DNA of 64,000 nt from Candidatus Borrarchaeum weybense (lineage in GTDB: Archaea > Asgardarchaeota > Sifarchaeia > Borrarchaeales > Borrarchaeaceae). Location of the stretch: positions 1 to 64,000 of the forward strand of contig JAHQJS010000004.1 of NCBI GenBank assembly GCA_019057385.1. The letters run 5' to 3'. A program made the translations under genes and the position numbers. The notes below the pieces were generated by a model. That model had not been told where the DNA came from and did no database searches. It saw only the letters and a list, made by a program, of their open reading frames with translations. Shown here piece by piece: positions 1 to 64,000 of this stretch. The number at the start of each line of letters is the position of its first letter. The stretch's first letter is position 1.

Positions 1-258
1 CGGGTTACGGAGGTCTTATCTCCACAGGCTTAACATCCCTACGCTCCGTAGGTACGGCTAACGATGGTGAGACAATCGAATCGGAGTATGCACCTTATCT
101 TCAAGTGTGCGCATGATCCCTCCAATTGTTATTGATACCTTCCTCATACCATCTATATAACGTTAGGGAGACCCCTCGATGCACGTGATGAACGTGAACA
201 CACACTACCGCCATTCATCACCACGCTGAAGCTGTAGTGCTTTCTTGTTTGGCTACTC
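1..258 (-). mobile_element. Non-autonomous IS200/IS605-type minimal element, family A, copy 1 (right end cut by window edge)
   Basis: Closely similar to 2185-2432; subterminal left-end hairpin (CACCACGCTGAAGCTGTAGTG); TTAT immediately 5' of the left end on the minus strand (259-262). Confidence 0.8.
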
Positions 259-280
259 ATAATCTAGGAAGTAAAAACAC

Positions 281-1072
281 ATGGACTCTACTGCACTGAA
301 AAAAAGTTATTTTCAGCTACTTCTTCAACACATGCAAAGATATCTTCGATTTTCTGCACACCCCACTATTCGGTATTATATAGTTCGAAGGACTCAACTC
401 GTTTATTCTTTGTTGCAAGAGGAAACTGGAGTGATTTTACTGGATGTAGGTTGCGGCGAGGGACTAGATGTCTATAATCTAGCAAGAAACTATTCTTATA
501 CAATCGGGATCGATCTATCCGCAGATGCATTGAAGCGAGTTGCAAGAGGCAACCGCCCTACAAATACCTTTCTTATACGAGGAGATGCAGAAAATCTGCC
601 ATTAAAAAGTGAATCAATCAGTATTTCGCTTTGTTTAGATGTATTAGAGCATCTGCCTGAGCCAAGAAAAGCATTAAAAGAGTTAACACGAGTTTCTAAA
701 GATCTAATTGTTATTGCTGTCCCTCTAGCTATGAACCCTCCATTTGCGACACTATTGACGAAATTACGCTGGCTTAAAACCACTCCTTTGAATATAGAAA
801 CAGTTGCCGCAGAAAAGGGAGTTAAAGAATTACCTGAACATGGGCATATTAACGAATACACCGTTGGGAGAATAAGAAATGAATTAGAGAGCCTAAAAAT
901 ACATAAAATCAAAAAATTGATTTTAATGAATCAATTTACAATACCCTTCCGAGAAAAAATTTTATTGAGATTTCCAAAACTAGTCCAGATTTTTGTCCAG
1001 TTAGATAAAATCTTTAGTAAACTATTCCCAATTGGAAGATGGGGTTCTGCTGTGGTTGCAATCCAACTTTAA
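281..1072 (+). CDS. Class I SAM-dependent methyltransferase (Methyltransf_11-like)
   Basis: LLDVGCGEG motif I, GIDLS, GDAENLP, VLEHL. Confidence 0.85.
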   Translation: MDSTALKKSYFQLLLQHMQRYLRFSAHPTIRYYIVRRTQLVYSLLQEETGVILLDVGCGEGLDVYNLARNYSYTIGIDLSADALKRVARGNRPTNTFLIRGDAENLPLKSESISISLCLDVLEHLPEPRKALKELTRVSKDLIVIAVPLAMNPPFATLLTKLRWLKTTPLNIETVAAEKGVKELPEHGHINEYTVGRIRNELESLKIHKIKKLILMNQFTIPFREKILLRFPKLVQIFVQLDKIFSKLFPIGRWGSAVVAIQL

Positions 1073-1146
1073 AGATGAATTGACAAGCGTACTGTTATGA
1101 AATTAATGTGTAAAGTAATCAAAGTTTATGGTTGGAGAACTAATCT

Positions 1147-2142
1147 ATGACTAAGAAAACATTCTCGGTTATTGTTACTGGACTCAATGTTCAAAGTACC
1201 ATTGATGAATGTATTCAATCATTGTTACAACAAGACTACCCAGAGAATGAATATGAGATTATATACATAGATGGTGGATCAACGGACAGTACTCTTGAAA
1301 AAGTATCTAAATATCCTGTGCGCATTTTACAGGAACGAGGAGGATCACCAGCATCAGGAAGAAATACAGGAATTAAAAAAGCTCAGGGAATAATAATTGC
1401 ATTTACAGATGCAGACTCTGTAGCTGATAAAAACTGGCTGAAAGAACTACTTGAATGCTATGATACACCCGAAGTGGCGGGGGTGGGAGGAGTAATCTTA
1501 CCATATCCTGAGAAGAATTACTTCCCACGAACAATGGGATTATTATTACCCACATTTTTTGGATCTGCGGGTGCCAGGAACCCTGCAATTTATCCAACTA
1601 CAAGGCTTGTAGACCATAACCCAACAAATAACTCATCACTTCGAAAACAGGTTTTAGAAGAAGTCGGTTACTTCAATGAGGAACTAAAGGTTGCAGAAGA
1701 TATCGAATTAGATTTAAGAATTATAAACAAGGGTTATAAGCTCATATATACTCCTAAAGCAAAAGTTAGGCACCATGGTAGGCAGTCCTTGTCTAAGTTC
1801 ATTCTTCAAATGTATAATTATGGGATTTGGAGAGCATGGGCTGGAAAAAGATATCCGGGCTTGCTTAAACCAAAACATCTTCTCCCTTCGCTTTTCTTGC
1901 TTTTTCTCATATTCAGTGCACTATTTACTACGGTAACTACCCTATTAATGCCGATATCGCTTCTACTTTCCGTGATCTTACTTACCTATTTATCCACAGG
2001 ACTAATTACAGGACTAAAAGTCTCACTAAAAAGTGAAATACCAAGTCATGTAATTGTTATACCGATCTTAGGATTCATAGAGCATGTATCATACGGTCTG
2101 GGCATATTATATGGTCTGTTAAGTGAGCTACCTCGTGCTTAA
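1147..2142 (+). CDS. GT2 family glycosyltransferase with C-terminal TM helices; last codons supplied by the inserted element
   Basis: FSVIV, IDGGSTD, RNTG, FTDAD (DxD), EDIEL motifs. Confidence 0.9.
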   Translation: MTKKTFSVIVTGLNVQSTIDECIQSLLQQDYPENEYEIIYIDGGSTDSTLEKVSKYPVRILQERGGSPASGRNTGIKKAQGIIIAFTDADSVADKNWLKELLECYDTPEVAGVGGVILPYPEKNYFPRTMGLLLPTFFGSAGARNPAIYPTTRLVDHNPTNNSSLRKQVLEEVGYFNEELKVAEDIELDLRIINKGYKLIYTPKAKVRHHGRQSLSKFILQMYNYGIWRAWAGKRYPGLLKPKHLLPSLFLLFLIFSALFTTVTTLLMPISLLLSVILLTYLSTGLITGLKVSLKSEIPSHVIVIPILGFIEHVSYGLGILYGLLSELPRA

Positions 2143-2310
2143 GCTTCGAGGCTTCCTGCTTCTACGACAGACTCGATCCCCTTGCGGGTTACGGAGGTCT
2201 TATCTCCACAGGCTTAACATCCCTACGCCCCGTAGGTACGGCTAACGATGGTGAGGCAATCGGAGTATGCACCTTGTTTGCAAGTGTGCGCATTATCCCT
2301 CCAATTGTTA
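2103..2310 (-). ncRNA. Putative omegaRNA (family A scaffold plus flanking guide); boundaries approximate
   Basis: Right-end pattern AGGAAGCC...GGTAGCTCAC parallels the tnpB-associated right end at 63577-63669; upstream TATA-like box. Confidence 0.5.
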
Positions 2311-2432
2311 TTGATACCTTCCTCATACCACCTATATAACGTTAGGGAGACCCTCAATGCAAGTGTTGAAAGTGAAAACTACCGCCATTCATCACCACGC
2401 TGAAGCGGTGGTGCTTTCTTGCTTAGCTACTC
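2123..2432 (-). mobile_element. Non-autonomous IS200/IS605 (tnpB-derived) minimal element, family A, copy 2 (310 bp)
   Basis: Minus strand: TTAC | left-end hairpin CACCACCGC-TTCA-GCGTGGTG ... TATA-like GTTATATAG (2332-2340) ... GGAGG+ATG ... right end AGGAAGCCTCG...CGAGGTAGCTCAC; no terminal inverted repeats or target duplication. Confidence 0.85.
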
Positions 2433-2461
2433 GTAAGCAAAAATTCTAGAGAACGATGTTA

Positions 2462-3349
2462 TTATTCTTCCCCTATTTTGGAAACTGTTAGTTTTTTGAA
2501 AACTCGCTCGTAGAAATCAGTTATACCTTCGAGCCGTATGAATTTCACAGCATTTTCCGATTTGAAAATATTCAATACATCTCCAGGGCGAATTTCTTTA
2601 TCAAATGAACGCCCATCCATTACAATTTGTGCAGTAGGCTCGTAAATGGTCACGTTAATTTTACTTGAAGTGGGAATCACAAAAGGAACCCTATAAGGCA
2701 ATTCTAACGGATTTACACACTTGATAATAAATGCATTAAGGCTAGGAGTGATTATTGGCCCTCCTGCAGATAATGAATGTGCTGTAGAGCCAGTTGTCGT
2801 GGATGCAATTAGTGCATCAAGATAAGTATCTGCGACGATTGTGTTATCTATTTGAACTTTGAGATGAAGCATTGGAGTGGCTACTCCTAATGGCTTACTA
2901 CTTGTGATTACAATCTCATTCAAAGCGTCAGGTAAATATAGTTTATTGTTTAGTTTAGCAGTGATTTTATCTCGCAGTTCTATGGTATAATTTCCAGTCA
3001 AGATTTGTTCAATTGCGTCCTTTGCATTCTCAGGTTTTATTTCCGTCATGAAACCAACCTTTTTTCGAGAGAAGTCGATAGCTAAAATTGGAATCGATGA
3101 ATTAGTAAGCTGATTACATGCATATAGAATTGACCCATCACCACCTGCTACGATTAAAAGATCCAAATCATCAAGTTCTGATAGGTCGATAGCAAGTGTT
3201 TGAAGGTTCAATCTTTCAGCGACATTTCGTTCAAGAAAAACTGTTAGTCCCAGTCTTTGAAGGAATCTAGCAAAATCTTTCGTGAATTTCATTGCATCCT
3301 CATAATTAGGTGGAGCAGTTAGAGCAACACTCTTAATCACAATTCTCAA
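2462..3349 (-). CDS. nadK: NAD(+) kinase
   Basis: GGDG motif, LNE, TTGSTAHSLSAGGP, DG motif. Confidence 0.92.
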   Translation of the reverse strand: MRIVIKSVALTAPPNYEDAMKFTKDFARFLQRLGLTVFLERNVAERLNLQTLAIDLSELDDLDLLIVAGGDGSILYACNQLTNSSIPILAIDFSRKKVGFMTEIKPENAKDAIEQILTGNYTIELRDKITAKLNNKLYLPDALNEIVITSSKPLGVATPMLHLKVQIDNTIVADTYLDALIASTTTGSTAHSLSAGGPIITPSLNAFIIKCVNPLELPYRVPFVIPTSSKINVTIYEPTAQIVMDGRSFDKEIRPGDVLNIFKSENAVKFIRLEGITDFYERVFKKLTVSKIGEE

Positions 3350-4137
3350 CCCAATAAACTGATTATTTCTTGATGTAATGAACGATTACTCGCACAGACA
3401 ATCGAATATCTTGCAGATAATTCAAAAACATTAGAAGTTAAAGGCTTTCCTTCCATATCTGTGATTATGCCTCCAGCTTCTTCAATAAACAATTTCGCTG
3501 CAACAATATCCATTATCTTTAAACTGCCACGAGTATCTATGAGAGCATCTAACAAACCCGTAGCTGTATAACACACTTCAAGGGCAATAGAGCCAAATAG
3601 ACGAGTTTTATATGCCTGAGAGGCAACTGGTTTGACTTGTTCAAGATCTGTGTCGTAAACATATATACTTACGATAGCTTTGCTTAATTTCTCTTCTATT
3701 GGTAGACGGTATATTGGCTTACCATCAACTTTTATGTCCCTTCCCTTCTCGACTTCAAATAGATTATTCTTAAGTAAAAGCGGTGCTCTAATAAGTCCCG
3801 CAACGACATCATTAAACGTATTCCCTTCAAGTAATGCAAGACTTAAAGAAAAAAATGGAACCCCTCGGCTTGCATTTGTGCTTCCATCAATTGGATCTAT
3901 GATAAGTGTATATTTTGGTTCATCCCCAAAAGTGAAGGTTCCGCTTTCTTCACTGATGAGTTTAATTGATACATCATTCTTCTGTAAGAAATTAATGCAT
4001 GCATCTTCAGCAATTTTATCAATGCCTTTCGTGGTTTGCCCGTATATATTTTCTCCAATATCTTTATATGCTTCCGAAGTGCCTATAACAGGCTTGACTG
4101 CCTGCCATATTACCTCAGAGAGTTTTCTAAGGAACAA
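3346..4137 (-). CDS. suhB: Inositol monophosphatase/FBPase family (possible NADP phosphatase)
   Basis: SEE, IIDPIDGSTN, FGSIALE, DIVAA motifs; overlaps the NAD kinase start. Confidence 0.88.
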   Translation of the reverse strand: MFLRKLSEVIWQAVKPVIGTSEAYKDIGENIYGQTTKGIDKIAEDACINFLQKNDVSIKLISEESGTFTFGDEPKYTLIIDPIDGSTNASRGVPFFSLSLALLEGNTFNDVVAGLIRAPLLLKNNLFEVEKGRDIKVDGKPIYRLPIEEKLSKAIVSIYVYDTDLEQVKPVASQAYKTRLFGSIALEVCYTATGLLDALIDTRGSLKIMDIVAAKLFIEEAGGIITDMEGKPLTSNVFELSARYSIVCASNRSLHQEIISLLG

Positions 4138-4345
4138 TGAAACATCTTGGCTAAGAGATATTTATATCACCTTTTCAGGTAAAACTAATTAACAAATCCC
4201 TTAGAAGTCTTTATAAAAGATGCATATTAAAAACGATTCATCATAAGGACTCTTTGCGAAATGCAAGCGATATTGGGAGAAGTTTTATCAATAAGACTAG
4301 AAAGAATGTCCTTGTAAGCAAAAGTTTAGGTTGAGGTGAAAGAAA

Positions 4346-4753
4346 ATGAGCAAAAAACCAGCTGAAGTAGGCTCTCTAAAAGTAGGACGATATCTTATTA
4401 TCTCTGAAGGTGGAAAAGAACATCCTTGTCGAATTTTAAGTCTTGATCGTTCAAAGCCAGGAAAACATGGATCAGCCAAAGCACGTATTGTTGCAGTAGG
4501 AGTTTTTGATGGAGTTAAAAGAACGATTGTGTCCCCCGTTTCTGCTAAGATTCAGGTGCCCGTTATTGAAAAGCGAAATGGACAGGTTATCTCTATGAAT
4601 CCTTTTATGCTTATGGACTTGGAAGATTATTCAAACTTTGAATTATCAATGCCTGAAGATGAAGAAATCGCCTCAAAAATAGTAGAAGGTGCCACAGTGG
4701 AATATTGGAACATTCTTGGTCAAAAAAAGATAATGAGGATAAAATCCTCATAG
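4346..4753 (+). CDS. eif5a: Translation factor aIF5A
   Basis: Hypusine loop SKPGKHGSAK. Confidence 0.97.
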   Translation: MSKKPAEVGSLKVGRYLIISEGGKEHPCRILSLDRSKPGKHGSAKARIVAVGVFDGVKRTIVSPVSAKIQVPVIEKRNGQVISMNPFMLMDLEDYSNFELSMPEDEEIASKIVEGATVEYWNILGQKKIMRIKSS

Positions 4754-4771
4754 CGTTCTTAGTTATTAAGA

Positions 4772-4840
4772 ACATCAGCTTTCATAGAGTTCATCATTGG
4801 AGCGTATTGCATTCCTCTGTAAGCCCTTTGTCATCATCCT
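4772..4840 (-). ncRNA. Box C/D guide sRNA (putative)
   Basis: Minus strand: C box ATGATGA (4831-4837), 11-nt guide, D' CAGA (4816-4819), C' ATGATGA (4791-4797), 12-nt guide, D CTGA (4775-4778); TATA-like TTTTTATT about 25 nt upstream. Confidence 0.78.
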
Positions 4841-5011
4841 AATTATATGAGTTTTAGAGAAATAAAAAGGTTTATTGTATTTCAATACAGAAATAAGATT
4901 AAAATACCTTTAAACAGAAATCTTGCTTTGTTACTAAAAACATAAAACAAATGAACTGCATCCAGCGATTACACTACATAAATCAGATTTGTAAAATAAA
5001 TATTTGCAGAG

Positions 5012-6148
5012 TTGGAGGCTAATTGGTTGACCAGTGCTTTAATTCTCGCGGGTGGATTTGGAACACGCTTAAGACCATTAACATGCACACGTCCTAAGCC
5101 TCTTTTCCCCCTAGGCAATAGACCATTAAGCGAAATTTTAGTCCAACGCCTAAGCGAAGTAGTAGACCGTGTAGTATTTGCTATCAATTATCAAGCTGAA
5201 AAAATAATGCAGTATTTCGGTTCGGGTGAAAAATACGGTATTGAAATTAAATATGCCAAAGAAAAACGACCTCTTGGCACGGGAGGTCCTATTAAACATG
5301 CACAAAATCTTTTGGATGATTCACCATTTCTTGTGTTGAATGGCGATGTAATTTCTCTCATCGATTTCAAAGATATGTTAAACTTTCATAAGCAGCGTGG
5401 GGATGCACTTGGCACAATAGCGTTATATCCTGTTGAGGATCCATCCAGATACGGGGCAGTTGAACTTGATGATGCTTACAGAATTTTAAGATTTGTGGAA
5501 AAACCTCCTCCAGGAGAGGAGCCAAGTAATTTGATTAATGCAGGTGCCTATGTACTTGACCCAGAGGTTTTTGATTATATTCCAGAAAATGAACCATTTT
5601 CTATCGAAAGGGGAGTATTTCCAATTTTTGCTGACCAAATGAAACTTTATGGCTACAAATATAATGATGTATGGCTCGATATGGGAAAACCTGCAGATTA
5701 TATACAAGCAAATAAGTATGTTCTTGACCATTTTTTAAAAAAAACAGATTCAAGCATAAATAAGGGGGCTTTTATTAGTTCATCCGCCAAAATAGAAGAA
5801 CCAGTGCATATTAACGCATCTATTGCAATCGGTAAAAATGTAGAAATCGCAAGGGAAACTCATATAGGACCTTATGTATGCATTGGGGATGATGTAAGTA
5901 TTGGACAAGGTTGTCGAATTGAAAACTCAATAATATTTCCAGATGTTCGAATAGAATCATTTAGTTCTATTAACAATTGTATAATCGGTGAGGCGGCAAC
6001 TCTTGGTCGTTGGGTAAAGATCGAAGGCTTAACAATTATTGGTGATTATTGTACAATTAAGGATAATGTTACTTTAACCTCAGGTGTGATGATTTGTCCA
6101 TGGAAAACTGTATCAGATAGCATCATCACACCACAAACTGTTATGTAA
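5012..6148 (+). CDS. Sugar-phosphate nucleotidyltransferase, mannose-1-phosphate guanylyltransferase-like
   Basis: LAGGFGTRLRPLT..PKPL, LGTGG, NGD, FVEKP, INAG; C-terminal left-handed beta-helix. Confidence 0.9.
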   Translation: MEANWLTSALILAGGFGTRLRPLTCTRPKPLFPLGNRPLSEILVQRLSEVVDRVVFAINYQAEKIMQYFGSGEKYGIEIKYAKEKRPLGTGGPIKHAQNLLDDSPFLVLNGDVISLIDFKDMLNFHKQRGDALGTIALYPVEDPSRYGAVELDDAYRILRFVEKPPPGEEPSNLINAGAYVLDPEVFDYIPENEPFSIERGVFPIFADQMKLYGYKYNDVWLDMGKPADYIQANKYVLDHFLKKTDSSINKGAFISSSAKIEEPVHINASIAIGKNVEIARETHIGPYVCIGDDVSIGQGCRIENSIIFPDVRIESFSSINNCIIGEAATLGRWVKIEGLTIIGDYCTIKDNVTLTSGVMICPWKTVSDSIITPQTVM

Positions 6149-6220
6149 GTCAATTACCCTCCATTAAGCTGGGGTATTCTTAAAGAGAAAAAATATAAAG
6201 GCTCACTAAGGGGTGATTAA

Positions 6221-7390
6221 ATGAGAGCAGTTGTTTTAGCAGCAGGAACTGGAACACGAATGAGACCCCTCACTTATGCTAAACCTAAACATATGCTGCA
6301 AGTTGCAGGAAAACCTGTCTTAGAACACATACTTGATTTTTTAAGATTAGCAAATATCCAAGACGTGTGCATAGTTGTTGGATATTTGAGAGAAGTCGTT
6401 ATGGATTATTTTGGTGATGGCGATCGATTTGATATGAATATAACGTATGCCCATCAAGAAAAACGACTAGGCTTGGCCCATGCCTTGAAATATGCGCAAC
6501 CACACCTTGAAAATGACAACTTTGTTATGGTACTTGGCGATGTGATGATAAGATTAGACCTTAAAGAAATGGTAGAGCACCATCTGGCTCATAATGCTGT
6601 TGCCACTATAGGTTTAGCTACTGTAGATGACCCCACGCCTTTTGGAGTAGTAAAAATGGATGAGGACTTGAGAATAAGCAAGTTGATTGAGAAACCAAAA
6701 GTCCCTCCCTCAAATTATGTGATAACAGGGCTTTACATCTTTGACAATGAAATATTCAGCGCTATTGACAAGATACCGAAGTCTTGGCGTGGCGAATATG
6801 AAATCACCGATGCAATTCAATTGCTTGTTGAACAAGGGGATCCTGTTTATGGATATCCTGCGCTAAAATATTGGAAGGATACTGGACGACCTACTGATCT
6901 CTTAGAAGCCAACAAAAAATTTCTGTCCGATTATCTTGGCAATTATATCGTCGGAGAAGTTCACCAAGGATGCGAAATTGATGGGATAATACGTGTTGAA
7001 AAGGGAAGTGTGCTCCATACAGGCGTTAAAATCCATGGTCCTGTATCTATTGGCGAAGATTCTTTTATAGGACCGAATTGTGAACTTGGCCCCTACGTCC
7101 AAATCGGATCAAATGTACGACTTGTAGAAAATGTAACTTTGGCAAATACCATTATTATGAATAACACATTAGTGTCAAACGACGCTGTAATCAAAGATTC
7201 AATTATAGGAGAAAAGTGTCAAATAGGACCTGAAGTAATAGCTGAAGGCACTGATAATGTTTTCGGCGTTGTAATCGCAGACCATTCTGTTGTAGGACCA
7301 AATATAACTTTCACCCCGGGCAATACGCTTGGTCCACATTCGACCATTCAACCTCAACCAACAGCAAACAAAAATCAAGAGAGTGAATAA
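6221..7390 (+). CDS. Sugar-1-phosphate nucleotidyltransferase (long-form RmlA/GlmU-like)
   Basis: LAAGTGTRMRPLT, GLAHA, EKP, SWRGEYEITDAI; hexapeptide repeats. Confidence 0.88.
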   Translation: MRAVVLAAGTGTRMRPLTYAKPKHMLQVAGKPVLEHILDFLRLANIQDVCIVVGYLREVVMDYFGDGDRFDMNITYAHQEKRLGLAHALKYAQPHLENDNFVMVLGDVMIRLDLKEMVEHHLAHNAVATIGLATVDDPTPFGVVKMDEDLRISKLIEKPKVPPSNYVITGLYIFDNEIFSAIDKIPKSWRGEYEITDAIQLLVEQGDPVYGYPALKYWKDTGRPTDLLEANKKFLSDYLGNYIVGEVHQGCEIDGIIRVEKGSVLHTGVKIHGPVSIGEDSFIGPNCELGPYVQIGSNVRLVENVTLANTIIMNNTLVSNDAVIKDSIIGEKCQIGPEVIAEGTDNVFGVVIADHSVVGPNITFTPGNTLGPHSTIQPQPTANKNQESE

Positions 7391-7393
7391 ACT

Positions 7394-8371
7394 TTGCTTG
7401 AGGAAAGACGCATTCTCATTACTGGCGGGGCAGGATTTATCGGTTCACATCTTGCTGAGGCGCTAGTGGAACACAATAATATTGTGAAAATCTATGACAA
7501 CTTTAATCCATTTTATTTTAATAAAGAGGCAAATATAAAACGCCTAAAAGAAGCAAAAAACTGCACACTAATTAAAGGAGATATTCTTGATCTGAATAGC
7601 CTTAAGCAGGCTATTGGTAATGATACAGAACTTATCTTTCATATCGCAGCCCAGCCTGGCGTAAGATTCTCCGTTGAAACTCCTTTTAAAACGAATGAGA
7701 TCAATGTTACTGGCACACTGAATATGTTGGTTGCAGTGCAAAATTCAAATGTAGAGAAATTAATTAATGCATCCTCTTCTTCTGTATATGGTACTCCACA
7801 ATATTTACCAATTGATGAAAAACATCCTACCAATCCAGTTTCGCCTTATGGGGCTAGTAAACTCGCTGCAGAAAAATATTGTAAGGCTTTTTATCGCATT
7901 TACGGAATTAATGTCTGTTCATTACGTTTTTTTACTGTATATGGACCACGTCAGCGTCCTGATATGGCAATTCACATTTTTACACAACAGATCTTGAAAA
8001 ATGAGTCGCCAACTATTTTTGGGGATGGCAATCAAACTCGCGACTTTACATTTGTCGATGATACAGTTTCAGGAATCATTGCTTCAGCTGAAGCAAAGGA
8101 TACTGCTGGAGAAGACTTCAATCTCGGGAAAGGAGAAAGGTGTTCAGTAAATAATTTGATCTCTTTGCTAATAAAAATAACTGGAAACGCTGTAGAACCA
8201 AATTGGACAAAAATTATGAAAGGAGATGTATCGCATACATGGGCAGATATCACTAAAGCCAAAAAAATGCTAGGATATGATCCACAAACCTCTATTGAGA
8301 CAGGCCTAGAAGAATTTGTAGAATGGTATAAATCCACGCCTTATGATCAGATTCCAAAGGCTTCTCCTTGA
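7394..8371 (+). CDS. NAD-dependent nucleotide-sugar epimerase (GalE/UDP-GlcA epimerase-like SDR)
   Basis: TGGAGFIG, AAQPGVR, SSSSVYG, YGASK, FTVYGPRQRPDMA. Confidence 0.92.
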   Translation: MLEERRILITGGAGFIGSHLAEALVEHNNIVKIYDNFNPFYFNKEANIKRLKEAKNCTLIKGDILDLNSLKQAIGNDTELIFHIAAQPGVRFSVETPFKTNEINVTGTLNMLVAVQNSNVEKLINASSSSVYGTPQYLPIDEKHPTNPVSPYGASKLAAEKYCKAFYRIYGINVCSLRFFTVYGPRQRPDMAIHIFTQQILKNESPTIFGDGNQTRDFTFVDDTVSGIIASAEAKDTAGEDFNLGKGERCSVNNLISLLIKITGNAVEPNWTKIMKGDVSHTWADITKAKKMLGYDPQTSIETGLEEFVEWYKSTPYDQIPKASP

Positions 8372-8459
8372 ATCGATGTAATTTACCTCGTTAATTGCTG
8401 GTTAAACTTATAAAGAAAGAAATGAAACGGAATTAAATATCCCTGTTCTGGGTGGTTTA

Positions 8460-9083
8460 ATGACCCTAAAGCATAAACGCACTTTCAAATCAGAAACAAT
8501 TGATAAATTAATTCTTGACACTTTAAAAAAGAGTAAGCCAAAGCCAAAAACTGTTAAAGAACTAGCTACGCTTGTTAATAAGGAGCATGGTGTTCCTGTA
8601 AAAAAAGTTTTGGACAGAATTGAAGAACTAGAAATCGAAGGGAAAATCAACTTAAAGCAACCAGAAGGTAAAGATGCAGCTCCAGTTCCAGATAATATAT
8701 TAGATTATATAATGAGTTATGAATATGGGCTAGAATTCTGGATAGTTATAGGGCTTGTCGTAGCCACGATTCCTGCAGCGCTTTTTATTCCTGCAGATCA
8801 CCCACTGGTTGCAATTCGCTGGGTTTTAGGGATTATATTCGTCTTATTTTTGAGCGGCTATGCACTTACTAGCGCATTATTTCCAACAGGCGAAGAAATT
8901 GATGGAATCGAGAAGATTGCCCTCAGTTTTGGTTTAAGCTTGGCTGTTGCTGTCTTTGACGGATTGGCGCTGAATTTTCTCTGGGCAATTCAATTGATCC
9001 CACTGCTAGTAACATTGTCCATTTTTACGCTGGTTATGTGGATTATCTATCTCTTCAGAAAGTTAGGAAAGTTCCCCATCTGA
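8460..9083 (+). CDS. DUF1616-like membrane protein with N-terminal HTH-like domain
   Basis: FVLFLSGYALTSALFP...EKIALSFGLSLA pattern; four TM segments. Confidence 0.7.
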   Translation: MTLKHKRTFKSETIDKLILDTLKKSKPKPKTVKELATLVNKEHGVPVKKVLDRIEELEIEGKINLKQPEGKDAAPVPDNILDYIMSYEYGLEFWIVIGLVVATIPAALFIPADHPLVAIRWVLGIIFVLFLSGYALTSALFPTGEEIDGIEKIALSFGLSLAVAVFDGLALNFLWAIQLIPLLVTLSIFTLVMWIIYLFRKLGKFPI

Positions 9084-9132
9084 TAGTTGAATTTCTCCTA
9101 AGTCTCTGTGTGTTTTAGATTTTTTCAAGAAC

Positions 9133-10632
9133 TCACCACAACTGGGAATGGTAGATATATATCTCCTCAATCCCAGAACCAAAAGTTTTCTCTAAGACAT
9201 AATTCTCAAGAATCCACTCAAATACGATTTTTACTTCTACAGCCCTAATTTCGTCATTGAAAAAATTGCGATATGTTTCCTCATTGAAACGCCATCTTAC
9301 AGAGTATTGATCAAATATTATATACCTAATTTGCCTGCTTTCCAAAAATTGTGGCAGATCACTTATTCCAAATGACTCTATATTTCCTGCAGATAGTTGT
9401 GCAAGCTTATATTTATTTTCACGATCTGTTAGTAAATAATAAGCAGCATCCGGTGAAAGTATGGTTTCATCTGGAGAAGTATGTGATTTTATATAATCTG
9501 CTGCCTCAATTTGATATGGAAGACCGTGAGCATATTTCATATCTGAGTACAGAGAGACCCCATACATTAACGATCCAATAAGAGCAAATGACACCAGAAG
9601 CCATTTAATAGTACTAGCCAAAGCTATGCTTTGAGAGTTTCCTTTAACGATATTTTCATGTATATTAATTAACTTCTCAACAAAAATACCACCTAATAGG
9701 CTAATAGCGGGCATTCCTTGAATGTAATAATGATCGTAGGGAGTACTCATAACTATGATGACTAAAAATGAGATCAGAAACCATGCCACTAAGAAAAAAT
9801 CGTATTGTTTTCTCCTTTCAAGTGCAAACAGGGCTCCTCCTAGCCCAACAATCCAGAGGATTACGTTTTGTAAGAAAACTTGATTAATAAAGATCTCTAG
9901 GGTCTTAAAGAGTGTAAAACCATAAGAATATGATAGTTTGTATAAAATGATATCGTAAACGGCATCAGTTAAAGCATTGACAGCCTGAAAGTAGATTATT
10001 ATGGGAATTATACTTATCAGGACGCCGATAATTAGCATTCCAATTGACTGAAGTAATCTCTTCGGAGTATCTCTATTATAAAAACGATGAAGAATGATAA
10101 CAACAAGCAATATTGCACCTGTCTGCCTCATAATTGCTGAGAGTCCGATGAGGCTTCCCACAAAAAGATAATGCCTATAACTATTTTTTTCATGTGCTGG
10201 AATGTAGAAATATACTGCCAGAACTATAAAAAAAATCATAAATGTCTCAGTGAATACTATTGTGCTATAATGTAAAGAAATTGGCTCGAATTCATATAAA
10301 ATGGCGGAAATTAGGCCCATTAAAGGATTATTTATCTTTACTCCAATCTTAAATATAATTAGTGCTGTAAGGATGCTTAAAAACATGGATAGTATTCGTA
10401 CAGCAAATATGTTTTTTCCAAAGAGAAAGAAAATGAAGGCTGCGATGAAAAATACCCCTGGAGCCTTTTCATTAAAAAGATCACGATATAGTACTCTGCC
10501 TTTAACTATCATCCATCCAAAATATAGAAAGGATCCCTCATCTCCCCTTACGGCTCTAAAAAGTGTTATACTTCTAATTATAAATCCAAATATCAAAATT
10601 GCCATTAATAGATAATGACTTTTTCTATCCAA
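9133..10632 (-). CDS. GT-C (PMT/ArnT, GT39/GT83-like) membrane glycosyltransferase
   Basis: DE motif after TM1 (GDEGSF), YRDLFNEKAPG, many TM helices, HYY. Confidence 0.8.
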   Translation of the reverse strand: MDRKSHYLLMAILIFGFIIRSITLFRAVRGDEGSFLYFGWMIVKGRVLYRDLFNEKAPGVFFIAAFIFFLFGKNIFAVRILSMFLSILTALIIFKIGVKINNPLMGLISAILYEFEPISLHYSTIVFTETFMIFFIVLAVYFYIPAHEKNSYRHYLFVGSLIGLSAIMRQTGAILLVVIILHRFYNRDTPKRLLQSIGMLIIGVLISIIPIIIYFQAVNALTDAVYDIILYKLSYSYGFTLFKTLEIFINQVFLQNVILWIVGLGGALFALERRKQYDFFLVAWFLISFLVIIVMSTPYDHYYIQGMPAISLLGGIFVEKLINIHENIVKGNSQSIALASTIKWLLVSFALIGSLMYGVSLYSDMKYAHGLPYQIEAADYIKSHTSPDETILSPDAAYYLLTDRENKYKLAQLSAGNIESFGISDLPQFLESRQIRYIIFDQYSVRWRFNEETYRNFFNDEIRAVEVKIVFEWILENYVLEKTFGSGIEEIYIYHSQLW

Positions 10633-10932
10633 CAGATTCTGAAGCCGATTAGATAGTGAAATGGATAAAATGCCTCCAGAAAGCGGTGAGTTTTTCGGAA
10701 GTCAGTTTGCAAGACTTTTTCGCAGTGAATATATATACTTTGTGTTTTTGTATCCGTTTTAGGATATTCTAGACACATTATCTTATGTAATTTCTTGAAT
10801 AAAGAGGTTTGTTCTTTTCTTGGCTACTTTTTTAGCACCCACTATTGACTCAATCTTTATTAAAATTATGTGAATTTTGTGAGAAAAAATAGTTAAAAGA
10901 GTACTTGCAAAAGGGGAAAAGAGGTTTGTCTC

Positions 10933-11358
10933 TTGCAAAAAGGTCAAATTCATAGAAAAGGCGAAATTACTCTAAATCAAATTATAAATGAGATTAAACA
11001 AAATCCTGACATTTACAAATCAGGAGGAATTGCTTGTTTCATTGGAATTGTCAGAGGGGTCGATGAACAAGGGGACAAAGTCACCAAACTCGCATTTGAA
11101 ACCTATGAGGAGAAAGCAAACGAAGTACTACAAACGATTTGTAATGAATTGATAGAAAGAGATGGAATCATAGACGTTCATATTCATCACATCATCGATG
11201 AATTGGATGTCTCGGAAGATATCGTTTATGTCGTAATCGCTGGAGGTCATAGATTTGATCTTTGGCCAACATTACGCGATGCCGTTGAACGATTTAAAGA
11301 AGAGGCACCTATCTGGAAAAAGGAGTTTACTATTTCAGGAAGCGAATGGATTCATTAA
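10933..11358 (+). CDS. moaE: Molybdopterin synthase catalytic subunit
   Basis: GGIACFIGIVR, HR, KEEAPIWKKE. Confidence 0.92.
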   Translation: MQKGQIHRKGEITLNQIINEIKQNPDIYKSGGIACFIGIVRGVDEQGDKVTKLAFETYEEKANEVLQTICNELIERDGIIDVHIHHIIDELDVSEDIVYVVIAGGHRFDLWPTLRDAVERFKEEAPIWKKEFTISGSEWIH

Positions 11359-11481
11359 TAATAAAACTTCTGATCTCAAAACTGAAGCAAAAAATTAAAT
11401 AATTAGACATTCTTTTACGATGTGTTATTCCCTTGTCTAGAGATGTTTGATTCTGCACTCCATTATTGTGCGGGGGTCAAT

Positions 11482-11680
11482 GCGGGGGTTGGTAGTGCAT
11501 AATTGCATTATCACCCATGGCCGAGCGGTCAAAGGCGATGGACGTGAAAACAGATCGTTTTCGGGTCGAAGCTCAAGATCGATTAATAATAACGCCGATG
11601 AAAGACCCATTGACGTAGGTCTTCGTGGGTTCGAATTTCCGTGGCGATAAATCGCTAGAACGAAAATCCCATCCCCCGCA
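11482..11680 (+). tRNA. tRNA-Leu(CAA) with four predicted introns: 8/9 (11490-11518), 30/31 (11542-11570), 37/38 (11578-11604), 59/60 (11636-11666)
   Basis: Joined exons give an 83-nt class II cloverleaf: GCGGGGG/CCCCCGC acceptor, GCC/GGC D stem, ATGGG/CCCAT anticodon stem with loop CT-CAA-GA, long variable arm, GTGGG-TTCGAAT-CCCAT, discriminator A; each insert folds as a hairpin with BHB-type junctions. Confidence 0.85.
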
Positions 11681-11834
11681 CTCATTATTTATCGATGTTT
11701 GCACAATTGAGATCACTGTTTTTAATCTGCTAAAAGTCTATAACTGTATGAAGTGAAGTCATATCAACGAAAGTGTCTATTCATTTCAAAATAGATTTTC
11801 AAAATACAACTACCATTAACTGGAGGTCTTTAAT

Positions 11835-12326
11835 TTGAAGATTGGTGTAATAAGTGATACCCATGACAATTTAGATGCAATAAAGAGAGCAGTTGCTTAC
11901 TTTGCTAAGGAAGTAGAGTTAATTATCCATGCTGGAGATGTTGTCGCACCTTTTTCTGCTAAGATATTCAAAGAGGCAGGTAATATTCCTGTCTATGGAG
12001 TACTGGGTAATAACGATGGAGAGTTATTAACTATTGAAGTTTTTAACAAACTGGGTGGGAATGTAAAACGTCAATTTAATTCATTCACATGGGATAACAG
12101 ACGCATTGCTGTAATGCATGGTGAAATGCTAGAAGTTATCAAAGCACTTATTCTATCGAAAATGTATGATATAGTGATCAGCGGACATACGCACGATCCA
12201 AAAATTGAGAAAAAAGATGGCGTGCTTCACGTGAATCCGGGGGAAAATTGTGGGTATCTTACTGGAAAATCAACAATTGCTATTATCGACACCGCCACTT
12301 TAACTGCAGAAATTATTGAGGTCTAA
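11835..12326 (+). CDS. YfcE/MJ0936 (Vps29-like) metallophosphoesterase
   Basis: SDTH, HAGD, GNND, HG, GHTH, NPG. Confidence 0.92.
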   Translation: MKIGVISDTHDNLDAIKRAVAYFAKEVELIIHAGDVVAPFSAKIFKEAGNIPVYGVLGNNDGELLTIEVFNKLGGNVKRQFNSFTWDNRRIAVMHGEMLEVIKALILSKMYDIVISGHTHDPKIEKKDGVLHVNPGENCGYLTGKSTIAIIDTATLTAEIIEV

Positions 12327-12350
12327 ATAATCTATTGGTGATGTTAATTC

Positions 12351-13547
12351 TTGAAAGAGAATATAAATCAGATTTTAGATTCATTTCTGTATCCCAAAGC
12401 GCTTATTGAGCGACTTATAGCCCAATATGGAGTGAAACGAACATATTCATTGCTAGATGCTTTGAAAAAACCTGTCACTCAGTATACATTACGAGTTAAT
12501 ACACTAAAGTGCACTGCTGACGAACTAATTGATCAATTTGCGGAAGAGGATATCGATGCTCATCAACACCCTTGTTATGATGACGTTGTCCAAATAAAAC
12601 TTAGCGGTCCCAATGAACTTCCCGTTCATCCAAAAACCGTGACGGTGGATAAATTTGCAGCAGAGTCGGTCATGTTAGGTGCACATTTGTATGCTCCTGG
12701 TGCTCTGCGCTCTAAAAAAACACTTTCGGGAGATAAGGTATCTGTAGTAGATAAGTACGATCATCACGTTGGCAGCGGAATATCTAGAATGACCTCCAGA
12801 GAAATGCTTGAGGCGAAAAAAGGTATTGCAGTCGACATAACTCACTCAATGTATACTTTACCACACTTAAGAGAAACTAAGGCTTATGAGAAAGGTTTGT
12901 TCTACAGCCAAAGCCTGCCAGCAATCCTCACATCAAAAATTTTAGACCCTAGACCTGGTGAGACTATTATCGATATGAATGCTGCACCAGGGGGAAAAGT
13001 AACTCATATTGCGCAGTTGATCTTAGATGATGGAAAAATTATTGCGATAGACCGTTCAAAGCCCAAAATCAAGCGTATGCGACGCCATTGCGAACGACTA
13101 GGAATCAATTCAATTAAGGTAATTCCTGGGGATTCATGCAAACTTCAAACACTATTACCTTCGGTGGAAGCTGATAGAATTCTTATTGATCCACCCTGTA
13201 GTGCGTTAGGTGTTCGCCCAAAACTCTATGAAATCTGGCAAGTAGATGAGCTCGATGCGTTAGCTAGATATCAAAGACGATTTATCAAGGAAGCCATTAA
13301 TGTGCTAAAACCTGAGGGTATTTTAGTCTATAGTACTTGCACATTGACTCAAGAAGAAAACGAGTTTAATATGAAATCTGCATATACGGAATTAGGATTA
13401 GAAATCATGTCACATGAGCCATTTGAAGGAGTCAGTGGTGAACTATCAAGTGATTTTCCGCAAACAGAAACAGAAAAACTTCAACGTTTTTATCCTGATA
13501 TTCATGATACACCTGGCTTCTTCATCGGCAAGTTAAAAAAACCCTAG
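12351..13547 (+). CDS. RsmB/NOP2 family RNA m5C methyltransferase with PUA domain (NSUN6-like)
   Basis: LRVNTLK, PUA region (GAHLYAPG), DMNAAPGGK, DPPCS, YSTCT. Confidence 0.9.
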   Translation: MKENINQILDSFLYPKALIERLIAQYGVKRTYSLLDALKKPVTQYTLRVNTLKCTADELIDQFAEEDIDAHQHPCYDDVVQIKLSGPNELPVHPKTVTVDKFAAESVMLGAHLYAPGALRSKKTLSGDKVSVVDKYDHHVGSGISRMTSREMLEAKKGIAVDITHSMYTLPHLRETKAYEKGLFYSQSLPAILTSKILDPRPGETIIDMNAAPGGKVTHIAQLILDDGKIIAIDRSKPKIKRMRRHCERLGINSIKVIPGDSCKLQTLLPSVEADRILIDPPCSALGVRPKLYEIWQVDELDALARYQRRFIKEAINVLKPEGILVYSTCTLTQEENEFNMKSAYTELGLEIMSHEPFEGVSGELSSDFPQTETEKLQRFYPDIHDTPGFFIGKLKKP

Positions 13548-13594
13548 ACAAAGAATTGAATACTAAAGAAAAAAATTTTGAAGAGCTTGTAAAC

Positions 13595-13939
13595 TTAAGG
13601 AGTCATTCTCTTAACTACGAGAAGCTTTGAAGGCTTGTTATATTCAACACCATGCGCTACACCAGAAGGAATATGAAGTGCAGTTCCATTTTTTAGCGTA
13701 ATAGTCTTATTTTCATATTTTAAAGTGCCTGATCCTTCAATGATAAAAATAATCTCTTCTTCGTCATGTGTATGTTTCTCATGACCTGCTCCAACTCCTG
13801 CCTCAAGGTAAGTAGTTGATAATTTGCTATCTCCTTTTCCAGCCACAAGAAATCGCCCTAAGAAACCTGGATACGCTATTTTCTTTGGAGGAATGTCCTC
13901 AAGATAAATATACTGGATCTTCTCTTCCAAAATTTTCAC
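13595..13939 (-). CDS. Cupin domain protein
   Basis: HTHDEEE...G and IPSGVAH cupin motifs. Confidence 0.85.
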   Translation of the reverse strand: MKILEEKIQYIYLEDIPPKKIAYPGFLGRFLVAGKGDSKLSTTYLEAGVGAGHEKHTHDEEEIIFIIEGSGTLKYENKTITLKNGTALHIPSGVAHGVEYNKPSKLLVVKRMTP

Positions 13940-13960
13940 CTCGTAAGATGCACTACAGAA

Positions 13961-14497
13961 TCATTTATTCCGTTCTTTAAATTTTCTATCATAAGGACGT
14001 CTTTTCATCTTTGTCCCACAAATCTCACAAAATATCTGTTTCCCTTTGGTATTATACATTTCAATCGATTGAAAGCAAGAAGGACAATATAACTCCCATT
14101 TGATTTCGTAACGAATTCCAGCAGTTGAATAAGCCTTGCTTTCAATTCTCAATCGTGAAGCTACGTTTTGAACTGAATAATCATCAGTAAGAATTACAAC
14201 TTCGTGTCCCTTATCTTTAAATTCAAGCGCAAGTGAAAGAATCTTTATATCTGTATCCGACAATACAACAATATCACCGCTTTTTTCAGCTGCTTGTTGA
14301 ATCTTATCAATTGCAGTTGCAGAAGGCCGCCCGATCTTTATTGTTTTGTTTTCTATAGCCATTTCAATTCGAAGCTTGCTTCGAGAGTCCTTAATTTCAT
14401 CAATAACTTCTGCTACGGTCCATAGAGACCTATCTATGATATTTGGATCAAGACCACTGATTAAAGCTGTTGCATCTAAAATGAATACCTTTGACAT
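13961..14497 (-). CDS. nob1: Endoribonuclease Nob1 (PIN + zinc ribbon)
   Basis: LDATA, LSDTDI, TDDYSVQNVA, CPSC/CEICG. Confidence 0.93.
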   Translation of the reverse strand: MSKVFILDATALISGLDPNIIDRSLWTVAEVIDEIKDSRSKLRIEMAIENKTIKIGRPSATAIDKIQQAAEKSGDIVVLSDTDIKILSLALEFKDKGHEVVILTDDYSVQNVASRLRIESKAYSTAGIRYEIKWELYCPSCFQSIEMYNTKGKQIFCEICGTKMKRRPYDRKFKERNK

Positions 14498-14531
14498 AAT
14501 TGATACTCCTAATAAGAGAACGCTAATTTAA

Positions 14532-15227
14532 TCAGCGGCGATGTATCGTAGTTCCTATCTTCTCACCTTTTACTGCTCTGAGGATATTCATTGGATCGCT
14601 TCCGTTAATGATCTTTGTTGGAATACTTGATCGCAAAACTATTTTTAGAGCAACTAGATCGAACAAGGCATATTCTCCAGCTCGTGAGCCTTTTTTAATG
14701 ATGAGCTCTTGAAACTCGTCATAATCTAGTTCATCAATTTTCTGTGCGGATGGATCCTTTTTTGGGTCGTCAGTGTACACTCCATCAACAGAAGTTGCAT
14801 TGATAAGCATATCAGATCGCGTATATTCCGCAACCACTGCAGCAACAGCATTTGTGCTTTGACCTGGCTGTAATCCTCCCATGACAATTATTTTATCGGT
14901 TGTGAGAGCCTTTGCTAATTCAGGGATTTCTCTTGGAGGACATGGATAAGCAGTCTTTCCTAATGCAGCGATCAACAAAATCGCATTAATTCGTGAGACA
15001 TGTATTCCCATCATATCAGATTGTGCTTCGGGCATATTGAACATATTAAGTACCTTAATGTAGTTTCGTGCAACCTTCCCACCACCAACAACTACACATA
15101 AATTCATACCGTCATTCTTAAGTGTTGACAATACTTGAGCATATTCAGATATTCTGTCTACATTGACGTCTCCGTTCTCCTTAAAAATAAGTGACCCGCC
15201 AATTTTCACTACAACACTTTTAACCAT
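14532..15227 (-). CDS. pyrH: UMP kinase
   Basis: KIGGS, VVGGG..AR.YI, PGQSTNAVAA, VDGVY..DP. Confidence 0.95.
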   Translation of the reverse strand: MVKSVVVKIGGSLIFKENGDVNVDRISEYAQVLSTLKNDGMNLCVVVGGGKVARNYIKVLNMFNMPEAQSDMMGIHVSRINAILLIAALGKTAYPCPPREIPELAKALTTDKIIVMGGLQPGQSTNAVAAVVAEYTRSDMLINATSVDGVYTDDPKKDPSAQKIDELDYDEFQELIIKKGSRAGEYALFDLVALKIVLRSSIPTKIINGSDPMNILRAVKGEKIGTTIHRR

Positions 15228-15438
15228 TTTTTACTACTCCTAGTTTCACTCTAAAATAAGCAAGTCAACTTTAAATAATGCAAAGGATTCTTAAATATCC
15301 AGATGGTTTTTCTCTTACGACAAGATACTAAATTGCATTTGCAAAATCCGTTTATCTTTAATTGATTGGCAATCTTGCATAAGATAGTAATTGTAGAGAA
15401 CAATAAGCTAATTTCATAGATTAAGTGGATGCGCAAAA

Positions 15439-16707
15439 ATGTCAAAATCAAAATCTAAGTCGCTTGAACGCTACAAAACACGAAAACTCTTAGAAGAATT
15501 GGCGGAAAAAAAAGGTTATGGTACAGAACTAATTTCACTTTATATTCCGCAGGGAAAGCAGATTAGTGATGTCTCAAATTATCTGAAGCAGGAATATGGA
15601 ACTGCGACGAACATCAAATCCAAGACTACTCAAAAAAATGTCCAAAGTGCAATCGTGACAATCCAGCAGAAACTGAAAATAATCCCACAAAGTCTGATCG
15701 ATGAGTACTCAATTGTGATCTTTGCTGGTGCTATTCCACAAAACGGAGGTCCAGGTACGGAAAGAATGGAAATTTATCCCATCGTACCCCCGGAACCGAT
15801 CAATATTTATATGTATCGTTGTGCTAGTGAGTTTGTATTGGATCCGTTACGCGAAACATTATTGGAAAAAGACTCTTATGGACTTATTGCTATGGATAGG
15901 AGCGAAGCAATTATTGGGGAGCTTCGAGGTTCTCACTTGGAAATTCACCATCGATTAACTTCCGGAGTTCATGGCAAACATCGAGCAGGAGGTCAATCTC
16001 AGAGACGTTATGAAAGAGTTATCGAGCAACAAGTTCACGAATTTTTCGTCAGAGTGGGCGAATATGCTTCACAAATATATTTGGGTATTCCAGATTTCAA
16101 AGGCCTGTTCGTTGGAGGACCTGGACCTACTAAAGAAGATTTTGTAAATAAGGATTATCTCGATTACCGTGTTAAAGAGAAGTTATTAGGAACTTCTGAC
16201 CTCTCTTATTCTGGAGAACAAGGTCTTAAGGAACTAATATCAAAAATTGAACCCAAAATTAGCGATGTTCGCTACGTTGAGGAAAAAAAACTCGTCCAAC
16301 GATTCTTAAGGCATTTAGCGAAGGAAACAGGTCGCGCAATCTACGGTGAAAAAGAAGTAAGAGAATACTTAGAGCAGGGTGCAGTAGCCATCCTTCTCTT
16401 ATCAGAGGCTCTGGACATCATTAGGGTAACGATATCATGCGAATCCTGTGGACATATTAGAGAAAAAACTATTCATGAGAAGGAATTGGCAGCATTAAAC
16501 GATTCCCTCGCATCAGAAGAATGTCCTCAATGTTCAAGTTCGTTATTTTCGGTTAGCGAAACAAAGAAGCTCATTGAGGATCTTGCAGAGATTGCAGAGA
16601 ATGTAGGGGCTAGAGTAGAAGTTATTTCAGCGGAAACAGAAGAAGGTGCTGAATTGTGGAATGCCTTTAAGGGTATAGCTGGAATTTTGAGATATACTCC
16701 AAGCTAA
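15439..16707 (+). CDS. prf1: Peptide chain release factor aRF1
   Basis: NIKS, YRCASEF (YxCxxxF), GGQS motifs. Confidence 0.97.
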   Translation: MSKSKSKSLERYKTRKLLEELAEKKGYGTELISLYIPQGKQISDVSNYLKQEYGTATNIKSKTTQKNVQSAIVTIQQKLKIIPQSLIDEYSIVIFAGAIPQNGGPGTERMEIYPIVPPEPINIYMYRCASEFVLDPLRETLLEKDSYGLIAMDRSEAIIGELRGSHLEIHHRLTSGVHGKHRAGGQSQRRYERVIEQQVHEFFVRVGEYASQIYLGIPDFKGLFVGGPGPTKEDFVNKDYLDYRVKEKLLGTSDLSYSGEQGLKELISKIEPKISDVRYVEEKKLVQRFLRHLAKETGRAIYGEKEVREYLEQGAVAILLLSEALDIIRVTISCESCGHIREKTIHEKELAALNDSLASEECPQCSSSLFSVSETKKLIEDLAEIAENVGARVEVISAETEEGAELWNAFKGIAGILRYTPS

Positions 16708-17006
16708 GCTAAATAAAACAGTCTAGTTTGTTTTATGGATGCTTTGAATAAAATTGAAGAAATAAACATTAAAAAACCTTATAAAGATTCATAAGTTTAG
16801 TAGAAGAAAACCCATAAACTGACATCTTCGGAGGGCTTGATATCGTACTATTTGCCAAAAAATTCAAGACTTTTAACCTCAAGAAATAGGTTTCTCCAAC
16901 GAAATGAGACCTCCGAAATACTAAGATATGTTGATGGGGCTAATAAATCCAAGTTTACATATTTTTTGCTTTCAATCTTTTATTTTGGATTTAGAAATGA
17001 TAGAAG

Positions 17007-19478
17007 GTGCATTCATTGGCAAAATTAAAACCAAAAATCAAAGCGAAGCGATGGAGTCCGGAAATTGAAGAAGAAATAGTGGAACTTTGGGAAAAGGAAT
17101 CAACATTCGCATATGATCGCGATTCAAATAAGACATTTTTTAGTGTGGACACGCCACCGCCGTATGCTAGTGGCACCCCACACATGGGTTTCGGCGTTCA
17201 TTATGCGCAGATCGATATGGTGGCTAGATATTCTCGAATGAAAAATCAAGAAGTTATATTTCCTATGGGCGTGGATCGAAATGGTCTTCCAATCGAAGTG
17301 CAAACGGAAAAGGAGTATGGTATTTCCATGCGTGAGACTCCTCGTGACAAATTCATTGACTTATGTAGACAATTGCTTGACAAGTATGAGGATCAAATAA
17401 TAAATCTGGCAAAAAGACTTGGTTTAAGCTGTTTTTCGTTTGCTAAAGATCAAGTGTATCGCACAGATGATCCAAAGTATCGGCAACTTACCCAGGCGAC
17501 TTTTGTGAAGTTATGGAAAGATGGCTTGGTCTATGAGGCGAAACGACCAAACAATTGGTGTAAGACTTGCGGTACAACAATTGCGGATGCAGAAATCGAA
17601 TATAAGGAGATCGAATCTACTTTAAGCTATATTAAATTCAGAGTTGCGGAAACAGATCAGGATCTTATTATAGCTACAACTAGACCAGAACTTTTAGCGG
17701 CATGTAAAGCTGTTTTGGTGCATCCACTTGATCAGAGGTATGAAAATATTCACAATATGACTGCAATAGTCCCAATTTACGATACAAAAGTTCCGATAAT
17801 TCCTCATCTTGAAGCAAAAATGGAATTTGGAACAGGAGCCGTTATGATTTGTTCATATGGAGACTACACTGATGTGCGGCTCTTCCGGGAACTTCGCTTA
17901 GAACCTGTCGAGGCTATATCTCCAGAAGGAAAAATGACTTCCGCAGCTGTAGAACTTGAAGGATTAACAGCTAAGGAAGCTCAAGAAAAAATTGTAGAAA
18001 TGCTCAAAGCAAAAGATCTTCTAGAAAAAAGTGAACTCACACTACATCGGACACCCATCTGTTGGCGTTCAAAAGATATCGTTGAGTTTATCTCAATGCC
18101 TGAGTACTATTTAAAACAAGAGGAATTTGTCCCTGAATTACTTGATTTAGCGGAACAAATGACTTGGCATCCCATAACAGCAAAACAATATTGGTTGAAT
18201 TGGCTGAATTCTGTTTCAATAGATTGGCCAGTTAGCCGCCGCAGATATTATGGTACGGAATTGCCACTTTACTACTGTAATTCATGTGGAGAACCTATTA
18301 TTGCTGAGACAAACAAATATATCCAGCCATGGAGAGATCCTCCGCCCTTTGATATGTGTCCGCATTGTAATGCATCAGAAGGCTTTCGTGGAGAAGATCG
18401 TACCTTTGATACATGGATGGATTCGGCTATAAGTCCTTTATACATCACTGGATACCTACGGGATTCTGAATTATTTCAGAAAGCATTCCCGTGCGGCGTT
18501 AGACCACAAGGAAAAGATATTATTCGCACATGGTTTCATTATACAATGCTACGGGTATATCAGCTTACCAAACAACCGGCATTTAAGAACGCCTGGATCA
18601 GCGGTATGGTCGTCGATGAACATGGTGAAGCAATGCACAAATCTAAAGGAAATATTGTTAATCCAGTGCCATTAATTGAGAAGTATGGATCCGACGCAAT
18701 ACGAATGTGGGGTTCTGTTGAATCATCACTGGGATCTGATATACGCTATTCGACAGAAAGACTAGAAGGAGCTTTCAAATTCATAACAAAATTGTGGAAT
18801 ATTGCTCGTTTCGTTTCATCTTTTCCAACAGTTGAAGCTAATGGAAACTTTACTCTCACATCTACAGACAAGCTTATTCTTTCAGAGTTAAACAAAGTCA
18901 TAAAAGAAGCAAAAAGCGCTGATGAATTTGATTTCCATGGTACTGCAGTCAAGGTAAGGTCATTTATATGGAATATATTCGCCGATCATTTCATTGAGCT
19001 CGTAAAGTCACGTTGTTATAACCGTGATCAAAAATTTAGCGAAGAGAAAATGCGAGGTGCGTGGTTTACGCTCCATACTGTGCTCCAAACTGTCTTAAAG
19101 CTTCTTGCTCCCATTATCCCCTTTGTTACTGAAAAAATCTGGAGAGAAATCTATTCACCTGAGACAAGCATTCATACACAATCATACCCGAAAGAGAACT
19201 CTGAGTGGGAAGATGAACTTGGTCTTCTTTCAGAACCCTTATTTGCCCTCAATAGCACGATTTGGAAATTCAAGAAAGATGAAAAACAATCACTACGAGC
19301 GCCCATCCCAGAACTTTGGATATCTAAAGAATTTGAACCCTTCAAAAATGATTTACAATACATGCATAGCGTTGAGATACTTAGATTCGGAAACCCTACT
19401 TCAGTAGACCAGCTTGAGTCACGAGAACTCGATACAGCAAATTTATCTTCGAAAAAATTATGGATTTCAAAGCTCTAG
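17007..19478 (+). CDS. valS: Valyl-tRNA synthetase (archaeal type)
   Basis: DTPPPY, HMGF (HIGH variant), ATTRPE, FGTGAVM, DWPVSRRRYYG, DTWMDS, AMHKS (KMSKS variant). Confidence 0.93.
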   Translation: MHSLAKLKPKIKAKRWSPEIEEEIVELWEKESTFAYDRDSNKTFFSVDTPPPYASGTPHMGFGVHYAQIDMVARYSRMKNQEVIFPMGVDRNGLPIEVQTEKEYGISMRETPRDKFIDLCRQLLDKYEDQIINLAKRLGLSCFSFAKDQVYRTDDPKYRQLTQATFVKLWKDGLVYEAKRPNNWCKTCGTTIADAEIEYKEIESTLSYIKFRVAETDQDLIIATTRPELLAACKAVLVHPLDQRYENIHNMTAIVPIYDTKVPIIPHLEAKMEFGTGAVMICSYGDYTDVRLFRELRLEPVEAISPEGKMTSAAVELEGLTAKEAQEKIVEMLKAKDLLEKSELTLHRTPICWRSKDIVEFISMPEYYLKQEEFVPELLDLAEQMTWHPITAKQYWLNWLNSVSIDWPVSRRRYYGTELPLYYCNSCGEPIIAETNKYIQPWRDPPPFDMCPHCNASEGFRGEDRTFDTWMDSAISPLYITGYLRDSELFQKAFPCGVRPQGKDIIRTWFHYTMLRVYQLTKQPAFKNAWISGMVVDEHGEAMHKSKGNIVNPVPLIEKYGSDAIRMWGSVESSLGSDIRYSTERLEGAFKFITKLWNIARFVSSFPTVEANGNFTLTSTDKLILSELNKVIKEAKSADEFDFHGTAVKVRSFIWNIFADHFIELVKSRCYNRDQKFSEEKMRGAWFTLHTVLQTVLKLLAPIIPFVTEKIWREIYSPETSIHTQSYPKENSEWEDELGLLSEPLFALNSTIWKFKKDEKQSLRAPIPELWISKEFEPFKNDLQYMHSVEILRFGNPTSVDQLESRELDTANLSSKKLWISKL

Positions 19479-19528
19479 CCTCTGTAATGAGATATAAATC
19501 TACTAGGACCTATCTCACCCGCTCAAAA

Positions 19529-20143
19529 CTAAGATTTTTTCTTCTTAGCGGCTTTTGCCTCTTCATTTTTTTTCGCTTTCATCACTACCAATGATCCAAT
19601 GATTCCCCCAATAATGAAAGGTATTGCTAACATAAGTCCCATTAATTCATAAGGTAGCAAGAAAGTGGGAGGCGCATGTTGCGGATTTGTCGGTAGAGTG
19701 CGTTCATAGTATGCTACGGCTGCAGTTATCCATGTAAACGCCCATGCCAAGAATGTTGCAATGCCAAGCCATCCTTTGACACGCCCATATAAGAACATTT
19801 TGTTGAAATACGATAGGTATGTTTTAGCGACGATGATAACAAGAATCACAAACGAGCCAAAGGTATGAATAACATAGAGCGGGTCGGGTAACTCCATTGG
19901 TGGCACATTTTCAGTGACTGTCCCAGTAAATCACATTAAACCTGCAAATAAACCAAGAAAATAGAATACTGTAGCAAAACTCCCGAAGGCGCGATGTGAA
20001 CGAAAAAGCGCGTCATTTCCCCTAATTAAAAACAGCCTATTCTTAATATAAGCTGCGTAGTAACTGGTAAAAACTTGAGAGGTCGCATACAGCATGCCTA
20101 ACATAGTTACGATGGTATTATATTCAGCGATTTCGATTGCTAT
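19529..20143 (-). pseudogene. Membrane protein (DUF6529/cytochrome b561-like) interrupted by an in-frame TGA at 19931-19933
   Basis: Frame continues upstream of the 125-aa ORF: ...HRAFGSFATVFYFLGLFAGLM*FTGTVTENVPP...IHTFG; SD GGAGG precedes ATA (20141-20143) rather than ATG. Confidence 0.65.
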
Positions 20144-20232
20144 AATGTTCCCTCCGGTGAATTTGCAATGTTTGTCGAACTGATTTCTGTAAAATATAAA
20201 TACTTTGCAGTATCGTCAAAAAGAATAAACTT

Positions 20233-20395
20233 CTGTGCATCATAGAGGATTGGTGAACTACCACCCTACAAGTAGGCTGGCTTCCTGAATCATTCATTCC
20301 CCAACGGGACATGTCAAACAGGCTCTACGGGCAGTTCCTGCCCTGCATGTATGGTTAATATGAGAAGTGGCGAGTGTGACCTCAGCTCAATTCTA
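20233..20395 (-). ncRNA. Putative trans-acting omegaRNA (family B); guide CAATCCTCTATGATGCACAG
   Basis: Scaffold homologous to the tnpB 3' end/right end at 63577-63669; internal TATA-like box. Confidence 0.55.
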
Positions 20396-20503
20396 ACTAC
20401 CAGAGGTACCACACCTTATTTAAGTGTTGGGGACCACTGTGAAAGTGAACACGTAACACGATTCATCCCCCCAACAAGTAGAGGGGTCTTCTCGCGAGTT
20501 CTG
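20253..20503 (-). mobile_element. Non-autonomous IS200/IS605 minimal element, family B, copy 1 (251 bp)
   Basis: TTTAT 5' of the left end; left-end hairpin GAAGACCCC...GGGGGGATGAA; TATA-like CTTAAATA; 93-nt right end ending GGTAGTTCAC, one difference from 23461-23553. Confidence 0.88.
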
Positions 20504-20509
20504 ATAAAT

Positions 20510-20845
20510 TTGAGTTGGATAAATATCGAAAAAGTGAATTGGGAGCAGCATCCATTTTTAGACATTAAAATCAAGAAGTTGATTTCAAAGAAAAAAGATG
20601 GCGCTGATTTGACGATCTTTCTAGCTAAACTGCCAAAAGGTCAAGAAATACAGGCACACGTACATAAAAATTCAGATGATATTCTCTTTCCGCTAGAAGG
20701 AAAAGGAAAAATTTACATTGAGGGGTCTGGGGAATTCGAGCTCTTTCCGGGAGTTTTAGTTCGTGTCCCCAGAAACACCAAACATCGAGTTTCTGCTGAA
20801 GAAGATCTACTTTATTTTGATGTATTTGCGCCTCCCATGTTCTAA
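20510..20845 (+). CDS. Cupin domain protein (the ORF extension to 20351 is element-derived)
   Basis: HVHKNSDD...G and VPRNTKH cupin motifs; TTG start just outside the element. Confidence 0.85.
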   Translation: MSWINIEKVNWEQHPFLDIKIKKLISKKKDGADLTIFLAKLPKGQEIQAHVHKNSDDILFPLEGKGKIYIEGSGEFELFPGVLVRVPRNTKHRVSAEEDLLYFDVFAPPMF

Positions 20846-20872
20846 AAATGGTTAAAAATCATTTAGGATTGC

Positions 20873-22540
20873 TTAGATGCGGATTGTTTCAATTATCCAT
20901 CTCAAGAAGACTATACCAAATAGCCCAGCTAGAATATATCCTATTAAGCTATATTGTGGAAAACCGAAAAAACTTGGTTGTTCCAAGAAGAGAATCAATG
21001 TACTACTAATTATCATGGAACTAATAAGAAGTGAGAAGCCGATTCTATTTGCGGCTTTTTGTCGCATTAAAAGATGTTCTTCACTATCTTTATCCTTTAT
21101 TTGAACTGTCAGATTACCTTCCTCTAGACGTGTAAGGAGATAATTAAGCCGAGACGGAAGATCTCTTGTGAGTCTTACAAATCCTTGAATATTTGAAATT
21201 AATTGTTTTGCTAGTTCTTGAGGAGAAGCCATCTTTTCGATAAAACTGCTCATATAATTCTCTGCGTGGTCCATGAAGTTGAAATCTGGATCCAATATCC
21301 TCGCCGATTTCTCAAGAAACATAATAGCTCTTCCAAGGTTCATGAACTCGGTGGGCGCACGCATTTTATGCCGATAAGAAAGCTGGAATAGTTCATCCAT
21401 TAAGTTGCCCCAGTTAATGTCTTTCAGGGGCTTGTCAGCATAAGTGTCTATCAAATCACTAAGATCTCGCTCGTATAGTGTAATTTTTGTTTCTTCTGTT
21501 ACGATTCCCATTATTTTGAATTCTCTGACTATTGAACTGACGTCTTTTTGCATCATACCAAGGAATAATGCACTAAAATGCTCGATAGTTCTGGATGTGA
21601 TTTTTGTACACATCCCAAGATCTATTATGCCAATTGTGTTATCTTCCTTAACGATCAAATTCCCACTATGTGGGTCCACTTGAACGAATCTGAAATCGAA
21701 AATCTGTTTCATATAAGCATCGACAAGGTTCTTAACGATTAACTTTCCTCGTTGAACATCGAGTTTTTTTTCTTCAATTAGTTTTGAAAGAGGAGTGCCG
21801 TAAATAAACTCTTCGACAAGGACACGTTTACTTGTGTATTTGGAATATATTTTTGAAATCTGAACATTGGGATTATCATCAAAGTACTTATGTAACTTCT
21901 CTGTATTAGCAGCTTCGTTAAGGAAGTCCAGTTCGCGCATCATGGTGTACTCAAACTCACTAATAATACCTACAGGATCGTAGAGTTCACTAATACGCAA
22001 ATGTTTTTCAGCAGATTTTGCAAATTCATACATAAGACGAATATCTGCGGCAACGATTTTTTGGATTTCAGGTCTTTGAACCTTAATGGCTACGGTTGTT
22101 CCATCTTTGAGTTCTGCTTTATGAACTTGAGCTAGAGAACCTGCAGCAATTGGTTTACGATCTATAATCTTGAATACATCTTTAAGAGGTCTGCCTAACT
22201 CACTTTCAATGATTTCTTTTGCTTCTTCATAAGAAAATGGAGGAACTTCGTCCTGCAGCTTTTCAAATTCTTTGATCCACTCATCGGGAACCAAATCGGG
22301 TCTTGTTGACATAAGTTGCCCCAATTTGATAAACGTAGGACCCAAGTCTTCAATAACTTTCCTTACTCGAATTGCACGTCTCTCTTGCTTTGATAATTCA
22401 CCTTCACGAATTTCTTCTTTTGTTGGTTTGCTTATAGACGGAAAATGTGATGAAATACCGTCTATAAAAGCGCCGAAACCATGTTTGACTAATGTCCTTG
22501 AAATTTTGTTGAGGCGCCCAATATCTCTTATTATCGCCAA
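20873..22540 (-). CDS. ABC1/UbiB/COQ8 family atypical kinase
   Basis: LGPTFIKLGQ (KxGQ), AAGSLAQVH, VAIKVQRP, DPHSGN, IDLG; C-terminal TMs. Confidence 0.92.
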   Translation of the reverse strand: MAIIRDIGRLNKISRTLVKHGFGAFIDGISSHFPSISKPTKEEIREGELSKQERRAIRVRKVIEDLGPTFIKLGQLMSTRPDLVPDEWIKEFEKLQDEVPPFSYEEAKEIIESELGRPLKDVFKIIDRKPIAAGSLAQVHKAELKDGTTVAIKVQRPEIQKIVAADIRLMYEFAKSAEKHLRISELYDPVGIISEFEYTMMRELDFLNEAANTEKLHKYFDDNPNVQISKIYSKYTSKRVLVEEFIYGTPLSKLIEEKKLDVQRGKLIVKNLVDAYMKQIFDFRFVQVDPHSGNLIVKEDNTIGIIDLGMCTKITSRTIEHFSALFLGMMQKDVSSIVREFKIMGIVTEETKITLYERDLSDLIDTYADKPLKDINWGNLMDELFQLSYRHKMRAPTEFMNLGRAIMFLEKSARILDPDFNFMDHAENYMSSFIEKMASPQELAKQLISNIQGFVRLTRDLPSRLNYLLTRLEEGNLTVQIKDKDSEEHLLMRQKAANRIGFSLLISSMIISSTLILFLEQPSFFGFPQYSLIGYILAGLFGIVFLRWIIETIRI

Positions 22541-23295
22541 TTATATTCACCCTTTTGTCAGTTTCAAATCGGATAGAGCCAGAAAGTTAAAGATCAATGT
22601 TTTATACACCTATAATACATAGAACGGTTAATAAATTGAACTTGATATGAAGAAATGAGGCTAATGACAAGTTAATATCATCCTTGTGAGTCATATATTG
22701 TGAGTTCTGTTTAGTCTTCAAGATATTTCTCAGGCAATTTGTTTAATGAACCTTTCGAATTGAATAACTGATATAGACAGATCCTCACAAGATGGTGAAA
22801 TCTTATAGTTATAATGTTACATATTACGCGTCTTTGAAATTTTTTTGTTAACTTAACCAACAAAAATTCTTGCTAGTTTTAGCAACTTCTTTTTAAAGAG
22901 TTTTTTGTCGGCTTAGAGTCTATCTCAAAAGAAAATTGATATTTGGGTGCTTATCGACGATTTCCCAAAAGCGTACGAATTCGTTCATTCAACTACATTT
23001 AAATAGAGATGTGACAAATACTTGATTACTAACTTCTCATGATAGTATACTTAGAGTACATGAGTTGTTTCAAAAAGCGGCTTACCTCAAACGAGTTTAG
23101 AGTATAAGTCATAGGAGACTGTTAAAGCAATCATTATTATAATCTCATTATAATACTGGGGCAATTGCTAATCGCTCCTTTGAATACACATCTGACTGGC
23201 GAGGTAAGAAGAACTCCTAGATTAAATTGTTTTTCCAAAGTTTTTTTTATAGATTCTATCCAGAAGAGTAGAGACAAGCGTCGATATATTTTTAT

Positions 23296-23553
23296 CACGT
23301 CGCCGCAAGAAGACCCCTTAATGTGTTGGGGGGATGAAATGCGTTACTGTTTTCACTTTCACCATACTCCCTAACCTTTAAGTACTGATTCGCATAGATC
23401 GTAAGTAGAATTGAGTTGAGGTGACACTCGCCAGTTCTCACCTTAACTTCACATCGCGTTCAGGGCAGGAACTGCCCGTAGAGCCTGTTTGACATGTCCC
23501 GTTGGGGAATGGATGATTCAGGAAGCCAGCCTACTTGTAGGGTGGTAGTTCAC
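23296..23553 (+). mobile_element. Non-autonomous IS200/IS605 minimal element, family B, copy 2 (258 bp)
   Basis: TTTAT (23291-23295) | left-end hairpin, TATA-like TTTAAGTA (23377-23384), 93-nt right end ending TCAC, five differences from the tnpB-linked copy. Confidence 0.88.
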
Positions 23554-23573
23554 AGTCTCTTGCAGTGACTCTG
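23405..23573 (+). ncRNA. Putative trans-acting omegaRNA (family B); guide AGTCTCTTGCAGTGACTCTG
   Basis: Same scaffold as 63577-63669; start inferred from TATA spacing. Confidence 0.55.
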
Positions 23574-23609
23574 AATCGGTAAAAAAATCCAGAACTAATC
23601 TTAAAAAGT

Positions 23610-23714
23610 GGGCCGATAGCTCAGTTTGGAAGAGCGCCGCGCTCGCACCGCGGAGGCCGCGGGTTCAAAGGACATGGATCTTATCCAAGCCTGGAATTCC
23701 CGCTCGGTCCACCA
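23610..23714 (+). tRNA. tRNA-Ala(CGC) with a non-canonical 59/60 intron (23670-23697); CCA encoded
   Basis: GGGCCGA/TCGGTCC acceptor with G3:U70, CCGCG-CTCGCAC-CGCGG anticodon arm, BHB TTCA/TGGA with AA|G and AT|T bulges. Confidence 0.93.
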
Positions 23715-23781
23715 TCCACTTTACAAAAATTATTTGATTTCCTCTAAAAGCATTTTATTTTTTTATGCAGAACTGGTATAA

Positions 23782-24249
23782 TTGATTCTTAAGGGAAGCA
23801 TTGATGTGCAACGGGAATATCCAGATCGCCCTTTTGCTGCAGTAAGTATTGTAATTACTCAAAACGAAAATGTTCTTCTAATGAAACGTGCTCATGATCC
23901 AAAAGCTGGTTTTTATTCTGTCCCTGGCGGTTTAATAGAGTTAGGTGAAAAATTTGAAGATAGCGCGATCAGAGAAGTCGAAGAAGAGACTGGGCTTAAA
24001 GTCAGACTTGAAAAAGTAATTGATGTAATTGACAGTATCACGCATGATGAACAGGGTGTAAGGTTTCATTATGTTCTCATTGGCTTTTTAGCTAGGCCTC
24101 TTGGACATGAAAATAAATTTATTCTGTCGACAGAATCTCTGGATACTCGGTGGGTACACTTTGATGAACTATCTAACTATCCTTTGACTAATACAGCTAC
24201 GCATTTCTTTAAAAAATTAGATATTCTACCGCAAGGAAGCGAAAAATGA
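23782..24249 (+). CDS. Nudix hydrolase (ADP-ribose pyrophosphatase-like)
   Basis: Nudix box GGLIELGEKFEDSAIREVEEETG. Confidence 0.92.
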   Translation: MILKGSIDVQREYPDRPFAAVSIVITQNENVLLMKRAHDPKAGFYSVPGGLIELGEKFEDSAIREVEEETGLKVRLEKVIDVIDSITHDEQGVRFHYVLIGFLARPLGHENKFILSTESLDTRWVHFDELSNYPLTNTATHFFKKLDILPQGSEK

Positions 24250-24302
24250 AACTTTAAATCCATAGCAAAACATTCGCGTAGTGAAATCCAAGTAGTTCAA
24301 AC

Positions 24303-25049
24303 TCAAAATTCAGTTAGTAGTAACTGTCTTGAAAGTGGCAAAGAAAAGTACGTAATTGAATGAGTAGCAGGAAAAGACACATTAAACAAAATATGTGGTC
24401 CTAATTCTGTGCGAAATTTCTTTGCATTATGAGCATGTGCATGTATGACTACTGTTGGAAGATTTTTGTGTCCTAAGAGTATATTTTCCATTCTTTTCGA
24501 ACCTAACAGCGGATATACCTGCTCTTTTTCACCAAATAGAAGTGAGTAGCCAACTGCATAATGTGATACCATAATTGAATAGTCAATTTCTTTCGATAAT
24601 TTCTGAGATTCTAAATCATTGAGCAATTTACCAATAACATTAAGACGGTTTTCATAAATTCCGAGAATATTTGGAATGTTTATAGCCTGCCATCTAGTTG
24701 GTTTGTCAAGCACGCCCCGTGTCCCAATAACGCCGATCTTTTTTCCTTTAATGTGAAAAACTGATGAAGAATCATTCAAGAATGAGACATATTCCCCAAA
24801 TTGTGAAAAGAACTTTTCTTCTAATTGGAAATACTCTTCGTTCCCAAAGCACACTACAATTGGGCAACTAATGTATTCATTCAGTACTTCAACGACTAAA
24901 TTGAAACCTTTGAGAAAACCCTTATGAACTGTGTCTCCCGCAAGTATAAATAAATCAAAAGACTTATCTTTGAGCTTTTTCATAGCAGAAACAAATTCAG
25001 TTAAATTTTTAGGTGAATGTACATCGCCAACGCAACCTACGTAGATCAT
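24303..25049 (-). CDS. Calcineurin-like metallophosphoesterase with C-terminal PIP-box-like motif
   Basis: GDVH, AGD, GNEE, SHY, HAHAH; ends QLLLTEF. Confidence 0.85.
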   Translation of the reverse strand: MIYVGCVGDVHSPKNLTEFVSAMKKLKDKSFDLFILAGDTVHKGFLKGFNLVVEVLNEYISCPIVVCFGNEEYFQLEEKFFSQFGEYVSFLNDSSSVFHIKGKKIGVIGTRGVLDKPTRWQAINIPNILGIYENRLNVIGKLLNDLESQKLSKEIDYSIMVSHYAVGYSLLFGEKEQVYPLLGSKRMENILLGHKNLPTVVIHAHAHNAKKFRTELGPHILFNVSFPATHSITYFSLPLSRQLLLTEF

Positions 25050-25366
25050 ACGCGGTCCCCTTGACCAATAATTTTTTCCATTCTTTGACTCTTTCTTTAT
25101 TGCTATCCAATGTCCTATGTATAGTTTGGGTATTTTTGTCGGGATGATTGCACAAAATCATTAGAGAAAATGAAAATCAAGAGATACTGAGCGCGCCTAC
25201 CTGTAATGAAAACCTTTATAGCAATGAAACTACAATAGATGTCTATGTTTTCAGTGTGCTAAAGGCATATATTTGTGTATCATGCATATAGCACACATGT
25301 CGCGCGCTAGAATTATATATATTCGTTTTATAAAGCAAAATATGAAGTGAAAGAGGGGATTGCTAG

Positions 25367-27634
25367 ATGGTCGCAGCTAAGATAAGCTTATCACAGATGA
25401 AATTAGATAACTGGCTCAAAGTTGTTCAGAAGGAAGAAAAGGGCACGATACTCGTGAGAACAAGTAGTGGACTTCTTGAGCCATTTAATCCCGATAAAAT
25501 TGTGAAATCATTATTAAAAGAAACTGCTTATGTATCAGAGCAATATTCTGATGTCCAACCACTAATTGTGACCGAAGCACGTGAGTTGGCCAAGAGTGTA
25601 AAGCGACACATAAAAAATCTTCCTTTTGTTTCTGCTCCCCTTATCAGAGAGTTAGTTTGCACTTTAATGCTGCTAAAAGCAAAGAAGGATCCCCGATATG
25701 CAGTTTATCGTAATTTCTACACCCGTGTTGGGACTCCCATTTATGATTATCTACAAATTATCCAAGGGGGAGGCTATGAAGCTAGAGAAAATGCTAATCT
25801 TCAGCCAAATCCAGAAACCGTTCACAAAAAGATTGCTGACAAAACTGCCAAAGATGCAAATATGTTAGCCGTGCTTCCACACGAAATTGGGGATGCACAT
25901 CTCACCAAACGGATTCATGTTCATGATTTAGAATATTTAGCGACTCGCCCTTTCTGTCAAAACTGGGATTTACGATATTTTCTTTATGGAGGTTTACTTC
26001 CCGATGGTACTGGACTGCATACAGCTGTAGCTGGCCCACCTAAGCACCCTGAAGTTGCACTTTTGCACTCTGTAAAGGTAATGGCTGCAGGGCAGACAAA
26101 TTTTGCTGGTGGGCAAGGTCTGTATAATTATCCAGTCTATATGGCACCTTATTTGAGAGGATTAAGTTATGATCACATAAAACAATTGGCGCAGATGTTG
26201 TTCTACGAAATTGGGCAAGCGTATGTTGCTCGTGGCGGACAATTGATGTTTGCGAGTTTGCAAATGCCACCTGGGGTGCCCGAAGTATATAGAGACTTGC
26301 CTGCAGTTATGCATGGCAAAGTATTGGAAGACACTTATGGAAACTATGAAGAAGAAGTGCAAAAATTTGTTCAAGCAGTTTTTGAAGTGGCATTAGAAGG
26401 GGACTACTGGCATAAACCCTTTGTGTTTCCGAAACTAGAAGTTCTCTATGACAAAGAATTCTTAGGAAAAGAATACGAGGATTATTATCGTTTAGTACAT
26501 GAAGTTGTTGCGAAATATGGAACTCCATACTTCGAGAACAGAATCCCAAGTTATAGAAGTGGTATCGGGGATAATGAGGTCAAAATAGGTTGTTATCAAT
26601 GCTGTGCATATGATCAAAGTACATCGGACAAGGAAGATCCTCAGTTTTGGGGCAAACTGTATTTTAAAGATGGAGCACATTTCAGCTGGGGCGCTTGGCA
26701 AGTAGTATCATTAAACGCACCGCAACATGCGTACCTTGCGAAAGGAGATGACGCACAACTATTTGAAGAACTGGAAAAGTCAATGAGGATGGCGTTACGC
26801 GTTTTCGCGATCAAAGAGCGCTGGATGAAGTCACAAATGAACAGAGGGCTCCTCCCCTTTATGACTCAGACTCCAAGAGTGAATGGACATTCCTTACCAC
26901 CGGCAGTAGATCATACCCAATTAAGGCACGTCTTTGGACTGGTTGGCGTCAACGAATTAGTTCAATATCACACGGGATATCAACTTCACGAGGATAATTC
27001 TGCACTCAGATTTGCCCTTAGATTCATAGTGGAAATGGAACGAATCAAAGAGATGTTACAGGAGGAAAGTGGACTACTATTAGCTTGTGCACGAACTCCC
27101 GCAGAAAGCACAGCGCAGAAAATGGCAATTTCAGACCTTGTTCATTTCAGGGAACAGGCAATACAAGTAGTAAAAGGCGACTTGAGTAGCATTGGAGCGA
27201 ATGGCACAAAAAATGTAGATCTTCCCGTGTATTACAGCAATGGAACCCATGTTACAGTAGACGCAGAAATCCCACTTTCAAAGAAGATGTCGATTGAAAA
27301 CAAATTTTTCCCAGCTCTTTCGGGAGGAAATATCTTTCACGTTTGGTTAGGCGAAGCACATCCCGACCCCGAAGCCTTGATGCAAGTAACACGCAGGATG
27401 TTTACTGAAACAGCAATCGGTTATATGGCTTATACAAAGGATATGAGCGTATGCCGGGAATGTAATTCAACATCTGGCGGTTTATTAGATCAGTGCCCAA
27501 TTTGCAATGGTCGAAACTTGGAATGGTATAGTAGGATAACTGGTTATTACCAAGCAGTAAGTGGTTGGAACGCAGGGAAAAAACAAGAACTAAAAGATCG
27601 ATATAGAATGAGGCAGCGTCAACTAGCCTCCTAG
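25367..27634 (+). CDS. nrdD: Anaerobic (class III) ribonucleotide reductase with ATP cone
   Basis: IHVHDL, RPFC, QCC finger loop, TPAES, CREC/CPIC zinc site, RITGYY glycyl-radical motif; the CC+Glu pattern suggests the thioredoxin-dependent subtype. Confidence 0.93.
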   Translation: MVAAKISLSQMKLDNWLKVVQKEEKGTILVRTSSGLLEPFNPDKIVKSLLKETAYVSEQYSDVQPLIVTEARELAKSVKRHIKNLPFVSAPLIRELVCTLMLLKAKKDPRYAVYRNFYTRVGTPIYDYLQIIQGGGYEARENANLQPNPETVHKKIADKTAKDANMLAVLPHEIGDAHLTKRIHVHDLEYLATRPFCQNWDLRYFLYGGLLPDGTGLHTAVAGPPKHPEVALLHSVKVMAAGQTNFAGGQGLYNYPVYMAPYLRGLSYDHIKQLAQMLFYEIGQAYVARGGQLMFASLQMPPGVPEVYRDLPAVMHGKVLEDTYGNYEEEVQKFVQAVFEVALEGDYWHKPFVFPKLEVLYDKEFLGKEYEDYYRLVHEVVAKYGTPYFENRIPSYRSGIGDNEVKIGCYQCCAYDQSTSDKEDPQFWGKLYFKDGAHFSWGAWQVVSLNAPQHAYLAKGDDAQLFEELEKSMRMALRVFAIKERWMKSQMNRGLLPFMTQTPRVNGHSLPPAVDHTQLRHVFGLVGVNELVQYHTGYQLHEDNSALRFALRFIVEMERIKEMLQEESGLLLACARTPAESTAQKMAISDLVHFREQAIQVVKGDLSSIGANGTKNVDLPVYYSNGTHVTVDAEIPLSKKMSIENKFFPALSGGNIFHVWLGEAHPDPEALMQVTRRMFTETAIGYMAYTKDMSVCRECNSTSGGLLDQCPICNGRNLEWYSRITGYYQAVSGWNAGKKQELKDRYRMRQRQLAS

Positions 27635-27670
27635 GGCGGAGCGATCCACCCCTTTCATCCACTCTTTTTT
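27634..27670 (+). terminator. Hairpin plus oligo-T after nrdD
   Basis: GGGCGGA-GCGA-TCCACCC followed by a T tract. Confidence 0.4.
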
Positions 27671-27784
27671 CAAATTTGGACATTTGTAGACGTTTTTTAT
27701 ATTTACTGCTGAGGAAATTGCATTTTTTCTCACAATACATGATTTAACAAATTCGAATGATTTTTCCGTAAATGGACACTGATA

Positions 27785-28222
27785 TTGTCAAAAGCGAGGG
27801 AAAACAATAAATATTACGGAATAGTGAATTCTGTGAAAAGAGGGATAATTTTGAGCGAAGAAAAGAGATTAATTGACAGAATTCTCCAAATTCGAGATGC
27901 TGCTATTGAGGCAATAAAGGATATAGCTGAAAGATTAGTTGCTAAATATCAAGTCAGCCTACAGATTACAGGGAAAATAAGTGAGACAGGAGTAGACACT
28001 ACGTTTAATATAAATTTGGATGAAATTCAGAAGCTTACAATAGAAGGAGAGAGACGAAGAGTCCTTGAAAGACTTATCACTCGGATTAAGAAAAGGCTAG
28101 AAGGTTTCGATGAATCACTGTTACAGGATGTTATGGAAATGGAGAATATGTCACTTTCATTCGGTATTAAAATTCCATTTGTTGCTGAAGGTTGTATAAA
28201 CATCTACATCTATAAAAAATAA
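27785..28222 (+). CDS. Hypothetical protein
   Basis: Protein-like helical composition; no recognised motif. Confidence 0.65.
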   Translation: MSKARENNKYYGIVNSVKRGIILSEEKRLIDRILQIRDAAIEAIKDIAERLVAKYQVSLQITGKISETGVDTTFNINLDEIQKLTIEGERRRVLERLITRIKKRLEGFDESLLQDVMEMENMSLSFGIKIPFVAEGCINIYIYKK

Positions 28223-28225
28223 GAA

Positions 28226-28269
28226 TTCTACCTGAAAAATGGTGTATCTCTAGCGTCTTTCAGGAAGAA
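28226..28269. terminator. Inverted repeat between convergent genes
   Basis: TTCT-A-CCTGAAA ... TTTCAGG-A-AGAA. Confidence 0.35.
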
Positions 28270-28283
28270 AACAATCTTTGAAA

Positions 28284-29852
28284 TTATGTACCCAACTGAA
28301 ATTGCGATATCTCTTTGAAGATATCATTGAGCGCCCAATACGTCTTTTTATACGTCTTGTAGAGTTTTGTATAGGTGTCTAAATTCTTTTCATCTGGCAT
28401 TAGGACTTCTTCTTTGAATTTTACGAATTTCTGTACTGCATCATCCACTGATTTGTATAATTTCACTCCTACTGCAGCGAGTACAATTGCCCCTATGGTT
28501 GAAACGTCTTCACTTACGGGTGATACAATAGGTTTTCCTAGAGTGTCGGCTTTGATCTTTCTCCAAAGTGCACTCCGAGAGCCTCCACCAGTAGCAATTA
28601 TTTTACTTACAGGAAAGCCTAATTCCTCGAATCGCTCGATAACATCACGGGCATAATACGTACTGCCTTCCATAATCGCTCGTGCAAAGTGTGCTCTGGT
28701 ATGTCCAAGAGTGAAACCAAGAAATGTACCTCGTGCAGTCGAACTCCATTCTGGTGTTATAGATCCTGTGGTCCAAGGAAGGAATATGAGTCCTTCACTA
28801 CCAGGCGGGATCGCCGCTGCCTTTTCATCTATGATCCAATAAGGATCGACCTCTTTACCTGGTTCGCTTAATCTTTCGGCTTCTCTTATTTCTTCATGCG
28901 AAAATTGGTCTCTGAACCAGCGAAGATTGGCTCCTACAGCCATTCCAGGACTTTCTAAAATCCATCGCTTTGGGTCGCCATGATTGTGCATCTCAAGTAC
29001 TTCGTTTGGATCTATGACAGACTCATCTATCGAAATAAGGATTGGTTCGGCACCACCTGTGATGTCACAGACTTCACCACTCTGCAAAGCACCTGCACCT
29101 ACAACCGCAACCTCCTCATCTCCACCTCCGGCTACTACTGGAGTTCCTGGTTTTAGCCCCATCTCATTAGCTACTTCAGAACTAATTTCGCCAATGACTT
29201 CTGTCGAAGGCACTACATCAGGTAATATACCAAAATCTATACCAGTTTCGCTCACAATTTTTTCTGACCAGATCCTCTTATGTACATTCCAGACCAACGT
29301 GCAAGAGGCAAGTGTATACTCGGTAACGAATCTCCCTGTCAATTTTAGTAAAATGAAATCATTCGGGTTCAAGATTTTATGCGTTTTACCGTAGATTTCA
29401 GGTTCAAATTCTTTTAACCATAAGATCTTAGGTAATATATGATAAGAGTCGATTGTAAGTCCAGTAATTTCATGGAGTTCTTTACCATTATCACCAAATA
29501 TTTCCCTTAATTCTTTAGCTTGGTCATCCGATCGCCTATCTAAATAAAGTATCGAGTTGTAAAGCGGTTCACCATTCTTATCAACAGCTGTACAACCATC
29601 AGTCTGACTATCTGAAACGACAGCCGCGATATCTGCATTATTAATGCCACTTTTTTCAACTGCCTTTCTAACCGTAGTCTTAGCGGCTTCCCACCAAAGA
29701 TTTGGATCCGTTTCAGCCCAGATGGGTAATGGAGTTAAAACAGGATAATCTTGGGATGCAGCCGAACTTATAACTCTGCCTTCATCATTACAAATTGTTA
29801 CTTTAAGTCCAGTTGTTCCAACATCTATGGCAACAAGATAACAAGAAGACAT
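28284..29852 (-). CDS. FGGY-family carbohydrate kinase (xylulokinase-like)
   Basis: AIDVGTTGLK, LPKILWLKE, GGGD, RAIMEG, GGGSRS; start at MSSCY after SD GAGGGAG. Confidence 0.9.
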   Translation of the reverse strand: MSSCYLVAIDVGTTGLKVTICNDEGRVISSAASQDYPVLTPLPIWAETDPNLWWEAAKTTVRKAVEKSGINNADIAAVVSDSQTDGCTAVDKNGEPLYNSILYLDRRSDDQAKELREIFGDNGKELHEITGLTIDSYHILPKILWLKEFEPEIYGKTHKILNPNDFILLKLTGRFVTEYTLASCTLVWNVHKRIWSEKIVSETGIDFGILPDVVPSTEVIGEISSEVANEMGLKPGTPVVAGGGDEEVAVVGAGALQSGEVCDITGGAEPILISIDESVIDPNEVLEMHNHGDPKRWILESPGMAVGANLRWFRDQFSHEEIREAERLSEPGKEVDPYWIIDEKAAAIPPGSEGLIFLPWTTGSITPEWSSTARGTFLGFTLGHTRAHFARAIMEGSTYYARDVIERFEELGFPVSKIIATGGGSRSALWRKIKADTLGKPIVSPVSEDVSTIGAIVLAAVGVKLYKSVDDAVQKFVKFKEEVLMPDEKNLDTYTKLYKTYKKTYWALNDIFKEISQFQLGT

Positions 29853-29903
29853 GGATACTCCCTCACTGGTTATTAAGCTCATTATATCGTGAGGATCATA
29901 TAT

Positions 29904-29945
29904 AATACAATCTACAATACAATCTACAATCAATCTACAATCTAA
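29904..29945. repeat. Tandem CAATCTA/CAATA repeat in the divergent promoter region
   Basis: AATACAATCTAC AATACAATCTAC AATCAATCTAC AATCTAA. Confidence 0.75.
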
Positions 29946-29948
29946 TTT

Positions 29949-31022
29949 ATGGTGAAGAAAATGAAAATACTCATTGCTGGAGATGATTTCACACCAGCGT
30001 TGATGTTTAAAGAAGAAATAGAAAAAAAACTCGCGCCTTTAGGGAAGGATTTGGATTTTGAATTTTTTGATATTGAAATAGATGAAAAATCTGTCGTCAA
30101 AGGACTACCAGGGATAAAGGAATATTTTGGAACCCCACAAGAGATAATAGATAAAATCAATGGCGTAGAGATTCTGGTCATCACATTTGCTCCGATCACA
30201 GAAGAAGTATTGGAGGCCGCAGACAAATTGCGAGTTATAGGATGCGGACGGGGTGGTCCAGTTAACGTTGATGTTGGTGCTGCGACTAAGCGAGGTATAC
30301 CCGTTTTAAATACCCCTGGAAGAAATGCGGATGCAGTTGCTGATTTTACTCTTGGTTTGATCATTGCTTTAGTTCGAAATATTGTGACAGCTCATAATTG
30401 GATTAAAAAGGGTGACTGGGTGACTCCTCGAGAAGACACATTTGAAAAACCGACAGGACCTGAATTGAATGGTCGGGTTTTAGGATTACTCGGGGTAGGA
30501 GCTGTAGGAGCATTAGTCGCGAAAAGAGCGAAACCGTTTGGTTTAGATGTTTGGGGATACGACCCATTCATTCCAAAAGAACGGTTCGATGAAATTGGCG
30601 TACGAAAAATGGAAGACATAAATGAATTGATTAAAGGAGCAGATATTATCAGTGTGCACGCGAGGCTTCCAAAAGGCTCAAAACCACTCATTTCATCAAG
30701 AGAATTTGATAAAATGAAAGCAACAGCGTACTTGATAAACACTGCAAGATCTGTTTGCGTAGATCAAGAAGCACTGGTGAACGCACTGCAGGATAAAAAG
30801 ATAGCAGGCGCCGCGTTAGATGTCTACAACACAGAGCCAATGGATTATCCTAATGATCCATTATTAAAACTAGATAATATACTACTTACTCCTCATGCCG
30901 CAGGTGTGTCTAATGATATTCCCCGCAGAACTGGAATGATGATCGCTGAAGGACTAAGGCAATTTCTAAGTCAGGGGACCGCACCTTACGTGGTCAATCG
31001 TGAAGTTTTAAAAGGACAATAA
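29949..31022 (+). CDS. D-isomer-specific 2-hydroxyacid dehydrogenase (PGDH-like)
   Basis: GVGAVG, INTAR, LDVYNTEP, TPHAAG. Confidence 0.92.
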   Translation: MVKKMKILIAGDDFTPALMFKEEIEKKLAPLGKDLDFEFFDIEIDEKSVVKGLPGIKEYFGTPQEIIDKINGVEILVITFAPITEEVLEAADKLRVIGCGRGGPVNVDVGAATKRGIPVLNTPGRNADAVADFTLGLIIALVRNIVTAHNWIKKGDWVTPREDTFEKPTGPELNGRVLGLLGVGAVGALVAKRAKPFGLDVWGYDPFIPKERFDEIGVRKMEDINELIKGADIISVHARLPKGSKPLISSREFDKMKATAYLINTARSVCVDQEALVNALQDKKIAGAALDVYNTEPMDYPNDPLLKLDNILLTPHAAGVSNDIPRRTGMMIAEGLRQFLSQGTAPYVVNREVLKGQ

Positions 31023-31040
31023 AGGCGTAGAAGCGCCTTT
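31021..31040. terminator. Hairpin between convergent genes
   Basis: AAAGGCGT-AGAA-GCGCCTTT. Confidence 0.5.
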
Positions 31041-31059
31041 CTTACTTTTGCTTTTAGTA

Positions 31060-31737
31060 TCACTTTAATACTTCAAGGACTGCGTTTATATTTTCTTTGA
31101 TTGTATCGCCTGGAACAAAAATACCGTCTTGTATTGCGCCGCCGATTGTAAAAGTCCATACGTCAAGTTCTTTCATTTTTTCAATACGTTCATAACTGTT
31201 AATACTGCCTGCTATAATTAATGGGAGTCCTACGGCTTTTTGAACTTCTTGTATGAGTAATGGGACTTCTGACGCAGGTTCACGTCTATAAGCTAAAAGG
31301 TTGATGCCGGCAATGCCCTTTTTCTTCACCATTTTGCCTTCTTTTGCTATTTCTTCGATACTACCCTCAAGAATGCAGGGATGCCCTACAATCTGTCCGA
31401 TATATGGAAAAAATTCTATTTCGGTTCCGGCAAGCGCCTGCATAGAAGAATCAATAAATGTTCCGCCGCACACAAAATCAACCCCTAGGTCCACAGCCAT
31501 TTTTGTCGATCTAAGATTCAATTCTTCCGACTCGCTTACGATTTCGATAAATATTTCCATGTCCGTTTCACGTAATTTTGCCATTAAAGTCTTGTACTTA
31601 TCAACAGGAAGACCACCTTCTTGAGGATCTTTGAATCCAATATATCTAAGATTAGTATCCATTATCTCATCTACGACTTCAAGCGCATTCGGTATAGTTA
31701 CATCATCTTTTGTCAACATGTAAATTAGATCTGTCAT
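31060..31737 (-). CDS. Uncharacterised ribulose-phosphate-binding TIM-barrel protein
   Basis: MLTKDDVT..A, IGFKD, LLAYR, IAGSI, FTIGGA; ATG follows SD GGAGGT. Confidence 0.7.
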   Translation of the reverse strand: MTDLIYMLTKDDVTIPNALEVVDEIMDTNLRYIGFKDPQEGGLPVDKYKTLMAKLRETDMEIFIEIVSESEELNLRSTKMAVDLGVDFVCGGTFIDSSMQALAGTEIEFFPYIGQIVGHPCILEGSIEEIAKEGKMVKKKGIAGINLLAYRREPASEVPLLIQEVQKAVGLPLIIAGSINSYERIEKMKELDVWTFTIGGAIQDGIFVPGDTIKENINAVLEVLK

Positions 31738-32763
31738 TTGAAATACCTCCAAAATTAGATTTAGCATCAATTTCTCTTTTAAATTTTAAATTTTTTAGAA
31801 TCGTGATAATGAAGAAGGGCACAGACCAAACGAAATATTGTTTAAAGGTAATCCAATAAAATGAAATCGCTACAATGAAAACCAGAAAGCCAATTAAATA
31901 GATATCAAACCTTCTAAATTTGATGTAGACAATTATAAGCATCAGACACAGACTTATTACGCTTACAATTGTGGAATAAGGTCTCTGAATTTGACCGAAG
32001 ATACCATATCCTGGATGCCCAGCAGGTCCTCTACCCAATACGTTGTAGGTTAAAGACTGAAAATAATCAAATGGTGTAAGTAGAAAGGGTAGGCTTAGAA
32101 TTAAAAATAAGCCAATGATAATTAAAAGATTCCGAACGCGATTGCGCGATTTATAAAGGAAAATAGGTAAGATCAGAATAGGCACAGGTTTAATCATCGT
32201 ACTTATAGTAAAGAGAATAGTAGCCTCTATTTCGTTTCCTTTTTCTAGCCAGAAAAATGCAAGCAACAAAATAGTAACATAACTACCTCATATTTTGCAT
32301 TAGTGCTACTATTGAGAACAAATGGATTAAAAACCCAAATTGCTAAGCCAAGAAAAGAATTCCAAAACTGTCCATTGTCTAAAATTTTGTAAATAACTAG
32401 TCCGGTCAATATATCCATGCAAAATAGAAAATAATGTGTTATTGTTAAATGAGGCACACCAACCAGTGTACTGATGATATACAATGCTGCTGATAAATAA
32501 AGATGTAATGAAGGTTTTGATGTGTAAGCTGTTGTTCCAAAAACAGCATAGACATTGTTTCCTGCAATGAATTCTTTTGCTGCAGCATGAAGTGCTGGAA
32601 AATCATCTGGGGTTGGAGGTTTGTAACGAATCACGAGTAATCTAAAGATGAAAGCTGTAACACAACAAATACTAATTGCAAAAAGTCGGAAGAGTTTATT
32701 CGAGATAATATAATCCAGAAATAATTCTACTTTTAATACAATTTCCGAAAGAGCAGTCTTCAT
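31703..32763 (-). pseudogene. GT-C (GT87/PIG-M-like) membrane glycosyltransferase split by a frameshift near 32270
   Basis: N-half (PDDF, NNVY, WVFNP) and C-half (IKPVP, LSLPF, QYFVW) join if one T is added to CTATTTTG. Confidence 0.7.
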
Positions 32764-32883
32764 TTGTTGAACGATTCTGTCAGCTCACATTGATTGTCGG
32801 AAGTGTAACAACTGTATATAAGAATAGTGGCTGCTTCTTCTACTATCACTTATTTTGAACAATTAACCTGTAAAGAGAATATT

Positions 32884-33678
32884 CTACGTTTTTCCTTTAA
32901 AGCACGGAAAGAACCAGATATTACCACCTGAATAACTAGAGTCATATCTAGCAATATCAGCAGCAGTCAGTTCTTTAAGGGCACGTTCAGCACGTTCTTT
33001 TGACCAACCTGCTTGCATGACGTCTGCCAGTGTCAACCAACCTTTTTCTGCTGCAAGATTAAGAATCTCTCGGAGATCATCACTTAGAGCAACATCAACA
33101 AATTCCACAAGCTTAACACCAGATTTCAGCTTTTTTATCCCGGGAATTACTTTTTGTTTCTCAAGTTTCTTTACCGTTTTTTCAACATCTTGAAGCGAAC
33201 TCTTCACACCCATTGTTTTTAATTCCGCCAAGAGTTCTGCAATAGAGACAAAACCTCCTGTCTCGTCTAACTTGTTCTCCCCAATCAACAAGATTTTTTC
33301 AGAGAGTTTATCAAAGTATTTTCCTTTGAAAAGTAAAGGTTTGGCTAGTTTTTCACCAGGAAGCATTGGAGACAATCCTGCTTCGCTTCTCATTTTTCTA
33401 TATTTTTCAAGAACTGCAGTTGGCATGTTGCATACATCAGCTCCAAACTCTTTTTCAATTCTTTCTAAGCCGTTCTTCAACTCTGCAATTCTTTCCAAGT
33501 CTCCTTCTAGTTCTTGGAACTCAAGTTTTTTTTCAAATCCTCTGTATGCATCTTCCATTGGTGAAGATTTATCGATTTTATTACCACATTTAGAACAAAA
33601 TTTTGCATCCTCTGGAAGTGGTGTACCACATTTAGGACAGAATTGGCTCAATAAAACATCCCTTCTTTGTATAAACAA
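32884..33678 (-). CDS. Zinc-ribbon + Vps22/EAP30-like (ESCRT-II winged-helix) protein; probable start TTG at 33651
   Basis: CPKCG...FCSKCG; GGFVSIAELL; GWSKERAERALKEL..ARYD tandem winged helices. Confidence 0.75.
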   Translation of the reverse strand: MFIQRRDVLLSQFCPKCGTPLPEDAKFCSKCGNKIDKSSPMEDAYRGFEKKLEFQELEGDLERIAELKNGLERIEKEFGADVCNMPTAVLEKYRKMRSEAGLSPMLPGEKLAKPLLFKGKYFDKLSEKILLIGENKLDETGGFVSIAELLAELKTMGVKSSLQDVEKTVKKLEKQKVIPGIKKLKSGVKLVEFVDVALSDDLREILNLAAEKGWLTLADVMQAGWSKERAERALKELTAADIARYDSSYSGGNIWFFPCFKGKT

Positions 33679-33706
33679 TCAATAAGGAATTCTTTTCGGA
33701 GAGTAA

Positions 33707-34303
33707 CTATAATTCAGTTTCTTTTTCTTTTTTAGCGGTATCCCGATTTTCTTTGTTTAAATCTTTCATTTCTTCTGATTGGACAGAGTTGGATTCTATT
33801 TCCTGAGAAGGTTCCTCAAGAACGTCAGATTCTATAATTTCTTCCATAAGAGGCGAGGGCAATCCTTGAGTGTCAATCCCTGCTGGAAGGGTGCCAAGTT
33901 TTTCATCAGCCTCTTTTGTTTGTGCAATATGTTGTTCAAGGTTGCTCACAATACCTAATACCTTGGCTGGATCGATGTCTTCAGAAGAAGCTGTTGTTCT
34001 TAAGAGCGCTGAAATCTCAGGTGCCACGATTAAGTAATCTACAAGACTTTCAGCACGGTTGAGTTTGAAAATCTCCTTTTTTATCTCACTTTGTTCGTCT
34101 GTTATTAGTTGACATTCTTCAAGGAGTCTAATAGCTACCTCTTTGTCACCTGCCATTTTAGCTTCTTGTGCGGCTGTGTATTTTGTTCGAAACTGTTTTT
34201 CCAATTGTGCTCTTCGTTTTTCTAACTGGGCAATAGCCTTTTTTAAGGCTACTTGCAGTCGAAATTGTCTTGTCGCGCCGCCTTGTTTTTTCCAAATTCC
34301 CAT
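33707..34303 (-). CDS. ESCRT-III (Snf7-like) helical protein
   Basis: MGIWKK N-terminus, basic helical hairpin (AQEAKMAGDKEVAIRLL), acidic C-terminal half. Confidence 0.6.
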   Translation of the reverse strand: MGIWKKQGGATRQFRLQVALKKAIAQLEKRRAQLEKQFRTKYTAAQEAKMAGDKEVAIRLLEECQLITDEQSEIKKEIFKLNRAESLVDYLIVAPEISALLRTTASSEDIDPAKVLGIVSNLEQHIAQTKEADEKLGTLPAGIDTQGLPSPLMEEIIESDVLEEPSQEIESNSVQSEEMKDLNKENRDTAKKEKETEL

Positions 34304-34472
34304 CGAGATTCCCTTACTCAGTTTTCTCAATAAAAATCAGCACACGGACATTAATAAAAGTTTGTTAGATTTAATTGAGAAATTAGCTTCTACGTTAGAA
34401 TAAATACTCTACAGAATCATTTAAACCGCAATAATTCAATATTCAGAGCGCTTATGCGAAATTAGCTAGATA

Positions 34473-35507
34473 TCATTTTTTAAACACCTGCTCTAATGCA
34501 CGCCATAGATGATCAGATGTTGGTCTCGGTAGATCTCGGTATTTTTTATCCTTTGTAAGAATTTTACGTATTTGTGGGTCTCCTACGAATTCGCCAATTA
34601 TATGCGCAGCTATATTTTCACTCTCTAGTTGTTCTACAATCATTGGGGTCTTTTCTGGGCTCGCCGAAATGATCAAGCAACCAGAACTAATCAGTTGAAA
34701 AGGATCAATTTCGAAAAATTCACAAATAGCTTCTGTTTCACTGGTTATAGGAATTAGCGCTTCTTCTATTTGCAAGCCAATATGAGAGGCATCTGCGATC
34801 TCATGGAGTCCTAAAAATACCCCTCCTTCTGTAGGATCATGCATCGCATTGACACCTCCTACGCTCATTGCGATATGAGCATCTTTCACTACGCTGATTT
34901 GTTCGATGAATTTTTTTGCCTGCAATATAACCGAGTCTTCCAGATGTCCCTTAAGAATGATTTCCATTTCTTCAGCAAGGATTGAGGTGCCTTCCAACCC
35001 AACACTCTTAGTAATAATAATCTGGTCACCAGGTTTTGCACCCTTAGAAGTTACATAATTATCTATTTCAGTTTCACCAACCATGAAACCGACAACAATG
35101 GGTCTACTAATTCCTGGCGTAATTTCCGTATGTCCTCCTGCTACGGTTATATTAAGTTCTTTTGATGCTGCGTCAATTTGAGAAGTAATTTGATCTAAGA
35201 TCTTCCTGTGATCTATTTTCGTTTTCTCGGGTAATAAAATAGTTGTTAAGTACCATAGGGGAATGGCTCCACAGGTTGCAATATCATTTGCATTAATGTG
35301 AACAGAAAGCCATCCAATGCTCTCTAAGCTACCTGTTATGGGATCCGTTGTCACAACAATCACCTTTCCATTCATTTTGATAATTGCTGCGTCTTCACCT
35401 ATGCCAGGCGCAAGTAGAAGACGTGGATTTTGCACCCCCAAGTGTTCGAAAACAATAGTTCGTAAGATATCCATAGGTATTTTTCCGGGAGGGAATGCCA
35501 TTAACAA
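34473..35507 (-). CDS. AIR synthase-related (PurM/HypE/ThiL superfamily) protein
   Basis: GIGEDAA, TDPIT, NANDIA..GA, GGHTE, MHDPTEGG. Confidence 0.88.
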   Translation of the reverse strand: MLMAFPPGKIPMDILRTIVFEHLGVQNPRLLLAPGIGEDAAIIKMNGKVIVVTTDPITGSLESIGWLSVHINANDIATCGAIPLWYLTTILLPEKTKIDHRKILDQITSQIDAASKELNITVAGGHTEITPGISRPIVVGFMVGETEIDNYVTSKGAKPGDQIIITKSVGLEGTSILAEEMEIILKGHLEDSVILQAKKFIEQISVVKDAHIAMSVGGVNAMHDPTEGGVFLGLHEIADASHIGLQIEEALIPITSETEAICEFFEIDPFQLISSGCLIISASPEKTPMIVEQLESENIAAHIIGEFVGDPQIRKILTKDKKYRDLPRPTSDHLWRALEQVFKK

Positions 35508-35621
35508 ACTCCTCCATTATAATCTCTTTTTTGAGAAAGACATATGATTGAAGAAATCTTTTGAAGTACAATCGACTATCTCAAAGAGATTTAAAAATTG
35601 TTATGGGCGTGATGAAACCAA

Positions 35622-36581
35622 TTGAATCAGGAAAATATTCATAGAGTTCGTCTTCCTGTTCCTTTCTTTGTTAGGCATGTTTACGTCCATTTAATTGAAA
35701 ATCATGATAATTCAAGTTTGGTTTTAATCGATTGTGGCCCCGCGACTGAAGAGGCGTTTAACACACTTACCACTTATGTCCAATCTATCGGATACTCCAT
35801 GGATGATATCGAGGCATGCATAGTTACACACTCTCATTATGAACATTATGGCCTGTTTAAAAAAATAAAAGATGAGTGTAATGCACAAATCTTTGCGCAT
35901 CAGAATATGATCACCTCTACGTCTGACTTAAAGGACGATCTTTCGTTGAGATCCGAGTTACTTGTTACAAATGGGATGCCAATAGTAACGGTAAACCAGT
36001 TTCTGAAAACTTATCAAGGCATTATAAAGAATACGCCCATGACTGATATTGATAGAATGTTAACTCACGAAGAATCTATTTTCACAAATTCTCTGAAATT
36101 GCGAATTATTTGGACTCCAGGGCATAGCGCAGATCATATTTGCTTATATAATGAAGAGAAAAGGATAATGTTTACAGGAGATCATATTATCTCAAAGATC
36201 ACGCCACAAATTGGTCATAGATGCGTAGAACAATCAGAAAATCCCCTAAAAACGTATCAACAATCTCTTCAAGAGTTGTTAAACTATGATATTGAAATTG
36301 CTTTCCCAGGCCATAATGAGGCGATTGAAAATCCGCATAAGCGAGTACTAGAGATTTTAAAACATCATAATTCTCGGGAAAGGTGGATTTTAGAAACTCT
36401 AGAGAACAAAAAACTAACAGCATTCGAAATTTCAAAAAGAGTTTTCGGAGAGAATCAACCACTTATTGGAAATATAATTTCTTGTACTGAAACAATTGCG
36501 CATCTTAAATCTCTTAAAGTTAACGAACAAGTTAATGAAATACTCAAAGATGGCATTTATTATTATGAAAAAGTTTCTTAG
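35622..36581 (+). CDS. MBL-fold metallo-hydrolase with C-terminal winged helix
   Basis: IDCG, THSHYEH, TPGHS, GDH, PGH. Confidence 0.88.
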   Translation: MNQENIHRVRLPVPFFVRHVYVHLIENHDNSSLVLIDCGPATEEAFNTLTTYVQSIGYSMDDIEACIVTHSHYEHYGLFKKIKDECNAQIFAHQNMITSTSDLKDDLSLRSELLVTNGMPIVTVNQFLKTYQGIIKNTPMTDIDRMLTHEESIFTNSLKLRIIWTPGHSADHICLYNEEKRIMFTGDHIISKITPQIGHRCVEQSENPLKTYQQSLQELLNYDIEIAFPGHNEAIENPHKRVLEILKHHNSRERWILETLENKKLTAFEISKRVFGENQPLIGNIISCTETIAHLKSLKVNEQVNEILKDGIYYYEKVS

Positions 36582-36597
36582 CGTGAAAAAGAAGAGC

Positions 36598-37104
36598 CTA
36601 TATTTTATCCATAATCTTCTTTAGGTTTTTCTGGTTTTTACGCTTCAGTACAACAAGTTTTCTTGTAGAAGGATTGAATATAGCAAGATTAATCTGACTA
36701 TTAAGAAATCGCTTAAGTGAATCAGGTATTATTTTCCATGTCTCATCAAGAAGACCTAAATGAATAGTACTGCCCATAAAAGAAGAATAAAATAAAACCA
36801 TGCCCACAGATTCAAAGATTTCAGATAAGGATGCCATATGTACTCTTAAAATGATGCATAAGGCGATGTCATCGCGTCTATCTCTCGCAACAAATATGGA
36901 TCTATCCTCAAGGTACTCTTCTTCAACATTCCGAAAATTATGCAATAACGTGGCTTTTAAATCCGCATGTAGTTTATATCTACGATTTTGTTCTTTCAAT
37001 CTTGATCCGGAAGCCACATTTAATTCCTCTACGACTTTAAAATTGAGAATATTACTGCAAATATTGAATGGGAAATCACCTATATGTCTCTTTTGATGAT
37101 TCAA
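36598..37104 (-). CDS. Hypothetical protein
   Basis: Longest ORF in the interval; start uncertain. Confidence 0.55.
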   Translation of the reverse strand: MNHQKRHIGDFPFNICSNILNFKVVEELNVASGSRLKEQNRRYKLHADLKATLLHNFRNVEEEYLEDRSIFVARDRRDDIALCIILRVHMASLSEIFESVGMVLFYSSFMGSTIHLGLLDETWKIIPDSLKRFLNSQINLAIFNPSTRKLVVLKRKNQKNLKKIMDKI

Positions 37105-37337
37105 TAAGAGACGAGAAAAACCAGTTAATATCTCAATGCGCCTTTTAACAAAATCTCTGAGTAAAAATGCAAACCTAGTGAGTTAACAATCCTAAAAAGA
37201 AAACATCCATTAATATCGAATTCTTGATATTTGTATAAAACAATCAAAAATTTGTTTCTAAAATTCTTCATTATTTAAGAACCATTTAGAGCCTGAACGG
37301 AAATAATATCATATAAAATTTAATTTCTAGAAAAATG

Positions 37338-37562
37338 CTATAACGCATCATTATTAGGTTCGAAATATTGAGAACTTTTTTTTATACGAACCAATGATGT
37401 TAAATAACCCGCTATCCTATTTCTTAGTTTTTTGGACTGCAAGTCTAATATTTGATCTAACAGTTCCTTATTTTTTTCAAAATCATCTTCAATCAAATGG
37501 TCGTAAGTTTCCAAGATTTTTTTAGAGATATTTTTGATATGTGATGGTCTAATCTTTCCCAA
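37338..37562 (-). CDS. rps17e: 30S ribosomal protein S17e
   Basis: MGKIRP..IK, DFEKNK, SKKLRNRIAGY. Confidence 0.97.
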   Translation of the reverse strand: MGKIRPSHIKNISKKILETYDHLIEDDFEKNKELLDQILDLQSKKLRNRIAGYLTSLVRIKKSSQYFEPNNDAL

Positions 37563-37724
37563 GAAGCAACAACTCCATTTATTCCTTAGGTGTTTCAGTC
37601 ACTCGTCTAAGTACACAATTCTTTTAATAATATTTTCTTTAAAGGAATGATTGAAAAGTTGCATCTACTTTTTTAAGCAAAAAAATTGACTGCATTCTTA
37701 AAAAAATTTGTAGTGTGAGAATCT

Positions 37725-38891
37725 ATGAACGTTATTTCAGAGAGAATGAAGGATATTCCTCCATCTGGAACATTGAAAATGCTTGCAAAGTCAAAAGAAT
37801 TAGAACAAAAAGGAAGAAAAATAATACATCTAGAAGTAGGACAGCCTGATTTTGATACCCCCCTACATATCAAAGAAGCTGCAATCAGTGCGCTAAAAGA
37901 TGGATTTACGAAATACACTTCAAGCCAAGGTATCCCCCAATTATTAACAGCAATTGCGGAAGACACTAACAAGGATGATGTCTCAATCACACCTAAGAAT
38001 GTAATTGTAACGCCTGGTGCAAAGCATGCAATTCTTCTTGCAATGCTAGCAACGTTAAATCCAGGAGATGAGGTTTTAATTACAACACCAGCTTGGCCTA
38101 CTTATTTTACTTCAATAAAAATTGCAGGTGGAGTTGATGTTCAAATTCCAGTTGATGCTTATAATAAGAGCATTGTAGAGAAATTGAATAATGGAATTAC
38201 TCAAAAATCAAAGATGATTCTTATTAATTCGCCAAGTAACCCATTAGGAGATGTCATGGATAAGGAAGTATTAAACGAAATCTATCAACTTGCAGTTGAA
38301 CATGAATTAATGATTCTCTCTGATGAAATCTATCAAAAACTTGTATATAATAGTGATGAAAGAGCAGCTACTATTTTGGCTATAGATAAAGAATGTGAAA
38401 GGACGATAGTCATAAACGGGTTTTCGAAGGCTTATTCGATGACTGGCTGGCGTTTGGGTTATGCTGTAGCATCTTCTGAACTAGTTAAAAACATGATTCG
38501 AATTCAACAAAATTCTACTACATGTCCAACTAGTTTTGTACAGATAGCAGGTGTTGCTGCTTTGCAAGGCTCTCAAATGCCAGTAAAGCGCATGGTAGAG
38601 CGATTTAATGAGCGAAGAATGGAAATAACGCGTTTATTAAATGATATTAATGGCGTAAGATGCAATCTACCTCAAGGTGCATTTTACGTATTTCCTGACT
38701 TCTCCGAACTAAAAATTACATCAGAAGCACTCGCATTAGAATTACTTGAAGAAAAGGGTGTAGCAACAGCACCGGGTACAGTATTTGGAAAAGGTGGCGA
38801 ATATCATCTAAGATTATCTTATGCCAATTCTCTAGAAGAAATACGTCATGGAGCAACCCTAATTAAAGAATTCGTGGAAGATGAAATTTAG
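37725..38891 (+). CDS. Class I/II PLP aminotransferase (aspartate aminotransferase-like)
   Basis: GQPDF, NSPSNP, SDEIY, GFSKAYSMTGWRLG. Confidence 0.93.
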   Translation: MNVISERMKDIPPSGTLKMLAKSKELEQKGRKIIHLEVGQPDFDTPLHIKEAAISALKDGFTKYTSSQGIPQLLTAIAEDTNKDDVSITPKNVIVTPGAKHAILLAMLATLNPGDEVLITTPAWPTYFTSIKIAGGVDVQIPVDAYNKSIVEKLNNGITQKSKMILINSPSNPLGDVMDKEVLNEIYQLAVEHELMILSDEIYQKLVYNSDERAATILAIDKECERTIVINGFSKAYSMTGWRLGYAVASSELVKNMIRIQQNSTTCPTSFVQIAGVAALQGSQMPVKRMVERFNERRMEITRLLNDINGVRCNLPQGAFYVFPDFSELKITSEALALELLEEKGVATAPGTVFGKGGEYHLRLSYANSLEEIRHGATLIKEFVEDEI

Positions 38892-39007
38892 AAATATGAT
38901 ATTCTAGAGTTTCTGTTAAGTTAACTATATATCGCTATAACTTGATGTTTAAGCAGATCTAATAAATAATTGGTGCCTTTGTCAGACTAACTTTTGAGGC
39001 AATTTCT

Positions 39008-39214
39008 TTGAACTCCATAAATGAAAACAATAATTCCTTCAACGATGAAGATGGAATTTTAGTAGAGGAACAAGAAATTACTGGTTTCAAATGTGGAGTT
39101 TGCGGAGCTAATTTAAAAGTAAGAGTTTATTTTAAAGATGACAATTTCTCTAGAAGAATCAGCTGCCCAAATTGCAAGTATAGTATAACTCCTTCCGAAA
39201 GAAAGCCTCTTTAA
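39008..39214 (+). CDS. Small zinc-finger protein
   Basis: CGVCG and CPNC knuckles; SD GAGG. Confidence 0.65.
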   Translation: MNSINENNNSFNDEDGILVEEQEITGFKCGVCGANLKVRVYFKDDNFSRRISCPNCKYSITPSERKPL

Positions 39215-39250
39215 CAATCCTTAAGCGTGCTTTCTGTTCTCTAAATTCTC

Positions 39251-39760
39251 TCAAGATGAATTTTCTGTCCAATCCTTTCTAAGTCTTAAAATTTGGCGAA
39301 CTATTTTAGATGAACTATTTAATTCTTCATTACCGAATTTTGATAACCTTACAATTTCACATTCAATATTTCTCTCTTTTAATTCTTCTTCTAACCACGT
39401 TATTGCAGGCCATTGATCATATCCAATTGCAACTATATCTGGACGTAGTTCTTCTAAAATCTTTAACTTATCACCGCCTTCTGTCCCTAAAAGTGCTTTA
39501 TCAACTGATTTTATCGAAGCTACAAGAGCCCTTCTGTGTTCTTCAGAAAAAATAGGCTTTTTTCCTTTCATTGATTCCACAGAAGAATCACGTGAAATAA
39601 CGACAATTAATTCTGAAGAATCACCGCCTAATTTTTTCGCTTCTTCTAGATATTTTACATGTCCATAATGGAGGATATCAAAGGTACCAAAACATAAAAC
39701 ACGCTTCCTTCGAGCAGATTCTGAATGAAATATTGGTTTTGACAATACAGAGCACCACAT
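39251..39760 (-). CDS. ribL: Archaeal FAD synthetase (cytidylyltransferase family)
   Basis: GTFDILHYGH, RPDIVAIGYDQ, SSSKI. Confidence 0.85.
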   Translation of the reverse strand: MWCSVLSKPIFHSESARRKRVLCFGTFDILHYGHVKYLEEAKKLGGDSSELIVVISRDSSVESMKGKKPIFSEEHRRALVASIKSVDKALLGTEGGDKLKILEELRPDIVAIGYDQWPAITWLEEELKERNIECEIVRLSKFGNEELNSSSKIVRQILRLRKDWTENSS

Positions 39761-39902
39761 TATTCTATTAAAACTGATTTGACTCCCTATATAGTTTGAA
39801 TGAAATCGTATTTATTCTATTGAAGTTTGATTCTTGATGAAGAGACAGGTTATGAGTTTAAAGTGATATTGTTGACGTTTGGTTGGACTTACAAGAATAA
39901 TG

Positions 39903-39940
39903 ATGATAACGAAATTTAAAAAAGCGTCTGTGGTTATCAT
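39903..39940 (+). promoter_or_regulatory. cdc48 promoter: BRE/TATA bracketed by an 8-bp inverted repeat
   Basis: ATGATAAC-GAAATTTAAAAAAGCGTCTGTG-GTTATCAT. Confidence 0.5.
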
Positions 39941-40015
39941 AAGTGTAGATGCATAAACATATTAGAATTTGCATTAAGAATAATTCATTCTAATTATAAG
40001 TGGAGGTATCCTTAA

Positions 40016-42199
40016 TTGGCCGATAAAATAATAACCGTGAAAACTGCGGAGGCACGACAGAGAGATGTAGGTCGTGGGAAGGTTCGTATTGATGGAGCGG
40101 CAATGCGTTCCATAAGTGTCACTACAGGTGATGTTATAGAAATACAAGGAAAGAAAACAACAGCTGCCATTGCTTGGCCTGCTTACCCCGAGGATCAAGG
40201 AAGTGGGATCATCCGGATGGATGGAATCATCCGTAGAAATTGTGGTGTTACTCTAGGTGAAAGGGTAAAGATAAAAAAAGCAGATGTTAAAGCTGCGCGT
40301 TCTATCACAATAGCACCTACTTCTATGCCACTTTCGATCGATTATGGATTTGAAAATTTTGTTAAGAGAAAACTATTAGGATATCCTGTATGTCGGGGTG
40401 ATACCGTACTTATCCCAATTTTAGGAAGAGCGATGCCTTTCAGCATTGTATCGACTACACCAAAAGGAATTTGTCTTGTAACAGATGCTACCTCCTTAAA
40501 TGTAAGTGAAAAGCCATTAACTGACACTGACACTGGTTTTCCAAGAGTAAGTTATGAAGATATAGGAGGACTTTCTGAAGAGATTATTAGAATTCGAGAA
40601 ATGGTTGAATTACCATTAAAACATCCCGAATTGTTTAAAAGATTAGGTATTGATCCACCAAAAGGAGTTTTGTTACATGGTCCTCCTGGTTGTGGTAAAA
40701 CACTTATTGCAAAAGCAGTGGCCAGTGAATCGGATGCTCATTTCATTCCAATAAATGGACCCGAAATTATGAGTAAATTCTACGGGGAGTCAGAACAAAG
40801 ACTACGACAACTTTTCAAGGAAGCTGAAGAGAATTCACCAAGTATTGTTTTTATTGATGAAATAGATGCTATCGCTCCAAAACGAGAAGAAGTGACAGGA
40901 GAGGTAGAAAGAAGAGTTGTTGCACAACTTTTAGCTTTAATGGACGGATTAGTGGCTCGTGGACAAGTTGTAGTCGTTGGCGCCACTAATCGGGTGAATG
41001 CCATAGATCCCGCCTTAAGGAGACCAGGCAGATTCGATAGAGAAATAGAAATTGGAGTTCCAGATAAAATTGGACGCCAAGAGATTCTACTTATTCATAC
41101 GCGTGGTATGCCTTTAGCTGAAGATGTTCAACTGACTCGAATTTCTGAAATAACTCACGGATTTGTAGGTGCAGATCTCACTGCTTTATGTCGCGAAGCT
41201 GCTATGAAGTCATTAAGAAGATATCTTCCTAAAATTAACTTAGAAGAAGATGTAATCCCTCCAGAAATCTTAAATACTCTTGAAGTTAATATGGAGGATT
41301 GTTTAAACGCATTAAAAGAGGTACAGCCATCAGCAATAAGAGAAGTCCATATAGAGATGCCAAACATTAATTGGGAAGATATAGGTGGCTTGGAAATTGT
41401 AAAGCAAGAACTAATTGAAGCTGTCGAATGGCCCTTAAAAAAGCCTGAAGCGTTTAAGAGATTGGGTATTGCACCTCCAAAAGGTATTTTGTTATATGGT
41501 CCCCCTGGCTGCGGTAAAACTTTGCTTGCAAAAGCCGTTGCCACAGAAAGCGAAGCCAATTTCATAAGCATCAAAGGTCCAGAGGTTTTATCAAAATGGG
41601 TTGGCGAATCTGAAAAAGCTATTAGAGAAGTCTTCCGAAAGGCTAGGATGGCATCTCCAGCGATTATTTTCTTTGATGAAATTGACGCAATAGTGCCAAG
41701 ACGCGGTACAGGCTTTGGCGACTCTCATGTAACTGAACGAGTTATTAGCCAAATTTTGACGGAAGTTGATGGTCTTGAATCTTTACAGAATGTTGTAGTG
41801 ATCGCTGCTACCAATCGCCCTGACATAGTAGATCCAGCAGTGCTTAGACCAGGTAGGACTGATCGGCTTATTTTAGTACCCCCGCCTGACAAAAATGAAC
41901 GTCTTGAAATCTTTAAGATTTATACGCATGAAATGCCAATTAGTGAAGACGTTGATCTAGAAAAACTAGCTAATGCCGCAGAAGGCTACGCGGGGTCTGA
42001 TATTGAAGCCTTATGCCGAGAGGCGGCAATGCTCGCATTACGGGACAATGAGGATGCAGAAGAAGTTGAAGCACAATATTTCACCGATGCTATGAAGAAA
42101 ATTCATCCTACAGTTACTGCAGATGTAATTCGCTGGTATGAAAGACAATCAGAACACTTTAGAAGAACTAAAGTCAAAGCACAACCTCAGTTCGTTTAA
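40016..42199 (+). CDS. cdc48: AAA+ ATPase Cdc48/VCP
   Basis: N domain plus two AAA modules (GPPGCGKT twice, DEID, RPGR). Confidence 0.97.
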
Positions 42200-42463
42200 C
42201 AAATATTTTCTTATTTTCCCATATCAAGATTTTTTCCCCTACTCAATATTGAAGACTCGCAATTATTTTTTTTGAGTTATAAGACTGGTAGATCAGAAGA
42301 GATCATTTAAAAAAGAAAAAGTTTAAATTTTGAGGAAAACTAAAGCCGTTATCACAATCAAGTCAGCTAATCTTAAGAAAGAATAAATCGGGCTCGCAAT
42401 ATTTAGATGGCTTAAATCCTATCTACAATTCTGAAATTATCCGTGAAAGAAGAGGTTTAGAGC

Positions 42464-43639
42464 GTGACTGGTGTATCCATGAAAATTTTAATGACAATGC
42501 CTTCATTTTTGCCGCATAGAGGCGGCAGCGAAATAATGGCATATGAACTTGCAAAAAGACTCGTTGAACTAGGTCACGAAGTGGTTGTCCATACTATTCA
42601 AAAAAAGGGCACACAGAAATACGAAAAAATAGACTGTATCGAAATTTATCGTTTCAAAGATATCAGACTCTTCCCAAAGCTATCAAAGATCACACTCGGA
42701 AAAATACCAGCAATTTTTTCATTTTCTGCAATCCCATCTTTATTTAAATTAGTAAAAAAAATACGTCCTCATATAATTCATAGTCATTTTATAGCAGATA
42801 CAGGGCTTGCTGCAATAATCGTTGGAAATTTACTAAAGATTCCAGTAATAACTTCTCTGCTTGGAAAAGACATCTTTGATCCTATCGATCCAGTTTCTAC
42901 CAAATGGCATGACACTCTGGTAAGGGTTATGGAGAATTCTTCCAGAGTAATAGCATGTAGTAAGGATCAAAAACTGCGAGCACAAGCTATGGGCGTTTCT
43001 TCGAACATCAAAATAATACCCCATGGGGTAAATATCCATCGATTTACACCAAAGATAAAAGAGGATCTCAAAAAAGAATTAGATATTGAAGGCCCATTGG
43101 TTCTATCTGTTCAGCGTCTTCATCCAAGAAAAGGATTGAAATATTTAATTGATGCAATTCCTACAGTTCTAGACAAAATACCTTCAGTAAAGTTTGTTAT
43201 TGTAGGAAAAGGACCCGAAAAAGCAAAGATAGAAAGACAGATCAAAATGCAAAAAATTGAAAATAATGTAAAATTAGTTGGCTTTGTGCCTGATGATGAA
43301 CTTGCACAGTATTATGCAAGCTGTAATTTATTCGTACTTCACTCTCTTTATGAAGCCTTTGGAATTGTTTTACTTGAGGCAATGGCTTCAGGCAAACCTG
43401 TTGTTGCAACTTCAGTAGGAGGAATCCCAGAAGTAGTGGCAGATAAAAAAAGTGGTCTATTAGTGTCATCTAAAAGTCCAAAGGCACTTGCGGATGCTAT
43501 CACTCAAATCTTACTTGATCCAGAGATGGCTCAAAAAATGGGAGACTATGGACGTACGTTAGCAGAGAGTCGATTTGATTGGGAAAAAATAGTAAATGAA
43601 TACCTTAAAACCTATCTTAACTATGATTTGTGTGCCTAA
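42464..43639 (+). CDS. GT4 glycosyltransferase
   Basis: GGSE, RKG, EAFGIVLLEAMA (EX7E). Confidence 0.92.
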   Translation: MTGVSMKILMTMPSFLPHRGGSEIMAYELAKRLVELGHEVVVHTIQKKGTQKYEKIDCIEIYRFKDIRLFPKLSKITLGKIPAIFSFSAIPSLFKLVKKIRPHIIHSHFIADTGLAAIIVGNLLKIPVITSLLGKDIFDPIDPVSTKWHDTLVRVMENSSRVIACSKDQKLRAQAMGVSSNIKIIPHGVNIHRFTPKIKEDLKKELDIEGPLVLSVQRLHPRKGLKYLIDAIPTVLDKIPSVKFVIVGKGPEKAKIERQIKMQKIENNVKLVGFVPDDELAQYYASCNLFVLHSLYEAFGIVLLEAMASGKPVVATSVGGIPEVVADKKSGLLVSSKSPKALADAITQILLDPEMAQKMGDYGRTLAESRFDWEKIVNEYLKTYLNYDLCA

Positions 43640-43712
43640 TCAAAAACTAATATAAAATAAAGCACATAGAGACTCACGAAAGGAGGCACAAAAAAAACAA
43701 TGGGGAAGGCTA

Positions 43713-44666
43713 TTGGTTCTGTTGCTTAGGGCATTAATCGATGAAACAAGAAACAGGTTAAATCTCGAATATATGGCTTTAATTATGCTTTTAGTCTCTC
43801 CCATACTCATTCAAGTTATTTCATCCTTTTGGCTTTATATATGGCTGATTATTTTTAGTATAATACTCGTAAATCGTATGCTAACAACTTATTTAAAAAC
43901 TAAGAGAACATTCTACTTTTTCTTAACATTTATAACAGTTTTTTTAATAGGAGTATTAGTAATTCAATTTTCCGAATCATTATTTTCTTTTTTTTTAAAT
44001 CTAGCTGATGTGGTTGTAAGTCAAATAATTGCTTTGACAATAGGAGTTATAGAGCTTATATTTCTTTCATTTTCTGCAGATTTTTATTCAAGGAAAACAG
44101 CAGAAAATCAAAAATACTTTATGTTAATTTTAATTATTTTTCTAATAGTGTTGATTTCAGAACAAGTGAATGAAATTATGTTAACTTTGGGAGTATTGAA
44201 GATAGGAACTTTTCAATTACCCTTTATGATAAATCCTACATTAGGGATGACGATAAATCTTTGGACTTTACTCACTTTTATTCTTATTATCATTTTAACA
44301 CTGTTTTTGCTACAATTTTTCGAAATAGAGAGGAATACATTCATTTTTTGGCTATTTATTGTAAGCTCAATAATACTAATTACCGGAATTGTTTTACTAG
44401 TTAATTTACATAGGTTTAATCTTCAATTATCTCATTTAACTAAGGAATTACTATTACGGATTTTTATCCTAACAATAATCTTCCCAATTTTCTATGTATT
44501 TTATCTTGGGGTGTCTAGCAATACTAAAGATTATAAACTAAGGAATGGAATCTGTTATATGACTTTAGGGTTTCTTTATTTGCTTTATTTTCCACTTGAA
44601 GCAACATTGTTAGTTGAAATTCTATTTATAGGAGGTTTAGAAGAATTATATATTAGAACGCAGTGA
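43713..44666 (+). CDS. Polytopic membrane protein of unknown function
   Basis: Many hydrophobic segments; coupled to the next gene by a GTGA overlap. Confidence 0.65.
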   Translation: MVLLLRALIDETRNRLNLEYMALIMLLVSPILIQVISSFWLYIWLIIFSIILVNRMLTTYLKTKRTFYFFLTFITVFLIGVLVIQFSESLFSFFLNLADVVVSQIIALTIGVIELIFLSFSADFYSRKTAENQKYFMLILIIFLIVLISEQVNEIMLTLGVLKIGTFQLPFMINPTLGMTINLWTLLTFILIIILTLFLLQFFEIERNTFIFWLFIVSSIILITGIVLLVNLHRFNLQLSHLTKELLLRIFILTIIFPIFYVFYLGVSSNTKDYKLRNGICYMTLGFLYLLYFPLEATLLVEILFIGGLEELYIRTQ

Positions 44667-45616
44667 AAACAACACCTTTCAAAACAAAAGAGTCCACTAA
44701 AGGAGTTAAATTGATGAAAATAAAATACGTTCCCTTGGTTCTAATCATAATCTGTATATTTGGTACTTTCAATCTACATAACACACTGCTTTTTTTTCCA
44801 TCACCTCCTGTTGAAAGTGCACCTGTGAATCAATGGTTTGCTGAAGATGCCAATGTTGTAGTTTCATTGACTTTTGATGCGGAGGGTGATGAAATTCAAC
44901 TTAACAGACTCATATCCTTTCTTGACTCTGAAAACATCAATGCAACATTTATGCTTAAAGGTGAGACGTGCGAAAAATATCCCGCTCTTGTTAAAAGGAT
45001 TGCCCATAAATTTGATTTGGGCAGTCATACATACACTCATCCACTGCTCACAGAGATATCTAAAGAGGCCCAATTAGATGAAATTCAAAGATCTAAAGAT
45101 ATTATTTACCGCACAACAGGAAAATACCCCTCAAGTTTTAGAGCACCATATTGTGATGGTCACAAATCGTATAACAAATATACGTTTGAGAATTTGTTAT
45201 TATCTGAAATCTATATTGATTCATCAATTGGCACTGTGACAACCGCACCGATTTCCCCCCCAAAAGACCTTAAACAATTCTTTCCAGAATATCCGTATCC
45301 ATATGTTATTCAAATGGATGGTAGAATGATAATAGAAATCCCCTGGATATATCCTTCTGATTCAATAGCATATGATAACTCAAATACTTTGGATCAAATC
45401 CTTTACATTTGGAAACTTGCTTTTGAGTATTGTTATGAACAGAAAGGTGTTTATGTCCTACTTTTACATCCAGGACGCACGGGAAAGTACATAGAGAGAA
45501 TAACACTCTTAAAAACCTTAATTGAGTTTATGAGACAATATGACGGAGTGTACTTTTCCTCAATTTCTACAATAGCATCTAGGTTTTCCGATTGGAAAAA
45601 TATTAATAAGGAATGA
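44663..45616 (+). CDS. Polysaccharide deacetylase (NodB/CE4), membrane-anchored
   Basis: LTFD, SHTYTH, FRAPY, LLLHP; N-terminal TM. Confidence 0.88.
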   Translation: MKTTPFKTKESTKGVKLMKIKYVPLVLIIICIFGTFNLHNTLLFFPSPPVESAPVNQWFAEDANVVVSLTFDAEGDEIQLNRLISFLDSENINATFMLKGETCEKYPALVKRIAHKFDLGSHTYTHPLLTEISKEAQLDEIQRSKDIIYRTTGKYPSSFRAPYCDGHKSYNKYTFENLLLSEIYIDSSIGTVTTAPISPPKDLKQFFPEYPYPYVIQMDGRMIIEIPWIYPSDSIAYDNSNTLDQILYIWKLAFEYCYEQKGVYVLLLHPGRTGKYIERITLLKTLIEFMRQYDGVYFSSISTIASRFSDWKNINKE

Positions 45617-45778
45617 CTAGCCGTTAATGTGGAACGATTTGTCCAACTTTAGGGATATTTGGCAATTCAATTAATCACTGTTGGACACCCTTTTCTACTT
45701 GAAAATGATATACAACCTTATTTGGATATAATACCACAATTTAGCCACACTATAAAGTGAAGACCTATAGTGATCTAG

Positions 45779-47299
45779 ATGAACAAATCCCATACTACAC
45801 TCTCAAGAGCTCTTACGGGTACATCCATACTCTTCGAGAAAAGATCTACTTTAATAGTATCAATTATTTCAGTTCTTTTTTTTGTCTCAAGACTCCTTAT
45901 ATTGCAAAATCATCAGGCGACTTGGGCAGATGAGTCCCATTTTCTTCTTGCTGCCGAAGACATATTAAACGGAGGCGTTGGAGTCTCTTTTTTTCACGGT
46001 GAACTTTATCAGTGCATTATTGCAGCATTTAGTCTTTTTATTGGTTTTAGTTTCTTCACAGGAAAACTAACTTCCACTATTGTCGCAACATTATTGATTC
46101 CATTGTTTTACATGTTTAATAAACAACTTTTTGGAAGAAAGTGGGGTGTGGTAGCGGCTTTTTTACTATCTCTTAATCCCGGGGTCTTTTGGCTAAGCTA
46201 TATGGTTCTAACAGAAGGATTATTTACATTAGTTGTACTTTTAGTATTTGTGATTATCAATAGAACGGAAAATAGCAAAGTATTGTGGGGTTTTGCTGGT
46301 TTTTTTATGGGTCTTGTTTATTTAACGAGGTATGTTGGCGCATTACTCATACTTTGTTTTCTTATCTTTATCTTCTTAAAAATCGGAAATCTAAGGCACG
46401 AAAAAGGACTTTTAATTGCTATACTTATGATTTTCATAGTTCTTCTCCCCGATTTTTATATTAAGACCGTTCTATTTGGGAATCCTTTTCATCAAGGATA
46501 TACACAGTATTACGTTAGACCAACCGAATTTCATCTAGCTATTACTTTTCGGGAGCTAGCAGGCGGAATAACGGCATCGCTGAAAGTCTTAGTACTCCTT
46601 GTAACATCAATTGGTGTTTTATTTTCTATAAGTTATATTATATTGAAAAAAGATCACAAAAAGAACAGAGAATTCTTTATTTTTCTTCTACTATGGATAT
46701 GTATTCACTTTACGCTTCACGCATTATATACAGGTGTGTCATTGCACAGCAGAATTCGATATATATTCCCGATTACACCATTCTTAATCTCATTTAGTAT
46801 CGGTTTTTTAAAGAGCAGTTATGAAAATATGAATAAGTTATTTTCAAAAAAAGACGTTGCTCACAATTCTTTCACGGTATTTGCCCTTCTTTTTATAATA
46901 ATCTTTTCAATTGCATCATCATTTGGCACATTTTCGCTCATTGGAGGAAATCAAATCTCTGAAGGAGGAGCGAGAGCGTATAAAGACGCTTGCCTTTGGA
47001 TAAATGAAAATTCTAATGAAGATGCAATAGTTGCGGCTCCTATCCAGGGTTCAACACGTTTTCATTCTAAAAGAACTGTTGTTGTTCTCCCTTTAAAAGA
47101 GCAAGAACAAACAAATCTATTACAATTTTTTGACGAGAACAGTGTTAATTATTTTATTATAGATACTAGATATGGGCAGAAATCTCCCCTCTATAGAAAA
47201 TTTCTCTATCAAACGGAAGTACCTAATAACTTTCACCTAGTATTTGAGAAGGCTGAAGATACCATAGGTTATGTTGTTGTAGTATACAAGATCTGCTGA
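45779..47299 (+). CDS. GT-C (PMT/ArnT-like) membrane glycosyltransferase
   Basis: WADE after TM1, VLTE, TRY, RYIFP; C-terminal soluble domain. Confidence 0.8.
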   Translation: MNKSHTTLSRALTGTSILFEKRSTLIVSIISVLFFVSRLLILQNHQATWADESHFLLAAEDILNGGVGVSFFHGELYQCIIAAFSLFIGFSFFTGKLTSTIVATLLIPLFYMFNKQLFGRKWGVVAAFLLSLNPGVFWLSYMVLTEGLFTLVVLLVFVIINRTENSKVLWGFAGFFMGLVYLTRYVGALLILCFLIFIFLKIGNLRHEKGLLIAILMIFIVLLPDFYIKTVLFGNPFHQGYTQYYVRPTEFHLAITFRELAGGITASLKVLVLLVTSIGVLFSISYIILKKDHKKNREFFIFLLLWICIHFTLHALYTGVSLHSRIRYIFPITPFLISFSIGFLKSSYENMNKLFSKKDVAHNSFTVFALLFIIIFSIASSFGTFSLIGGNQISEGGARAYKDACLWINENSNEDAIVAAPIQGSTRFHSKRTVVVLPLKEQEQTNLLQFFDENSVNYFIIDTRYGQKSPLYRKFLYQTEVPNNFHLVFEKAEDTIGYVVVVYKIC

Positions 47300-47334
47300 G
47301 ACTCTTTAAAAAATGAAATTTGGAGTGCAAATAA

Positions 47335-47712
47335 ATGCCTTACATGTCACAAAAGTCGAGATTTATTAGAGAAAAAGTAGACTGGATACTTATCATTGGG
47401 CTAACTGCAACAATGGTGCCCGCAATTCTGATTTCCGAATTGAGTTTATACTATAAATACTATATTGGCGTGCTAACGTTCATATTGCCGGGATACACAG
47501 TAACTAAGGTTTTGCTCTTCGGTCAATTAGAACTTGAAGTAGTTGAGATTACAACAATCAGCATTATAATAAGTTTACTAACTACTGGATTATTTGTTTT
47601 TGTCCTAAGTATTGTCAGCTTAGTTCAGATATGGGCACTTACATTGTTGCACACTTTACTAATTGCAATTTCTATTGTAGTGTCTTTCATTAAAACTTCC
47701 GCTTTTAAGTAA
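47335..47712 (+). CDS. Small DUF1616-like membrane protein
   Basis: FILPGY...E...SIIISL pattern similar to 8460-9083. Confidence 0.6.
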   Translation: MPYMSQKSRFIREKVDWILIIGLTATMVPAILISELSLYYKYYIGVLTFILPGYTVTKVLLFGQLELEVVEITTISIIISLLTTGLFVFVLSIVSLVQIWALTLLHTLLIAISIVVSFIKTSAFK

Positions 47713-47867
47713 AATTCTTAAGAACTATCATTAAGAAGCTGCTCACATTAGTTTTTAAAACAATCTCGGGAGTTGGAATATCATTTAAAATCCTGAAAAA
47801 TTACAATTTTTCTGTTTCTCGGTAAAAATAACAAAAAAAGACTCTACTTTTGGGCTACAATTCGCCG

Positions 47868-48560
47868 TTACCATAAATTTTTGAATATAGGTCTTAACAT
47901 ATTTAACCAATCAACAAGAGGCCTCATTTTAGAATATCCAATTTTAGGAAAATGCTTTTTTGCCGGGATTTCCTTCACTTTATATCCTTTCTTAATGGTC
48001 TGTATTAGGAAATGTTGTTCAATACCATACTTAGCGTTCAGCCACTCTGCCGAAAAATCTATTTTATCTAGTAAAGCGACTTTAAACGCTTTATAACCCG
48101 TTGAAGCATCTCTTATCCATTTTTTTGCAACAATCGAAAAAACTATTGAATATAATCGCGTGGTTACTAGCCTAAATAAAGGTATATTTTTTACTGTAAC
48201 TAAATATCTACACCCTTGTATCATATCAAAATCATCATCTACAATGCCTTGTAGGAAAGTTTCTATCCTCCTCGGGTCATCTTGGCCATCACTTCCCATA
48301 ATTACGCCTATATCAAATCCCTTTTTTTTAATATAAGCAAAAGCAATTTTGAATGCGATTCCTAGGCCCTTGTTTTGTTTGAGGCTTATAATGGTGACAT
48401 TATATCTTTTTGCTTCATCAACTGTGTTGTCTGTGCTGCCATCATTGATTACCAATATTTCATCTACAAGCTCTCTTGGTACTTTACTCAGCACCTTACC
48501 GATTTTGCCTTCTTCATTATAAGCCGGCATCATTAATAGAACTTTATTTTCTTTGTACAT
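47868..48560 (-). CDS. GT2, dolichol-phosphate-sugar synthase (DPM1-like)
   Basis: PAYNEE, NDGSTD, NKGLG, SDGQD, DASTGYKA. Confidence 0.85.
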   Translation of the reverse strand: MYKENKVLLMMPAYNEEGKIGKVLSKVPRELVDEILVINDGSTDNTVDEAKRYNVTIISLKQNKGLGIAFKIAFAYIKKKGFDIGVIMGSDGQDDPRRIETFLQGIVDDDFDMIQGCRYLVTVKNIPLFRLVTTRLYSIVFSIVAKKWIRDASTGYKAFKVALLDKIDFSAEWLNAKYGIEQHFLIQTIKKGYKVKEIPAKKHFPKIGYSKMRPLVDWLNMLRPIFKNLW

Positions 48561-48807
48561 CTTTTCCTCATTCGTTTATTTTTTACAAAATCTCTGATAC
48601 TTTTAATTAACTTTATTTCTTTAACTAGCAGGATTACTGGAATAACATCATTCTTTTAAACATTCTAATTTACCAAAGCGTCATGTTTCAACATTATATA
48701 ATCTTTGTTCTACATCTATATAATCATTGACAAAGGTTGTTAATTGCTAACATTTTTAAATGCAATAGGCGACCTATGGCACGTATTCAGTGGACTGACA
48801 GTAACAG

Positions 48808-50064
48808 TTGGATTGTCCTAAATATCCACTAGAAAGAAACGATATCATATGTTCGCAACACAATAAGGTAAAGACGACTCATGTGAATGATCTATGGAGT
48901 GTTCGTAATTTGTGTGCAAAATATTCAAAAATCCTGGTCACAGGTGGTGCTGGCTTCATTGGAAGTCATATTGTAGAGGCATTGGCAGATAAAGGTCATA
49001 TGGTTTTTGTTTTAGATAATTTAGAGTCTACGACACATGGAAATAATGCTACTCGTCCTAAAAACATAGAAAGCTTACAAGGAGATATAGAATTCGTGCA
49101 TAACGATGTTAGAAACGAAAAGGTGCTCTTTGAATGTATTCAGGAAGTTGACGCCATATTCCATGAGGCGGCAGTTGGCGGATTAGGTTTAAGTATGTAT
49201 CAAATACATTCTTGCATTGATCCAAATTGCGGTGGAACTGCAAAATTACTGGATATCCTCGTAAATAAGGAGCATAATGTAAAAAAAGTAGTTCTAGCAT
49301 CATCGATGGCTGTTTATGGTGAAGGGACATATGACTGTGAAGAGTGCGGTGTGATTTACCCCAATATAAGAGCGGAACAACAATTAACACAGAAAATCTG
49401 GGAAATTCAATGTCCAAATTGTGGAAAAACAGCCCTACCATTGCCTACTAATGAAAGCAAACCACTTAAACCGGCAAGTGTTTATTCAATTTCTAAGAGG
49501 ACACAAGAAGAGACGTGCCTCCTGATAGGCAAATTATATGGAATTCCAACAATAGCATTACGCTACTTCGTGACCTATGGACCACGTCAATCTATGCGAA
49601 ACCCTTATTCTGGAGTATGTTCCATATGGAGTACGCGATTGTTAAGCAATAAACTTCCTATTATTTACGAAGATGGATTACAATCAAGGGATTTCATTTA
49701 TGTAAAAGACATTGTCCAAGCAAACCTTTTAGCACTAGAGAAAAACAATGGAAATTATCTTGCAATGAATGTGGGTACTGGAAGGCAAATTAAAATAACT
49801 GAACTGGCAAGTGAATTAATTCAGGCGTATGATGTAAATATTTCTCCAGAGATTAACTATCTCTATAGAAAAGGTGATGTTCGTCACTTATTTGCAGATA
49901 TTTCATTAATTAAAAGGAAGTTAGGGTTTACGCCGAAATATACCCTTCAAGAGGGTTTACAACAGTTTGAAGCGTGGTCAAGAGAGATGTTCAAGGCTGG
50001 AGAATTTACAGATAAATTTGAAGAGGCGCACAAAGAGTTGGAAAATAAAAAACTCTTGTCTTAG
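48808..50064 (+). CDS. NAD-dependent epimerase/dehydratase with CxxC...CxxC insertion (start probably near 48910)
   Basis: TGGAGFIG, SSMAVYG, CEEC/CPNC, YSISK, YGPRQ. Confidence 0.88.
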   Translation: MDCPKYPLERNDIICSQHNKVKTTHVNDLWSVRNLCAKYSKILVTGGAGFIGSHIVEALADKGHMVFVLDNLESTTHGNNATRPKNIESLQGDIEFVHNDVRNEKVLFECIQEVDAIFHEAAVGGLGLSMYQIHSCIDPNCGGTAKLLDILVNKEHNVKKVVLASSMAVYGEGTYDCEECGVIYPNIRAEQQLTQKIWEIQCPNCGKTALPLPTNESKPLKPASVYSISKRTQEETCLLIGKLYGIPTIALRYFVTYGPRQSMRNPYSGVCSIWSTRLLSNKLPIIYEDGLQSRDFIYVKDIVQANLLALEKNNGNYLAMNVGTGRQIKITELASELIQAYDVNISPEINYLYRKGDVRHLFADISLIKRKLGFTPKYTLQEGLQQFEAWSREMFKAGEFTDKFEEAHKELENKKLLS

Positions 50065-50201
50065 GGCTACTTATAAGAAAATCACAGCTATAGTCTCAGA
50101 TGCATGTTCTTCTAATACTAATCTGACCTGATAGGTCAGCACATATAAGTTGAAACTGCAAATTTTGTCTTTGAGAATCATTGGGCCTCTCATAAAAGAA
50201 T

Positions 50202-51686
50202 TTGAGGAATTATATGAAACGGTTTAGACGCTATTTGCTCAGAAAAATACTGAGAAATAAACGAGTGTATGAATTTTATTTGTTTGCCATTATAAAAGCG
50301 CGGTCAATAAAGCATAAAATAGAGAGAATAAAGGCGAAAATATTCCCTCCTAAATATCTCTCAATTCATCCAAATATACTCTTACTCTCAATAGACTCTT
50401 TGAGACCTGATCATTTAGGTTGCTATGGATATCATAGAAATACTTCACCAAACATCGATAAATTGGCTAAAAACTCAGCAATCTTTACTAATGCCATTTG
50501 CCAAGCCCCATGGACTAAACCATCTATTGGGAGTCTGTTTACTGCTGTAAATCCAGGTGTCCACGGCGCAGATAAAGGAGGAAAATTTGGCCAAGATATC
50601 GCTAGAATTTCAAGCAGAACTGATGCAATAGGCTTAAGGGACATGATACCTACGCTGACAGAAAAATTGAAAGAGGGAGATTATATAACAGCTGGATTCA
50701 CGGGAGGTGGATACACACATTCTATTTTTGGACTTGACAGGGGCTTTGATATCTATAAAGCTAATCTCAGTCTAATGGATTTAATTAATTTTGAAGTATT
50801 TTCGTTCCTCAATAGAGATTTTAAAAAACCAATATTCTTGTTTATCCATACGTTCGATGTGCATTTTCCCTATCATAACAAGAAACCCTATAATCGATTA
50901 TTTGGAAAGTTTGATTCTCGAATAAATATGAGCAAACAACTTTCATTGGATATAAATTATGGCAGATTTACTCCCTCAGACGAAGATATTCAACATATGA
51001 TCACACTATATGATGGAAGCATTTTTTATATTGACCAACGAATTGGCTTCTTGCTTGAGATGCTGCAAACATTAGGATTTATGCAAAATGTGATGATAAT
51101 TCTCACCGCAGATCATGGGGAAGGGTTTATGGAACATGATTTAGTAGGACATAGTGAAATCATCTACAATGAAGTTTTACGAATACCTTTAATCATTTAT
51201 CACAGCAATATGACCTCAAAAAGAGTCGTATCAAATCTAGTTAGATCGATTGATCTGATGCCAACACTCTTAGAATTTGCAAATATTCCTTGTGATAACT
51301 TTATTCAGGGTAAAGGTTTACTACCTTTGTTAGAAAAAGAAGCGTCATACGACGAAGCGGCCTTTAGTGAGACTGAAAGGCTCGGTGGTATACAGGCAAT
51401 TCAGACACAGGAAGGCTATAAATTCGTTTATTGGAAGAAAACAGAGAAAAAAGAACTTTATGACCTGAACAACGATCCCTTAGAAAGAAAAAATATAATA
51501 CAACTAATGCCTGAAAAGGCAGAAGAATTGGAACATAAGTTATTTGAAATAATAAGAGAGTCAGAAGATCTCAGTAAACGAATAGAAGCGATGAAAAAAG
51601 ATAAAACAAGCGAGAGAAAAGAAATTTCTGAGGAAGATATTGAAGCAGTCACGGCAAGGTTGCGAGCATTGGGCTACATAGACTAG
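50202..51686 (+). CDS. Sulfatase-like hydrolase/transferase
   Basis: PNILLLSIDSLRPD, WTKPS, HFPY, TADHGE, ELYDL..DP.E, RLRALGYI. Confidence 0.88.
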   Translation: MRNYMKRFRRYLLRKILRNKRVYEFYLFAIIKARSIKHKIERIKAKIFPPKYLSIHPNILLLSIDSLRPDHLGCYGYHRNTSPNIDKLAKNSAIFTNAICQAPWTKPSIGSLFTAVNPGVHGADKGGKFGQDIARISSRTDAIGLRDMIPTLTEKLKEGDYITAGFTGGGYTHSIFGLDRGFDIYKANLSLMDLINFEVFSFLNRDFKKPIFLFIHTFDVHFPYHNKKPYNRLFGKFDSRINMSKQLSLDINYGRFTPSDEDIQHMITLYDGSIFYIDQRIGFLLEMLQTLGFMQNVMIILTADHGEGFMEHDLVGHSEIIYNEVLRIPLIIYHSNMTSKRVVSNLVRSIDLMPTLLEFANIPCDNFIQGKGLLPLLEKEASYDEAAFSETERLGGIQAIQTQEGYKFVYWKKTEKKELYDLNNDPLERKNIIQLMPEKAEELEHKLFEIIRESEDLSKRIEAMKKDKTSERKEISEEDIEAVTARLRALGYID

Positions 51687-51840
51687 CATACCATTGTGAA
51701 TTAATTGACAATAATACTAAAGAAGGATCAAACTACAAAAAAAAATTAGGTGTGAAAGTCATTGAGCGACGATCAATACTACTAAAAAACAGAATTCTCT
51801 TTTTATAGAAAAATGAGATCTCGATCTATACTATAAAACT

Positions 51841-53433
51841 TTGAAAATATCTTTTCGAAGAGGAAACCCTATGACAACTTCGAGAAAATCAAAAGTGGCA
51901 CGGGATATTGCACGAGGATCCTCAGCATTAATGATTCAGAAAATATCACTCACAATTATGGGTGTAGTATATGGAGCAGTTCTTGCACGTCTATTAGGGC
52001 CATTAAACATTGGATTAATTGCGTTAGCAAATTCTATTGCCTTTTTAATAGGCATTATGTCAGGAGTTGTCCTTTCAGGCCTAAAACCAGCAATGATTCG
52101 CCACCTTGCATATTATATTGCTAGCAAAGAATACGGAATTGCAAAAGACATCTATAAAAAAGGTCTAATAATGCATTTAATAGTCGGCAGTATTTCAACA
52201 GTTCTTATTATCATTACAGCCGATATGATCGCAAATCTTGTATTTAATAGTCCTGAGCTAACGTTATTGATCACACTTACAGCCTTTTCGATTTCTGTGG
52301 AAGTAGCAAATCGATTTGTAGGTTCACTCTTTGAGAGTTTGAAGTTTTTTGGGAGTTATTCAACTTTGATCATAATTAACACTGGGGGTAGGATGGCACT
52401 TAGTTTATTATTGTTTTTTATTGGTTATGGAGTCCCAGGAGTAATTGCAGGAGGAATCATCGCAGGTGGATTCACAAGCATAATTGGCTATTTATTCATT
52501 CGCAAAAAACTTCCTTTTATTCATGCAAAACCAGAAAGTAATGATGATAATGGACTTAAAAAACTTTTCTCATTCAGTATAATTTATAGTATTAGCTACG
52601 TCTTTTATACAATATATCAACAGGCACCCTATCTTATTTTAGGCTACTATCTCACGCCAGATGTTGTTGGATATTATTCATATGCATATAACATTGCAAA
52701 TCGCCCCTCAATGCTGGGCTATACTTTTTATACAACATTGCTCCCGTCGATGTCAGAAATATACGCGGAAGACGATATCGCTTTGATGAGGAAAACATAT
52801 AGTTCTATGATAAAGTATCTAATGGTATTTTCTACGTTTTTCTCAATGCTCATAATCGTTTTTGCAAGAGAACTTATTATCATCCTTGCTGGACCAGAAT
52901 TTTTACCTGCAGTTCCACTCCTCCAAATATTATCGCTAGTGAGTATACTTAGGATCATAGGCGCACCAATGCAAGCAGTTTTGTTAACCTTCGAAAGACT
53001 TGACTTTGTATTATATCCAACAGCACTAAGATCTGTCATGATTGTTGTATTGCTTTTTCTATTGGTTCCTCCTTATGGTTACATAATAGTCCCCATCGTT
53101 GTCGTTATAAGCTGGTTTGTGTCAATTGTAATGGCTATATCTCTTACCAATCGGGAAATTTCTGTTCATATTCCAATCTCTAATTTCATTAAACCTGTAA
53201 TGTGCCTGCTTATTTCGTCAAGCGTTCTGCTGTTACCTCTACTTTCAAACTATATCTTATATACTATAATAAAGTTGTTTGGCGCACTTACATTGTTTTT
53301 AATAAGTGTAGTGCTGACGTCAACACTTATAAAAGAAGATATAAAGACAATTGAATTAGTTAAAATAAGACATGAATTAATTGCGCACATACTTCGAAAG
53401 GGCATAAAAGTCTTAAGAAAAATATTGCGCTGA
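51841..53433 (+). CDS. Wzx/MATE-type oligosaccharide flippase
   Basis: LARLLGP..IG, VGYYSYA, LLPSMSE; many TM helices. Confidence 0.88.
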   Translation: MKISFRRGNPMTTSRKSKVARDIARGSSALMIQKISLTIMGVVYGAVLARLLGPLNIGLIALANSIAFLIGIMSGVVLSGLKPAMIRHLAYYIASKEYGIAKDIYKKGLIMHLIVGSISTVLIIITADMIANLVFNSPELTLLITLTAFSISVEVANRFVGSLFESLKFFGSYSTLIIINTGGRMALSLLLFFIGYGVPGVIAGGIIAGGFTSIIGYLFIRKKLPFIHAKPESNDDNGLKKLFSFSIIYSISYVFYTIYQQAPYLILGYYLTPDVVGYYSYAYNIANRPSMLGYTFYTTLLPSMSEIYAEDDIALMRKTYSSMIKYLMVFSTFFSMLIIVFARELIIILAGPEFLPAVPLLQILSLVSILRIIGAPMQAVLLTFERLDFVLYPTALRSVMIVVLLFLLVPPYGYIIVPIVVVISWFVSIVMAISLTNREISVHIPISNFIKPVMCLLISSSVLLLPLLSNYILYTIIKLFGALTLFLISVVLTSTLIKEDIKTIELVKIRHELIAHILRKGIKVLRKILR

Positions 53434-53462
53434 AGTTAATTATTACCAGAAGGTGCTGTTCT

Positions 53463-54698
53463 TTGTTCAAGAGTACTTTAGTAATAATGATAGATAGTTT
53501 TCGTTATGACTACCTCTCTGAAGAAGAAACCCCATTTCTCTTAAACTTCAGTAAGGCATTAAGAATGAAACCTACATTAGGATATAGTAGCGGATTACAT
53601 CCAATTATAGTTTCGGGTACCTATCCAAGAACGAATGGTGTGTGGGCATCGTACTATTTTACAACAAACTCACCTTATAAGTGGACGAAAGCAGTAGCAC
53701 CGTTTACATATATCTCATATAGGCTCAACAGGAAATTATATGATAAAGTAAGGGTTGCTATAAAACGACTGACGAAGCGAATTAGTGGATCAACACATAT
53801 GCGCCCCAGAAATATTCCGCTATGGCTTTTAGGTTTTTTTAATCATCTAAAAAGAAATGCTTTTGAAGCAAATGCATTAGGAAACATCCCTACGCTTTTT
53901 GATATTTTAAGAGAATATAACATACAATTTCGTTATATTGGATATCCAAAAGAGAAAACAGACCTTGACGTCTTTAAAAAGTCGATAGCCTCATTAAAGA
54001 AGGAGTTTCTTTTTGTATATTTTTTTCAACTTGACTCAATAACACATAAATATGGTGTAAGTTCTCCACAAAGAAAAAATCATACAAAATGGCTCAATAA
54101 TGCAGTAGAAAAACTAGTAAAACGATTCATTGAAACGCATGACGAGTGGAATATCTTTATTTTATCAGACCATGGTATGTGTGACATTACGGGCGTCCTT
54201 AGTATCAAGAAAGTGTTCTGTTCAATTGATGTAAGAGAGTTTTTTGATTATATCCCATTTTATGATTCCACTATAGCACGATTTTGGTTTTTAAATAAAA
54301 GGGCTAGGCTAAAAATTGAATCGAGATTAAATCGACTTCAAAAAGGACGTGTATTATACCAAGAAGAATTAGTTAAATACGGACTTAACTTCATAAAGAA
54401 AGACTATGGTGAATTGATTTTTATTACAAATCCAGGAATCTTACTTATTCCAAATTATTACACTGGATTTCATGTAGATAAAGCAATGCATGGATATATT
54501 CCAGAGGATCAAACGCAGCATGGATTTTTTCTCTTCAAAAATTCAGATTCAGGAATAGAGATTTTAAAAGACGAAATTAAAATAATAGATATATTTCCAA
54601 CAATCATTGATTGCTTCAATGTAGATACTATCAAAGAGAAGGTAGCACAATTTATAGAGGGAAAATCGATCCTCTCTCTTAATGAAACAGATTTTTGA
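53463..54698 (+). CDS. Alkaline phosphatase superfamily protein (NPP/phosphodiesterase-like)
   Basis: IDSFRYD, LDSITHKYG, SDHGM, MHGY.P, DIFPTI. Confidence 0.85.
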   Translation: MFKSTLVIMIDSFRYDYLSEEETPFLLNFSKALRMKPTLGYSSGLHPIIVSGTYPRTNGVWASYYFTTNSPYKWTKAVAPFTYISYRLNRKLYDKVRVAIKRLTKRISGSTHMRPRNIPLWLLGFFNHLKRNAFEANALGNIPTLFDILREYNIQFRYIGYPKEKTDLDVFKKSIASLKKEFLFVYFFQLDSITHKYGVSSPQRKNHTKWLNNAVEKLVKRFIETHDEWNIFILSDHGMCDITGVLSIKKVFCSIDVREFFDYIPFYDSTIARFWFLNKRARLKIESRLNRLQKGRVLYQEELVKYGLNFIKKDYGELIFITNPGILLIPNYYTGFHVDKAMHGYIPEDQTQHGFFLFKNSDSGIEILKDEIKIIDIFPTIIDCFNVDTIKEKVAQFIEGKSILSLNETDF

Positions 54699-54812
54699 CG
54701 ATGCTTTTTGAATTTTTTATAGTGGCTTTAAATAGTTTATAAACAATTAGATAATATACTCAGAAACTGTGCAGTGTATAAGTTTCGCAGAGAAATGAAG
54801 CGCTGTTTATAT

Positions 54813-56156
54813 TTAAGAGGGCCTAAGAAAATTAGAACAATTCTCACTATTCTCGAAGAATGATTCATCAAAGAGTTCAGACCGAAGTTTTAGTCCTTCA
54901 ATCCTTAACGTGTTCCAAGAACTTAGAGCATTCTCGAAGAAAGGAAATTTCATATGAGGCAATAAGAGTAAATATTTCCTTGAATAGTCTAACAAATATT
55001 TTCCGCGTATATCACCACGAACTATGAATTTTGTAGAAAAGTAGACCAATAAAAGAGCCAAATACATAAGAGATCTCGGAAAAATCTGTGAAATAAGCAT
55101 GTTTACAGTTTTTATAGGATGCTTAAGACAAAAACTCTTATGTGTATTAATATAACTTAGAAGCTCGCGTTTATACGAATGAAAAACCAGTTTTTCATTT
55201 TGAAATATGGTATTCGTCAATCTTATAATATTATTAATCTCAAAAGATAGACCAGTTATTTTTCTTCTAAGAAGCGAAGAAATTTCATAGGATAATACGG
55301 AGAAAATTAGTTCGGTGGCATCTAGCCAAGCCTTCAAACATTGTTCTCTTGGAGTTTTACCTGAATCTGTAGAGATACGTGAAAGAGTATTTAAACACGG
55401 ATATTTTTTGAACTCTAACCATTTTTGAAATAAAGTAGATGAAGGGATTATCTCCTTAAGAGAAGGTGAAATATCAAGTAATCTTTCTAATTCGTTAACA
55501 CGTCCTACATAACTCGGTATAAATCTCCCATGAAAGGCAAGGAGAGATGTACAAACATCTAAAAACATTTTTGTAGTCTGATATGCATTCATTTCGAGTA
55601 TATTGTCTGGAATCTTATCATTGTAGAAAATATCTGGGGGAGTAGACAATAATTGTCCGCAAATACGGTTAAAAAGAATTTTTAATGCATCCCATTTCGG
55701 TATTTCCTTCGGACTAAAATTAGGAATTAAATTTAATACATCTTCTCCATACAGTATCATTCCACTACTTTTTAGATCAAAATTTCCAATTGTTGGAATA
55801 AGTGACTTCAAATATGCTTTTGTGATAGGATGTACTTCTACAGAACTCAAGAAACCGAGTTTCAATTCTTTTGTTAAATCGATTGAAAGTTGTCTTAATT
55901 TTTCTTGGAGGGCCGTAAGATCGCCGTTTTTTACAACTACTAGAAAATCGTAATCACTTATGATCTTTACTCTGTTTTCGGATATTATTGCACTCCCCTC
56001 ACCCCGCGACATTGCGCCACATAATATTAAAGAACAGATATCTTTAGGTATATTCTCTAAAACACGTGTGCAAATTATTTGAAGTTGATTTTTAACTAAT
56101 TCATTGATTCTGGCATTTTCGAAGAAAATTATGTCTAGATTTATTCGTGCAGACAA
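54813..56156 (-). CDS. Pol-beta-type nucleotidyltransferase domain protein
   Basis: LILCGAMSRGEG...SDYDFLVV; TTG start after SD GAGGG. Confidence 0.7.
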   Translation of the reverse strand: MSARINLDIIFFENARINELVKNQLQIICTRVLENIPKDICSLILCGAMSRGEGSAIISENRVKIISDYDFLVVVKNGDLTALQEKLRQLSIDLTKELKLGFLSSVEVHPITKAYLKSLIPTIGNFDLKSSGMILYGEDVLNLIPNFSPKEIPKWDALKILFNRICGQLLSTPPDIFYNDKIPDNILEMNAYQTTKMFLDVCTSLLAFHGRFIPSYVGRVNELERLLDISPSLKEIIPSSTLFQKWLEFKKYPCLNTLSRISTDSGKTPREQCLKAWLDATELIFSVLSYEISSLLRRKITGLSFEINNIIRLTNTIFQNEKLVFHSYKRELLSYINTHKSFCLKHPIKTVNMLISQIFPRSLMYLALLLVYFSTKFIVRGDIRGKYLLDYSRKYLLLLPHMKFPFFENALSSWNTLRIEGLKLRSELFDESFFENSENCSNFLRPS

Positions 56157-56227
56157 TGTGTACCCTCGCAAAAAATATACTTTTTCGATAGTGTGCATAA
56201 AATAAGAACGATTAGTAACCTCTACAT

Positions 56228-57082
56228 CTAATAGATTTGTCCTTTTTCTTTTAGGTATTTTTTTAGAGCTTCTTTCCAAGTGTCCATTTCGAGGGCATGT
56301 TTTCTAAGTTTGACAGTTTCTAAGGCTGAAAATGCGGGCCTTTTCGCTTTTAAGTTTAGGCTGCGAGCTTTTATAGGTTGTAGAACTACGTCCGTCCCTA
56401 AGAGTTCAAATATTGTTTTAGCAAACTCATACCACGAACAGTACCCATCATTCGTTACATGATATTCCCCAAAAGGAAGCGCGTTTTTCACAATATTCTT
56501 CACCATAATAGCAGCCTCTTTCGTATAGGTAGGACTCATTACTATGTCATCCACAACCTTAATTTCCTGACCGCTTCTAGCCTTGCTTATCATTGTTTCA
56601 ACAAAGTTGCCGCCTTTACCACTTGCACCAGCTACACCAAACAGGCTTGCTACTCTAACCACATAGTATTTTTCAGCAAGTTTCGTGTAAAACTCCCCGG
56701 CAAGCTTAGATATCCCGTAAGTGTTGATCGGGTTTGGTGTGTCATATTCGTTGTAGGGAACGCCTTTATTTCCATCAAAAACGTAGTCTGTGCTTATATA
56801 AATCAAGATGGCATCGAGTTCAGAGCAGGTCTCAGCAACATTTTTTGCTCCTATAGTGTTCACCAAAAAGGTTTTTTCGGGATTATCCTCACACGCATCC
56901 GTTTTATGAAAAGCTGCAGTGTTAACAATTACATCAGGGGTGCTTTTTTTGAAAATTTTACAACTATCTAAATGTTCAACCTCTATTTCTTCATGTGTCA
57001 AACTTATAACTTCATCTGCATCAAAAACTTTAACGAGATCGGAGCCCAGTTGCCCTTTCGCTCCTATTACTGCCACTTTCAT
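56228..57082 (-). CDS. rmlD: dTDP-4-dehydrorhamnose reductase
   Basis: GAKGQLG, ISTDYVFDG, YGISK, KRP. Confidence 0.95.
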   Translation of the reverse strand: MKVAVIGAKGQLGSDLVKVFDADEVISLTHEEIEVEHLDSCKIFKKSTPDVIVNTAAFHKTDACEDNPEKTFLVNTIGAKNVAETCSELDAILIYISTDYVFDGNKGVPYNEYDTPNPINTYGISKLAGEFYTKLAEKYYVVRVASLFGVAGASGKGGNFVETMISKARSGQEIKVVDDIVMSPTYTKEAAIMVKNIVKNALPFGEYHVTNDGYCSWYEFAKTIFELLGTDVVLQPIKARSLNLKAKRPAFSALETVKLRKHALEMDTWKEALKKYLKEKGQIY

Positions 57083-58098
57083 AGAATCATCCCGTTCATT
57101 TCAACTTCTTTAATATACGTGTGCATTTCAAGCAAATGTTTATACCATTTCACAGTAATGGTCTTTAAATCGTCCTTAACTAGGCCTTCCTTTAGTGCTT
57201 CATAAACCTCTTTTCCTCCTTCTCTTGGAGAGTAATCCGGTTTAAACTTCAATATATTAGCAATCTTATCAAAACTTACCCTATAACTTCGGTTATCAGG
57301 AAAGCCGTACCATTCATACTGAAAAGGTAACCCTACAGCGTCTGCGACAAGATTTGCAAGATTAAATATCTGATAGTTCTGCTCGTTAGAACCGACATTA
57401 AATATCTCCCCACCAACATCTTCTTTTTCCGATTCCATCGCTAGAATGAAAGCTTTGCTTGTGTCTTTAACATGGACGAAAGGTCGCCATTGGGTACCAT
57501 CTTTCAATATCGGTATTTTACCGTTTTTGAAGAACCCTAAAGTCATACCGTTTATGGCTAAGTCGAACCGCATCCTCGGAGATAGTCCATAAACTGTTGC
57601 CTGTCTTAAGACTGTCACTGTAAACTTCTCAGCCGCTAAGGGAAGGATATCCTCTTCAGCCTGTAAATTTGCTTTAGCGTAAGTTGTCAGAGGGTTTGTT
57701 GAAGAGTTTTCATTTAAAATCCCCTCATGAAACCCATAAATGCTACAAGAAGAGGCTAGAATATATCTTTCAACATTGTATTTTTTTGAAAGGGTTGCTA
57801 CTCTCACTCTTCCATTATAGTTTATCGCCATAGTTTTCTCTGGGTCTAACTCTCCTGTAGGGTCGTTGGAGAGGGCTGCTAGATCCATCACAGCGTCAAC
57901 GTCCCCTAAAATAGCGGGATCGAACCATCGAATATCATCCTTAATAAGTTTGAAGTTCTTATCATCAATCACGTCTTTTAACGTCTCTCTCCCGAAAAAA
58001 AACCTGTCCAGGCACGTTACCTTATAGCCTTTTTCGAGTAAGAGTTTTACCAAAACTGACCCAATGTATCCTGCACCACCCGTTACAAGTACACTCAT
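57079..58098 (-). CDS. NAD-dependent epimerase/dehydratase (extended SDR; not canonical RmlB)
   Basis: TGGAGYIG, LAALSND, SSCSIYG, YAKAN, SPRMRFDL. Confidence 0.85.
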   Translation of the reverse strand: MSVLVTGGAGYIGSVLVKLLLEKGYKVTCLDRFFFGRETLKDVIDDKNFKLIKDDIRWFDPAILGDVDAVMDLAALSNDPTGELDPEKTMAINYNGRVRVATLSKKYNVERYILASSCSIYGFHEGILNENSSTNPLTTYAKANLQAEEDILPLAAEKFTVTVLRQATVYGLSPRMRFDLAINGMTLGFFKNGKIPILKDGTQWRPFVHVKDTSKAFILAMESEKEDVGGEIFNVGSNEQNYQIFNLANLVADAVGLPFQYEWYGFPDNRSYRVSFDKIANILKFKPDYSPREGGKEVYEALKEGLVKDDLKTITVKWYKHLLEMHTYIKEVEMNGMIL

Positions 58099-58107
58099 CT
58101 TTACACC

Positions 58108-58620
58108 TCACTTATGAGGAGGTTTATTCCAGTCATAGGATTCATTAGTTCTAGGATCTATTATGGTGTGATCGTTCCACGGTCGCCTTTCCTCATCAGG
58201 ATCTTTATAGTCGTAAAGTCTGGTCGCAAAATAAACAGTTAAGGACGGTTCACTGCTCACTGTTTTGGTTCCATGCCAATAATGACCTGGTATCCTAACT
58301 ATTTGCGGCTTTTTTTCGCTTGCTATCACTTCAATCAGTTTCCCTTTAGTAGGGGAATCTGCTCTATCATCATAAGCGCATATCTTCATGGCACCCTTTA
58401 AAACTAAAAAATAGTCCACTTGCCCACGGTGATGCCTGTGCCATGCTCTAATTACTCTAGAGTAACTGTAAGACACGTTTGCTTGAACTATCCATTTCTC
58501 CCCTAATAACTTTTCCCAATCTTTTCTGAGGGCTTCTGAAAAAAAACCTCGCTCATCTGGAATAATCCTCAAGTCATACGTTCTTACGCCTGGCAACTCA
58601 CACTCTTTCACTTCAACCAT
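58108..58620 (-). CDS. rmlC: dTDP-4-dehydrorhamnose 3,5-epimerase
   Basis: DERGFF, SYS..VIRAWH, DSPT, WHG. Confidence 0.92.
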   Translation of the reverse strand: MVEVKECELPGVRTYDLRIIPDERGFFSEALRKDWEKLLGEKWIVQANVSYSYSRVIRAWHRHHRGQVDYFLVLKGAMKICAYDDRADSPTKGKLIEVIASEKKPQIVRIPGHYWHGTKTVSSEPSLTVYFATRLYDYKDPDEERRPWNDHTIIDPRTNESYDWNKPPHK

Positions 58621-58666
58621 TATTAACTCCTCTCAATATAAGTCCTACATGAAATAACTTACAGGG

Positions 58667-59731
58667 TTAGATTTCTATTTCGGAGTAGTCACCTATATGA
58701 AGTTTGAGAGTTTTATGTTTTTGGTTTTTAAAAACTTTCGCGTTTCTTCCGATTAGGCTTTCTTCCAATCTATCTATGCTGTCGACAACAGCGTTTTCTA
58801 GTATGACGCAGTATTCCACAGCGGAATTTATTATTCTTGAGTTGTTGCCTATGCTTGTATAGGGCCCTACAAAAGAGTTTTTGATGACGCAGTTTTTCCC
58901 TATTACGCAGGGACCCCGTATGGTGCTATTCGTTATTCTTGCGTCTTCTTCTAGTTTTACTCTACCGCTCACTTTGCTTTTTTGGTCTATAATCCCTTTA
59001 ACCTCGGTTTTTGAGTACTCATCTAAAATTAATGTGTTTGCTGAAAGAATATCATCTTTCTTACCCGTGTCAAGCCACCATGAACTCAGGATCTCCGCTT
59101 TTACCCTGCACCCAATGTGTATCATCTCCTGTATTGTGTCCGTAATTTCAAGTTCTCCTCTCCAAGAAGGCTCTATACGTTCCACAGCTTCATGAACTCT
59201 AGAAGAAAAGATGTAGACACCAACCAAAGCTAAGTTGCTTATGAAGGTCTTAGGTTTTTCTACGAGTTTTAAAATCTCTCCCTTCCCATTTAATAGCGCG
59301 ACCCCGAACTGTTTCGGATTCTCTACCTCTTTCAACAAGAGTAAAGCATCGAGTTCTTCTTCATTAAACTTCTTTATGAACTTCTCTAACCTTTCAGACA
59401 GCAAGTTGTCTCCAAGGTACATGACAAAATTGTCATCACCGAGAAACTCTTGAGCTGTCTTCACAGCGTGAGCTAAGCCTAGCGGTTCCTGTAATATATA
59501 AGTGATGTTAACATCCCATTTCGAGCCGTCTCCTACATAACTTCTAATATCTTCCCCTGTTTCCAGAGCTATAATTACCCCCATATCTTTTATTCCAGCC
59601 CTAGAAATATGATCTAAAACATAGCCTAATATCGGCTTATTGGCCACCGGTATCAACTGCTTAGCCGTCGTAAACGTTAAAGGCCTTAACCGCGTACCCT
59701 TACCTCCACTCAAAACAAGGCCCTTCATCAT
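58667..59731 (-). CDS. rmlA: Glucose-1-phosphate thymidylyltransferase (long form)
   Basis: LSGGKGTRLRPLT..AKQL, YLGDN, SWRGELEITD, WLDTG. Confidence 0.95.
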   Translation of the reverse strand: MMKGLVLSGGKGTRLRPLTFTTAKQLIPVANKPILGYVLDHISRAGIKDMGVIIALETGEDIRSYVGDGSKWDVNITYILQEPLGLAHAVKTAQEFLGDDNFVMYLGDNLLSERLEKFIKKFNEEELDALLLLKEVENPKQFGVALLNGKGEILKLVEKPKTFISNLALVGVYIFSSRVHEAVERIEPSWRGELEITDTIQEMIHIGCRVKAEILSSWWLDTGKKDDILSANTLILDEYSKTEVKGIIDQKSKVSGRVKLEEDARITNSTIRGPCVIGKNCVIKNSFVGPYTSIGNNSRIINSAVEYCVILENAVVDSIDRLEESLIGRNAKVFKNQKHKTLKLHIGDYSEIEI

Positions 59732-60320
59732 ATTTTCTTCCTTTACGATTGTTACGGATTTGAAACTTTACTTGATAATATGTTTGTATCGGGGATGCAT
59801 CTAAAAACTCATTCATATAATCCACTATTCGTCCTTTTAAGACTTCCTACGGATAAATAACAAAGAGTTCGTTTCAATTAGAATCTTTGAGATTTTAATT
59901 GCGTGGACAACCAATTGCTTCTCCTGATAACTAAATTCTATATATTGGCATTCTATTGTTTACTTTTCGAACAATCTATTACTTGCTCTTTATTTGCTCA
60001 TTTTTTGCTAGAGTTGTTCAAGTATATACGAGGAGAATATTCAAGCATATCATCCTGATGTTGAAGAGAAAGTCGAAATAAGCGAAATACTTCGATTTCT
60101 CGCGGATATATATGTGCTTATACGAACTAATAATCATAAATCTTTTATCTGAGGGCGATTTTATACTCTACTAAAATATACTTTTTTATCTTTTAATATT
60201 AAAATGGTCTCTAAAGGTCTTTTTGGGAATCTTCCAAGATAATTTGCTAGATTATTTTAAAATATCAAATATTTAACTTCAGAACATAAAAATTGACATA
60301 TAAGCACATAAGGGAGACTA

Positions 60321-61220
60321 TTGATGGATAAAGACATGGCTTCTATCATAATTCTAACCAAAAATGGAGAGAAAACTATTGGAAAATGCCTTAAAGGAAT
60401 TTTTTCTCAAAAGACTACAAGAAGTTTCGAGGTCATCGTTATCGATTCTGGTTCAACAGATAGGACACAACAAATTGTCAAAAATTATCCGGTCAAAGTT
60501 ATAACAATCCCTCCTGAAAGGTTCTCGCATAGTAGAACGAGAAATTTTGGTGCATATTTAGCAAAAGGTAACTTTTTAGTATATATTACACAAGATGCGC
60601 AGCCCTCCAGTAGAAAATGGCTGGAAACACTCATAAAACATTTCCAAGATCCAGAGGTTATTGCTGTTTTTGGAAGGCAGATCCCCAGAAAAAATTGCCA
60701 TCCATCCGAAAAACGGGCTCTTTTGAGGAGGTATCCAAAGAAATTTGCAGTATATAGAGAGAAAGATATCTGTCCTTTTTCAGATGTTAATTCCACGATC
60801 AGGAAGGACATCTGGGAAAAATATCCGTATAACGTCGAAGTTTCTATTGCAGAAGACTTAGAATGGGCGAATGCTACGCTAAGACATCTAACTGGAAAAA
60901 TAATAATTTATGACCCAAAGGCGGCGGTATATCATTCTCATAACTATGAATTCAGAGAATTATTAGTCAAAATGTTAAGAGTAGGAGGGCATCAAAGACT
61001 AATTTTTCAAGTAAAACTTACTCCTAAGAAGTTTATCACATCTCTTTTAAGCGCCATAAAATTCTGGATGGTAGACGTTTTTGAGGATATTCTTTTTACA
61101 GTAGAGGAAAGGAACACCAAATGGCTTTTTGTAATACCTCTGTATTCCTTTATAAAGACATTTGGAAAACTACTTGGAATCTATTTAACGTCATTTACAT
61201 CCCCAAAGTCATGGAGGTAG
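60321..61220 (+). CDS. GT2 glycosyltransferase (rhamnosyltransferase-like)
   Basis: IDSGSTD, FSHSRTRN, TQDA, GRQIPR, AED, VYHSH. Confidence 0.88.
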   Translation: MMDKDMASIIILTKNGEKTIGKCLKGIFSQKTTRSFEVIVIDSGSTDRTQQIVKNYPVKVITIPPERFSHSRTRNFGAYLAKGNFLVYITQDAQPSSRKWLETLIKHFQDPEVIAVFGRQIPRKNCHPSEKRALLRRYPKKFAVYREKDICPFSDVNSTIRKDIWEKYPYNVEVSIAEDLEWANATLRHLTGKIIIYDPKAAVYHSHNYEFRELLVKMLRVGGHQRLIFQVKLTPKKFITSLLSAIKFWMVDVFEDILFTVEERNTKWLFVIPLYSFIKTFGKLLGIYLTSFTSPKSWR

Positions 61221-61224
61221 CATC

Positions 61225-62481
61225 TTGAAAGTCTTATTGCTGTGTGACAAATTTCCACCATACCAATCTGGAGGAGCGGAAATATATGTATACCGCATTG
61301 CACAAAAGTTAAAGGAATACGGAAACGATGTAAGTATTATCAGTGGAGGCGTTGTGAAAAAGCCTTGTTTTAGGACGATGGAGGAAAAGTTTGATGGCTT
61401 ACAAGTTTTTAGATACAATTCCTGCTATCCAAATCTCCCACTTATTAATATGGTAAAGGAAATTGTAGATCCCGTTGCTATAAGGCATCTTAGAGCAATT
61501 CTAAAGAAAATTAACCCAGACATAGTTCATGCACACATTCTTCAAAAGGGATTATCTCTTTTTTCGTTAATAGCGGCTAAAAAATTAAATTTCCCCACAC
61601 TTCTTACTGTTCACGACTACTGGTTAATTTGTCCAAAGTATTTCTTATTAGATCAAAAAAATCAGATTTGCACGAAGAAGATGTGTTTTAAGTGTCTTAG
61701 AGGAAAGTACATTCCTTTCCGAAACGAATTAATGAAATATATTTCAAAATATGTAGATGTATTCATAACACCAAGTCAAATAATGAAAGTATATCTTGTT
61801 CAGAATGGATTCCCAAAAAACAGAATACTGGCAATTCATAATGGCATAGAGTTTGACTTAGAGACTTCTGACAAGAATGCTCAGAAAAACTTTAGGAGAA
61901 AATATGGAATACAAGATGATGATAAGGTAATCTTATTTTTGGGACGCCATAAACCATATAAGGGACTAGACCGACTTATCCGTGCTGCCCCTTATTTAAA
62001 AATCGATAAATTTAAAATTTTAATCGTTGGGCACGAAGTCAAGGGTTACGATGATTTTATTCGTAATCTCGCTGAAATGTTAAATATTAAATCAAAGGTA
62101 ATATTTACAGGGAATATTTCTCAAGAAGATGTATGGACTGCATATCAAATTTCTGATGTATGTGCAGCCCCATCACTTCACCCAGATAATTCTCCAGGAG
62201 TCGTTTACGAAGCCATGTGGGCAGGCGTGCCTGTCCTTGGAACGATTTTCGGAGGCACACCTGAATTAGTTCAAGATGGGAAAACGGGATTCTTGATTGA
62301 TCCAAGAAATGTAAGAGAGATTAGAAATAAATTAGAAATACTATTGACAGATGAAGAACTGCATAAAAAGATGAGTATAAAGGCTAAAAAGGTAGTTAGA
62401 CAGAAATTCAGCATGGAATTGCATATCCAAAAACTGCAGAACATATATCATCATCTAATAAGCGCTGCCAAAAATAGATAA
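61225..62481 (+). CDS. GT4 glycosyltransferase
   Basis: GGAE, HDYWLICP, YKG, DNSPGVVYEAM. Confidence 0.9.
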   Translation: MKVLLLCDKFPPYQSGGAEIYVYRIAQKLKEYGNDVSIISGGVVKKPCFRTMEEKFDGLQVFRYNSCYPNLPLINMVKEIVDPVAIRHLRAILKKINPDIVHAHILQKGLSLFSLIAAKKLNFPTLLTVHDYWLICPKYFLLDQKNQICTKKMCFKCLRGKYIPFRNELMKYISKYVDVFITPSQIMKVYLVQNGFPKNRILAIHNGIEFDLETSDKNAQKNFRRKYGIQDDDKVILFLGRHKPYKGLDRLIRAAPYLKIDKFKILIVGHEVKGYDDFIRNLAEMLNIKSKVIFTGNISQEDVWTAYQISDVCAAPSLHPDNSPGVVYEAMWAGVPVLGTIFGGTPELVQDGKTGFLIDPRNVREIRNKLEILLTDEELHKKMSIKAKKVVRQKFSMELHIQKLQNIYHHLISAAKNR

Positions 62482-62484
62482 AGG

Positions 62485-63513
62485 TTATACCCAATCGAAA
62501 AGAGTTTTCTGTTTTTTTTGAGCAGAAGATTTTTCAAGGCGTTCCAGACCCTTTTTCACTCTGTCTTGAGAGAAATCATGCTCTTCACAAAGAAATTCAA
62601 GTATTTTATCGTGGTTAGGGGACTCCCATTTAATAGAATATGTGTCCGTCACCTCTGGATCTAAGAAAATTGATCTTATCTGATCAATAGGCACTTCGAC
62701 TAATACGTCTTTTACTTTCATTATGGATTCTAAATCTTCGTGTTCTTTTATTAACTTTAATGCCGTCTTAGGTCCAATCCCTTTTACTCCTTCGTTGAAA
62801 TCAGTTCCTACAAGAATACCAATGTCAATTAGTTGCTCTCTCGTTATTTCAAGGTCTTTAAGCATTTCTTCAAGGTTAATGAGTTCTGGCTTTACTTCGA
62901 TATATGTTGATTTTCTGGGCAATTTTCGACGTCCGGTGATTGTAAGATTGCGTATCAGCCTATCTGCACCGAACAATAGACAATCGTGATCCTGAGACCC
63001 TGCGCCCCAGCAATCGCCTTTTCTGACCATGTAAGATGCCTGGGCTTCTCCCTCACTAGGAGCTTGTATGTATGGCAGTCCTATATATGATAAGAGCATT
63101 TTACTATCGGAAATCATTTCTTCAGTAAATCGTGAAGATGCTTGGGCAAATTTTTTGGCTTCTACTAAATCTCCCCTATCAAGAGCATCGAGCCATTTTT
63201 CTGTGGCAGTTTCTCGAATTTGTTTTCTTTCTATAATTGTTTCATGTTTCAGTTCAGGAGGTTTACCATCAAATACATAGATTGGTCGGATGTTTTCTTC
63301 AAGTAAATTTATATTGCGATAAAAAAGCCCACTTAAGTGGGATGTAATTCGCTGTTGTCTGTCTAATAGAGGCTTACCGTCTGGCTGACGAATTATTGAA
63401 AGAAATTGATACAGTACATTCATTGCATCAATAGCAATGTCTTTTTTACTAAGATCATTTAAATTAAGAGTATGCGTGGTGCGCTCCAAAAGATCTTTTA
63501 TTTTAACTCCCAT
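62485..63513 (-). CDS. fen: Flap endonuclease 1
   Basis: MGV start, IDAMN..YQF, TSHL.G, FDG.PP, EGEAQ, GTDFN.GVKGIGPK, PIP box QKTLFDW. Confidence 0.96.
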   Translation of the reverse strand: MGVKIKDLLERTTHTLNLNDLSKKDIAIDAMNVLYQFLSIIRQPDGKPLLDRQQRITSHLSGLFYRNINLLEENIRPIYVFDGKPPELKHETIIERKQIRETATEKWLDALDRGDLVEAKKFAQASSRFTEEMISDSKMLLSYIGLPYIQAPSEGEAQASYMVRKGDCWGAGSQDHDCLLFGADRLIRNLTITGRRKLPRKSTYIEVKPELINLEEMLKDLEITREQLIDIGILVGTDFNEGVKGIGPKTALKLIKEHEDLESIMKVKDVLVEVPIDQIRSIFLDPEVTDTYSIKWESPNHDKILEFLCEEHDFSQDRVKKGLERLEKSSAQKKQKTLFDWV

Positions 63514-63556
63514 TGATTTTAAACCCCCTCTGATTATTATGCTGAACAATCTTTAA

Positions 63557-63669
63557 AAACTTAAGCAGAACGTGATGTGAACTACCACCCTACAAGTAGG
63601 GTGGCTTCCTGAATCATCCATTCCCTAACGGGATATGTTAACCAGGCTCTACGGGCAGTTCCTGCCCTG
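63557..63669 (-). ncRNA. omegaRNA core overlapping the tnpB 3' end, plus guide ATCACGTTCTGCTTAAGTTT (5' end undefined)
   Basis: Hairpins GGGCAG-GAA-CTGCCC and CCACCCTAC-TT-GTAGGGTGG; terminal TCAC. Confidence 0.7.
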
Positions 63670-64000
63670 ATGATGATCGTGCTTCTAAATAGTGAGTGGA
63701 TCGGTGTAAAACAGTGATGGCAGAATTATAGTCTCTCGCTAACACCAGCCCACAGTACGGACATCTGTGGATTCGTGTTGCTAGTGTTTTCGGTACCAGT
63801 TTTCCACACCTACTACACAGTTGTGTGGTGTTATAGGCACTCACATATTCTACCAGCGTACCAGCTTCCTCCGCTTTGTACTCGGTAAAACGCATGAGTT
63901 GCCCCCATCCTGCATCACTGATCGACTTGGCGAGATGATGGTTCTTCACCATGTTGGTGATCGTAAGTTTCTCATACACAATGAGGTCATAACTATTGAC
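63577..64000 (-). mobile_element. Right end of a tnpB-carrying IS200/IS605 (IS1341/IS605-type) element, family B
   Basis: tnpB C-terminus followed by a right end ending GGTAGTTCAC. Confidence 0.9.
63638..64000 (-). CDS. tnpB: TnpB RNA-guided endonuclease (C-terminal part, 5'-truncated by the window)
   Basis: RuvC-II VYEKL, LAKSISDAGW, TTQLCSRCG...CPYCG zinc finger, RuvC-III RDYNSA. Confidence 0.93.
   Translation of the reverse strand, partial: VNSYDLIVYEKLTITNMVKNHHLAKSISDAGWGQLMRFTEYKAEEAGTLVEYVSAYNTTQLCSRCGKLVPKTLATRIHRCPYCGLVLARDYNSAITVLHRSTHYLEARSSSGQELPVEPG

Follow-up and report, generated by a model that had tools for sequence, protein, structure and literature searches.

The tRNA-Leu(CAA) gene of Candidatus Borrarchaeum weybense lies at positions 11482-11680 (+) of the window, by which we mean the whole stretch of 64,000 nucleotides that was analysed. 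Direct reading of the sequence divides the gene into five exons of 8, 23, 7, 31 and 14 nt and four introns of 29, 29, 27 and 31 nt, the introns being located at tRNA positions 8/9, 30/31, 37/38 and 59/60. An RsmB-PUA gene adjoins it, and a short duplicate of its 5' acceptor strand, referred to below as the leader copy, is found just upstream. The features of the locus, with the evidence for each given in brackets where it extends beyond the reading of the motif itself, are listed here.

11468..11477, + strand: leader copy of the 5' acceptor strand, GTGCGGGGGT (sequence; conserved across the genus)
11482..11489, + strand: exon 1, tRNA positions 1-8, the acceptor 5' strand and U8 (ARAGORN, orthologs)
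11490..11518, + strand: intron 1 at 8/9, 29 nt, with a 9-bp hairpin and an ACCC that pairs with G3-G6
11519..11541, + strand: exon 2, positions 9-30, the D arm and the 5' strand of the anticodon stem (ARAGORN, orthologs)
11542..11570, + strand: intron 2 at 30/31, 29 nt, with central helix CGAT/GTCG and a 6-bp internal hairpin
11571..11577, + strand: exon 3, positions 31-37, with the anticodon CAA inside (ARAGORN)
11578..11604, + strand: intron 3 at the canonical site 37/38, 27 nt, with central helix CTCA/TGAA
11605..11635, + strand: exon 4, positions 38-59, spanning the 3' anticodon stem, the long variable arm, the T stem 5' strand and most of the T loop (ARAGORN, orthologs)
11636..11666, + strand: intron 4 at 59/60, 31 nt, a canonical bulge-helix-bulge with TTCG/CGAA and the T stem as outer helix
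11667..11680, + strand: exon 5, positions 60-73, the end of the T arm, the acceptor 3' strand and A73 (sequence, ARAGORN)

An earlier note on this DNA had claimed that five exons join here into a clean leucine cloverleaf, and its coordinates and lengths proved exact: the joined exons form an 83-nt sequence that ARAGORN calls as tRNA-Leu(CAA). In the spliced sequence the 7-bp acceptor stem (GCGGGGG/CCCCCGC) is fully paired, the variable arm is long and the discriminator is A73, which, like the anticodon CAA, are traits of class II leucine tRNAs. It also has a T arm, an anticodon stem of ATGGG/CCCAT and a D arm that contains G13.A22, a pair typical of leucine tRNAs. The 3' CCA is not encoded. 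As the same note had expected, standard annotation would overlook the gene, for the uninterrupted genomic sequence elicits no call from ARAGORN and none from Rfam at gathering thresholds, and a tRNA model run over the whole genome did not find it. We considered and ruled out a split or permuted tRNA, as the five exons are collinear and lie on one strand within 199 nt. The presence of an interrupted tRNA-Leu(CAA) gene at this locus is confirmed. The window contains a second tRNA gene, read by eye as Ala(CGC), at 23610-23711 (+); it has an insert of ~30 nt in the T loop and is likewise missed by ARAGORN and Rfam.

We evaluated the four inserts with a bulge-helix-bulge (BHB) rule that specifies a 4-bp central helix, 3-nt bulges on opposite strands with cleavage after the second bulge nucleotide, and flanking helices. 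Two of the central helices are fully paired, namely that at 30/31 (CGAT/GTCG, 4 of 4 pairs including one G.U) and that at 59/60 (TTCG/CGAA, 4 of 4), and the other two have three of four pairs each, with one G.A in the 8/9 motif (GGGG/ACCC) and one C.A in the 37/38 motif (CTCA/TGAA). The inner helices of introns 1 to 4 comprise 9, 1 (followed by the 6-bp hairpin), 3 and 3 bp, and the outer helices 2, 2, 1 and 5 bp, the last being the T stem. When each insert was shuffled 20,000 times, a central and inner helix as good as those observed arose in 0, 0.65%, 0.13% and 0.15% of shuffles for introns 1 to 4, respectively, and when the boundaries were slid from -5 to +5 nt, register 0 was the best for all four. 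All of the pairings in the earlier description of four inserts with BHB geometry were reproduced, and all four inserts outperform both controls. ViennaRNA put the probability of the 8/9 helix in its 3-nt-bulge register near 0 and preferred a slipped register; its energy model does not favour 3-nt bulges and so cannot confirm an exact BHB register. With one mismatch each in two of the central helices, and with outer helices of just 2 bp at 8/9 and 30/31, these are relaxed forms of the BHB, and we assume that they would be cleaved.

The geometry of the two introns that flank the anticodon supports an order of removal. The 30/31 and 37/38 motifs overlap, since the former draws on A27 and U28 for its central helix and on C32 and U33 for its short outer helix, so that the 30/31 intron would most likely be removed first. 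The earlier note had argued for such ordered splicing, and its argument is borne out by the outer helix of the 37/38 motif, which grows from 1 to 7 bp in the RNA that lacks the 30/31 insert. Ordered removal of adjacent introns has already been described, for genes of Thermoproteales and in connection with tRNAscan-SE 2.0 (PMC8450103).

To place the gene in a comparative setting, we surveyed related metagenome-assembled genomes (MAGs), as the earlier note had proposed. In addition to the genome under study (G000), these were Ca. Borrarchaeota archaeon Yap75.bin3.45 (G001), Promethearchaeota archaeon DZ3M.366 (G002), Ca. Sifarchaeum marinoarchaea CR_Bin_042_1 (G003), Ca. Borrarchaeum yapensis Yap2000.bin9.141 (G004) and G005, the single representative of the sister family. 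An orthologous Leu(CAA) gene is present in the same neighbourhood in a further four members of the Ca. Borrarchaeum / Ca. Sifarchaeum genus, giving five species in total. The syntenic neighbour gene shares 88-91% identity with its counterparts in Ca. Borrarchaeum yapensis, Ca. Sifarchaeum marinoarchaea and related MAGs, which places the locus in an Asgard host, and the Leu(CAA) sequences of these MAGs match those of G001-G004 exactly. Across the five species the exons are nearly invariant and the introns diverge, with substitutions that respect pairing: the T-stem pair 49:65 is G.U, G-C or A-U, the intron-2 hairpin changes from A-U to G-C, the intron-1 stem from G.U to G-C, and the central helix of intron 2 from G-C to G.U. 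At 59/60 the species carry three intron sequences unrelated to one another, all of which end in CGAAAA, the segment that supplies the central helix and bulge.

Inserts are also cleanly present or absent among the orthologs, and their boundaries are thereby defined independently of the motif rule. In G001 the 59/60 intron is exactly absent and a 30-nt intron in the variable arm has been added, and in G003 the 59/60 and variable-arm introns are both present, for a total of five. Independent assemblies from four studies contain Leu(CAA) with introns, and no intron-less form was present among them. A 2584-nt contig from the soil metagenome run X8 carries the gene with an extra 30-nt variable-arm insert at window position 11619 and is a five-intron allele resembling that of Ca. 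Sifarchaeum marinoarchaea. In the sister family, Leu(CAA) of G005 has a homologous 8/9 intron with central helix GGGG/CCCC and a perfect 37/38 helix; our reconstruction of that gene contains four introns (8/9, D loop, 28/29 and 37/38) and is accepted by ARAGORN, though it is tentative, as its centre was resolved by hand and it keeps an A.C mismatch in the anticodon stem.

A census of the host genome, performed as a scan for a T arm plus acceptor stem, returned 44 archaeal-type tRNA genes. Of these, 42 are longer than 89 nt, with many above 160 nt; thus ~95% of the tRNA genes are interrupted. Five genes share the leucine acceptor stem (CAA, TAA, TAG, GAG and CAG), each with three or four inserts, all with one at 59/60, and with a common variable-arm pattern. 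Whether this is the genome's sole Leu(CAA) gene had been raised in the earlier note, and it is: there is a single CAA gene among the five and no separate intact copy. Since Leu(TAA) could in principle read UUG, the Leu(CAA) gene may nevertheless be non-essential. The 59/60 intron of Leu(CAA) (11636-11666) is identical at 27 of 30 positions to the 59/60 intron of Leu(CAG) (G000 C3:86637-86666, -); in sister species the Leu(CAA) 59/60 introns are unrelated to it, and one type resembles an intron of Leu(TAG). This pattern suggests gene conversion or intron exchange between leucine isoacceptor genes, which share identical 3' halves. Introns 1-3 have no further copy within the genome, and being single-copy they led us to reject a mobile-element origin of the introns.

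One part of the bin departs from this picture. The tRNA genes of contig C1 of G000 (179 kb, 39% GC) are all compact, intron-less and tightly clustered (for example at C1:107-253, 19436-19895, 74513-74748 and 161784-161928), and the contig encodes its own RtcB (C1:13917-15008). Being unlike the rest of the bin in these respects, contig C1 is probably foreign DNA, from a virus or another organism. The contamination of the bin is estimated at 7%.

The earlier note had reasoned that such splicing requires an endonuclease of broad specificity, and the genome does encode an EndA of the two-subunit type with the broad-specificity loop. It contains two proteins matching PF01974/PF02778, an EndA catalytic subunit and a non-catalytic paralog. 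The catalytic (alpha) subunit, encoded at C4:663429-664055, has both Pfam domains, matches best the catalytic subunits of the heterotetrameric crenarchaeal enzymes of A. pernix, S. tokodaii and P. aerophilum, retains the catalytic histidine when aligned to 3P1Z_B, and aligns without gaps through the Crenarchaea-specific loop (CSL), with lysines at the positions of both K44 and R46 of the A. pernix (APE) enzyme. In A. pernix EndA, the loop and K44 confer broad specificity (PMC3241643), and the L1/CSL loop is known in Asgard EndA (PMC5829648). In the paralog (beta), which lies at C5:195817-196488, alanine replaces the catalytic histidine. An RtcB ligase is encoded at C5:145777-147087.

We turn now to the leader copy. 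The sequence at 11468-11477 can form a 9-bp helix with a stretch that comprises the 3' acceptor strand, A73 and the first base of the trailer. Among the 44 archaeal-type tRNA genes, only Leu(CAA) and the following two lack a D arm directly after position 9.

C4:189761-189660, - strand: Thr(CGT), with an 8/9 intron (T-arm/acceptor scan)
C5:330965-331068, + strand: His(GTG), with an 8/9 intron; reading it at 9/10 gives a perfect motif

In G000 the 8/9 motif of Thr(CGT) has two of four central pairs (CTCG versus AGTG) and an inner helix of 6 bp, and that of Freyarchaeia Thr(CGT) is a perfect CTCG/CGAG, which we confirmed on the genome sequence. A leader copy is situated 4-9 nt upstream of all three 8/9-intron genes, as compared with one of the 41 others (Fisher's exact test, about 3e-4). 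An exact 7-mer scan for leader duplicates with a perfect 3' complement returned, among tRNAs, only Leu(CAA); its stringency excludes the imperfect copies of Thr and His, which were caught by the T-arm/acceptor scan. In a further five Asgard genomes, no additional 8/9 introns were found using truncated Infernal alignments, and the single candidate, in G029, was rejected as a T-loop intron. The 80 nt upstream of the 44 genes, when aligned, display no clear positional TATA signal. Asn(GTT) (G000 C5:329258-329169, -), which has no 8/9 intron, is preceded at 7 nt by a copy, GTCGTCG, that is recognized if G.U pairs are tolerated; this weak copy may be a chance match or the relic of a lost intron.

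The leader copies of Leu and Thr are kept in all five species, and that of His is kept in G004, the sole other member of the genus in which the His gene was found. Copies also precede the sister-family Leu(CAA) and the Freyarchaeia Thr(CGT), and none precedes Thr(CGT) in G005 or in Odinarchaeum, where that gene is intron-less. The substitutions that set a copy apart from the genuine strand preserve or improve its pairing to the 3' strand, with a C-G in place of a U.G in Thr and an A-U or G.U in His. Partition-function folding of the Leu precursor gave a probability of 0.68 for the leader copy on the 3' strand versus 0.32 for the genuine acceptor stem; for the four precursors folded, the leader copy occupied the 3' strand with a probability of 0.68-0.98, and destroying the copy in silico restored the genuine acceptor stem to about 1.0. 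The competition between the 8/9 BHB and the acceptor stem that the earlier note had predicted is likewise seen in folding. We set aside the idea that the upstream copy is the true exon 1, the inner helix of the motif being contiguous only with the downstream copy; the Leu product would be identical in either case.

From these observations we infer a route by which the gene would be processed. Transcription would produce a precursor of about 200 nt plus a leader, on the assumption that the leader copy is transcribed. Each short intron would fold into a BHB or a slightly relaxed version of it and would be cut by the two-subunit endonuclease, that is, catalytic EndA with its Crenarchaea-type loop and the non-catalytic paralog, after which RtcB would join the exons, RNase P and 3' processing enzymes would trim the ends, and CCA would be added. 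Since the T stem serves as its outer helix, the 59/60 motif should be able to form immediately, and the 30/31 intron would most likely leave ahead of the 37/38 intron. The 8/9 motif would need G3-G6 of the acceptor 5' strand. In the precursor, the leader copy could hold the 3' acceptor strand and keep the genuine 5' strand free until intron 1 is gone. The leader copy would then be a stand-in strand, an element acting in cis to help the RNA fold for archaeal tRNA splicing at 8/9 introns, a model to which we give an even chance. For the larger proposition, that this is a single functional tRNA-Leu(CAA) gene with four introns that is processed as outlined, the role of the leader copy being left evenly balanced within it, our confidence is high.

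The alternatives concern either the leader copy or the gene itself. It is quite possible, if somewhat short of an even chance, that the gene is real and the leader copies are neutral relics, mutational footprints of 8/9 intron gain or of short-repeat slippage, either of which would have duplicated the gene's initial 8 nt. The Thr(CGT) leaders of G001 and G003 (L040 G001:C24 and L041 G003:C2) fit such a history, since each contains a further tandem repeat of a unit that runs from the leader copy through the spacer and exon 1 into the 5' part of the 8/9 intron, as does the identity of the Thr leader copy, GCCCCGGT, with the genuine 5' strand of the intron-less G005 Thr(CGT), and the weak copy at Asn(GTT) has no 8/9 intron beside it. 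The Thr(CGT) upstream region in G001 and G003 is, in its own right, prone to tandem duplication. Neutral relics are harder to reconcile with the retention of the Leu(CAA) copy in five species and the sister family, with the recurrence of a copy for three different tRNAs and in Freyarchaeia, with substitutions that keep or improve pairing to the 3' strand, and with a placement from which, in Leu and in Freyarchaeia Thr, the helix can always be extended to take in position 73 and the first base of the trailer.

That the gene is a tRNA pseudogene in decay, with inserts that are always retained, would accord with the failure of ARAGORN and Rfam to detect it, yet it is the genome's only CAA gene, its stems are intact, its exons are near-invariant in five species with compensatory changes in stems, the sister family has kept its 8/9 intron, and about 95% of the tRNA genes around it are interrupted in the same way. 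We consider this reading very improbable. The idea that tRNA-like fragments lie together here by chance, or through an error of assembly, has nothing in its favour except the shortness of exons 1 and 3, and is refuted by the shuffle and slide controls, by contigs from four independent studies and by four named MAGs, such that its remaining probability is negligible. It is the comparative data, in the form of orthologs, compensatory changes and exact presence or absence of inserts, that exclude both decay and chance.

The gene is a well-documented case of the extreme tRNA gene fragmentation that has lately come to light in Asgard archaea. A single gene is found, in one genus, with four introns, with a different four, or with five, and so provides clean gain and loss pairs for the study of intron origin, along with a 59/60 intron sequence apparently swapped between leucine isoacceptor genes. 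As the CAA isoacceptor goes unannotated by standard finders, such genomes would seem to lack that tRNA. The leader copy just upstream may be an undescribed splicing helper; if functional, it would show how an intron can be tolerated even though its motif competes with the tRNA's most stable helix.

How unusual is this gene among known systems? Three introns per gene was the reported maximum until 2021 (PMC4033280, PMC8450103), and the novelty that the earlier note attached to four introns and to the 8/9 site is by now outdated. In Atabeyarchaeia and Freyarchaeia, 92-95% of tRNA genes are interrupted (Valentin-Alvarado et al. 2024, PMC11291895), and Supplementary Data 4 of that study contains tRNAs with four introns (Arg-TCT, Ile2-CAT and Leu-GAG of Freyarchaeia and Trp-CCA of Atabeyarchaeia) and a Freyarchaeia Thr(CGT) whose first intron starts after nucleotide 8. 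According to an October 2026 preprint (10.64898/2026.10.13.758758), Asgard genes have up to five inserts, Borrarchaeaceae average 2.12 inserts per gene, half of which are missed by tRNAscan-SE, Borrarchaeaceae and Sifarchaeaceae are named as high-burden families, and most Asgard genomes have two EndA paralogs. These published four-intron and 8/9 examples remove the claim to novelty and leave the reality of the gene unaffected: Leu(CAA) is a new example, not a new kind, of heavily interrupted Asgard tRNA gene. A leader copy of the acceptor strand is not described in the literature searched, which included the available parts of PMC11291895 and the 2026 preprint.

The closest parallel is with Freyarchaeia and Atabeyarchaeia, which share with the present genome an Asgard host, several short introns at non-canonical sites in most genes, two EndA paralogs, and many inserts missed by standard annotation. 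The gene studied here belongs to another class (a Sifarchaeia-type genus), and the numbers of Leu(CAA) introns differ, with two in Freyarchaeia and three in Atabeyarchaeia versus four here and five in Ca. Sifarchaeum marinoarchaea.

A second parallel is provided by Thermoproteales, whose multi-intron tRNA genes were reportedly characterized in Sugahara 2008 and Fujishima 2010. As in the present case, these genes have BHB introns at many positions and an (alpha-beta)2 EndA with the CSL/L1 loop (PMC4033280, PMC8450103), adjacent introns are removed sequentially, and related introns are shared between genes. They differ in belonging to the phylum Thermoproteota, in having at most three introns and in being mostly detected by tRNAscan-SE; with an Asgard host and four introns, Leu(CAA) falls outside this class. 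For 8/9 introns in Thermoproteales, our literature search returned no explicit statement.

Finally, the leader copy has a partial counterpart in the split and permuted tRNAs of Nanoarchaeum equitans, Caldivirga and Cyanidioschyzon merolae, where flanks that are not part of the tRNA pair with tRNA or partner sequence in the precursor and thereby allow processing by EndA. In those tRNAs the flanks build the BHB itself, whereas the leader copy of Leu(CAA) would lie outside any BHB and would only occupy the 3' acceptor strand.

Follow-up and report, generated by a model that had tools for sequence, protein, structure and literature searches.

Protein-free IS200/IS605 derivatives of an Asgard archaeon keep a predicted promoter and an omegaRNA-like scaffold

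Introduction

What keeps one end of a transposon without genes almost unchanged while its other half drifts? Two short elements, A and B, raise this question in a 64,000-nt stretch of DNA (hereafter the window) from an Asgard archaeon close to Candidatus Borrarchaeum. An earlier note on this DNA had read them as omegaRNA cassettes forming a dispersed repertoire of guides with which one TnpB could be loaded in trans. The underlying concept is already published (Meers 2023, PMC10055086; haloarchaeal PATEs). In Geobacillus stearothermophilus, PATE-like protein-less IS200/IS605 elements encode omegaRNAs; one tnpA in trans serves many of them, and the omegaRNA is retained, presumed to be used by the TnpB of other elements for homing (Meers et al. 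2023, PMC10055086). From haloarchaea, PATEs, the PATE-derived RNA VNG_R0052 and the sotRNAs of IS1341-type tnpB genes are known, and in Halobacterium RNA covering the right end is expressed (Dyall-Smith 2011, PMC3119063; Gomes-Filho 2015, PMC4615843). This haloarchaeal work predates the omegaRNA concept.

Results

A and B are miniature copies of a tnpB-carrying transposon

We found that A and B (Table 1) are real protein-free mini copies of a tnpB-carrying IS200/IS605 transposon, that is, PATE/MITE-type non-autonomous members of a tnpB-only (IS1341-group) IS200/IS605 family. A BLAST census of the genome returned 15 copies of the tnpB-less derivative, 251–258 bp long, together with 12 intact full-length tnpB-bearing relatives, one of them running from 63577 onwards; both ends are common to the short and the full-length copies. 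No transposase or nuclease gene lies inside the elements, which only chance or hybrid ORFs overlap, and alignment of A and B to the parent element shows that the whole of tnpB is missing. The ends are asymmetric, and left-end hairpin and right end align with those of the 12 tnpB-bearing copies. From left to right, each element consists of a left-end hairpin, a TATA box, a 5′ hairpin (P1), a variable linker and a 93-nt right end, followed by the flank. The earlier assignment to non-autonomous IS200/IS605 derivatives is thus supported by a right end in common with the resident tnpB family. The comparison on which it was built also stands: the right ends of A and B are identical at 92/93 positions (1 nt apart) and lie 6 and 5 nt from the tnpB-linked right end, and the left halves of A and B are far more diverged (67% identity). 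Within the 64-kb window, a 21-mer taken from the right end is found 3 times where 0 occurrences are expected.

Left borders of the copies were taken by eye from the alignment, an automatic last-TAT rule having mis-picked several. TTTAT abuts the left end in 24/26 genome-wide copies with junctions read and in 31/36 metagenome copies, and it is the sole sequence that the insertion sites have in common. In the congener G004 the site of A is empty: TTAT is followed directly by the right flank of A, with no target duplication. The insertion thus lies 3′ of TTAT and both ends of A are fixed. The extents given earlier for the two elements proved exact, and the left-end hairpins were likewise located (Table 1). 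These junctions agree with the (T)TTAT proposed as TAM and give TTTAT as the TAM-like target, the cleavage specificity itself being a prediction. Occupied and empty alleles were both seen between congeners, and an insertion orthologous to B is present in G002 and G004. Three copies (A and two elsewhere in the genome) are 98.8–99.6% identical and sit at different TTTAT sites, which shows that the family has been mobile recently. The genome has a single tnpA, and the element that carries it shares with this family the GGAAGCC foot and, at the right end, the tail GGTAGTTCAC; the end hairpins of that element differ. As to surroundings, A separates the TTG start codon of a cupin gene from a GAGG that resembles a ribosome-binding site, and a tRNA-Ala gene lies 60 nt from B in the direction in which B reads; the B insertion is fixed in three species.

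Table 1. Features of elements A and B and of the tnpB-carrying relative, in window coordinates
Feature	Position	Strand	Basis
Copy A, MITE/PATE, 251 bp, tnpB-less IS200/IS605 derivative	20253..20503	-	BLAST census; G004 empty site
TTTAT target/TAM adjoining left end of A (ATAAA on + strand)	20504..20508	-	
Left-end subterminal hairpin of A (CCCCTCTAC TT GTTGGGGGG)	20467..20486	-	
TATA-like 8-mer of A (CTTAAATA, minus strand), 23 nt upstream of P1	20417..20424	-	
P1 hairpin of A, 6-bp stem, invariant 18-nt loop	20364..20393	-	
93-nt right end of A (helices P2-P6 + GUUCAC tail)	20253..20345	-	
Predicted guide of A (3′ flank), unique in genome	20233..20252	-	Inference from TnpB biology
Copy B, MITE/PATE, 258 bp	23296..23553	+	BLAST census
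TTTAT target/TAM adjoining left end of B	23291..23295	+	
Left-end subterminal hairpin of B	23314..23333	+	
TATA-like 8-mer of B (TTTAAGTA), 23 nt upstream of P1	23377..23384	+	
P1 hairpin of B	23408..23437	+	
93-nt right end of B (P2-P6 + tail)	23461..23553	+	
Predicted guide of B (3′ flank), ~40 nt upstream of tRNA-Ala gene	23554..23573	+	
93-nt right end of tnpB-carrying parent-type element (full element, contig C4:63577-64941)	63577..63669	-	
3′ portion of tnpB (whole gene, contig C4:63638-64819, 393 aa; extends past the window)	63638..64000	-	

The right end is conserved as a structured module

The resident TnpB has the Pfam domains OrfB_IS605 and TNB (zinc-finger) and an N-terminal HTH domain, and matches ISDra2 TnpB with E=5e-59. 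The RuvC D-E-D motif is retained in 12/12 TnpB copies and the zinc-finger cysteines are conserved; as judged from sequence, the copies are shown to be intact in their catalytic residues. Instead of the single TnpB partner supposed earlier, the genome holds at least 12 diverged intact paralogs. Their proteins are 82% identical, their four-fold sites 0.62 and their right ends 0.94; the last 10 tnpB codons overlap this conserved right end. Among 12 non-redundant MITEs, identity is 0.69 in the left half, 0.90 in P1, 0.70 in the linker and 0.92 in the right end. Divergence is therefore not uniform, and the uneven conservation first noticed in three copies holds across many; transposase recognition alone does not explain the pattern. 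Y1 transposases, as in IS608 and ISDra2, need a subterminal hairpin; the conserved module reaches ~145 nt inward from the element end, far beyond it. By a positional criterion only, the module stops exactly at the element border in all copies. In the related genome G005, the same P1-P5 core is joined to two different end-hairpin pairs.

When the fold was followed across the copies, 96% of cells were paired, against merely 27–49% in slid controls. Twelve pairs are changed on both sides, compared with 6.8 in shuffles (0/500 shuffles), and the covariation was repeated on 40 distinct metagenome copies; covariation thus supports the fold in two independent sequence sets. Compensatory changes fall in P1, P4/P5 and P6. 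Since P2 and P3 are invariant and never co-vary, covariation neither backs nor refutes these two helices, and that of the terminal hairpin P6 would be equally expected of a DNA hairpin recognised by TnpA. Pseudoknot candidates would pair the loop UGAG with the tail UUCA, or the 5′ arm GAAUUG with the tail UAGUUC; all these positions are invariant. Single-sequence folding gave z-scores of merely -2.2 and -0.85 and was therefore not used as evidence. Rfam 15, which covers transposon-associated RNA families, gave the elements no match, whether the gathering score was applied or E values up to 10 were allowed. Where the B insertion is orthologous, the element (0.88–0.91) is not clearly more conserved than its flanks (0.79–0.93), and in G004 the hairpin there matches the prevailing variant of that species. 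Gene conversion or replacement may be partly responsible for the homogeneity of right ends within the genome.

A predicted promoter at fixed spacing precedes a hairpin confined to tnpB-less copies

The uneven conservation is accompanied, besides covariation, by a predicted promoter at fixed spacing. TATA-like boxes, already pointed out in the earlier note, were found in both elements, and in the alignment they coincide with the promoter box of tnpB in full-length copies. Of 35 genomic copies, all but three have a TATA-like 8-mer 20–25 nt ahead of P1; for the remaining three the scan picked a wrong box, and inspection by eye places the box ~21–22 nt upstream. The distance is near-constant (22–24 nt) in 36 metagenome copies. 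P1 is restricted to tnpB-less copies in this genome, in five related genomes and in 36/36 complete metagenome copies, and tnpB-linked copies are without it. This changes the reading of the motif GAGGT, taken earlier for a leftover SD-like sequence: it does not align with the ribosome-binding region of tnpB and lies within the invariant loop of P1. MAFFT alignments suggested a weak resemblance of P1 to one or the other end of tnpB, 5′ or 3′; an nhmmer search for a P1 homologue gave no significant match in full-length elements or elsewhere in the genome. For a stem-1 equivalent in tnpB-linked copies, RNAalifold on 28 copies gave no convincing structure. This domain, specific to tnpB-less copies, is the sole new detail relative to the published concept. 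Conservation of P1 spans two Asgard families and extends to dozens of contigs from sediment metagenomes.

One run labelled metatranscriptomic, which is probably DNA, yielded only contigs of related organisms; these cover parts of the kinase gene and, in other flanking contexts, the MITE or right end, and the run is silent on expression.

Predicted guides match their own flanks

A search of the genome with the predicted guides matched self-flanks alone, plus near matches at chance level; there was no second TAM-flanked match beyond chance. Because each guide matches solely its own 3′ flank, the result fits a selfish element that retains its insertion site (homing) rather than a collection of targets in trans, and shows no sign of a targeting repertoire; the dispersed guide-RNA repertoire claimed earlier is one in a formal sense only.

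Discussion

We think it probable that A and B are PATE-type elements whose promoter-driven omegaRNA is loaded in trans onto TnpB paralogs and protects the element's own insertion site. Element identity, borders, target, copy number, uneven conservation, covarying structure and promoter spacing are observed; from the sequences we infer transcription of the cassettes, TnpB loading, cleavage and homing. The elements retain the ends for single-strand transposition (the left-end hairpin beside TTTAT, the right-end hairpin plus GUUCAC), a predicted promoter inherited from tnpB and a candidate RNA module, ~145–150 nt long, made of P1, the variable linker and the 93-nt right end (P2-P6). Transcription would start from the TATA box at the foot of P1 and continue through the right end into the flank, and the RNA would be bound in trans by one of the at least 12 intact TnpB paralogs with the same right end, the 3′ flank acting as guide. 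Were a Y1 transposase to excise the element, the TnpB-RNA complex would cut the emptied site (TTTAT plus flank), and recombination with the sister chromosome would restore the element. The cassette would then be a selfish hitch-hiker on TnpA for movement and on TnpB for retention, not a guide bank against other targets. Guides that match their own flank alone are what this model predicts and count for it, as do the shared ends, the intact TnpBs, the uneven constraint, the covarying fold and the promoter spacing. The lack of P1 in tnpB-linked copies, so that TnpB may neither need nor accept it, and the ownership of the sole tnpA by an element with end hairpins unlike those of this family count against it, as do the missing Rfam match, the conservation of B close to that of its flanks at the orthologous site, and the share that gene conversion or replacement may have in the homogeneity of right ends.

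An unlikely alternative is that the elements are plain transposition parasites, MITEs kept by TnpA movement alone, in which any RNA is functionless and the conserved 3′ module reflects the cis needs of single-strand excision and integration, recent ancestry and gene conversion. The covariation of the terminal hairpin, the hints that sequence at the orthologous B site was replaced or converted, and one MITE copy with the TCATCATCAT linker typical of tnpB-linked copies are in line with this. However, conservation and covariation reach P1 and P4/P5, 45–145 nt from the end, the left end, equally needed for transposition, is far less conserved, and two archaeal families retain the P1-P5 core although the end hairpins have been exchanged; the promoter-to-P1 spacing is fixed, and the freely evolving P1-P2 linker argues against blanket homogenisation.

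Less likely still is an RNA whose role is modulation or service to the host instead of element retention, either a decoy or regulator of TnpB or, in a TldR-like manner, an outward promoter with a guide acting on neighbouring genes. P1, absent from the tnpB-linked RNAs, would make the MITE RNA differ from the cognate one, and the positions of A, ahead of the cupin start, and of B, facing the tRNA-Ala gene in three species, would suit such a role. Against it, all TnpB copies retain the nuclease residues that TldR lacks, the insertion sites have nothing but TTTAT in common, and the guides are without a second target. We regard as highly improbable a genome-wide repertoire that programmes TnpB against loci or viruses in trans like a primitive CRISPR array: the 15 cassettes do have 15 different flanks, and intact TnpBs share their scaffold, but the guides are whatever flanks the insertion, the search beyond those flanks stayed at chance level, a search of the collected viral contigs did not find the P1 20-mer, and there is neither acquisition machinery nor array organisation.

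As a tentative and rather doubtful suggestion, P1 might have evolved as a 5′ domain that corresponds to stem 1 plus pseudoknot of ISDra2, making the cassette a free-standing promoter-driven guide-RNA gene. If so, the cassette RNA would be structurally distinct from RNA cut out of the tnpB transcript, and this would be a natural case in which nuclease and guide RNA have come to be encoded by separate genes, as is assumed for the path from TnpB towards CRISPR-Cas12 with trans-encoded RNAs. More generally, protein-less IS200/IS605 derivatives in Asgard archaea keep a predicted promoter and a complete omegaRNA-like scaffold while the rest decays, as quantified here by constraint and covariation. 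This supports the published view that OMEGA guide RNA and nuclease are modular and can be supplied in trans; it is a solid new example without a new principle, and the current understanding of OMEGA systems is unchanged. In practical terms, a compact candidate scaffold (~145–150 nt) with TTTAT as TAM, together with the 12 TnpB variants that occur naturally in this genome, makes a possible archaeal genome-editing pair.

Like the G. stearothermophilus elements, those described here have no protein gene, and their left and right ends are in common with tnpB-bearing elements; unlike them, they reside in an Asgard host, their predicted promoter is of the archaeal TATA type and their target is TTTAT, their scaffold is known from sequence alone and is without Rfam match, and the 5′ hairpin P1 occurs in protein-less copies only. 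With haloarchaeal PATEs they share the architecture of archaeal left and right end fusions of IS1341-group elements after tnpB loss, but they belong to another phylum, are unrelated in sequence and conserve a larger scaffold with fixed promoter spacing. A further parallel is with the TnpB-omegaRNA of ISDra2 (Karvelis 2021, PMC8612924; Nakagawa 2023, PMC10097598): the protein is clearly homologous, with D-E-D and zinc finger, the TAM is 5 nt long and T-rich (TTGAT in ISDra2, TTTAT here), and the helices of the predicted RNA follow a similar order, in which a 6-bp stem with an 18–19-nt loop comes first, then a long-range stem around another hairpin, then the terminal hairpin and, ahead of the guide, a short tail. 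Unlike in ISDra2, a pseudoknot is not demonstrable here because all candidate positions are invariant, and the additional hairpin P2 and a variable linker are present. ISDra2 RNA is made from the tnpB transcript, whereas the protein-less copies have their own predicted promoter directly before the scaffold.

Short elements without tnpB beside a resident TnpB family

The short elements of this genome are a well-supported Asgard example of a kind already described, since the definition of PATEs comes from haloarchaea (PMC3119063), Halobacterium expresses an RNA derived from a PATE (PMC4615843), and, according to Meers et al. (PMC10055086), PATE-like elements frequently code for omegaRNAs that TnpB has to use in trans. 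The one new detail is that P1, a helix of the predicted RNA scaffold, is specific to the tnpB-less copies. The earlier note had called elements A and B protein-free, and this was borne out by reading the sequence at three places and by BLAST against the whole source assembly (4.18 Mb, 37% GC; the window is contig C4:1-64000). BLAST found the 93-nt right end 29 times in the genome, with 14 complete gene-free short elements of 251-258 bp and one more split over contig ends. Twelve elements of 1354-1387 bp hold an intact tnpB of 383-402 aa, and in a thirteenth the frame is shortened. A right-end 21-mer occurs three times in the window against zero expected.

The resident protein carries the Pfam domains OrfB_IS605, Cas12f-like TNB and HTH, matches ISDra2 TnpB at E=5e-59, and shows the RuvC D-E-D motif in 12 of 12 TnpB copies together with conserved zinc-finger cysteines; to judge from its sequence, it is a bona fide TnpB. 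Its relatives occur in MAGs of Candidatus Borrarchaeum yapensis, Sifarchaeum and other Promethearchaeota (Asgard). At least 35 tnpB-like loci are present in the genome, along with a single Y1 transposase gene (tnpA). This tnpA sits within a tnpA-tnpB element that likewise has GGGGTAGTTCAC at its right terminus; compared with the short-element family, the right-end tail of this element is identical and its hairpins are different. Further short elements, including three listed in the table, match the short-element family only over the first ~35 nt of the right end and over part of the left end; they form separate MITE families within the superfamily.

Positions of the elements and neighbouring features in the window and on other contigs of the assembly
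Feature	Position	Strand	Remark
Element A	window 20253-20503	-	tnpB-less
Insertion site of A	window 20230-20520		between ribosome-binding-like GAGG and TTG start of the cupin-domain gene
Cupin-domain gene	window 20510-20842		
Element B	window 23296-23553	+	tnpB-less
tRNA-Ala(CGC) gene	window 23614-23720	+	G3:U70, encoded CCA
Right end of tnpB-linked copy	window 63577-63669		
Resident tnpB	window 63638-64000	-	runs off the window
Ser-codon run	window 63670-63690		TCA/TCATCA
tnpA	C7:194221-194586		sole Y1 transposase gene
Other short element	C4:228256-228572		
Other short element	C4:891437-891757		
Other short element	C7:236289-236614		
MITE copy	C6:18-163		linker contains TCATCATCAT

Element layout and the restriction of P1

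Aligning the short elements with their tnpB-bearing parent gave the order, from 5' to 3', of TTTAT, about 10 nt, a left-end hairpin, TTTCACTTTCAC, a TATA-like 8-mer, 20-25 nt, P1, a linker, the right end and the flank. The 8-mer is the box found ahead of tnpB in the full-length copies. P1 has a 6-bp stem and an 18-nt loop (AGCUGAGGUMACACUCGC), and a variable linker of 20-35 nt leads from it to the 93-nt right end; in the parent, tnpB reaches into the right end with its last 10 codons and stops 61 nt short of the border. A scan placed the TATA-like box 20-25 nt from P1 in 32 of 35 genomic copies; in the other three it had mis-picked the box, the true one lying ~21-22 nt upstream by eye. The distance is near-constant (22-24 nt) in 36 metagenome copies. 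Archaeal promoters have a usual TATA-to-start spacing, and this rule puts the predicted transcription start at the foot of P1. The 'SD-like' leftover motif of the earlier note has another identity: its GAGGT belongs to the invariant P1 loop and is no remnant of the tnpB ribosome-binding site.

All 15 matches to P1 in the genome fall within tnpB-less elements, every P1-bearing copy in the relatives' genomes is tnpB-less, and so are 36 of 36 complete metagenome copies, each 245-264 bp long. P1 is not formed in the tnpB-linked copy, and no P1 homologue was detectable in full-length elements.

Predicted RNA scaffold

We tested a six-helix model (P1, P2, P3, a P4/P5 hairpin enclosed by P3, and the terminal hairpin P6) on 25 copies from six genomes. 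In this model 96% of cells are paired, against 27-49% in slid controls. Both sides have changed in 12 of 32 pairs, compared with 6.8 in shuffles, and none of 500 shuffles reached the observed value. The compensatory changes are located in P1, P4/P5 and P6, while P2 and P3 show no variation; covariation in P6 could equally serve TnpA. In each of the six genomes of the class, covariance model scores separate tnpB-less copies (at least 147 bits) from tnpB-linked right ends (~100-125 bits). The structural picture is the same for 40 distinct metagenome copies that form an independent set, in an alignment that was fitted to the model and is thus biased towards it. The helix order is like that of the ISDra2 omegaRNA (PMC8612924, PMC10097598), in which stem 1 (6 bp) has a 19-nt loop holding the pseudoknot partner of the tail, and stem 3 is enclosed by stem 2 and followed by the terminal stem 4. 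A candidate pseudoknot in the predicted short-element RNA is only a suggestion, because all candidate positions are invariant.

Uneven conservation and likely function

Uneven conservation, claimed earlier from a few copies, is real and holds across many. Among 12 non-redundant short copies, identity is 0.69 in the left half, 0.90 in P1, 0.70 in the linker and 0.92 in the right end. The 12 tnpB paralogs have a protein identity of 0.82 and an identity of 0.62 at four-fold degenerate sites, and their right ends reach 0.94 (0.945 over the 61 non-coding bases); a hypervariable Ser-codon linker separates gene body and right end. In G005, a genome of another family in the same class, the module is retained at about 80-85%, and loci L023-L038 keep the P1-P5 core, combined with one or the other of two matched left/right pairs of end hairpins. 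Because constraint is uneven and this core is joined to two end-hairpin pairs, recognition by the transposase does not by itself account for the conserved core.

The 3' flank supplies the guide of TnpB, and by cutting the donor site that excision has emptied, next to its TAM, TnpB restores the element (Meers et al., PMC10055086). In the light of this established biology, the cassette is most likely a selfish element that would depend on borrowed TnpA to move and on borrowed TnpB to be retained. The guide 'repertoire' proposed earlier has no visible trans targets: in the genome, each predicted guide matches its own flank alone, and a P1 20-mer had no match in viral contigs.

One of the G005 hairpin pairs is similar to those of the element that carries tnpA in the genome of the window. 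In 12 of 12 tnpB copies a length-variable run of Ser codons sits immediately 5' of the right end, and the linker of the MITE copy on C6 contains the same TCATCATCAT stretch as tnpB 3' ends, hinting at possible exchange between MITEs and full-length copies.

Borders, mobility and neighbouring genes

Every copy terminates in GGTAGTTCAC, and TTTAT directly precedes 24 of the 26 copies whose junctions were read. The congener G004 is empty at the A site, where TTAT joins the right flank directly; this fixes the borders of A exactly as tabulated, without target duplication. A and two further copies share 98.8-99.6% identity, each at a separate TTTAT site, and have therefore moved recently. B occupies the identical site, upstream of the tRNA-Ala gene, in three species (the window and loci L004 and L012) and is an old insertion; among its orthologs, conservation of the element does not clearly exceed that of the flanks. 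In the G004 ortholog of B, five compensatory changes set the terminal hairpin apart, and it is the variant prevailing among that species' copies, which suggests replacement or gene conversion rather than in-place drift.

The leader of the cupin gene, interrupted by A in the window, is the same but uninterrupted in G004; an in-frame ATG inside A (20351) creates an artificial 164-aa ORF. The T-loop of the tRNA-Ala(CGC) gene is split between positions 59 and 60 by an intron of ~28 nt. ARAGORN called no tRNA anywhere in the window, and the Rfam tRNA score of this gene is 22.4 bits, where the gathering score is 29. Conservation of the gene in two congeners is 98-99%.
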